IMG/VR virus record: IMGVR_UViG_3300038797_000031
Location: 1-33,276 of that record
Strand: one strand, 5' to 3'
DNA: 33,276 nt
Source of the DNA: a virus
Taxonomy: Duplodnaviria > Caudoviricetes
Shown here: piece by piece, positions 1 through 33,276 of the stretch
Layout of the letters: each line of letters starts with the position of its first letter
Numbering within the stretch: the stretch's first letter is position 1
Notes under the pieces: model-generated
The model's database searches: none
What the model was told of the DNA's origin: nothing
What the model saw: the letters and a program-made list of their open reading frames with translations, nothing else
Position numbers and translations under genes: made by a program

Positions 1-8
1 TTCAGGGG

Positions 9-36
9 TTTACAGGATCTACCCAACCGCTATAAT
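9..36 (+). promoter_or_regulatory. sigma70 promoter of host tRNA-Thr
   Basis: TTTACA (9-14), 16-bp spacer, TATAAT (31-36), 12 nt upstream of the tRNA. Confidence 0.8.
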
Positions 37-48
37 CGTCGCCCACAC

Positions 49-126
<78 letters not shown>

Positions 127-131
127 TAAAT

Positions 132-165
132 CAAAGGCTTGCAGCGATGCAGGCCTTTGTTTTTT
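132..165 (+). terminator. Phage-supplied rho-independent terminator for the tRNA, overlapping an IHF consensus site (129-141)
   Basis: Stem CAAAGGCTTGCA/TGCAGGCCTTTG, GCGA loop, T-tract; AATCAAAGGCTTG matches WATCAANNNNTTR. Confidence 0.8.
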
Positions 166-171
166 GTGTCA

Positions 172-194
172 GACGTAACAAGGGACGTAACAAG
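172..194 (+). repeat. Tandem GACGTAACAAG repeats, putative integrase arm-type sites
   Basis: Copies at 172-182 and 184-194; the same 11-mer occurs at 33047-33057 and 33099-33109. Confidence 0.75.
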
Positions 195-261
195 CACGAT
201 CATGCGTTCAGATCAGATCGCTAGAGGAGTGCTTAGGTGGAAGGCCATCGGAGGCGAGCTT

Positions 262-1080
262 GTGAAGCGGAATTTCCTGGATTGGAATGCCGGACTCGGT
301 ACCGTGATTGGACTCGCGGGTTTTTTGCTAGCGTTTTATGTATGGCAAGCAGACTCATCTGCCTATGCCCTGACAGTTCGGCAAGTCTCATCCTCAGCCC
401 TTGAGCTCCCCTCTGACTCCAAGATTCACGACATCCAAATAGTGGTGAATGGAGCAAAAATCGAAGCACCTTATGTTTACTCTCTGGTCCTGATCAACAC
501 CGGGTCCAAACCGATTCCGGCTGGAAACTTCGAAACTCCGCTTCAGATTCGCACGCTTAACGGCGGGAAATTTGTTACGGCTCAGATCACTGAAACCGAA
601 CCTGCCGACATTCCGGTCAGACTGTCGATCGAAGAAAACCAGATAAAAATCTCCCCCTTCCTTTCAAATCCCGAAGACCAAATAGCAATCACTCTCGTCA
701 GTTCGGGTCCACTGGACCTGAGAGCACAAGCTCGGATCGCCGGTGTGCGAGACATAACCTTTGAAGATACATCCCAGAGCAAGTCGAGGCCGATAGTGGC
801 TTCATTCTTCGTGGCATTAGGGGTGCCATGCCTGGCGCTCTACCTGTTTTTCCTGCCGACTTCGCGATCGCGAAAGGGACTTCAGATAACCGGAGGGGTG
901 AGGTATCTCACGACGTTTGTCACGTTCGCAGCGGGTGTGTACTTCGCTAACAGGGTCAGTGAAGAGCTCGGTTACAGCGGGCTCTCTTCAACTATCGTGA
1001 TCGCGCCTATGTACGCAGTGGGATGGTGCATCATGCTATTCCTGGAGCGCCGCAACCGCGTCGAACACCCGGATGGCTAA
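262..1080 (+). CDS. Uncharacterised membrane protein (moron): N-terminal TM, beta-rich soluble domain, 3 C-terminal TMs
   Basis: Long ORF; GTG at 262 follows GGAGG (250-254); the listed TTG start at 139 lies inside the terminator; hydrophobic segments visible in the translation. Confidence 0.75.
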   Translation: MKRNFLDWNAGLGTVIGLAGFLLAFYVWQADSSAYALTVRQVSSSALELPSDSKIHDIQIVVNGAKIEAPYVYSLVLINTGSKPIPAGNFETPLQIRTLNGGKFVTAQITETEPADIPVRLSIEENQIKISPFLSNPEDQIAITLVSSGPLDLRAQARIAGVRDITFEDTSQSKSRPIVASFFVALGVPCLALYLFFLPTSRSRKGLQITGGVRYLTTFVTFAAGVYFANRVSEELGYSGLSSTIVIAPMYAVGWCIMLFLERRNRVEHPDG

Positions 1081-1176
1081 TCGAATGAATCTGAGCGTGC
1101 GATGCTTCTGACGAGTGTTCTTGCGTGACTCTGCTGGCCAGCTCAACCGAGGCCTTTCCGTTTTATGTTGACCCAC

Positions 1177-1466
1177 GGGGAAAAGGTAATTTTGGTAATT
1201 CGTTTATCGATGAGTAGACAAAGCCTTTGGAATCAATGGGTTAGGCTAATTTCTTAAAGGTAATAATAGGGTAATTTTCTAGTAATCAGATTACCTTTTA
1301 CCCTAGTCAGATCCTGACCTTTTAAAAGCCTTTAAAATCAGCGGCTTGCGAAAAAATTACCTTTTCAATTACCTCAAATTACCTTCTTTGGTAATCGCTC
1401 AAAGCCACGTCACACAAGGCTTACAGCCCCCCCTCGTTACCAAATTCCCAAAATTACCTTTTCCCC
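1177..1466. repeat. AT-rich iteron/inverted-repeat element, candidate replication origin
   Basis: 24-bp terminal inverted repeats (1177-1200 / 1443-1466, 1 mismatch); 5 GGTAAT plus 5 ATTACC; IHF-type sites at 1231-1243 and 1336-1348; non-coding. Confidence 0.65.
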
Positions 1467-1939
1467 AGCCCTGAACTGGGAATGGCGATCTGACACCCCC
1501 AAAAAACAGATCAGCACAATCACCATGGTCATTTTCGGATAGCGGATCTGCCATGCTTCCCAGGGCAATATCGAGTGCAGTCGTATGAAAGCTCAGCTAC
1601 CCAGCCGGATCGGGCTACAGCGCTCGACAGGCGGGCGTCGTAGCCGAACGGTGCGCGCCCGTTCCCATCGCTCTTTGCCGGCAAAAAAAGTTTGATCGAA
1701 AATCGAAAAACGCCCGCAATCCCACGTTTTAAAAGCTCTTGCCCAATGAAACCGGGCACCTCAGCGATATCGCCTCCGAGACCACCCCGTGCGCCGCTGT
1801 GCAACCGCACTGCATTTCTCTTCAAAACTTTGCACTCTGTGCAATGGACGATCGCCTGCAGAGCCCCACGGCCCGCCTGGCCTGCAGCTTCGTTTGCACT
1901 ACATCCGCATTTGCACAAAAAAAGGACACAAGGCCCGTT

Positions 1940-1958
1940 GGCGGGAGGGGGATAAGTG
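1940..1958 (+). other. Candidate cos (cohesive end) site
   Basis: GGCGGGAGGGGGATAAGTG matches the P2 cos GGCGAGGCGGGGAAAGCAC at 11/19 positions; preceded by 8 TGCA motifs (1800-1915) and an A-tract. Confidence 0.45.
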
Positions 1959-2064
1959 CTTTTTCAGATGATTTTTCTATGTGGTCCGAATTTTTCACGA
2001 TCGCCCACAAGCAGGGGCAGGCTGCCGCCAGTCGCTTGGTGATGTAGAGAGATACGACACTGCC

Positions 2065-2086
2065 TATACTGTGTATACATACAGCA
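2065..2086 (+). promoter_or_regulatory. LexA (SOS) box overlapping a -10 element
   Basis: CTGT-GTATACAT-ACAG at 2069-2084 (perfect CTGT-N8-ACAG, AT-rich core); TATACT at 2065-2070. Confidence 0.88.
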
Positions 2087-2102
2087 TATTTGGATTTAGC
2101 TA

Positions 2103-2354
2103 ATGAACAGGGGATCTGCAGAGGCGGCAGGTGCGGAGGCGTCAGCGATATCGCAATGGCATGCCCTGCTACGTGATGATGTGGCACTACTCGCAATGCC
2201 GGGCGCTCACCACAAAGCTCTAATAAAGCAGGCTCATACGCTACACCAAAATAGTGTGATTGATGCCGGTGTTCTTGGTGAGCTGTTGGAGTTGGCAGAC
2301 GCAGCTCTGGCTTATGCAGTTGAGGCTCTCCTAGATATCGACACTGACGAGTAG
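2103..2354 (+). CDS. SOS-regulated hypothetical protein (small, acidic, helical)
   Basis: 83-aa ORF directly downstream of the LexA box. Confidence 0.75.
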   Translation: MNRGSAEAAGAEASAISQWHALLRDDVALLAMPGAHHKALIKQAHTLHQNSVIDAGVLGELLELADAALAYAVEALLDIDTDE

Positions 2355-2359
2355 GTGAT

Positions 2360-2656
2360 ATGCGCGTACTGGTCACACCGATGCGCTTACGTGGCGTGGC
2401 ACTAGTCCCAAAAGAGCGGCGCCGGTATCCGCCGATACGGGGCAACGTAATGGTCAACTCTACTAACTGTCATGAATTGGGGCGCGCGGCCAACGTAGCT
2501 CGCGTTGACGTGGGAATGCCACTAGATCCCGATCCACTGCCGCCGCTGCTTGACGCAACGCTCGCAGGAATGGCGGTAACGGGTTTCGTACTGAGTGGAA
2601 TCGAAATAGTCGACGGTTGCGCTTACGCGCAGTCTTGGTGGTGTCGAATCGAGTAA
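2360..2656 (+). CDS. SOS-regulated hypothetical protein ending in YAQSWWCR
   Basis: 98-aa ORF with AGGTGA RBS, 5 nt after the previous stop; resembles a recurrent Pseudomonas prophage family (recognised from memory). Confidence 0.8.
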   Translation: MRVLVTPMRLRGVALVPKERRRYPPIRGNVMVNSTNCHELGRAANVARVDVGMPLDPDPLPPLLDATLAGMAVTGFVLSGIEIVDGCAYAQSWWCRIE

Positions 2657-2733
2657 ACCAGTTACATTAGTGCGGAGACGGACCGCAACGAATCACATGA
2701 CAATAATCCACACTGATGATGCAAGGTGAAAAA

Positions 2734-3564
2734 ATGAGTTCGGACGGGGATCTCTCCAAGTTAATCCACCTATGCGTCAGCATGATCCAATCACAATACG
2801 ACAAGAGAATTGCTCCTGGTAATGAATGGCAAAATGACGCCCAGGTCTTGAGCGTAAAGCTTTTCAGACACATTGCATCAGCTCAAATAGTCAGTCAAAA
2901 AACAACATTCAAACTTGACGAAGAACAAAGTTTTTCCCATATTGATCATTCCTCCGTTGCGATTATCGTAAGAGCTGCAATTGAAACATTTCTCACATTC
3001 CATTACATATTCACTAGCAACGATGCAACCACCGTAAGATTCCGACATAAAGTATGGAAGCATGCAGGCTTGATCGACCGAAGCAAAATGCTCGCAAACA
3101 CTGAAGAAAGTAAACGAGTAATTCAGCATGAAGCAATACTTATCCAAGAACTTAAAAGCGAGATCATTGCTAGCGACCATTATCTTGACTGCAATAGAGA
3201 TGCTAAAAAAGCCATTTTAAGCGGAGAATGGAAGCCAAAAGGTGGTTGGTACGCGATTATCAACCAAACTGAAGTTCACCCACGTTATTTCAACGATATT
3301 TACAGTCACACAAGCGGACATTCTCACGCAAGCTATATAAGCGCCATTCAAATAAGAGACGCATGGCAAATCAATGATCAACAGATGCTTGCAAACTCCA
3401 TATGCCAAACACTTCGCCTAATACTTTCGCACTTCCTATTCCTTTACTCCGAACTATTCCCAGAGTCAAGACGAGTATTTGAATCCAGCCCTGAACTTTT
3501 TGAAACGGCGGAACTGTGGCATATTCACAAAGAAGAAGTTACCCACCTATACGGCCCCTACTAA
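2734..3564 (+). CDS. DUF5677-like protein, candidate anti-phage cargo
   Basis: RAAIE (RxxxE) motif and YSHTSGHSH near the C-terminus; AAGGTGA RBS before ATG 2734 (alternative start 2716); AT-rich. Confidence 0.7.
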   Translation: MSSDGDLSKLIHLCVSMIQSQYDKRIAPGNEWQNDAQVLSVKLFRHIASAQIVSQKTTFKLDEEQSFSHIDHSSVAIIVRAAIETFLTFHYIFTSNDATTVRFRHKVWKHAGLIDRSKMLANTEESKRVIQHEAILIQELKSEIIASDHYLDCNRDAKKAILSGEWKPKGGWYAIINQTEVHPRYFNDIYSHTSGHSHASYISAIQIRDAWQINDQQMLANSICQTLRLILSHFLFLYSELFPESRRVFESSPELFETAELWHIHKEEVTHLYGPY

Positions 3565-3576
3565 AAAGAGGCAAAT

Positions 3577-3605
3577 TTGATGTATTACAAGCAGGTTTTG
3601 ATAAT
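3577..3605 (+). promoter_or_regulatory. sigma70 promoter for the membrane cargo gene
   Basis: TTGATG, 17 bp, GATAAT; AAGGA RBS at 3615-3619. Confidence 0.6.
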
Positions 3606-3626
3606 CTCTTTATAAGGATTTAAGCG

Positions 3627-4658
3627 ATGGAAGCCGCACAGCTAGCCTGCCTTCTGGCCGTTCCTTCAATTATAAGTTTGGTGCTGATCCTCTGTATTTT
3701 TCACAAAGGAAAATTAAACGCGGTAGAACTCGTTAATACGCTGCGCCTGCATTCCGATCACGGCCTAGTAAAGCAGCCATTATTCTGGTGGAGCATTTGC
3801 GCACCCGCATCCTACTTCGCGGCAACTGGCGCAGTATGTTGGAGCGGTTACGAGATTTCCATTTCCAGCGAGGGGTTCGGCACCTTTGTTAATATCAGCG
3901 CCCTGCCCTTGACGCTATTATCTTTGGCTATTCCACTTGGAGTCGCCGTTGCAAGATTTCACTCGACAGAACAGACAGCAAAGCAGATTTCTATAGCAGC
4001 GAACCAACTCTCAATCGCGCAACTGAAAAACAACGTGGACGCATTTTATTCTCACCGAAAGGAATTTTTTGCATATTTCGACAAAATCGGAACAGTAACT
4101 TTTTTAAAAACACTAGAAGTAAAATATCAAATCAACCCTAGGGTGCATGGTCAACTATTCATAGGAAAACCTGAAGCTGGCACGCCCAAGCTTGACACCA
4201 AATTGATTTCAGAACTTGTCAGCAAATTGAAATTTGTTCGAAACTGCCTCGACTCTGTACTGACGGATGCGAATCCAGATCAAACCTTAACTTGGTACAT
4301 GACGGCTGCAAGTAACATTTATTGGATTGCGCTAACACTTGGCATCAGGGAAATTAACAACGAACTGAATTACTCAAGCGTTACGCTGACTGGTTTCTTT
4401 GAAGACGGAACAGCATTTCGTCAGCGCTCTCTTGGGAAAAGCACCGTTGAAGCCATATGTGCATTCCGGTGTGCCAAAAGTTATATCCTTACAATTCTCC
4501 ACTTCGCATGTGATGAAAAATCAATCGAACAAATATACGAAGGCGAACTTGCCCACATCGATACAACAAGCGCTTACTTGCGGATCAATGAAAACGGACT
4601 AGTGATTGAAAGAAGCTTCGCCGGCAACTCTAGCAACCCTTGGAATATAGAAAGCTGA
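3627..4658 (+). CDS. Uncharacterised membrane protein (3 N-terminal TMs plus soluble domain), candidate anti-phage cargo
   Basis: 343-aa AT-rich ORF; hydrophobic segments followed by HSTEQTAKQI...NN..AFYSHRKEF; convergent with the tail operon. Confidence 0.8.
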   Translation: MEAAQLACLLAVPSIISLVLILCIFHKGKLNAVELVNTLRLHSDHGLVKQPLFWWSICAPASYFAATGAVCWSGYEISISSEGFGTFVNISALPLTLLSLAIPLGVAVARFHSTEQTAKQISIAANQLSIAQLKNNVDAFYSHRKEFFAYFDKIGTVTFLKTLEVKYQINPRVHGQLFIGKPEAGTPKLDTKLISELVSKLKFVRNCLDSVLTDANPDQTLTWYMTAASNIYWIALTLGIREINNELNYSSVTLTGFFEDGTAFRQRSLGKSTVEAICAFRCAKSYILTILHFACDEKSIEQIYEGELAHIDTTSAYLRINENGLVIERSFAGNSSNPWNIES

Positions 4659-4685
4659 GCACGGATATAGCAAAACTAACTTACT

Positions 4686-5666
4686 TCACTTCTTGGTAAC
4701 CTGTTTTAATTTTACTGAGAAGCCTGACAATTGAACCGCACGCGTCGTAAACGCCGTAACATCTGAAGGGCTCGGCGTTGGACCTGGCAAATGTGTATGC
4801 GCTGCCAATTGAGTGTTCATCTGCTGCAATAGATCCAACATCTCGCAGACCACCTGAAAAAGGTTTACAGCTTCAGACCCGATCCAGTTCTTTGGCGCCT
4901 GCAGTTGCTGACTGACCAAAGCTACGCTGCTGCGCAGTCCTTGGATCTGCTCGTGCATATCCCCCCCTACCGTGGCGTTATGTTTTCGCCCGATCACCAC
5001 GTTCAGATCCCTCCCAGTCGCTTGGTGGAGATCGTCCACAGCTGCCAGGCTCGCAGATCCGCCTGACAACAGCTTGAGCGCTCCCAGCGCCTCGATCTTC
5101 TTGATGCCTCCCACCGACTCGGTGGAATGGTCGCCCACCGTCCTGGTGTGATTCTGGAAAGACTCGGTGTTGTCTAGTGCTTCAACCTCGCGCTCGATCG
5201 CCTTGTCCTGGATCTTGCCATCGGTCTGGCGCAACCAGTTGCCGGCAGCGTCTACGCGCTGCTGGCAGGCTTCGCTGTGCTGCCACACCTGATCACCCTT
5301 CGGCACCCGTGGAAGGCTCAGGCCGTGCGGCAGGATCTGCGTGATGAACGGCTTGGTCGGCATGCCATAGGCGAAGCTGACCACGACAGTGGTGCCCTCC
5401 TCCGGAAAGCCGAACATGCCCGCCTCTTGCCCGCCCATCGGCGCCGGCAGCGGCAAGCTGGTCAGGATCGGCAACGCGGGATCCGGCTCGCCATCTGGCA
5501 GCAGCACCTCGACGTCGACGCCAAAGCGCGGCCGGAATTCATCGCACAGCCCTGGCGCTGCCGGCGCGTCCGGAACAGCCACCACACGGCCAAAACGTGG
5601 CAGGTGATAGCCACCGGTCAACTCTGGGAATTGGCGCGCTACTGCGCGTTGGATTGCGTCTTCCAT
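4686..5666 (-). CDS. Baseplate central spike (gpV-like)
   Basis: OB-fold-like N-terminus (GFPEEGTTVVVSF), beta-helix-like repeats, C-terminal AHTH (HxH) motif; last gene of the tail operon. Confidence 0.75.
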   Translation of the reverse strand: MEDAIQRAVARQFPELTGGYHLPRFGRVVAVPDAPAAPGLCDEFRPRFGVDVEVLLPDGEPDPALPILTSLPLPAPMGGQEAGMFGFPEEGTTVVVSFAYGMPTKPFITQILPHGLSLPRVPKGDQVWQHSEACQQRVDAAGNWLRQTDGKIQDKAIEREVEALDNTESFQNHTRTVGDHSTESVGGIKKIEALGALKLLSGGSASLAAVDDLHQATGRDLNVVIGRKHNATVGGDMHEQIQGLRSSVALVSQQLQAPKNWIGSEAVNLFQVVCEMLDLLQQMNTQLAAHTHLPGPTPSPSDVTAFTTRAVQLSGFSVKLKQVTKK

Positions 5667-6349
5667 CGGATAGCCATCTGATTGCCGGTGAGGGTCACAC
5701 TGGTGATCCGCTCGCCTTGGTTGATTGATGCGCCTGGGCGCAGACCTGGCAGGGCCGCGATCATCGCGCTTTGATTGCCCTGGTAGCCGTCGAACAGCTC
5801 AGCCGGCAACTGCAGCGGCGATCGAGCACCGAAGAAGCTGTCAGCCCAACTGCCGACAAACACCTCTCCGTCACCCTGCTGTTGCCAGACGAAGTCAGCG
5901 ATGCCGAACACGCTGGCCATGCTCTGCATCGCCTGGTAACCGGTGGCCAAGCTATAGAAGTACGGGACCTTCACCTGAGCATAAGGCTGATCGGGCACAC
6001 GAAAGCGCAGCCCGGTCTTATTGCTTATCTCCTCGAGCACGGCCTGCAGGTGAACATGACGCAGGTTCATCGGCAGCGGCTGGGCGAGGATTGCGGCGAC
6101 TTCCCTGCAGAACAGCACCTGCTCGGTACTGTTCACGGCGGTCGACGTTTCCACGTAGCCGATAAAGTGGCGCTGCAGCACGCTCTCGTTGTAGCCGACA
6201 TCCAATGTCACCAGCCCCTTCAACGTGGCAGCGGCTTGGACGGTGAACGTGGCGCGGCCGGGGCCGGCCAGCTCTAGGCGAATGTCGTCTTTGACGACCG
6301 GATAGACCACGCCACCGATCGTCAGCACCTTGTGCAGTTTCATGCTCAT
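5639..6349 (-). CDS. Baseplate hub-like tail protein
   Basis: 236-aa ORF (WQQQGDGEVFVGSW) resembling the N-terminal part of the HP1/K139 last tail gene; overlaps both neighbours. Confidence 0.7.
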   Translation of the reverse strand: MSMKLHKVLTIGGVVYPVVKDDIRLELAGPGRATFTVQAAATLKGLVTLDVGYNESVLQRHFIGYVETSTAVNSTEQVLFCREVAAILAQPLPMNLRHVHLQAVLEEISNKTGLRFRVPDQPYAQVKVPYFYSLATGYQAMQSMASVFGIADFVWQQQGDGEVFVGSWADSFFGARSPLQLPAELFDGYQGNQSAMIAALPGLRPGASINQGERITSVTLTGNQMAIRWKTQSNAQ

Positions 6350-6897
6350 GGGACACCGCCCAGGTAGTTATCCAGCTTCTTCAACGTGGCTTCGAAACCT
6401 GTGAGAGCGGCGCCGGTACCGGAACCATCACCGCCTGCTCCAGCATCGGCGCCGGCGACGCCGCTACCCGGTGCAGATTGTTTGGTGACGCCGTTGGGCG
6501 CCCGGCGTTGTTCGACCTTCTCCGGGTTCGACTGCTTTTCGGTCAAGGTGAACTGGACTGACCAGGCCGCGAGCGTGTCGTCCTCCCGAGCGCTCACGCC
6601 TTCGGTGAACTGCACCTGGCGAATGCCAAAGGCTGCGGCCGTGTCGTTGACGATTCGATAGGTCTTGAGTTGCCCGCCGCCGGCGGTGCCTTCGGCCAGG
6701 CGCATCAGCGTTTTGAGCTGTGCCTGGTCGACGAAAGCAATCTGCATGGCCACGGTCAGCGTCTTGGGTTTGAAGCCGCTGTGCGCCTTCTCGCTGCTGC
6801 TGGTCTGGCCCGACAGATCATCGCTTTCGATCCGCAGGTTGGCGTTGACCTTCATTCTTTTACCTAGCACTTGCTGGCCATCAAGCAGCAGCGTCAT
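6346..6897 (-). CDS. Baseplate complex protein
   Basis: Start MTLLLDGQ at 6897 with ATGA overlap to the upstream gene; DLSGQTSS motif of HP1-type tail genes. Confidence 0.7.
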   Translation of the reverse strand: MTLLLDGQQVLGKRMKVNANLRIESDDLSGQTSSSEKAHSGFKPKTLTVAMQIAFVDQAQLKTLMRLAEGTAGGGQLKTYRIVNDTAAAFGIRQVQFTEGVSAREDDTLAAWSVQFTLTEKQSNPEKVEQRRAPNGVTKQSAPGSGVAGADAGAGGDGSGTGAALTGFEATLKKLDNYLGGVP

Positions 6898-7817
6898 AGG
6901 CCCACCAGTTCGCGGACAAAACTCAATCCGGACAGCGATCCGACCAGCATGACGCCGGACGACAGCACCCATTCATGCCCAGGCGCGTCATCGCGCAGCA
7001 GCTGCTTGCGCAGCTCGTCCGGCGCACCGGGACCGAGCAACCGCGCGCGCATGGTGACGTCCGCATCACCGCCGGCGAGCAGTGCCTTAAGGTCGCTCAG
7101 TTGCTGATCACGGCCCTGTTGCTGCGCCGCCTTGCGCGTGGCCAGCGCTGCCAGATCGGCCAGCGGCGAACTGTCTGCCGCGTAACTTTCCAGCGCGGCC
7201 AACTGGCCGGACATCGCCTGCTTGGTCGCCTTCAGCACAGTGCAGCGCTCCAGCGGCAGGTTTTGCCAACGCGGCAATGGGCCGGCGCTCGGCATCACCC
7301 ACTTCTCCGCCTCGAGCGTGGAGAGGTGTTGCGCCCGTCGTTCAGCGCGCACCAGGTCCGGAATGGGCAGCAAGGCGTTGAACCGTTTCAAGGTGCTGGC
7401 CAACTGGCCGAAGTTGGTCGACAGGAACAGGATCGACAACGCGTATTGCTCAGCCATCGGCCGCGCCTGGTCGGCGTTGTCCGTGAGCTTGTCAGCCATC
7501 ACCTGCAGCAGGTTCGGCGCCGAAAGGAAACGCTGGTTGCCGGTGCCTTGGCCTATGCCGGATTGAAACGGTGTCACGGTGATGCAGGCCGGTACTTCGC
7601 CCAGTTGATCGGCCAAGGCCGATCGCCCGGCCGCGATCACGCTTTCGGCGGCGGCGGCGACCGGCCCCGGATTGGTGGTAGCGAGTCCCGATAGTCCGGC
7701 CAAGCGCTGCGCGGTGCCGGCCAGCTCGCCGGTCGCCAGATCCTTAGCCGCGGTCAATTCACCCATCCACTGGGTAGATTGCTCAGGCCAGCGCATCGTC
7801 ACCGGTGCCCAGGTCAC
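6894..7817 (-). CDS. Phage tail/baseplate protein
   Basis: 307-aa ORF, translationally coupled within the tail operon. Confidence 0.75.
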   Translation of the reverse strand: MTWAPVTMRWPEQSTQWMGELTAAKDLATGELAGTAQRLAGLSGLATTNPGPVAAAAESVIAAGRSALADQLGEVPACITVTPFQSGIGQGTGNQRFLSAPNLLQVMADKLTDNADQARPMAEQYALSILFLSTNFGQLASTLKRFNALLPIPDLVRAERRAQHLSTLEAEKWVMPSAGPLPRWQNLPLERCTVLKATKQAMSGQLAALESYAADSSPLADLAALATRKAAQQQGRDQQLSDLKALLAGGDADVTMRARLLGPGAPDELRKQLLRDDAPGHEWVLSSGVMLVGSLSGLSFVRELVGL

Positions 7818-8506
7818 GACTGCGGCTCCGACCAGGTCACCGCTTCAATTGCCGAGACGTCGCCGGCGCTCAAAGCCTGATCCAGCTGTTGCTTCAAACT
7901 GTCGGCGTGCTGCAGCAACAGCAACTTGTAGGAAGTGAAATCGTTGCCAACCTGGCGCAACTGATCGGCGCTGTGCGGCCTGAATTCCTTTTGACCCAGC
8001 TCGTCCCGGCAAGGATAGGGGCCATCGATCCCACGCAAAATCATGCCGGTCAGGTTCAACTGATCCACTTGTTGGCTGTCGTAAAAGTGCGCAGTACCGA
8101 GGGCAGGCGACCAAAAACCCCGAGTGATTGCGGCCTCACAGCCTCGGTTCACCTCACCCACTTTTTCCTGATGGACGATGACCGGATCTTTCACCCAAGC
8201 GTCGTTCTGCCAACGATGGGCTACCGATGGTCTTGGAAGTGTGGTCAACCCTTCGGGCAGTTCACCCAGCTGGTCATAGAGCTCGGCAGCACCCGAAACG
8301 GTACGGTAGACCGTCCCGCGCTTATCGAGAACTTGTTGCCGCTTGCCTGCAACCTGCACCCATACACAGCCAGGCGCAGGCTCGGCCAATGCCTTGGCCA
8401 ACACAATGGCGTTACCCGGAAGTTGCTTACCCAGGCCCGGAATTTCTGGAAGATCGACCGGGCCGCTCAGAGCGCCGGCACCGTCGAAAAGATAGATGGC
8501 AGTCAT
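7814..8506 (-). CDS. Tail fibre assembly chaperone (DUF4376-like C-terminus)
   Basis: Directly after the fibre gene; YDSQQVDQLNL and HSADQLRQV motifs; C-terminal IEAVTW. Confidence 0.8.
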   Translation of the reverse strand: MTAIYLFDGAGALSGPVDLPEIPGLGKQLPGNAIVLAKALAEPAPGCVWVQVAGKRQQVLDKRGTVYRTVSGAAELYDQLGELPEGLTTLPRPSVAHRWQNDAWVKDPVIVHQEKVGEVNRGCEAAITRGFWSPALGTAHFYDSQQVDQLNLTGMILRGIDGPYPCRDELGQKEFRPHSADQLRQVGNDFTSYKLLLLQHADSLKQQLDQALSAGDVSAIEAVTWSEPQS

Positions 8507-8513
8507 AATGTTC

Positions 8514-10211
8514 TCAGATCAGTTTCAGTCGGCCAGGGTAGGCAATGTTTCGCGGACGGCTCTCGATGCCGCCAATGCTCTGGGTGGGAGCTGCACCTGC
8601 GTAGTCGTATTCCTTGTAGGCGCCATTGCCGGACCCGTTACCGGCAGGAACCTCAAAGGGGCCACCGTTGGGGCTTGCGGCAACCCCCGTAGGCGCCAAG
8701 TGACTGTGTTGTTTGACCATATCCGCCTGAGAGCTACCGGCCACCCGCGCCGCATCGATGCCACGGGCTTCATCCAACATCCGCAGAAACTCGCCACGAC
8801 CTTCGGGACCTCGGAAGGTCAGCACTCCGTCGCCACTTGTCCATCCACCTTCCCTTCCGGTCCGTGCGGCTTCAGTTGTGAGCATTCCCGATTGCTGGGC
8901 GTGGTCCCACAGCCAGGGCCAATCGGCTCTGTTGAACAACGCACTGTTCAGCAAGCCGTAACCACCAGGGTGATAGGCGATCGCGGTTTCGAAAACCACA
9001 CGACCGACAGACGTTGAATCAAGCCGACCAATCGGCAACCAGCCGCCGGCGCCATCGCTTCGCAGGTGCCACCAGTCCCCGGCACCCATCAGAACCAGGA
9101 AGCCATAGCCGGCGGCGTTGAGATGAGTGTGAAACTTGATTTTGTCCGTGCCGCTGGCTGCGATAACCAACCGGTTACCGGTGTTGTCGACGCGGCGAAC
9201 CACGATATCCACGACGCCAAGTGCGCCGTTGGAAGGCGGCAAGGTGATGGTCCGAGCGCCGCCGGACGCGTCGATTTGCACCACGCCACGGTGAAGGCTG
9301 GTCAAGGTGGTGTCGACCGACAGACTGGTGATCACGTTGCGAATGGCGAAGTGTTTCACCAGCGGCCCGCCGATCGGCTCGACAGATCGGCGATCGGTAA
9401 TCGTGTTGCTGTTGGGCAGATCGGCGATGGCAACGCAGTAGTGCTTCGCGCCGGCGCTGTCCGTGTAGTCGGGCAAATTGGCGGCGAATACGACCTTCCA
9501 GCTGGCCACCACATCACTCAGCTCACGCTGCAGTGACACATCCAACCATGCCGTTGTTGGGAAACCGGACGGCACTACGGGCAGCGCGGCCGAACGCACC
9601 AAGCGAATGCCCTCCACGTACGCAGTACCAGGCTTGAGCTGATACACATTGCCCGCTTTCTCCAACAGCAAAGAGGATTCGAAAAAACAGGCTCGCCCGT
9701 AGATGTCACGATTGCTCAGGCGCTCACGCTCATCGATGCCGGCAAATCGCACAGTGAAGTCGTGTTGCCAGGTGCTGGCATCCACGGTGATGCCGGTCAG
9801 CGCTTGAGCACCGTCGAAGGCCACCAGGAAGTTGCGCGTCAGATTGTTCCCGATCTGCAGCGGCGGAATGTTGCGGCGCTTGATCTGCAGCGGCACGTAG
9901 GCCACGGCAAACAATACGCCCTCGACCGTCTCCAGCCCGATCCAGTTGAAGTCCCAGTCACCTACGTCCGAGCCGATCTGCGAGCTGTACACGACCTGGT
10001 TGGGGTTCACGTAGCCGGCGTTTTGTTCGGGGATCTCATGAACATGAACGATTTGCCCCGCCACAGGCTTGGGCGCGGCGCGATCCACTGGCCCATTCGG
10101 GTCAAGATTCGGCACGTTGGCATAAATAAATCGCGCCACGTCCAACCCCTGTTGGGCGGCGTGTTTCTGCGCAATCAGGCTTTCGCCGGCGAGAGTAATG
10201 CTGGCTCCCAT
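8514..10211 (-). CDS. Tail fibre protein
   Basis: Start MGASITLAGE; N-terminal VGDWDFNWIGL (tail-collar fibre/DUF3751 type); tail-collar motif GEFLRMLDEARGID; C-terminal ESRPRNIAY. Confidence 0.9.
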   Translation of the reverse strand: MGASITLAGESLIAQKHAAQQGLDVARFIYANVPNLDPNGPVDRAAPKPVAGQIVHVHEIPEQNAGYVNPNQVVYSSQIGSDVGDWDFNWIGLETVEGVLFAVAYVPLQIKRRNIPPLQIGNNLTRNFLVAFDGAQALTGITVDASTWQHDFTVRFAGIDERERLSNRDIYGRACFFESSLLLEKAGNVYQLKPGTAYVEGIRLVRSAALPVVPSGFPTTAWLDVSLQRELSDVVASWKVVFAANLPDYTDSAGAKHYCVAIADLPNSNTITDRRSVEPIGGPLVKHFAIRNVITSLSVDTTLTSLHRGVVQIDASGGARTITLPPSNGALGVVDIVVRRVDNTGNRLVIAASGTDKIKFHTHLNAAGYGFLVLMGAGDWWHLRSDGAGGWLPIGRLDSTSVGRVVFETAIAYHPGGYGLLNSALFNRADWPWLWDHAQQSGMLTTEAARTGREGGWTSGDGVLTFRGPEGRGEFLRMLDEARGIDAARVAGSSQADMVKQHSHLAPTGVAASPNGGPFEVPAGNGSGNGAYKEYDYAGAAPTQSIGGIESRPRNIAYPGRLKLI

Positions 10212-10221
10212 CGGGGGGCTC

Positions 10222-10746
10222 CTACAGGCTGGCAACCAGCGTTTGCTGGTCGTTATTGAAGTCGGCCACGACAACCCGAAGGTTGACCGGGGTTAAGGTC
10301 ACGAAGTCGTAACGGCGGCAGGTACGGCCGTACTGTTGAATTAATACGCGCAGCAGCTCGGGGTTCTTCGCCAGTTGGGAGTCGGTGAAGCGCAGCAAAA
10401 CTACGTCCCAGTCCCGATCGGGCATGCGCTCCTCGATCTCGACGTAACCCACGCCCAGCCGCTGCAGGATGCGTTTCATCCCGGCGGTGCTACCGGCGTC
10501 GACCGCGTTGATGAAGGCGTACTTCACGCGCAGGCGGTACAAGCTTTCCGGCTCGTCCTTGAAGCGGGTGATATCGCGCTGCCAGGCCAGCAGATCGAGC
10601 ATGACCAAGTGACAGGTTTCGGCGTCCATCTGCAGCAGCGGCCAGCGCAACCATTCCTCGACCGATTCCCACCACGATTGCGCGGCCTGCTTGAGCTTGG
10701 TCAGCTCGGTACCGGCCAGCCAAAATTTCAGCTCGAGCTTAATCAC
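10222..10746 (-). CDS. Baseplate wedge tail protein (P2 gpI-like)
   Basis: LDLLAWQRDI motif; position between J and the fibre gene. Confidence 0.82.
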   Translation of the reverse strand: MIKLELKFWLAGTELTKLKQAAQSWWESVEEWLRWPLLQMDAETCHLVMLDLLAWQRDITRFKDEPESLYRLRVKYAFINAVDAGSTAGMKRILQRLGVGYVEIEERMPDRDWDVVLLRFTDSQLAKNPELLRVLIQQYGRTCRRYDFVTLTPVNLRVVVADFNNDQQTLVASL

Positions 10747-11914
10747 CGAACACCACCTGCAGGCTCTGGATCCGTGGAATGTTCAGCTGAGACACGATGT
10801 CGACGTTTTCGAAGTCCAGCGACTCGATGTCCGGAAACTGCAAGTGCAGTTCTTCACCCAGGCGGCTAAATGAAAACCGTGACTGGGGAAAAGTCAGCGT
10901 CGGTTGGTAGTCGCTGGTGGTGCTCTCACGAAAAGCGGCACGGATGAACAGTTCGATCTCATCCAGTAAGCCTTGACGTTTGTCGGTGGCCACCGAAGCC
11001 CGGGGCCAGATCGTCACACTTAGATCGTGCAGGGTTTCAGGCATGGCCATGACCAGCATGTCGTCGCCGTGGCCGTGATTGCCTTGGTCGCGGATATGCG
11101 AGTTGATCAACTCCAGATAAGCCGCCGCCGGCACATCGGCATCGAACAGAACGAAGCCATTTGCACTGCCTGGACCACGCGGGGCGCCATGCTCAAAATA
11201 AACACCGTCAGGACGCACGCCGGGGAAGGCCGAGATCATCGCCCGATAAACCGCATCCGTGTGCCACTGGTTGACCGCCGAGAATTGGTTGCGTACGCGC
11301 AGACGCAGCTCGTCGTAGGGCTCTGGATCTGCTCCTGGTACGGCCAGCCAGCCATCCTTGTTGATCACCTGGGCAATGCCCGGTACCGGAACTGGCAAGA
11401 TCGCGTAGTAACCCGGCGCCAGGTTGAATCCGGATCCGCTCTCGATGGCTTCGACCGGGATCTCCAGTTGCATCAGCCCGTCGCTGAAAACGCCGGCGGC
11501 AGTGGTGATCAACTGATACACATGACCATTGATCGATGCCGACTGGACGATAGTTCCGGCCGGCACCACCAGGGCGCCGCCGGCTGCCGTGCGCGTGAAC
11601 AGCAAAAAGCCCGAGGCTTTGCTGGCTCCTTTGCGCTCAACGTTGACCGCCCAAGCCAACATTTCCAGCCAGGAGCCGGTCGCCGTCTTGACGAAAAAAT
11701 TAGGCAACACTGTCTCGACCAGGAAAGTCAGAATCCACATGACCGGCTTGGTGACAAGTGCGGTGATCACCCGCCAGAACGGCGAATAGGAGCTGGTGTT
11801 GCTCAGCTTGCTGCCTTGGGCCAGCACCTCTTTTTCCCACGCTTGGCGCAGTGCCGCCTCGGTGGTCGGAATGCCGGCGTCGGAGAGTGCCTGCTTGAAG
11901 TCCACGTCGCTCAA
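10739..11914 (-). CDS. Baseplate J-like protein
   Basis: TATGSWLEMLA, GADPEPYDELRLR and PRGPGSA motifs. Confidence 0.9.
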   Translation of the reverse strand: MSDVDFKQALSDAGIPTTEAALRQAWEKEVLAQGSKLSNTSSYSPFWRVITALVTKPVMWILTFLVETVLPNFFVKTATGSWLEMLAWAVNVERKGASKASGFLLFTRTAAGGALVVPAGTIVQSASINGHVYQLITTAAGVFSDGLMQLEIPVEAIESGSGFNLAPGYYAILPVPVPGIAQVINKDGWLAVPGADPEPYDELRLRVRNQFSAVNQWHTDAVYRAMISAFPGVRPDGVYFEHGAPRGPGSANGFVLFDADVPAAAYLELINSHIRDQGNHGHGDDMLVMAMPETLHDLSVTIWPRASVATDKRQGLLDEIELFIRAAFRESTTSDYQPTLTFPQSRFSFSRLGEELHLQFPDIESLDFENVDIVSQLNIPRIQSLQVVFGD

Positions 11915-12228
11915 AGGTTCACCTCGATGCTTCCGAATTTCAGGGTGGTGGCCGTGACCAGGTACTGACCTGGCTGCAGTTGGGAGATCTGCGCGGTACC
12001 TGGTACCAGTCGCTCGTCGTTCTCGACCAACAGTTCCATCTGCTGAATGCAGTCGCGCTGACGCAGCCGATCGCGCTCGGCCACCAGCGTGACCAGCAGC
12101 CCGCTGTCGCGGATCATGTGTGCGATGTCTTGAGCGATGCAGGCACGGTCGTCGACCAGGTTGGGCTGCTGCGACAGATCCAGTGCCAGGTCGTTGTCGA
12201 TGATCAACAGGTCGATGTATTCGCTCAT
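11911..12228 (-). CDS. Baseplate protein (DUF2590, gpW/gp25-like)
   Basis: IAQDIAHMIRDSGL and RLVPGT motifs; position after the tape measure gene. Confidence 0.8.
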   Translation of the reverse strand: MSEYIDLLIIDNDLALDLSQQPNLVDDRACIAQDIAHMIRDSGLLVTLVAERDRLRQRDCIQQMELLVENDERLVPGTAQISQLQPGQYLVTATTLKFGSIEVNL

Positions 12229-14225
12229 CCCCCCACCGCCATCGAGACCATGTTTTCGAGCTCCAGCGGCGTCATCGGCTTGCTGGTGTGAATGTTCACG
12301 TTTTCCACGGTGTTGCCCTTGTTCTGGCTGTTGCTGTTGTTCTGAATGCTGGTCAGCAGCCCGCCCGGCGGCACGGCGTTCGGACGCATGGGCGACAGTC
12401 CACCGGCGCCGCCGGCGTTCATGCGCTGGCGTGCTTGTTCGGCCTGTTCGGCCAGTGAAGGTGTGGTGACCAGGGGCGGAGCCATACCTGGCAGATCCGG
12501 CGCCTTGGGCAGATCGCCAAAGCTGGCATCGATCTCAACGCCGGGGATCTTGTTGATCATCTCGATCAGTCCGTTGATGGCACTACGGAAAATCGACACG
12601 ATGCCGTCCCAGGCAGCGGACGCCATGCCGGACCATCCGCCGATCGAGCCGAACCAGTCAGACAGCGCCTGCAATTGGGCGGAGATCCACTGAAACGCGG
12701 CGGTGTTCATCAGCGCGGCGGTCCATTCATCCCAGTAGACGATCGCAGCGATGATCACCGCGCCCAGGGCCATGATGCCCAGGACAATCAGCATCACCGG
12801 GTTGGCCGACATGGCGGCGTTGACCAGCCAGATCGCGCCCTGCCACAGCATCATTCCAACCCTAACGACGCCCATCCAGGTGTAGAGGGCGACCAGGCCA
12901 ATCACGAAAGCTGAAACCATCACAGTGTGAAACAGGAACATGGCGATCGACTTGTAACCCTGCCAGTTCAGCAGCTTCCAGACCGTGAGCGCGCCCAGCC
13001 AGGCCATCTTGCTGATGCCGACCACCAGCGTGACCGCCGACATCGCAGCGACCAGCCCGAGGATCACCAGCACGGTGATACCGATCACCCGAGTGATGTT
13101 GGGGAAGATCTGCGTCCAACGCGTCAGCGTGCCGGCGATACCCACCAGTTTGTCCATCAGCGGCGTCAGCATCGGAATCAGCGCCTGTCCGAAAGACGTG
13201 CGCAGCGCCTCCACTGCAGCACCAAACTGTTGCCACGGATCGACCATGGCCTTGGCCATCTTTTCGGCGTTTTCCAGGCCTCGGACTTTGCCCAACTGAT
13301 CCAAACCGTTCTTGAATCGATCGGTGTCCTTGGCCAGAGCGTTGATTACACGGGCGCCCTCGCCGCCGAATGCTTCCGTCAGTTTGGTGCCGGCAGCCGC
13401 GCTGGTCAGATCGCCGAACTTGCCCTCGAGCTTGGCCAAGATGTCCGCCATGGGCATCAGCTGATCGTTCTGATCCGTGAATTTCATCTTGAGCTTTTCA
13501 GACGCGGCGCCGATGTTTTCGAAGAACGACTTGTACAAGCCGCCGGCGTCGCCGCCCTCCATGGTGCTGCTCAGCGTGCCGATAACCGCGAACTGCTCGG
13601 CGATGTCGACGCCGGCGGTGTTGGCGATCTGCCCGACTTCCTTGAACGCATCCTTAAGCTGTGCGCCGTCCGTTCGGAACAGTTGCGCGGCCAATGCCGT
13701 CTGGCCGCCCAGCTTTTCGACCCACTGGCTTTTGCCCATGGTGTCGGCTGATGTCTTGAACAAGTTGTACATGGTGCCGACGTAAGCGCCCATGGTCTCG
13801 GCGTCGGACTTGGTGGCCTTGGCCAGCAGGTTGCTGGTGTTGGTAAACGTGGCCAACTGGTCGCCGGCCAGGCCCTTGATCGCACCTGAAATGCTGTAGG
13901 CCGAGGCCGCGAAGTCACGAGCGTTGGCCCCGTAGTTCACGGAGAACTCCAGGGCTTTCTGATTCAGCGACGTCAGCGCGTCCTCGGCGACACCGAGCGA
14001 GCGAACTTCACCCAGGGCGCGATTCATTTCCAGCGCTGGCTGAAGCGACTCACTGATGCCCTTGGCGGCGCCGACCATCCCGCCCAAACCGAGCGCCATT
14101 TGCTTGATGTTGGCTTCGCCCTTCTCGGCCAGGTCGGAAAAGCTGGTTTTGACCTTGCCCAAGGGCGCGCTGACCTTGTCGGTCAGGCTCAGGATGAAGG
14201 CCAAGCGGGCACTGCGGTCAGCCAT
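12225..14225 (-). CDS. Tail tape measure protein
   Basis: 666-aa Ala/Gly-rich helical protein with hydrophobic stretches (ANPVMLIV), after the tail chaperone. Confidence 0.93.
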   Translation of the reverse strand: MADRSARLAFILSLTDKVSAPLGKVKTSFSDLAEKGEANIKQMALGLGGMVGAAKGISESLQPALEMNRALGEVRSLGVAEDALTSLNQKALEFSVNYGANARDFAASAYSISGAIKGLAGDQLATFTNTSNLLAKATKSDAETMGAYVGTMYNLFKTSADTMGKSQWVEKLGGQTALAAQLFRTDGAQLKDAFKEVGQIANTAGVDIAEQFAVIGTLSSTMEGGDAGGLYKSFFENIGAASEKLKMKFTDQNDQLMPMADILAKLEGKFGDLTSAAAGTKLTEAFGGEGARVINALAKDTDRFKNGLDQLGKVRGLENAEKMAKAMVDPWQQFGAAVEALRTSFGQALIPMLTPLMDKLVGIAGTLTRWTQIFPNITRVIGITVLVILGLVAAMSAVTLVVGISKMAWLGALTVWKLLNWQGYKSIAMFLFHTVMVSAFVIGLVALYTWMGVVRVGMMLWQGAIWLVNAAMSANPVMLIVLGIMALGAVIIAAIVYWDEWTAALMNTAAFQWISAQLQALSDWFGSIGGWSGMASAAWDGIVSIFRSAINGLIEMINKIPGVEIDASFGDLPKAPDLPGMAPPLVTTPSLAEQAEQARQRMNAGGAGGLSPMRPNAVPPGGLLTSIQNNSNSQNKGNTVENVNIHTSKPMTPLELENMVSMAVGG

Positions 14226-14231
14226 GGGGTT

Positions 14232-14426
14232 TTATCCGTTCAGCGCGAAGGCGATGCCGTTAGCCACGGCAATCTCCATCCGTCTCCAGTGTTCGTCCTC
14301 CAGCCACTTGGCCACCCCCATGTTCTCGATGGTCGGTTCGGCACCAGGCAGCCAGCGATTGGTCAGGGCCAGAAACTGGCCCAGCCCGTCCTCTTTTAAG
14401 CCGTCAGCGTGCTCGAGGACTTTTTT
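14232..14426 (-). CDS. -1 frameshift extension of the tail assembly chaperone (G-T / E-E' type)
   Basis: Slippery A AAA AAG at 14426-14420; the -1 frame stays open (VLEHADGLKEDGLGQFLALTNRWLP...IAFALNG) to TAA at 14232. Confidence 0.8.
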   Translation of the reverse strand, partial: KKVLEHADGLKEDGLGQFLALTNRWLPGAEPTIENMGVAKWLEDEHWRRMEIAVANGIAFALNG

Positions 14427-14686
14427 ACGACGATGCCCAGATCCGGCGAGTACTCCTCAAGCAGCGCGCCGGCCAGTTCCATCACCGTCACCGGGTTGGC
14501 CAGGAATGGTTTCAGATCGGCTTTCTGGTCGGGCTTGATGGTGCCCATCAACAGGTTGGTCGCCGGCGAAACCTTGTTCGCCTGAGTGGTGGCGTTGAAG
14601 TACTTGGTCACGTCCTGGGGGGTCAGGGTGAACACGAAGTCGGTGCCGCTGATTTCCAGGGTGATGTCGCGATTTACGTTGGTCAT
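14396..14686 (-). CDS. Tail assembly chaperone
   Basis: 96-aa ORF upstream of the tape measure gene, with a slippery site near its 3' end. Confidence 0.85.
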   Translation of the reverse strand: MTNVNRDITLEISGTDFVFTLTPQDVTKYFNATTQANKVSPATNLLMGTIKPDQKADLKPFLANPVTVMELAGALLEEYSPDLGIVVKKSSSTLTA

Positions 14687-14720
14687 GGGTCTATCCGTTG
14701 AGGTTTGTTGAAGGAAATGG

Positions 14721-15227
14721 TCAAGGTTTCGCCGGCGTGCGTTGCACCACCGTGCGGATGTAGTCCTGCAGGCCGAGCACCATTCGCCGGGTTAAGGCGA
14801 GTTGGTCTCGGAGGGTGAAATAATCCGATCGAGCGTCTCTTGCGAGTTCGGCGGATCCAGCATCAGCCAAGCCGCTGGCGCCGGAATGGGCGGCGACTGG
14901 GGCGGCTGGACAGGTGGCTTTGACGAGCAACCGGCGAGCGCCAAGAGCAACACCCCGCTGCAAAGCCTTGTTGAGGTCGAGCGCATTTTTCAGCTCCTGG
15001 GTGTGTTTCAAATCGTTGGCATCGCGAGCAGCGAGCATTTCGCCGCTGATGCGCGCCGCTTCGAGCAGGCCGTCGCGTTCGGTGCTGACCGTGCCCAGCT
15101 CGCGCACGGCGTCATCGCGTTCGATACGGGCGTCGTCACGCTGATCGGCCACGTAATCGAGCAGGACGTAGGTCAACAGGCTGGCAAGCAGCAGCACGCC
15201 AGCCAGGCGCATCGGTGCGATCGTCAT
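14721..15227 (-). CDS. i-spanin (Rz-like)
   Basis: N-terminal TM, coiled coil, RLLVKATC, ARSDYFTLR, LQDYIR motifs; ATGA overlap with the endolysin. Confidence 0.88.
   Translation of the reverse strand: MTIAPMRLAGVLLLASLLTYVLLDYVADQRDDARIERDDAVRELGTVSTERDGLLEAARISGEMLAARDANDLKHTQELKNALDLNKALQRGVALGARRLLVKATCPAAPVAAHSGASGLADAGSAELARDARSDYFTLRDQLALTRRMVLGLQDYIRTVVQRTPAKP
14792..14986 (-). CDS. o-spanin lipoprotein (Rz1-like), embedded in the i-spanin gene
   Basis: Signal peptide with lipobox LAG-C, then a Pro-rich mature part; nested in another frame of the Rz-like gene. Confidence 0.85.
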   Translation of the reverse strand: MRSTSTRLCSGVLLLALAGCSSKPPVQPPQSPPIPAPAAWLMLDPPNSQETLDRIISPSETNSP

Positions 15228-15751
15228 TTGATGCAAAGCCCCGCTTCGTCGAAGCGCCTGGCGTGCAGCCCGGGAACGAATCGTTTCTTGCCCTGGGCGT
15301 CAGTGACGTACGACCAGACCGGCGTGCGGCCATCCGGCGCCCAGGCCAACGCCTTGCAGCCAGCAGCGATATCGCCCGCGTTGATCAGCCCGACAGCGCG
15401 GCTCGCGCACGTGGCCGGCACGCCGACGTTGTGGCTGTGGCTGCTCAAGGCGTCGAATGTGTTCTGCCCGATCGCCTGATTGGTCAAGCAGTCCGCCAAG
15501 GCCAGTTGGCCCTTCTTGATCACCAGCTGTTCCACCTCCGCGCACCGCGCAGGCGACCAGAAGTCACCGACGATCACCGGATAAGGGCTGGTGTGTTTGG
15601 TGATGCCCAGGCAGACGGTGGGCAAACCACGGGCGAGTGCGTCTGCGTAAACGGTGTTCTGGCCCGTGCCCTCCCACTTGCCGAGCAATGCAACCAGCGG
15701 CGCGCTGACCAGCACCAGGGCGCCGGCAGCGATCTTGTTGCGCAGGCTCAC
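15224..15751 (-). CDS. SAR-type endolysin (GH24 lysozyme)
   Basis: GTG start overlapping the holin stop; Ala/Gly-rich N-terminal hydrophobic segment, then WEG...YAD...PTVC.G.T and GLHARR. Confidence 0.88.
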   Translation of the reverse strand: MSLRNKIAAGALVLVSAPLVALLGKWEGTGQNTVYADALARGLPTVCLGITKHTSPYPVIVGDFWSPARCAEVEQLVIKKGQLALADCLTNQAIGQNTFDALSSHSHNVGVPATCASRAVGLINAGDIAAGCKALAWAPDGRTPVWSYVTDAQGKKRFVPGLHARRFDEAGLCIK

Positions 15752-15954
15752 GACTTGCCCTTCCAGTCGATCAGCATCTGGCGATACTTGGGAACCAGCA
15801 GAAAGATCTGCAGCACCATGTAGAGCGCGGTCAGCATGTAGGCGACCGCCGACCAATCGACGGCGCCCGTTGCACCTGTAGCGGCTACGCCGATCGCTGG
15901 CGATGCCTTCGCCAAGGCAATGGCAGTGTCTTGGGCGACCTGATTCGCGCTCAT
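15748..15954 (-). CDS. Holin (possible pinholin)
   Basis: 68-aa hydrophobic protein with a basic C-terminus, directly upstream of the endolysin. Confidence 0.75.
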   Translation of the reverse strand: MSANQVAQDTAIALAKASPAIGVAATGATGAVDWSAVAYMLTALYMVLQIFLLVPKYRQMLIDWKGKS

Positions 15955-16163
15955 CGCTGAACCTCTTTTTCAACAGTTGTTTGGCAAGGCACGCAGCGAG
16001 TGATGCCGCCCAGCGCCTGGCGCTTTTCCGGGATTGGGTTATCGCAGTCCACGCAGTGGGTCCGGCTCGGCCCGGACGGACGCTTGCAGGCGAGCTGGGC
16101 CTCAATGGCCTTGTCCCGCTGCAGCTGCTCAAGCGCCTGAGCGCGATCGAACCAGTCCACCAT
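15951..16163 (-). CDS. TraR/DksA-family C4 zinc-finger protein
   Basis: DWFDRA (DxxDxA), CVDC...IPEKRQ...CVPCQ. Confidence 0.9.
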   Translation of the reverse strand: MVDWFDRAQALEQLQRDKAIEAQLACKRPSGPSRTHCVDCDNPIPEKRQALGGITRCVPCQTTVEKEVQR

Positions 16164-16615
16164 CAGCTCAGCCCTTCGATTTCAGTTGAATCGAGGTACG
16201 GCACGCCGTTGATCTTCACGAAGTCCGGACTGGTGACGTCATACGGGATCTTGTGAGTGTTCTTGGCGGCGCCCTTTGGATCGATGCTGAGCAGGCTGGA
16301 GATGCGCAACTTGCAACCAAAGGCTTCGATGCGCAGTTCCTCTTCGCCGGCTTTGGCGAAGAACACCGAGTCGAACAGCGGCAGCTTGCGGAAACTGCCG
16401 GCAGTCTTCGCCGCCTCGATCAACAGGTTGAAGTTAGTGGTGTCCAGCTCCATTTCGCCTGCGGCCGCCACGTCGCCGTCGACGTGGCCGTTAGGTACGC
16501 CGCGTGTCTGCGCAACGGCCGTGTTGTCGGTGATGTCCAGGGTGCAGGCTTCGACGTGAATGGTCAGATCGCCCACGGTGATGTCGAAGTTCTTGCCGCC
16601 AATTTTTGCAGTCAT
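16163..16615 (-). CDS. Tail tube protein (DUF2597)
   Basis: HP1-type tube motifs (GVPNGHVDGDV, VTSPDFVKINGVPYL); follows the sheath gene. Confidence 0.88.
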   Translation of the reverse strand: MTAKIGGKNFDITVGDLTIHVEACTLDITDNTAVAQTRGVPNGHVDGDVAAAGEMELDTTNFNLLIEAAKTAGSFRKLPLFDSVFFAKAGEEELRIEAFGCKLRISSLLSIDPKGAAKNTHKIPYDVTSPDFVKINGVPYLDSTEIEGLS

Positions 16616-16621
16616 GCAGGG

Positions 16622-17731
16622 TTACTCCGCGATGGAAAGATCGAGCGCGATGTTCGCGGTCAGATCTTTCGGGCAGTTGAGGGGGCGAACGCTGATGTAC
16701 ACCTCGATCGCGGTTTTGCTCGTCCAATTCAGGACAATGGCGTCGTCTGCCGGCGTTTCGATTTCACCGGGGAACACCTGGCCAGCGAAGGTCGTGGACT
16801 TGGCCATCGCACGCAGCGGAGTCATCAGAAAGGTTTTGTTGCTGGCCATGCTGTTGGCGCTGCTGTTCAAGCGCCGATCACCCACACGACGGATCAGCAG
16901 CGGACGAACGCGGCGTGCGGCCTTGTCGACAATGCGCAGGTACTCGATCACCCGAAAATCGCTACCAGGAGTGTCGAGCATGTTGCCGTCGCCCCAGTAG
17001 ACGCCTTCGTAGTCCGCATAGGTCTGAGTGACCGAGAAGCGCGACTTGTCCAGTTCAGCACGCACGGCCGAGGTCAGCGGCACGCTTTCAGCGTCCACCG
17101 GCACCGGGCCGAGGCCCAGCACAGCACCCGTGGCCACGCGCATTGGACTGTCAGCAATGCTGACTTCGGCAGTGGCCAAGCGGCCGGCCAAGACGCCCAG
17201 GTCGTTGCCGTGGAGTTGAGGCACGCACAGCACGCGCGGCGCAGCCAGGCCTTCGGTGATTGCCTTCTGTTCAGCGAGATACTGCGACCAGCTCATGCCT
17301 GCTTGAATGCCGGCAGACGATGCCATCACGAAAGCGCGGCGACCGTAGGTGTTGCTCAGTCCGATCGCGGCTTCATGCATGTCGCCCAGCTCATCGCCGC
17401 TCGAAACCGGCGTACAGATCACGATCGCTTCGAAGGAGTAGTTCTGCTCCAGAGCGGTGGTCAGCGCGTCCTGCCAGGTCTTTTGCGCGACCAGGGGAAT
17501 CGCCAGGCACGCCCAGCGATCACCGCCGTTCAAGCGTGCGGCGGTCACCTGAGTTTTCAGGTCGCTGGCTGGAATGCCCAGCATCACGTCCAGATCGCTG
17601 TCGGTGTTTAGTGCGATCACCTGGCCCTGACTTTTGGGGCCGGCGCCGATGAAAAGGAAATAGCGCTCCACCTCAGTGACAGCGCCCTGACTGAGATTGA
17701 GATTGTTGACGCTGACTTTACCGAGTGCCAT
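16622..17731 (-). CDS. Tail sheath protein (DUF2586)
   Basis: VSVNNLNLSQG, IADSPMRVATG, YEGVYWGDG, IEYLRIVDKAARR motifs. Confidence 0.9.
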   Translation of the reverse strand: MALGKVSVNNLNLSQGAVTEVERYFLFIGAGPKSQGQVIALNTDSDLDVMLGIPASDLKTQVTAARLNGGDRWACLAIPLVAQKTWQDALTTALEQNYSFEAIVICTPVSSGDELGDMHEAAIGLSNTYGRRAFVMASSAGIQAGMSWSQYLAEQKAITEGLAAPRVLCVPQLHGNDLGVLAGRLATAEVSIADSPMRVATGAVLGLGPVPVDAESVPLTSAVRAELDKSRFSVTQTYADYEGVYWGDGNMLDTPGSDFRVIEYLRIVDKAARRVRPLLIRRVGDRRLNSSANSMASNKTFLMTPLRAMAKSTTFAGQVFPGEIETPADDAIVLNWTSKTAIEVYISVRPLNCPKDLTANIALDLSIAE

Positions 17732-17742
17732 GCAGTGCCTCG

Positions 17743-18423
17743 TTAGCGGGGTGAATTTAGGATTTGTTGCAGCACCAGGTTCACCAGCTCGCTGGTTTCT
17801 GATTCCGTGCCGGGGCCGAGGAACTGACGTTTTGGCAGGGTGATCTCCCAGCTTTGCGCACCAGTTGACTCGGATTTCTCATCGTCCAGGAGGCGGATCA
17901 GCAAACCCGCCTTGGCGTAATTCAAATGCTCCTGAATCCACGCCACAGACGGGCGTGTCAGGTTTTTCTTACCGGCCTGCCGGGTTTTGAACCCCAACCG
18001 GCGCAGGCGCTTTGCCTGCTTTTCCGTCGCGGCCAGACCTTCAGGAACCTTGTTCCACTGGCGCATCTGCGCGGCAGTGCGGCGCTCGGATACGCCGTTG
18101 TGTTGCTGGGAGGCAACCCAGCGGGTCAGCGCGTTGCGCCAGCCCAGCTCGGCCTCGTCAGCGTCCAACCGGGTGACCTCGAGCAGCTTGCCCAGGCCGG
18201 ACTCCATCTTCTTCTTGCCCTTCGACGACCCTTTGCGAGCCTCGAATGGCGAACCGTCCAGGTTCTGCTGATCGCGGATCCGCTGACGGCTTTTGCTGCG
18301 CACGCGCTTGCTGACGTTATTGAGCAAACGCCGGCGCAACTGCGGCGGAAGCTCCATCAGCGCAAGCTGTTTCTCCACGTCCAACATCCCGCGGATATCG
18401 CGCTCAAACGTGCTACGCGCCAC
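17743..18423 (-). CDS. Virion morphogenesis / tail completion protein (gpS-like)
   Basis: QQNLDGSPFEARK and LPKRQFLG motifs; GTG start at 18423 after GAGGTGG. Confidence 0.85.
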   Translation of the reverse strand: MARSTFERDIRGMLDVEKQLALMELPPQLRRRLLNNVSKRVRSKSRQRIRDQQNLDGSPFEARKGSSKGKKKMESGLGKLLEVTRLDADEAELGWRNALTRWVASQQHNGVSERRTAAQMRQWNKVPEGLAATEKQAKRLRRLGFKTRQAGKKNLTRPSVAWIQEHLNYAKAGLLIRLLDDEKSESTGAQSWEITLPKRQFLGPGTESETSELVNLVLQQILNSPR

Positions 18424-18856
18424 GGCTGGCCACCTCGCCTTTTTCCGCGACCCACAGCTCGAACGGCTTGAACGCGTAGAACTTGCCGAAGGCTTCAATC
18501 TCCCCGTCGTCGGCCTCGGAGAGGTATTGCGGTTCGCTGAACTGCAGCTTGATGTCCACGTCGGCCAGATCGTTGTCGAGCATCGTCACGTCGAACACCG
18601 GCGCCGGCAGACCATCACGGTCATCGTCGTTCGTCTCCAGCCAGCTACCGACCAGCGCCATCAGGCGAGCCGGGTTGTCGGCAAAGCGCTCAAGCACGAT
18701 CGTCGCGCCGTAGTTCATATCGCCCATGCGCATGCCGTCGACGTCGGGCTTCCAGATCAGCTCGAGGCTGACCTGGTCGGTCCAGCTGTCGAGCTGCTCG
18801 GGTTCGACCAGGCGGCGCTCAATCAGGTATGAGGTCAGGGCACGGAGCTTGATCAT
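18413..18856 (-). CDS. Tail completion protein (gpR-like)
   Basis: 147-aa acidic ORF at the P2 R position. Confidence 0.8.
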   Translation of the reverse strand: MIKLRALTSYLIERRLVEPEQLDSWTDQVSLELIWKPDVDGMRMGDMNYGATIVLERFADNPARLMALVGSWLETNDDDRDGLPAPVFDVTMLDNDLADVDIKLQFSEPQYLSEADDGEIEAFGKFYAFKPFELWVAEKGEVASRGA

Positions 18857-19341
18857 TGAATGAACTCGCCCAGGTAGTTCAGGCGAAATTGCGCCGGTGA
18901 CATGGTTTTTCGAACCGCTGCCAAATCAAGGTGGTGCATCTCGAAAGGCCACAGAAAGCGCTGATAGTGGTTTCCGTGGACCTCGATCAATCGCAGCAGC
19001 AGATCATTGCTCGGAGTGTCGCGGTCCGGATCCCGCTGTCGGCTAGCGGTAGTGGAGTAGTAAGCACCCGCGCGCAGCTGGGTGGTTTTCAGCCAATCGA
19101 ATTCGTCGTAGAACCAGACGGCGGTATCCGCATTGATCTCGTCTGGCACCGGATCACCATCACGCACCACGCATACGCCTACCAACTTGAAACGCAGGAA
19201 GTCATACAGCCCAGGCGAGCAGACAAACACGACTTGCTTGCCTTGAACGGCGATGTCGATGGCCATGCGGCGAAGCCGACTCGTTTTGCCAGTCATCCGA
19301 GGCGAGATTTCCAAGTACGCGATCTTCAATGGCTGGCTCAT
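18853..19341 (-). CDS. Small terminase-like P-loop ATPase (stand-alone ATPase domain, 162 aa)
   Basis: SPRMTGKT (Walker A), WFYDEF (Walker B), YYSTT (motif III-like), MSPAQFRLNYLGEF; ATGA overlaps at both ends. Confidence 0.75.
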   Translation of the reverse strand: MSQPLKIAYLEISPRMTGKTSRLRRMAIDIAVQGKQVVFVCSPGLYDFLRFKLVGVCVVRDGDPVPDEINADTAVWFYDEFDWLKTTQLRAGAYYSTTASRQRDPDRDTPSNDLLLRLIEVHGNHYQRFLWPFEMHHLDLAAVRKTMSPAQFRLNYLGEFIQ

Positions 19342-19799
19342 AACAGCGCCGCCGTGATGCGGCCACGGCCCTGCAGCGATCGCACGGCCTGCTGACTGAA
19401 CTCCAGAAACGTTTCCTTGCGCTCGGGGGCTTCCTTGCCCAAGTTCTCGGCACTTTCGCGACGTATGATCGAGGCGAACTCCGGCAGCAAGCTGGCCTTG
19501 GCGCGGCAATACACGGCGCGCTTGTACGTCTCAGCTTGAAAGGTGCGCTCCGGCAGGACGGTGGTGTCTGCAGATTCAACGCGTGACACTCCAGCGCCCT
19601 GCCAGCGCGCTTTTAAACTGGCCAGATCACTGTTGACCTGCGCCATGGCCGTAGCCAGGTTGATGACCAGCATCTCTACCAGGTGCTCCGCCGGCAGGCG
19701 GTAGCCCTTCTGGAACTCGGTCACGGAGAGGTCCGGCCAGAAGCCGTCGTTCTCGATCGCATGCTCCACAAAGGTGGTGGGTTTCCCGGAAAAGCTCAT
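19338..19799 (-). CDS. Head completion/stabilisation protein (gpL-like)
   Basis: NDGFWPDL and YKRAVYCRAKA motifs; start MSFSGK. Confidence 0.9.
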   Translation of the reverse strand: MSFSGKPTTFVEHAIENDGFWPDLSVTEFQKGYRLPAEHLVEMLVINLATAMAQVNSDLASLKARWQGAGVSRVESADTTVLPERTFQAETYKRAVYCRAKASLLPEFASIIRRESAENLGKEAPERKETFLEFSQQAVRSLQGRGRITAALL

Positions 19800-19896
19800 T
19801 GCTGGCCGCTCGAATAGGGCGGGGAGCCTGTTTTCAGTGGGACGGTCCATAAATGGGCGGCTCACTTCCACAGGTCCCCGCTGGGGGGGTAGTCGG

Positions 19897-20619
19897 TTAC
19901 TCGGAAGCCGGGTTAGCGGCCGCTTGTTTTTCCAAGGCCCTGCGGACCTCTTTGATGCGAGTGTTGTTACCCGCTGCCGCGTAGAGCTCCGTGGAGCGCT
20001 CGAGATGCTTGAGCGCGACGTCCCACTGCTTCGCCTCCATGGCGCGAATACCGATCAACTTGTGGTACTTGCTTGGGATCTGCTCCGTCAGTTGCCATTC
20101 GCCATCAACACGCGGCAACAGATCGGACAGGTAGGGCTCAGGGCTGCGCTGGGCGGTGTGTTCGGCGAGTGCCCAGTCATATACGGCGTCAGCAACAAAG
20201 GTCTGGATATCCCGGCGGAAGCGCTCCGGCATCTGCTGGCCCTGCTCCATCAGGAAGTCAGCCAGTTCCAGGGCGTCTTCGAACTGGGACGTGTCGAACA
20301 GCCAGACCATGACCTGCACAGCTACGCGGTTCGGGAAATTCAATCCCGATTCGCAGTAGCGCTGGACGTATTCCTGGTACTTGGGCAAAAGCTCATTGCG
20401 CTTGAGCAACTGCTTACTGGCCAAGTTGTTTAGGTCACTCAGGCGCGCCAGATCCACGTCCAATGCTGCTTCCTGCAGCATCAGGTTCTTGCGCGCATTA
20501 GCAGGACTGCTCAGCGCATCAGCTGGGGTGTAAGGCATAGCCGCGCTCGACTGCGCTGCGGCAACAGCGGTTACACCCATGGCCAAGGTGCGGCGCTTGT
20601 GCGCCAGGGCCAGGCTCAC
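19897..20619 (-). CDS. Terminase small (endonuclease) subunit (gpM-like)
   Basis: KRNELLPKY and VMVWLFD motifs; follows the capsid gene. Confidence 0.9.
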   Translation of the reverse strand: MSLALAHKRRTLAMGVTAVAAAQSSAAMPYTPADALSSPANARKNLMLQEAALDVDLARLSDLNNLASKQLLKRNELLPKYQEYVQRYCESGLNFPNRVAVQVMVWLFDTSQFEDALELADFLMEQGQQMPERFRRDIQTFVADAVYDWALAEHTAQRSPEPYLSDLLPRVDGEWQLTEQIPSKYHKLIGIRAMEAKQWDVALKHLERSTELYAAAGNNTRIKEVRRALEKQAAANPASE

Positions 20620-21635
20620 GCCGCGAGCTCCACGTTCTCGGTCAGTGCGATCTTTTCCAACTGCTCGATCACATAACCTTCGTTGCGGCTGTTGTAGTCC
20701 TCGACGCGGGAGCGTTTCGGGTTGTCGACCGTCTGCTTACGCCAGCTGGAGTCCTGGAAGTAGATCGACAGGTTGTCCCAACTGGTAACCAGCACGCCGT
20801 TGACCGGGAAAAACGGCACGCTGAAGCTCGGCAGACCGCCGTAGGTGGCGATCACCTGAGCATCTTCAATGCGTTCTTTTTCGGTCGGGACGTCGCCCTG
20901 TTTGGCGTACAGCTTGGCCTTGTCAGCGGCCAACAGGTCGGAGCCGATAATCGCGATCAGGTCGCCGCCGTCACGCAGGCGCTCGTCCACCATCTGTTTG
21001 GTGTCGTGCACCAGGGCATCGAGGTTTGCGTAGTCACCGTTCGGGCCGAGGGTGACTTTGCCGGCGACCTTGCCTTCCTTGAGCACCTGCTGCGGGGCCT
21101 GATCGCGCAGTTGCTGCAGCCAGCCTTTGTTGACGTCCTGCAACATCGGAAACAGCTCGATGTCGCTCTGATCGGCAGCATGCGTGCCGTGGAAGCCGAC
21201 CATGATGCGGTCCAGGGCGATCTGTTTCTGAACGGCTGCGGAGTATTTCTGGTGGAAGTCTGGGAACTTGGCCCAGGCATCGATTTTCGCGTACGGCAGA
21301 CCCACGTCGGATTCGGTGGAAGACAGCTCATACGTGGACTGATCCAGCGCCGACGCATCTTTGGCTTCGCGGTCTTTCGTCTTCGTATTGGTGCGACCGG
21401 TAACTGGGCCGGACACGCCGAGGAACACCTTTTGCCCTTTGATCTCGGTCACCGGAATGACGTTGATCCGCTGCAGGAAGTCCGACTTGGCCGTGATGGC
21501 CTCGTTCAGCTCCTGGGCAATGGTCGGCTCGACGCTGAACTGCTTCGTGGCGAGTTCAACGTCGTAGTTTTCAGCAATGGCGAGCTGCAGCTCCGCGTAC
21601 ATTTGGGCGCCGAAGGCACTCAGGGAATAGGCCAT
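20616..21635 (-). CDS. Major capsid protein, P2 family (gpN)
   Basis: ALDRIMVGFHG and LQDVNKGWLQ motifs. Confidence 0.96.
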   Translation of the reverse strand: MAYSLSAFGAQMYAELQLAIAENYDVELATKQFSVEPTIAQELNEAITAKSDFLQRINVIPVTEIKGQKVFLGVSGPVTGRTNTKTKDREAKDASALDQSTYELSSTESDVGLPYAKIDAWAKFPDFHQKYSAAVQKQIALDRIMVGFHGTHAADQSDIELFPMLQDVNKGWLQQLRDQAPQQVLKEGKVAGKVTLGPNGDYANLDALVHDTKQMVDERLRDGGDLIAIIGSDLLAADKAKLYAKQGDVPTEKERIEDAQVIATYGGLPSFSVPFFPVNGVLVTSWDNLSIYFQDSSWRKQTVDNPKRSRVEDYNSRNEGYVIEQLEKIALTENVELAA

Positions 21636-21636
21636 G

Positions 21637-22557
21637 TCAGAGCACCCGCTTTTTGACAGTGGTTACAGGACCCGCGTTGCGCGGCAACTGGCGACCGTTC
21701 GAGGTGTTCTGCAGCGCAGAGAATTGCTTCTGCAGCGCGTCCAGTTTCGCCAATACGGATTGATTGCCATTGGCCTTGCGGCGGAACTCGCGCTCCTCCT
21801 CGGCAGTGGCGACGATGTCGTCTACGGCCGTGCTGACATCATCGATCAGATCCTGATCGGGTTCGGGTGCATCTGCGGCGGCGGGCTCAATGACGGCTTG
21901 AAGGCCGGCAGCGACAACCAGCAGCTGCGCCACCAGGGCTGTCAAAGCCGTTGCTGTAGCTTCATCCATTGGGGGTTTGCTCTCTGTGTTGGGTGGAGTG
22001 GGTTCGGTGGGCAGCACGTCGGTGGCGAACCGCTTGAAAAAAGCAGTCAGGGCGTTGATTAATCCGCTCTCGCCGGTATTCGGGCTGTCATCCTGCAGGC
22101 GGCCAAGTTCGACCGAGGCCGCGTAATACGAGGCGCGGTTATTCTTGTGGGAGAAATAGAGTTCCTGAGTGCCTACGCTCGCGGGCTGGTCGGTTACGCC
22201 CATGCCGGTCAGGTAGGCTTTGCCCTTGCCTCGGAAGTCGGGGGTGATCTCGATGCTGGTGAACAGTTTCTGGCCCTGGTCATTCAGGTAGAGCAGACGA
22301 TCGTTAGGCTTCAATTGCGCTTCCAGCGCCACTTCGCCCGGTTCCAGATCTTCGGCTTCTTCCACGAGGCGGACGGCGTAAACGGTGCCGTGGGAACCAG
22401 GCCAGCGCTCGTGATCGCACCAGATCACTGCCGTGTAAAAGGATGGCTTGTAGGTTTCAGCGATATCGCGCAGTTCCTGGGGAAGGATCACTCGGCCATC
22501 AACGGTCGCGCCGCTGGTGGCGACACGTTTCCAGAACGAAACAAGGGAACGGGGCAT
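21637..22557 (-). CDS. Capsid scaffolding protein (gpO)
   Basis: VATSGATVDGR, FTSIEI, YLTGMGVTDQPASVGT motifs. Confidence 0.94.
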   Translation of the reverse strand: MPRSLVSFWKRVATSGATVDGRVILPQELRDIAETYKPSFYTAVIWCDHERWPGSHGTVYAVRLVEEAEDLEPGEVALEAQLKPNDRLLYLNDQGQKLFTSIEITPDFRGKGKAYLTGMGVTDQPASVGTQELYFSHKNNRASYYAASVELGRLQDDSPNTGESGLINALTAFFKRFATDVLPTEPTPPNTESKPPMDEATATALTALVAQLLVVAAGLQAVIEPAAADAPEPDQDLIDDVSTAVDDIVATAEEEREFRRKANGNQSVLAKLDALQKQFSALQNTSNGRQLPRNAGPVTTVKKRVL

Positions 22558-22593
22558 GGGGATAACTGCGCTCAATCGGTGATTTGAGCCGCC

Positions 22594-22712
22594 AAGATAT
22601 GGAGCAAACCGCCCCCTAACAAACGGTTCAATTGCGCGTTCCTCCTAGATTCAAGATCTAGGTAAATCGCAGAATTTAACCCCGCGTTTTCACTGTTTTC
22701 GCCGCATAGACT
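22594..22712. promoter_or_regulatory. Divergent late promoters with a central palindromic activator site
   Basis: CCTAGAT-N5-ATCTAGG at 22644-22662; -10 elements TATCTT (minus, 22599-22594) and TAGACT (plus, 22707-22712), each starting 54 bp from the palindrome centre. Confidence 0.6.
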
Positions 22713-22719
22713 GCGGCCC

Positions 22720-24777
22720 ATGTACTACTCGACCGAAGTTAAAGAAGCCGCCAAACGCCTTTTTCTGCGCCGCTGTAAGGCCAAGGAAATTCAGGCGCAA
22801 CTCAACCTGCCCAACATCCGGATCGTCTACTACTGGATCCGCCAGGGTGGATGGGAGGACATGCTGTCGGACGAGGAGCCGCTGACCGCTGTTGGCCGGC
22901 GTATCACGTTGCTCCTGGACAAGGTCGGCAGCCTGTCCAAGGACGATTTAAACGAACTCGACCGGCTGACCGCCGTGCGCGAACGACTGCTAAAGCAAGC
23001 GGCCAAACCGGCGCCGGCGGCGGCATCGATCGGAGACGATCCGGGCGATTCCTCGGAACCTCGCCAGCGACCGCGTGGCGAACGTTCCGGCCGTGGTGAA
23101 GGCGGCGGCAAGAAGAAAGAGAAGAAGGCCAAGAACGACATCAGCGGGCTGACCGAAGTCGACTTCCTGGATAAGTTCATCAGCAAAATGTACCGCTACC
23201 AGCAGGAGCTGTTCGCGGCCAAACAGAACCCGCTGACCTGCCGAATCCGCAACATTCTCAAAAGTCGGCAGGTGGGCCTGACCTACTACTTCGCCGGCGA
23301 AGCGTTCATGGACGCGGTGTTGAGTGGCGACAACCAGGTGTTCCTGTCGGCCAGCCGATCGCAGTCCGAGATCTTCCGCAGCTACATCATCCAGTTCGGA
23401 AAGCAGTGGTTCGACATCGAGCTGACTGGCAACCCGATCGTGCTGAGCAACGGCGCCGAACTGCGCTTTCTCAGCACCAACAGCAGCACCGCCCAGGGCT
23501 ACCACGGTCACGTCTACGTCGACGAATATTTCTGGATCCGCGACTTCGAAAAACTAAGCACCGTGGCCAGCGCCATGGGCACCCACAAGAAATGGCGCAA
23601 GACCTATTTCTCGACGCCCAGCGCGGTGTCGCACCAGGCCTACCCGTTCTGGACCGGCGAAGAATTCCGCAACAGCAAGCGTGGAAAAAAGGCCGGCGGC
23701 ACTTGGCCGATCGAGGCGGCGTACACCCAAGGTGCGCTGTGTCCGGACGGCCAATGGCGCAAGACCATCACTATTCAAGATGCGATCGACGGCGGCTGCG
23801 ATCTGTTCGACCTCGAGCAGCTGCAGCTGGAGTACGACGAGGACAAGTTTCAGCAGCTCTTCTACTGCAAGTTCATCGACAGCACACAGAGCGCGTTCGG
23901 CCTCAAGGATCTGGAGCGGTGCTACTCCGACCTGTCGTTGTGGGAGGACTACAAGCCCGACGAGGAACGTCCGTACGGCAACAGCCCGGTCTGGCTGGGC
24001 TACGACCCGAGCCGGACTCGCGACGACGCGACGTGCGTTGTCATCGCCCCGCCGCTCGAGCCAGGCGCGAAGTTCCGGATCTTGGAGAAGCACAGCTGGC
24101 GTGGCCATTCGTTCACCTACCAGGCCGCCCAGGTCAAGAAGCTGACCGAGCGCTTCAACGTCCAGCACATCGGTATCGATGTCACCGGCGTGGGTTACGG
24201 CGTGTTCGACCTGGTGCGCGACTTCTACGCCAAAGCAACGCCGATTCATTACAGCCTCGAGGCGAAAAACGCCCTGGTGCTCAAGGCCCAGGACACGATC
24301 CAAGGCAGCCGCATCGAGTGGGATGCCGGATGGACCGATATCGCCCAGGCGTTCCTGACCATCAAGCGAGGCACCACCAACAGCGGCCAAGTCACCTACA
24401 GCGCTTCGCGCACCGACGCGACCGGCCACGCCGATATCGCTTGGGCGGTCATGCACGCCCTGGCCAACGAACCTTTGAACACCAACAAGCGGCGTCGTAG
24501 CCGCTACGTCACGAGTGGAAACAATGCCCAAGCATCGACGCAGAAATCGCCCGGTCAACCAGCAGGCGCAACAGCAGCAGCCCATGCGGGCGTTTACGTT
24601 CGGCGAACCCGAGCAGGTGCTGTCGGGCAACATCGGCGAGTACCTGGGGGTGTTCCTCAGCGACGACGGCGAGATCTACAAGCCGCCGGTGTCGCGTCCC
24701 GGCCTGGCGAAACTGTTGCGCGCCAATGCGCACCACGGCGCAATCCCGAAGTTCAAGCGCAACCTGCTGCTGCGTGA
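22720..24777 (+). CDS. Terminase large (ATPase) subunit (gpP)
   Basis: N-terminal HTH, KSRQVGLT, VYVDEY, YFSTP, GYDPSRTRD, GHADIAWA motifs. Confidence 0.96.
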   Translation: MYYSTEVKEAAKRLFLRRCKAKEIQAQLNLPNIRIVYYWIRQGGWEDMLSDEEPLTAVGRRITLLLDKVGSLSKDDLNELDRLTAVRERLLKQAAKPAPAAASIGDDPGDSSEPRQRPRGERSGRGEGGGKKKEKKAKNDISGLTEVDFLDKFISKMYRYQQELFAAKQNPLTCRIRNILKSRQVGLTYYFAGEAFMDAVLSGDNQVFLSASRSQSEIFRSYIIQFGKQWFDIELTGNPIVLSNGAELRFLSTNSSTAQGYHGHVYVDEYFWIRDFEKLSTVASAMGTHKKWRKTYFSTPSAVSHQAYPFWTGEEFRNSKRGKKAGGTWPIEAAYTQGALCPDGQWRKTITIQDAIDGGCDLFDLEQLQLEYDEDKFQQLFYCKFIDSTQSAFGLKDLERCYSDLSLWEDYKPDEERPYGNSPVWLGYDPSRTRDDATCVVIAPPLEPGAKFRILEKHSWRGHSFTYQAAQVKKLTERFNVQHIGIDVTGVGYGVFDLVRDFYAKATPIHYSLEAKNALVLKAQDTIQGSRIEWDAGWTDIAQAFLTIKRGTTNSGQVTYSASRTDATGHADIAWAVMHALANEPLNTNKRRRSRYVTSGNNAQASTQKSPGQPAGATAAAHAGVYVRRTRAGAVGQHRRVPGGVPQRRRRDLQAAGVASRPGETVARQCAPRRNPEVQAQPAAA

Positions 24778-25567
24778 GCTGGTTCCCTCGGCCGGCTGCA
24801 GCGCCCGAACGATGGGCTGCGCGGGGCTGGATTACATGGTGTTTGGCGAAGCGTTCTTCTATCGCGACACCAACGCCTTCGGCCAAGTCCTGGAGCTGCA
24901 GCACCTGGCAGCGATCAACATGCGGATCAAGGTCGACGGTGGCTTCCGGATGCTGCTGCCCGACAACAAGTTCATGGACTTCGACCAGGACGAGATCGAG
25001 CACGTGCTCGACTATGACGTGGAACAGAACATCTACGGAGTGCCGGACTACCTGGGCGGCATGCAGGCGCTGCTGCTCAACGAAGCCGCCACGTTGTTCC
25101 GCCGGCGTTACTACAGCAACGGCGCCCACGCCGGCTACATCTTCTACACCAACGACCCGGACCTGACCGAGGAGGACGAAGACAACCTGCGCGCGCAGAT
25201 CAGCTCCAGCAAGGGCGTGGGCAACTTCCGCTCGATGTTCGTGAACATCCCGAACGGCAAAGAGAACGCGATCCAGATCATCCCCGTAGGCGACTTCCAA
25301 GCCAAAGACGAGTTGGAGAAGGTGAAGAACATCACCCGCAACGACGTGATCGCCGCTTGGCGAATGAACCCAGCGCTCGCCGGCATCATTCCGGAGAACA
25401 GCGGTGGTTTTGGCGACATCGAAAAGATTGACCGGGTCTACACCAGCAACGAGATCCGGCCGATCTGTCAGCTGTTCAACCAAGTCAATGACACCTTACG
25501 GCCAGACAGGCGAATCAACTGGAGAGAAGCGGATATTCCAGTTGATCCCACTGCATCCGGTGCTTAG
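24524..25567 (+). CDS. Portal protein (gpQ, PBSX family)
   Basis: IYGVPDYLG, FRRRYYSNGAHAG, GGFGDIEK motifs; ATG 24524 (alternative GTG 24515). Confidence 0.95.
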   Translation: MPKHRRRNRPVNQQAQQQQPMRAFTFGEPEQVLSGNIGEYLGVFLSDDGEIYKPPVSRPGLAKLLRANAHHGAIPKFKRNLLLRELVPSAGCSARTMGCAGLDYMVFGEAFFYRDTNAFGQVLELQHLAAINMRIKVDGGFRMLLPDNKFMDFDQDEIEHVLDYDVEQNIYGVPDYLGGMQALLLNEAATLFRRRYYSNGAHAGYIFYTNDPDLTEEDEDNLRAQISSSKGVGNFRSMFVNIPNGKENAIQIIPVGDFQAKDELEKVKNITRNDVIAAWRMNPALAGIIPENSGGFGDIEKIDRVYTSNEIRPICQLFNQVNDTLRPDRRINWREADIPVDPTASGA

Positions 25568-25594
25568 CTAAGAGATTGCCACTACATATTGTGG
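25548..25594 (+). promoter_or_regulatory. Tandem NrdR-like boxes upstream of ogr
   Basis: CCACTACATATTGTGG (25579-25594) fits acaCwAtATaTwGtgt; a degenerate copy CCACTGCATCCGGTGC starts 31 bp upstream. Confidence 0.5.
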
Positions 25595-25632
25595 CAATAT
25601 GGTGGCGATTGGCTGCCCTGGGGAGGGACAAA

Positions 25633-25890
25633 ATGCGAGTTGAATGCAAATGCGGACACAGAGGACGGATCGCTTCGCGAGAGAAGCTATCGACGGAGTT
25701 TGCGAAGCTGTACTGCCAGTGCCTGGACGCAAAATGCGGGCACACATGGGTCGCAAATCTTACGTTCTCGCACACGTTGAGCCCATCGGCTCAGTCTTTC
25801 GAGAGGATGTTGTTCGACCATTTGCGGGATATGCCCAGGGCGAAACAGCGGGAGCTGTTCGAGCAGCTGGGATCACAGGCAGTGGCGTGA
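25633..25890 (+). CDS. ogr: Ogr/Delta-family zinc-finger late transcription activator
   Basis: CKCG...LYCQCLDAKCGHTW...HTLSPSA; GGAGG RBS. Confidence 0.9.
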   Translation: MRVECKCGHRGRIASREKLSTEFAKLYCQCLDAKCGHTWVANLTFSHTLSPSAQSFERMLFDHLRDMPRAKQRELFEQLGSQAVA

Positions 25891-25899
25891 CGTTCGGAC

Positions 25900-25921
25900 C
25901 GCCGACGCATAGGTGTCGGCG
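25900..25921. terminator. Hairpin between convergent genes (putative bidirectional terminator)
   Basis: CGCCGACGC-ATAG-GTGTCGGCG; no clear U-tract. Confidence 0.45.
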
Positions 25922-25942
25922 ATCGATTACATGGCTCGATTA

Positions 25943-26128
25943 TCAGTCGCTGGCAGCGTCTTCAGGATGGGTCGCTAAGACCTCGGACATCCTGCGGAGA
26001 TGAACCTGTTCCTGTTCACTCAGCAGACGGTACAACCGAATGAGCTGACGTTCGATTTTTGTAAGGTTAAGCCATTCGAACTCGGTGGTTCCGACACTGC
26101 CAAGCTCGTTTTTCGTGCGATCCAACAT
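25943..26128 (-). CDS. Small protein homologous to the repressor C-terminal domain
   Basis: 61 aa, GGAG RBS; ungapped alignment to CI C-terminus with 9/31 identities. Confidence 0.75.
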   Translation of the reverse strand: MLDRTKNELGSVGTTEFEWLNLTKIERQLIRLYRLLSEQEQVHLRRMSEVLATHPEDAASD

Positions 26129-26229
26129 GCTTACTACTCCATAAAGTGCATTGCTGAATCGACGTTATCGGGGCGGGGATTGGCTTTAGAACGAGGGGGC
26201 GACGAATGTCGTACATGCTTTGTTACAAG

Positions 26230-26580
26230 TTAATTCCGTTGGCGAGCAGCATCGTCAGCCATTGCTTTCAGGAACCGCCGGATCGCCTCTTGGTCGCCTG
26301 GCGTGATACTTCGGTACTGCTTTACGAGAGTGTCCTCTGTGCCACTGAGAGCGTGTTCGGACAGCGTGGTCCGCACACCGGTCAGAATATAGGGCACGTC
26401 GAAACCGAACTGAATCGCGACTTTGCTCAAATAAGACGCCGTCGCGTCGCTAGACCCAGACTCGTAGTTAGCTTGAGTTCGCTTAGCTATTCCCAATGCA
26501 TCCGCCAGCTCGTTCTGAGTCTTCGCGCATCGCTTCCGTTCTTCTTGCAGTCGGGAGCCTATCTCTTCGGAAAGGTGCAA
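26230..26580 (-). CDS. XRE-family HTH repressor (CI-like, no S24 peptidase domain)
   Basis: IGSRLQEERKR...TQNELADALGIAKRTQANYESG...DVPYILTG; divergent from the cro-like gene. Confidence 0.9.
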   Translation of the reverse strand: MHLSEEIGSRLQEERKRCAKTQNELADALGIAKRTQANYESGSSDATASYLSKVAIQFGFDVPYILTGVRTTLSEHALSGTEDTLVKQYRSITPGDQEAIRRFLKAMADDAARQRN

Positions 26581-26680
26581 AATTATTCATCTCTGATATT
26601 TACAAATGCATCGAAGTGCATCATTGTGCATTCCACACCACATGAAACTGCACGGAATTGCACTATGCCCAACACTTGCA
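26576..26680. promoter_or_regulatory. Lysis/lysogeny switch region with phased TGCA operator-like repeats
   Basis: TGCA at 26576, 26607, 26617, 26627, 26649, 26659, 26677; TTTACA-N17-CATTGT (26599-26627). Confidence 0.6.
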
Positions 26681-26877
26681 TCACTGAGCAAGCTCGCAAA
26701 CAAGCGCGTGAGGCCTTAGAGAAGCGCGGTCAATCCGCGAAGGACTTTGCTGAATTACATGATCTGAACCCCAGCACCGTTTACGCGGTGCTGAGTGGCC
26801 AGAGCCGTTGTCGCCGTGGGGAGGCACATCGCGCCGCGGTGTTGCTGGGAATCAAAGACGGCGTGATTGAACAGTAA
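26665..26877 (+). CDS. Cro-like DNA-binding protein (BcepMu gp16 family)
   Basis: STVYAVLSG...CRRGEAHRAAVLLGIKDG; start ATG 26665. Confidence 0.88.
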   Translation: MPNTCITEQARKQAREALEKRGQSAKDFAELHDLNPSTVYAVLSGQSRCRRGEAHRAAVLLGIKDGVIEQ

Positions 26878-26906
26878 TGGCACCGGGCCACAGGGAAAAG
26901 CAGAAC

Positions 26907-27386
26907 ATGAAAAGCACAGTTCTAAAAACTCGGCGTCAGGTAGTCAGCGCGATCATCTGCGCCTATCCAGGCGGACGCGAATGCGCGGCCCCCCGCATCG
27001 GTCTGCCACTCAAGAAGTTCGACAACCACGCCTATGAGAACAACAACAGCCGTCCGCTGACCGACGCGCAGATCTACCAGCTCGAGCTCGAGGCAGGAAC
27101 AACCTATTTGCCCGAGTACATCGCTGCGATGTACGGCGGCATGTTCGTTCCAGTTGTTGAGCCTGAAGCGTTGGACAACGTTGAAATGTATGCCCGGTGC
27201 GTTGAGGCAGCAGCCAAGAAGGGCACTGTCGACCAGATCATTGCAAAGGCGCTGGAAGACGGAACCATCAACGATGCTGAGGCGGAAGCGATCCTCCAAG
27301 CGGACACCCTGCATCTGGCCGCAAGGCACGCCGAAGTACTTGCCCTCATTCAGCTGCACGCTTCGAAGTCGGAGAAAGCCAAATGA
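26907..27386 (+). CDS. YmfL-family / CII-like phage regulatory protein
   Basis: AYPGGRECAA...FDNHAYEN motif; alternative start 26877. Confidence 0.78.
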   Translation: MKSTVLKTRRQVVSAIICAYPGGRECAAPRIGLPLKKFDNHAYENNNSRPLTDAQIYQLELEAGTTYLPEYIAAMYGGMFVPVVEPEALDNVEMYARCVEAAAKKGTVDQIIAKALEDGTINDAEAEAILQADTLHLAARHAEVLALIQLHASKSEKAK

Positions 27387-27748
27387 CTGCCCTGCCCGCA
27401 GTGAACGAATACCAGGACATTCTGCAGCGCGCCGCACTGTCATTTCTGGAACGTCACCAGTCCGAGCACCTGAGCGACGATCAGCAACTGTTCAGCAGAG
27501 CCGTTCAACACCTGGTTGCAGACTTCGACGTGCAGACGCAGTTCGCTGAAAAAATCGTTCATCTGGCCAACAGCACCATGGTCGCCGTTCGCGATCGGCA
27601 GCGCCTGAACATCCAGAGCAGCACGTCCACCCACACCGTAATAGTTGACCCAGTCACCGGCAGCCAATGGGCCGTGCCTGTCAGCCTGATCTACGAGCGA
27701 ATTATCAACGCACCGGACGTCGGGCGCTTTCGCTTAGCCAACTCGTAA
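27383..27748 (+). CDS. Early hypothetical protein
   Basis: 121-aa ORF with ATGA overlap in the early operon. Confidence 0.75.
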   Translation: MTALPAVNEYQDILQRAALSFLERHQSEHLSDDQQLFSRAVQHLVADFDVQTQFAEKIVHLANSTMVAVRDRQRLNIQSSTSTHTVIVDPVTGSQWAVPVSLIYERIINAPDVGRFRLANS

Positions 27749-27823
27749 CACCCAACCCCAAACAAACGCCTGCCCCACACCCCGTGGGTTTGGGTGAGCT
27801 GCGCCCGAAATTGAGGTTTGACG

Positions 27824-28075
27824 ATGGAAAACGCCCTGAACATCAACGCAAAGCTGCCGCCGGAGCAAGCTCAAGCGCTCTTGGCCAACCTGCGCGAGCA
27901 ATACCGTCTCAGCCTCAATGACCTTTGGTACGCAGACCAGTACCGCTTTATCCCCGAGGGCCTGCGCCACGGATCGATTCTCACCAACGATCCAGTGATG
28001 GCCGCTCGAAAACATCTGATCGGCGCTCTTGCCGGCGCTCTGACCCAAAGCCTTAAAACAGTGAAAAAACCATGA
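27824..28075 (+). CDS. Early hypothetical protein
   Basis: GAGG RBS; stop overlaps the primase start (ATGA). Confidence 0.72.
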   Translation: MENALNINAKLPPEQAQALLANLREQYRLSLNDLWYADQYRFIPEGLRHGSILTNDPVMAARKHLIGALAGALTQSLKTVKKP

Positions 28076-30858
28076 GAGACGATCTGCGTCACGACGTCCT
28101 GCAGCGCATCGAATCGGAGTTCGGCTTGAAGCACCGCGCACCCACAAATTACATGCGTGGTGGCACGTGCCCTAAATGCAACAAGAAGGAGCTGTACACG
28201 CGCTTCGACAGTCCGTGGCAGCTGATTTGCGGTCGTCAGGAAAAGTGCGGCCATACACTGCATGTGAAAGAGATCTACGACGATCTGTTCGAAGACTGGA
28301 GCAAGCGTGCGCCCGCAACCGAGAGCGCGCCCACTGCGACCGCTCGGGCATATCTGGAGTTTGCCCGTGGCTTCGACATCTCGCTGATCGCTGGATGGTT
28401 CACCCAAGACACGTTCTATTCGAGCCATGACCAGATAGGCAGCGCAACAGTGCGTTTCGCCTTGGAGAAGGGTGGTTACTGGGAACGCCTGATCGATCGG
28501 CCGGCGCGCTTCGGGAAGATGAAAGCCCGCTTCAAACCAGGTGAAACCTATCGCGGCGTCTGGTGGTGCCCGCCGTGCGTCGACCTGCTAGAGGTCAAAG
28601 AGATCTGGATTGTTGAAGGGATCTTTGACGCGATCGCTCTGGTGCATAACGGTCTTTCAGCCGTGTCCGCAATGTCCTCGAACGCCTTCCCTGAAGAGTC
28701 GCTGAAAGCGTTGCTGCGCGATCGCACCGACAAGTTGCCAAAGCTCGTTTGGGCTTTGGATAACGAACCAGGTGCGCACGCCTACACCCGCCGCTGGGTC
28801 CGCCAGGCGCGTGAAATGGGCTTTGTCTGCGAAGCAGCACAGATCCCCCAACGCGACGGACGCAAGGTCGATTGGAACGATCTGCACCAACGCTGGGCGT
28901 TCATCGAAGGCGATGAAAAGCGAGCCGATCAGATTGCTACAGAGATCAAACAGATCCGCCATCAGGGCGCGCTGCTGATCGCTGAAAGCGCCGCTGAGAA
29001 GGCGCTGCTGATGTACGACTGGAACAAGCGCGGTGAATTCCACCTCGGCTTCGGCAACCGCCTCTACTGGTTCAAGTTGGACATGGAGAAATACAACCGT
29101 GCCGTCCAGGACATCGAGGACAGCGAACAGCACGACGATCAGCTGCTGAACCAGGCGCAGATGCGCGAAAAGGCGCTGCAGCAGTCCGGCAGCGTGGTGG
29201 AGATCGCCAACTGCTACCCGCAAGCCCTGTACTTCCAACGCAACGAAGTCACCGATGAGTCCTGGTACTACCTGCGCGTGGACTTTCCCCATGACGCCGG
29301 CAGCGTCAAGAACACCTTCACCAGCGGCCAACTCGCCGCCGCCAGCGAATTCAAAAAACGACTGCTCGGGATGGCCGCTGGTGCCATGTACACCGGCAGC
29401 GGCCAGCAACTGGACAAGCTCATGAAAGACCAGCTCTACGGCATTAAGACCGTGTCCACCATCGACTACGTGGGCTACAGCAAGGAATACGAGTGCTACA
29501 TCTACGGCGACGTGGCCATCAAGGACGGCAGCGTCTACCCGGTGAACAGCGAGGACTATTTCGAGTTCGGGAAAATGCGCCTCAAGACCCTGCAGAAGGG
29601 TGTGCCGGTGCAACTGCAGCGCGATGCCAAAGGCTATGACGAGGAATGGCTGCGCTTGCTTTGGATCTGCTTCGGCACCCAAGGATTGGCGGCGCTGTTG
29701 TTCTTCTTTGGATCGTTGTTCTGCGAGCAGATCCGCGCCCGCTATCAGTCGTTCCCGTTCCTCGAGGCCACCGGTGAAGCCGGCGCCGGCAAGACCACGC
29801 TGCTCAACCTGCTGTGGAAGCTGCTCGGTCGTGAAGGCTACGAGGGGTTCGACCCGATGAAGTCCACCAAGGCAGGCCGGTCACGCTTGATGGGACAGGT
29901 GTCCGGTATGCCGGTCGTGTTCCTCGAGGCCGACCGCCATAGCGAAGATAAGGCGCACGCCAAAACCTTCGAATGGGACGAACTCAAAGACTTTTTCGGC
30001 GGCGGCACGCTGGCGACCAAAGGCGTCAAGACTGCCGGCAACGAAACCTACGAACCACCGTTTCGCGGCACGATCGCAATCAGCCAGAACGCAGCCGTGG
30101 TGGCTCACGAAGCGATCATGACGCGCATTGTGAAGCTGCACTTCATTCGGCCAACAGTAACGCCGGAAAGCCGCGCTGCAGCAGACAAGCTCAACGCCCT
30201 GGACGGGAAGACGCTTAGTCACTTTCTCCTGCAGGCGGTGCGCAAAGAGACCGAGGTGATGGACCTGTTGAGCAAGCGCTTTCCTGAACACGAAACAAAA
30301 CTGCGGAGGCTGCACACCCATTGCTTCGCATGTGACACACAGTTCAAAGGTGACGGTGCCTGCAGTAAATGCGGCAACGCTCTGCGGGGCTACATCGGTG
30401 TAGAGCGAATCATCAAAAACCACGCTCAGCTGTTCGCGCTACTGGATGCCATCCGCCTGGTTGTCACCCTTACCGAGGTGCAAGTCAGCTCCACGCGCCG
30501 GCAGATCGTCGAAATGGCGCTCGAGCGCCAAAGCACCACTAACGCTGACCACAGCGCAGTTGCCGAGTTTTGGCAGGTCTATGACTACCTGGAATCGATC
30601 TACGACGAACCCCTGGTCAACCACAGCAAGAACCCTGACGTCATCGCCATCAACCTCAACGAATTCGCCGAGCGTGCCGCTGAACATCGCCAGAAGCTTT
30701 CTGACGTCACCACGTTGAAGGACCTGCTCAAGGAATCCCGGAGCCACAAGTTCCTTGATTACAAGGCCGTTGACAGCGCGGTGCGGTCTGCTCAGGCAGC
30801 GAAAAACCCGATGATCACCCGCTGCCCCACCGTCAAATGCTGGATTTTCAAAGCCTGA
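28072..30858 (+). CDS. Toprim primase-helicase (P4 alpha-like replication protein)
   Basis: N-terminal zinc-binding CPKC...CGRQEKC; Toprim IVEGIFDA and ALDNE; Walker A GEAGAGKT. Confidence 0.93.
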   Translation: MRDDLRHDVLQRIESEFGLKHRAPTNYMRGGTCPKCNKKELYTRFDSPWQLICGRQEKCGHTLHVKEIYDDLFEDWSKRAPATESAPTATARAYLEFARGFDISLIAGWFTQDTFYSSHDQIGSATVRFALEKGGYWERLIDRPARFGKMKARFKPGETYRGVWWCPPCVDLLEVKEIWIVEGIFDAIALVHNGLSAVSAMSSNAFPEESLKALLRDRTDKLPKLVWALDNEPGAHAYTRRWVRQAREMGFVCEAAQIPQRDGRKVDWNDLHQRWAFIEGDEKRADQIATEIKQIRHQGALLIAESAAEKALLMYDWNKRGEFHLGFGNRLYWFKLDMEKYNRAVQDIEDSEQHDDQLLNQAQMREKALQQSGSVVEIANCYPQALYFQRNEVTDESWYYLRVDFPHDAGSVKNTFTSGQLAAASEFKKRLLGMAAGAMYTGSGQQLDKLMKDQLYGIKTVSTIDYVGYSKEYECYIYGDVAIKDGSVYPVNSEDYFEFGKMRLKTLQKGVPVQLQRDAKGYDEEWLRLLWICFGTQGLAALLFFFGSLFCEQIRARYQSFPFLEATGEAGAGKTTLLNLLWKLLGREGYEGFDPMKSTKAGRSRLMGQVSGMPVVFLEADRHSEDKAHAKTFEWDELKDFFGGGTLATKGVKTAGNETYEPPFRGTIAISQNAAVVAHEAIMTRIVKLHFIRPTVTPESRAAADKLNALDGKTLSHFLLQAVRKETEVMDLLSKRFPEHETKLRRLHTHCFACDTQFKGDGACSKCGNALRGYIGVERIIKNHAQLFALLDAIRLVVTLTEVQVSSTRRQIVEMALERQSTTNADHSAVAEFWQVYDYLESIYDEPLVNHSKNPDVIAINLNEFAERAAEHRQKLSDVTTLKDLLKESRSHKFLDYKAVDSAVRSAQAAKNPMITRCPTVKCWIFKA

Positions 30859-30873
30859 TCAGGAGGCAACTCG

Positions 30874-31182
30874 ATGCAGATCCAACTGATTCTTGAGCGA
30901 GAACGAGACAACGCGATCGAGGAGATCCACCGGATCAACACAGTAATGACCCAGCTGGGATACGAGGGCAGAACTGTGTTCGCAGAAGCGTACGGCGCTG
31001 ACGGCCTGGTGCAGATCCTCGATGTTCGTGCCAGCGGTGGCCAGCGGGAAATTCTGGTCATGGATTGTTCACGCGAACAGGTGCAAGCGGTGCTGGAGTG
31101 GCAGTCCTGCGACGACGAAGGCGAGTTTGAAGACCTGGTGATTCACCTGGTGCGTAAAGGTTCGGAGGTTGTGAATGGCTGA
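30874..31182 (+). CDS. Hypothetical acidic protein
   Basis: 102 aa with AGGAGG RBS. Confidence 0.78.
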   Translation: MQIQLILERERDNAIEEIHRINTVMTQLGYEGRTVFAEAYGADGLVQILDVRASGGQREILVMDCSREQVQAVLEWQSCDDEGEFEDLVIHLVRKGSEVVNG

Positions 31183-31390
31183 TTCAACGCTCACTCGGAT
31201 ACGTCCCGCGCTGGCGAGTAAGAGGCTTGACCTCCCCAGCATCTGCGACATCTGCGGCTTTGCTCGGTCGATACGCCGGCACCAGGGCTGCAGCAAGTTA
31301 CGGCAACAAAGGAAAACAGAGGAATGGGATGCCTTGATGGCCGAGAAACTTGCCGCTCGAGCAGCACGGGAGAAACGTTATGCACGCTGA
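31175..31390 (+). CDS. Small putative zinc-binding protein
   Basis: CDIC...H..CS motif; GGAGG RBS; overlaps the upstream gene. Confidence 0.75.
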   Translation: MADSTLTRIRPALASKRLDLPSICDICGFARSIRRHQGCSKLRQQRKTEEWDALMAEKLAARAAREKRYAR

Positions 31391-31589
31391 ACCAGGGAAT
31401 GAAATGCCGCAGGAGACACGGCTGCCACAGACCATCAAGGGCCTAAAACGCCAAGCCACCAAAATTAAGAAAGAGCGTGGCATTCGCCACGCGGCAGCCT
31501 TGGAGATCGTCGCTCAAAGCATGGGCTACAGCAGCTACAAGGCGGCACTGAATGAATTGGGGGACTCGGCGCTCGAGCAGAACCTGTAG
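31380..31589 (+). CDS. Small basic protein (glyoxalase-superfamily/DUF5623 N-terminal-like domain)
   Basis: PQTIKGLKRQATKIKKERGIRHAAALEIVAQSMGYSSY pattern; GGGAGA RBS. Confidence 0.6.
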   Translation: MHAEPGNEMPQETRLPQTIKGLKRQATKIKKERGIRHAAALEIVAQSMGYSSYKAALNELGDSALEQNL

Positions 31590-31680
31590 ATCCCAGTAGC
31601 TTGTATTCCAACTTCTAATAACGATGCCCCGGCCGCAGCGCTAGACTGCCTGGGGTGCTCCAGCTTACAGAGGGCTAGCA

Positions 31681-31893
31681 ATGAACTCCCGATCGGACAA
31701 CGTCCTGGTATTCACTGACCTGCAGCGCATAACCGGCTATCAACGCCGGTCCGATGTCGAGCGGTCACTGATCGACCAGGGCGTTCGCCTATTCCGTGGC
31801 CGCACCGGACCTTGGACAACATTGGACCTTATCAACCAGGCCGCCGGCATGAAGCCAGCGGCACCAGATCGATACGACGCTGACATCCTATGA
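31681..31893 (+). CDS. Excisionase-like protein (DUF4224 type)
   Basis: DLQRITGYQR...L..QG motif; ATGA overlap with the integrase. Confidence 0.75.
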   Translation: MNSRSDNVLVFTDLQRITGYQRRSDVERSLIDQGVRLFRGRTGPWTTLDLINQAAGMKPAAPDRYDADIL

Positions 31894-33038
31894 GGAAAGC
31901 ACGGAAGCGGAAGCACAATCCGCATATTCCCGCCCATATCGACCAGGCCGCTCTCCCAGCGGCCGTTTACTTTGACCACCGAAAAGGTCGGGTCTGGTAC
32001 ACGTTGCACTACGACGAAACGGGAAAACAACGCCGGCGCAACATAGCGCCGGCCGACGTCTCTCTGGCCGAACTGCATCAGATCATGGACGAGGCGTCCA
32101 ACGTCGACCGTGGAACGCTTCGCTACGTTTGTAGCCAGTTTCATGAGAGCGATCGTTACAAGAAGCTCAGCCCCAAAACTCACGATGATTACTGCTACTC
32201 GCGTGATGTTCTACTGACCTTACCCACAAAGCTGGGCAAGCCCTTGGGAGACTTGGCCGTGCGGAAGTTCACCTCTGCCCTGGTGCAGCGCATCGTCGAT
32301 CGACTTGCAGACGAGGGGACTCCGTCCAAGGCAGCGCACGCGCTTCGTTACTTGCGGCGCGTTCTGCAGTGGGGGCGCAACCGTGGCTTCCTGGAAGTGA
32401 ACCCCGCGCTGGGTATCGAAGCTCCAGTGGAACGAAAGCAGCGCCGACTTCCAAACCATCAGGTCATGGACACGCTGATCGATCGGGCCATTGCTCGCGG
32501 CCTGCTGATACGCGGCGAGAAAGGCGGATGCCCCGAATACCTCGGTTACGTCATGGAGCTGGCCTATCTCTGCAGGCTGCGCGGAATCGAAGTCGTTACC
32601 CTGACCGACGCAAACGAGCTGGAAAGCGGGATCCTCACCAACCGTCGGAAGGGAAGTCGAGACAACATCGTTCGCTGGACGCCACGCCTGCGCAAAGCTT
32701 GGGACCACGCGAAGGCCTATCGGGCCAAGGTCTGGGCCAAACGCAAGACCGCTATACCGATCGCACCGTCACGTCGGAACATCATCGTGGCCAGCCACGG
32801 TGGACCGCTCCGCAAGTCCAGCCTGGATACGGCATGGCAAAGATTCATTACCTTGGCTCTCGTCGACGAGGTGATCACACCGGAGCAAAGGTTCGCCCTT
32901 CACGACCTGAAACGACGTGGCATCACCGACACGGCCGGCACTCGGGCTGATAAGCAAGAGGCCAGCGGCCACCGCGATCCGAAGATGATGGACGTCTACG
33001 ACCACAGTACCCCCACCGTCTCCCCTTCTGCTGACTGA
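31890..33038 (+). CDS. int: Tyrosine recombinase integrase
   Basis: LCRLRGIE (catalytic R), HDLKRRG, GH...YD; adjacent to attR. Confidence 0.95.
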   Translation: MRKARKRKHNPHIPAHIDQAALPAAVYFDHRKGRVWYTLHYDETGKQRRRNIAPADVSLAELHQIMDEASNVDRGTLRYVCSQFHESDRYKKLSPKTHDDYCYSRDVLLTLPTKLGKPLGDLAVRKFTSALVQRIVDRLADEGTPSKAAHALRYLRRVLQWGRNRGFLEVNPALGIEAPVERKQRRLPNHQVMDTLIDRAIARGLLIRGEKGGCPEYLGYVMELAYLCRLRGIEVVTLTDANELESGILTNRRKGSRDNIVRWTPRLRKAWDHAKAYRAKVWAKRKTAIPIAPSRRNIIVASHGGPLRKSSLDTAWQRFITLALVDEVITPEQRFALHDLKRRGITDTAGTRADKQEASGHRDPKMMDVYDHSTPTVSPSAD

Positions 33039-33046
33039 GCAAATCG

Positions 33047-33109
33047 GACGTAACAAGCGACCCAAGGCCCGCTATCTACGCGGGCTTTGGCGCGTCTGGA
33101 CGTAACAAG
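33047..33109 (+). repeat. Two GACGTAACAAG arm-type repeats flanking a hairpin
   Basis: Copies at 33047-33057 and 33099-33109; hairpin CCAAGGCCCGC...GCGGGCTTTGG (33062-33090) lies between them. Confidence 0.72.
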
Positions 33110-33150
33110 GAATCACGTAAGTGCTTGAATTGTATGCTTGAAGCACCTTC

Positions 33151-33197
33151 CTTGTAATCAGTAGGTCCCGGGTTCGACTCCTGGTGCCGGCACCATA
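33151..33197 (+). repeat. attR core (3' fragment of tRNA-Thr)
   Basis: Identical 47-bp copy of 80-126; lacks the tRNA 5' half. Confidence 0.96.
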
Positions 33198-33200
33198 CAA

Positions 33201-33240
33201 AACAAAGCCCCTGCAGAAATGCAGGGGCTTTGTTGTTTCT
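33201..33240 (+). terminator. Original host tRNA terminator, displaced by integration
   Basis: Perfect 15-bp stem AACAAAGCCCCTGCA/TGCAGGGGCTTTGTT, GAAA loop, T-rich tail. Confidence 0.85.
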
Positions 33241-33276
33241 GAGTCAGCCAAGACGTCCAAAATGGGGATCGGTCAG

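Follow-up and report, generated by a model that had tools for sequence, protein, structure and literature searches.

A stand-alone protein resembling the large terminase subunit's ATPase domain is encoded by a patchily distributed gene of P2-like Pseudomonas phages

What role might be played by a small, terminase-like gene lodged among the late genes of a phage that already possesses a complete large terminase subunit? The question is raised by the window (the whole 33,276-nucleotide stretch of DNA that was analyzed), which belongs to a temperate, P2-like Pseudomonas phage whose resident TerL is complete at positions 22720-24777 with a Walker A motif that reads KSRQVGLT. The late operon of this phage includes a minus-strand open reading frame that upon translation is stop-free over 162 aa. 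The gene, its neighbors and the junctions between them are as follows:

18853..19341, minus strand: gene for P0001, a predicted stand-alone TerL-like ATPase of 162 aa, stop codon included (translation, 110 homologue clusters, AF2 model, dN/dS)
19338..19871, minus strand: gpL, head-completion gene, directly upstream of the open reading frame (PF05926, E 4.4e-30; phrog_71)
18413..18856, minus strand: gpR, tail-completion gene, directly downstream of the open reading frame (PF06891, E 2.5e-25; phrog_65)
19338..19341, minus strand: ATGA junction in which the gpL stop codon TGA overlaps the ATG start of the open reading frame (sequence read)
18853..18856, minus strand: ATGA junction in which the TGA stop of the open reading frame overlaps the ATG start of gpR (sequence read)

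The location between head- and tail-completion genes and the ATGA overlaps at both ends, which had been claimed in an earlier note on this DNA, are borne out by the Pfam matches of the flanking genes and by the sequence read, respectively: the start of the open reading frame overlaps the gpL stop within TTATGAGCC, and its stop overlaps the gpR start within CAATGATCAAG. The description as a late-operon gene also holds, the gene being embedded there with neither a promoter-like site nor a terminator of its own found in a scan. Its operon position suggests late co-expression. The GC content of the gene (0.56-0.59) is slightly lower than that of the flanks (0.60-0.64).

Patchiness across relatives had been set beforehand as a test of the gene. 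It is absent in all 80 of the nearest relatives, in which gpR follows gpL directly (0-12 nt) and whose TerL homologues are 84-99% identical to the resident TerL, and it is carried by 12 of 70 phiCTX-like relatives, which form a sister lineage, so it is not universal. In the phiCTX-like carriers the gene is every time a clean one-gene insertion: the gap from endolysin to gpR measures 1171-1183 nt in carriers as opposed to 682-707 nt in non-carriers, and near-identical pairs that possess or lack the gene differ by 479 nt. A relative without the open reading frame, L012, has a GTGA junction of gpL and gpR at the same spot. The gene shows presence/absence polymorphism and is inserted cleanly where two genes meet in (A/G)TGA; it likely is an optional addition and not a component of the DNA-packaging motor. 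In the window's lineage, 18 loci have it exactly at the gpL/gpR junction, and the lysis genes of this lineage follow the tail tube, apart from that junction. In phiCTX-like prophages the gene always lies between endolysin and Rz/gpR, despite a change of endolysin family (phrog_435 in L294 and phrog_1224 in the others). The gene tree gave no sign of horizontal exchange between the two prophage lineages: it requires two lineage-label changes, compared to a mean of 12.8 after shuffling. In this tree a long unresolved branch leads to the window's copy.

Selection on the gene was assessed over 80 locus pairs in which dS is near saturation. The median pairwise dN/dS was 0.28 compared to 0.40 for gpR and 0.35 for gpS. 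The gene is under purifying selection and is more than a chance open reading frame. Positive selection was not seen over these pairs, and the ordinary dN/dS value thus provides no signal of an arms race.

The motifs listed in the earlier note all are present, in order, on translation: SPRMTGKT, the hydrophobic strand VVFVC (residues 37-41), WFYDEF (residues 76-81), YYSTT and MSPAQFRLNYLGEF (residues 147-160). Profile-profile alignment places four motifs of P0001 in register with TerL, with the following correspondences in hhalign:

19282..19305, minus strand: Walker A or P-loop SPRMTGKT, residues 13-20, with Arg at position 3 as in TerL 'SRQxGKT'
19096..19119, minus strand: Walker B strand VWFYDEFD, residues 75-82, aligned to TerL 'YVDEYFW' / 'YIDECAF'
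19048..19062, minus strand: C-motif-like YYSTT, residues 94-98, aligned to TerL 'YFSTPS' / 'ITTTPNG'
18862..18888, minus strand: C-terminal lid motif FRLNYLGEF, residues 152-160, aligned to TerL 'FQQLFYCKF' / 'FRQEHTAAF'

Residues S13, R15, G18, K19 and T20 of the Walker A motif are invariant or near-invariant, D79 of Walker B is invariant, and the presumed catalytic E80 is conserved at 90% or more in alignment A1. Tyr-94 and Tyr-95 are conserved in the C-motif-like stretch. In the lid motif R153 and G158 are invariant, and F152, L157, E159 and F160 attain at least 90% in A1. The residues that are invariant among 110 homologue clusters of 38-55% identity comprise G18, K19, T20, R22, D79, F81, Y95, R103, D113, R153 and G158, and the catalytic residues are kept across 99 diverse family members. 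As the Walker A lysine, the Walker B Asp-Glu pair and the C-motif are conserved, P0001 is predicted from its sequence to bind and hydrolyze ATP. Catalytic residues this strictly conserved are more readily expected of an enzyme than of a passive decoy.

The proposal that P0001 is a look-alike of the TerL ATPase domain that is devoid of a nuclease domain was examined by fold searches and profile alignments, both of which put TerL first. The AF2 model of P0001 has a mean pLDDT of 94.7, and the highest query-normalized TM-scores that it elicited in a Foldseek search of the PDB belonged to TerL ATPase domains (0.60-0.62). In a structure search of the ESM Atlas, eight of the ten matches listed were Terminase_6N clusters with TM-scores of 0.70-0.73 over 144-147 residues. 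Fold comparison revealed the TerL ATPase-domain fold, lid included, in P0001, which also displays the TerL motif order: Walker A with a P-loop Arg, Walker B Asp-Glu and the C coupling motif. This order is common to P0001 and the Terminase_6N domains of D6E (5oe8), P74-26 (4zni), Sf6 (4idh), HK97 (6z6d) and T4 gp17 (2o0h), and the Arg at position 3 of Walker A, the DE of Walker B, the C-motif and a lid of the form F-R/Q-x-x-x-x-x-E/K-F likewise are shared. The differences are that P0001 is ~80 residues shorter than the TerL ATPase domain and that it has no upstream adenine-binding segment, nuclease domain, or TerS- and portal-binding extensions. An RNase H-like nuclease domain is absent from P0001, which stops at residue 162 just past the lid motif. 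Whereas TerL is universal, P0001 is optional and falls below Pfam and PHROG thresholds.

At the sequence level, alignment A2 (99 sequences) matched 12 TerL ATPase domains in hhalign with a probability of 82.9% (P 9.2e-6) over 166 columns, and none of 100 column shuffles reached this score. A thymidine-kinase control alignment gave 29.6% (P 5.7e-4) with A2. Alignment A1 alone gave a probability of 14% (P 0.002) with TerL. Single sequences yielded P-values of 0.16-0.34 for the resident TerL, which is in keeping with the assertion that P0001 is not a simple duplicate of it, of 2.4e-4 to 0.6 for single TerL domains, and of 0.044 (A1) and 0.0011 (A2) for T4 tk; TerL and thymidine kinase are separated by alignment-against-alignment comparison only, single-sequence comparisons being too weak to decide. 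Family member P0356 matches phrog_2 (terminase large subunit) over its whole length with E 1.4e-11, and 4 of 99 wider-family members touch Terminase_6N (best E 8.6e-5). For P0001 itself, neither Pfam nor PHROGs contained a terminase model that matched at threshold, no model at threshold in Pfam, PHROG, NCBIfam or PADLOC named it, and PDB sequence-profile searches with A1 or A2 returned nothing significant. A Cas6f match in the PDB profile search was dismissed as chance, as its E-value rose from 0.0037 with A1 to 0.42 with A2. TK1-like type II thymidine kinases share with P0001 an ASCE P-loop alpha/beta domain and a similar size. The TK1 type is defined by a Zn-binding lasso domain at the C-terminus that has paired cysteines. 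The P0001 family exhibits weak HMM matches to thymidine kinase in its N-terminal half, with 112-129 residues aligning only, and P0001 has no Pfam TK match, isolated cysteines only (C41 and C57), no CxxC and no C-terminal Zn lasso domain. Overall, P0001 very probably is a terminase-derived stand-alone ATPase encoded by an optional gene.

The family of P0001 comprises 367 clusters at 50% identity and has no family name. The best 150 of the 367 clusters all are 68-282 aa in length, and no fused or longer forms (≥285 aa) were found in a search that is weak evidence on this point. A search of 50,697 records of isolated phages gave a single, partial match, in Cygsa01. Of 63 prophage loci, 62 have the gene in the late or lysis region, away from replication genes. 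Five of seven lytic-phage or uncharacterized contexts instead are replication, recombination or nucleotide-metabolism modules: the family member adjoins a sliding clamp and clamp loader in Cygsa01 (L295), is near a DNA polymerase in L298 and near ligase, thioredoxin and exonuclease genes in L299, follows a DNA polymerase and a UvsX-like recombinase in L300, and is within a gp33/gp59/gp32-like module in L303. As distant members reside in such modules, membership of the family does not imply a packaging-specific role, and a reading confined to packaging is weakened. Labels of 'zonular occludens toxin' on homologue clusters P0008, P0055 and P0057 were set aside because no Zot model match lies behind them, and the Zot family is not among the top 25 Pfam families listed for 50 and 99 members. 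PADLOC assigned no family to P0001, and the best match among 50 members, mad8 (E 0.0013, in four members), was not significant.

Self-association of P0001 was evaluated by complex prediction. The principal feature is:

18946..18975, minus strand: core of a predicted two-fold self-association interface, residues 123-132, including the conserved R128 (complex prediction)

With four copies of P0001 the prediction scored 0.51 in comparison with 0.19 for the best of three controls. The mark used for calibration was reached by 20 of 30 solved one-chain pairs and by 1 of 23 solved single chains, counts that apply only roughly to P0001 because a custom alignment and four copies served as the input. 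Agreement between the runs covers at least 54% of contacts, the partner pLDDT is at least 84, and R128 is conserved at 90% or more in A1. The models suggest that P0001 forms a two-fold symmetric dimer, in contrast to the head-to-tail arrangement of the TerL ring.

The closest described counterpart of P0001 is vs.8 of phage T4, which is reported to be an uncharacterized stand-alone terminase-ATPase-like protein that activates EcAvs2 and is toxic in combination with it (Evans et al., 2026, PMC13601566). Both vs.8 and P0001 are small, stand-alone proteins with Walker A and B motifs, similar in sequence and structure to the TerL ATPase domain, and vs.8, like P0001, is limited to some phage lineages. 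The same paper reports that TerL ATPase domains alone suffice to activate EcAvs2, and its authors suggest that such proteins may be anti-defense factors turned triggers (PMC13601566). Alignment A2 matched vs.8 with a probability of 89% (P 2.2e-6) over 99 columns that span Walker A through the C-motif region, A1 gave 14.7% over 30 columns, and a BLASTP comparison of vs.8 with the Cygsa01 member yielded E 0.17 with no similarity past the P-loop. The two proteins also differ: at 219 aa, vs.8 has ~85 additional residues at its N-terminus and does not align to the C-terminal lid of the P0001 family, and it is encoded in an early region of a lytic phage, whereas the P0001 gene belongs to the late operon of a P2-like, temperate phage. 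Of the two, activation of Avs2 is shown for vs.8 only. No Walker motifs are reported for Ksap2 of phage Bas60 (Bechon et al., 2024, PMC11564622), and it is structurally less like TerL than P0001 is. A published description of the P0001 family was not found in the literature, and the supplementary lists of vs.8 homologues in PMC13601566 might include members. The view of the earlier note that an 'undescribed system' is at hand was overstated, since only one gene is involved and a publication of 2026 noted a comparable class.

The explanation that is tentatively favored, at somewhat less than even likelihood as a whole, is that P0001 is a TerL-like optional ATPase that acts in phage-host conflict. 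P2-like Pseudomonas prophages would carry the gene within their late operon as an optional cassette of one gene, and the gene product would be a self-associating, ATP-binding and -hydrolyzing look-alike of the large-terminase ATPase domain. As an accessory factor, P0001 might show a terminase-ATPase surface to proteins that recognize this fold, the most likely single class of partner, speculatively, being terminase sensors of the Avs1-3/Upx type, which either would be titrated by P0001 or would sense it. Taken by itself, this conflict or mimicry role is possible but doubtful. A simple decoy is disfavored because the vs.8 precedent is activation and not inhibition of EcAvs2.

A rather unlikely alternative is that P0001 serves DNA or nucleotide metabolism as an accessory ATPase (in recombination or repair, as a replication helper, or as a nucleotide enzyme) that is unrelated to packaging or immunity and whose gene is parked in a permissive late-operon slot. 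This alternative accords with the distant members beside clamp and clamp loader, DNA polymerase, ligase, recombinase and gp33/gp59/gp32-like genes, and with catalytic residues conserved in 99 diverse members, although such replication contexts are weak evidence because T4-like early and replication regions are full of scattered small accessory genes. The late or lysis location in 62 of 63 prophage loci, away from replication genes, argues in the other direction, gain and loss between near-identical prophages would be odd for a metabolic helper, TerL is ahead of thymidine kinase in profile and fold comparisons, and P0001 has neither the Zn-binding lasso domain nor the Cys pairs of TK1-type kinases.

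A modulator of packaging, either a helper in termination or release that acts on the resident terminase or portal, or a dominant-negative poison of a rival or satellite terminase, is improbable. Resemblance to TerL along the whole length of P0001 with the lid included, presumed co-transcription with head- and tail-completion genes, and a position exactly between gpL and gpR at 18 loci in the window's lineage would suit such a protein. However, the absence of the gene in all 80 nearest relatives with 84-99% identical TerL means that it is not needed for packaging, and the predicted self-interface is a symmetric dimer with no ring contact. In lambda, T4 and P22, the N-terminal extension and C-terminal domain of TerL usually carry the TerS and portal contacts; P0001 has neither this extension (residues 1-160 of the resident TerL) nor the C-terminal domain. 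A lysis-cassette accessory, for example a regulator of lysis timing, would account for the constant position between endolysin and Rz/gpR in phiCTX-like prophages even with differing endolysin families, a slot that we take to be the place of the non-essential lysA in P2. Nevertheless, this alternative is highly unlikely: the sequence of P0001 shows neither a signal peptide nor a transmembrane segment, the gene remains at the gpL/gpR junction in the window's lineage where the lysis genes are elsewhere, and distant members occur in non-lysis contexts.

Terminase-sensing receptors (Avs1-3 and Upx) are among the broadest of bacterial defenses, and the question of why some phages bear extra terminase-ATPase-like proteins that are visible to such receptors was raised in print in 2026. 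Near-identical P2-like prophages of culturable Pseudomonas, which differ by exactly this gene at a junction that is defined, constitute a natural experiment on this question: a comparison of paired phages that possess or lack it could tell directly whether the look-alike protects the phage, betrays it, or is unrelated to sensing, for example through a role in DNA metabolism. As the 367 clusters are unnamed in Pfam, PHROG and NCBIfam, a family model and functional label would improve phage annotation broadly. It is a long shot that P0001 is the first example of a widespread family of terminase-ATPase mimics, swappable one-gene cassettes of tailed phages that blunt or divert host terminase sensors such as Avs1-3 and Upx. 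If this were true, the polymorphism in P2-like prophages would record an arms race, and the family would embody a counter-defense directed at what is most conserved among the triggers of bacterial NLR-like immunity.

The window is a complete viral record (33,276 bp; CheckV 100%) of a P2/HP1-like phage. The late genes near the ORF were named by family scans (Pfam, PHROG), and the ORF was read from the sequence.

Late genes around the ORF
24515-25567, plus strand: portal
22720-24777, plus strand: TerL (Terminase_6N + 6C)
21637-22575, minus strand: scaffold gpO
20616-21635, minus strand: major capsid
19897-20619, minus strand: TerS gpM
19338-19871, minus strand: head completion gpL
18853-19341, minus strand: the ORF (162-residue translation)
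18413-18856, minus strand: tail completion gpR
17743-18498, minus strand: gpS
16622-17731, minus strand: sheath
16163-16615, minus strand: tube

Reading of the junctions revealed ATGA overlaps at both ends of the ORF, the gpL stop with the ORF ATG and the ORF TGA with the gpR start. These overlaps, the quoted ORF motifs and the Walker A of the resident TerL (KSRQVGLT) all proved to be as the earlier note had described. The ORF is presumably expressed late; a scan around it detected neither a promoter-like site nor, at the gene itself, a terminator. The GC content of the gene is only slightly below that of its flanks. The TerL ORF (685 aa) and the portal ORF overlap by 263 nt in different frames (24515-24777), and the final ~90 TerL residues are of low complexity and outside the terminase model matches. 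TerL is conserved in length among relatives (625-745 aa, mostly 678-689), which excludes a local sequencing error as the cause of the overlap. Positions 15951-16163 (minus strand), with the tail tube gene on one side and the lysis genes on the other, encode a 70-aa zinc-finger protein of the DksA/TraR type (PF01258, phrog_54); the lysis cassette in this lineage follows the tail tube and is not located between gpL and gpR.

The ORF protein scored below threshold with all Pfam, PHROG, NCBIfam and PADLOC models, and PDB profile searches with the family alignments returned nothing significant. The protein was modeled by AF2 with a mean pLDDT of 94.7 and a pTM of 0.89. Foldseek E-values against the PDB were marginal, with the top query TM-scores belonging to TerL ATPase domains (0.62 for P74-26 and 0.60 for T4 gp17), and Terminase_6N clusters occupied eight of ten rows in an ESM Atlas structure search (TM 0.70-0.73). 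Three fold searches agree in ranking TerL ATPase domains first, in line with the ATPase domain that the earlier note had read from the motifs. Family alignments were compared with 12 TerL ATPase domains from the window, five genomes, T4, the 166-kb lytic Pseudomonas phage Cygsa01 and a 162-kb contig. A 50-sequence alignment of the ORF family scored 27.2 in local hhalign (P 0.002), a value that none of 150 column shuffles attained (maximum 18.8). An exhaustive HMM search expanded the family to 367 clusters, and the resulting 99-sequence alignment matched the TerL domains with 82.9% probability (P 9.2e-6) over 166 aligned columns, a score equaled in 0/100 shuffles. Walker A, Walker B, the C-motif and the terminal F-R-x-x-x-L-G-E-F each fell on the TerL counterpart. 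Moreover, residues 7-178 of the 179-aa family member P0356 match phrog_2, 'terminase large subunit' (E 1.4e-11). As a fair control, a 15-sequence thymidine kinase alignment scored 29.6% (P 5.7e-4) against the same wider alignment, and thymidine kinase models matched the family weakly and in the N-terminal half only. Thus, the ORF protein is very probably a trimmed TerL-type ASCE ATPase domain, with thymidine kinase as the runner-up.

The protein lacks a nuclease domain, as previously stated, and nothing in it corresponds to the N-terminal extension (160 residues) seen in the resident TerL. Lengths were 68-282 aa in the best 150 of the 367 family clusters, and a length-restricted search returned no relatives of 285-2000 aa, which the tool itself notes is weak evidence. 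Homologues of ~160 aa with 38-55% identity form 110 clusters, almost all from Pseudomonas. In the 50-sequence alignment G18, K19, T20, R22, D79, F81, Y95, R103, D113, L115, L118, R153 and G158 are invariant, and S13, R15, E80, R128 and E159, among others, are conserved in at least 90%. The protein is likely to hydrolyze ATP. The median dN/dS was 0.28 for the ORF compared to 0.40 for gpR and 0.35 for gpS in 80 locus pairs, values that show purifying selection only as dS is near saturation. The homologues, the invariant motif residues and this selection bear out a real, maintained gene.

The gene is optional, and the patchiness across related phages that the earlier note had raised is evident. 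Among the 80 viral contigs with gpL most similar to that of the window (73-99% identity), gpR started 0-12 nt past gpL in every case and no homologue was present within 8 kb. The gpL/gpR junction of one such contig, L012 (gpL 98.9% identical), reads CTGCTGTGATCAAGCTC, whereas the window has CTGTTATGAGCC...CAATGATCAAGCTC at the same place; the window thus has precisely one additional gene (486 bp), bounded on each side by an (A/G)TGA overlap. The phage is mosaic at the cassette (window 18413-19871 against L012 8001-8968), its gpR being only 76.7% identical to that of L012. The gpR of the window is 81-83% identical to that of loci carrying the gene (81-88% for gpR and gpS together), which places a recombination boundary at the cassette.

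Homologues were located in 63 loci. The gpL-ORF-gpR order was found in 18, one is the 162-kb phage contig, and in 44, from phiCTX/P2-like prophages such as the annotated L005, the gene occupies a lysis-cassette position: endolysin-ORF-(small ORF)-Rz, endolysin-small ORF-ORF-Rz, or directly before gpR. Ranked by gpR similarity, the 80 contigs closest to L005 include 70 with both endolysin and gpR. Twelve of these 70 possess the homologue (gap 1171-1183 nt), a frequency that may be too high as the sample was centered on a carrier; it is absent in 57 (gap 682-707 nt), one further contig has a 49-nt gap, and none of the 10 incomplete loci shows it. Near-identical pairs, e.g., L147/L148, differ by 479 nt in the gap. 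The gene tree separates the two prophage lineages (2 label changes versus a shuffled mean of 12.8) and the copy in the window is on a long branch (best identity 54%). The gene accordingly looks to be of long standing in each lineage, with frequent loss and not with recent shuttling between the two. In the phiCTX-like loci a 68-aa ORF of unknown function (phrog_10352; L005 6474-6680 and equivalents) adjoins the ATPase gene and switches side by lineage (endolysin-ORF-small-Rz or endolysin-small-ORF-Rz). In six phiCTX-like relatives (L208, L215, L218, L219, L221, L223) gpX is followed by gpR and nothing between them matched the endolysin or Rz of L005; the lysis cassette at this position may be of another kind or missing.

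A four-copy complex model of the ORF protein scored 0.51 compared to 0.19 for the best of three controls. Of the calibration proteins, 20/30 solved as pairs of one chain attained the mark versus 1/23 solved as single chains, counts that are only rough here due to the custom alignment and four copies. Contact agreement between runs was at least 54% and partner pLDDT at least 84. The predicted interface is two-fold symmetric with antiparallel strands 123-134 (128-128, 124-130), brings residues 124-125 of one copy into contact with residues 13 and 17 in the P-loop of its partner, and takes in the conserved R103, R128, R153, L157 and E159. The model suggests that the protein dimerizes, in a geometry unlike the TerL ring. 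R128 may contact the neighbor's nucleotide and work in trans.

The favored reading of the role, held with low confidence, is phage-host conflict through terminase mimicry. In its favor, the fold and ATP site are exactly the features that Avs2, Avs3 and Upx recognize, the gene is gained and lost between near-identical prophages, and the nearest described proteins are Avs2 ligands. According to Evans et al. (2026; PMC13601566), EcAvs2 is activated by TerL ATPase domains alone, and the authors suggest that proteins like vs.8, the T4 terminase-ATPase-like protein, may be anti-defense factors turned triggers. Against conflict, Avs2 was activated, not blocked, by vs.8 (PMC13601566), the catalytic residues are retained, dN/dS is ordinary, and five of seven non-P2 contexts are DNA-metabolism modules. 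An ATPase of DNA or nucleotide metabolism is a slightly less probable reading than conflict. The Cygsa01 member (hhalign 99.5% over residues 1-122) lies immediately upstream of sliding-clamp and clamp-loader genes; other distant members (23-35% identity) lie close to DNA polymerase (L298), with ligase, thioredoxin and exonuclease (L299), after DNA polymerase and a UvsX-like gene (L300) and in a gp33/gp59/gp32-like module (L303). The Cygsa01 protein (gene 35; L011 4001-4549) differs in its C-terminal third and has DD, not DE, in Walker B. One member is in a baseplate/head-closure region (L297) and one in a region of homing endonucleases (L301). Three further loci (L290, L293, L294) are P2-like lysis cassettes, that in L294 with an endolysin from another family. 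Modulation of packaging is improbable as a role and an accessory role in lysis very improbable, and some other function takes the remainder. The observation in the earlier note stands, and its interpretation in part.

That note had also suggested an undescribed system. The ORF is a single gene and not a system, and vs.8 represents a comparable class, noted in 2026. The wider family alignment matched vs.8 across 99 columns spanning Walker A to the C-motif (probability 89%), and the 50-sequence alignment and BLASTP gave P-loop similarity only; the two families would be distant cousins at most. Bechon et al. (2024; PMC11564622) describe a weak resemblance of Ksap2 to the D6E TerL ATPase domain. 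No description of the ORF family was found in the literature searched. It is a large family, clear in structure but without a name, and its member in this phage is a conserved TerL-type ATPase domain that stands alone and is encoded by an optional gene of the late operon.
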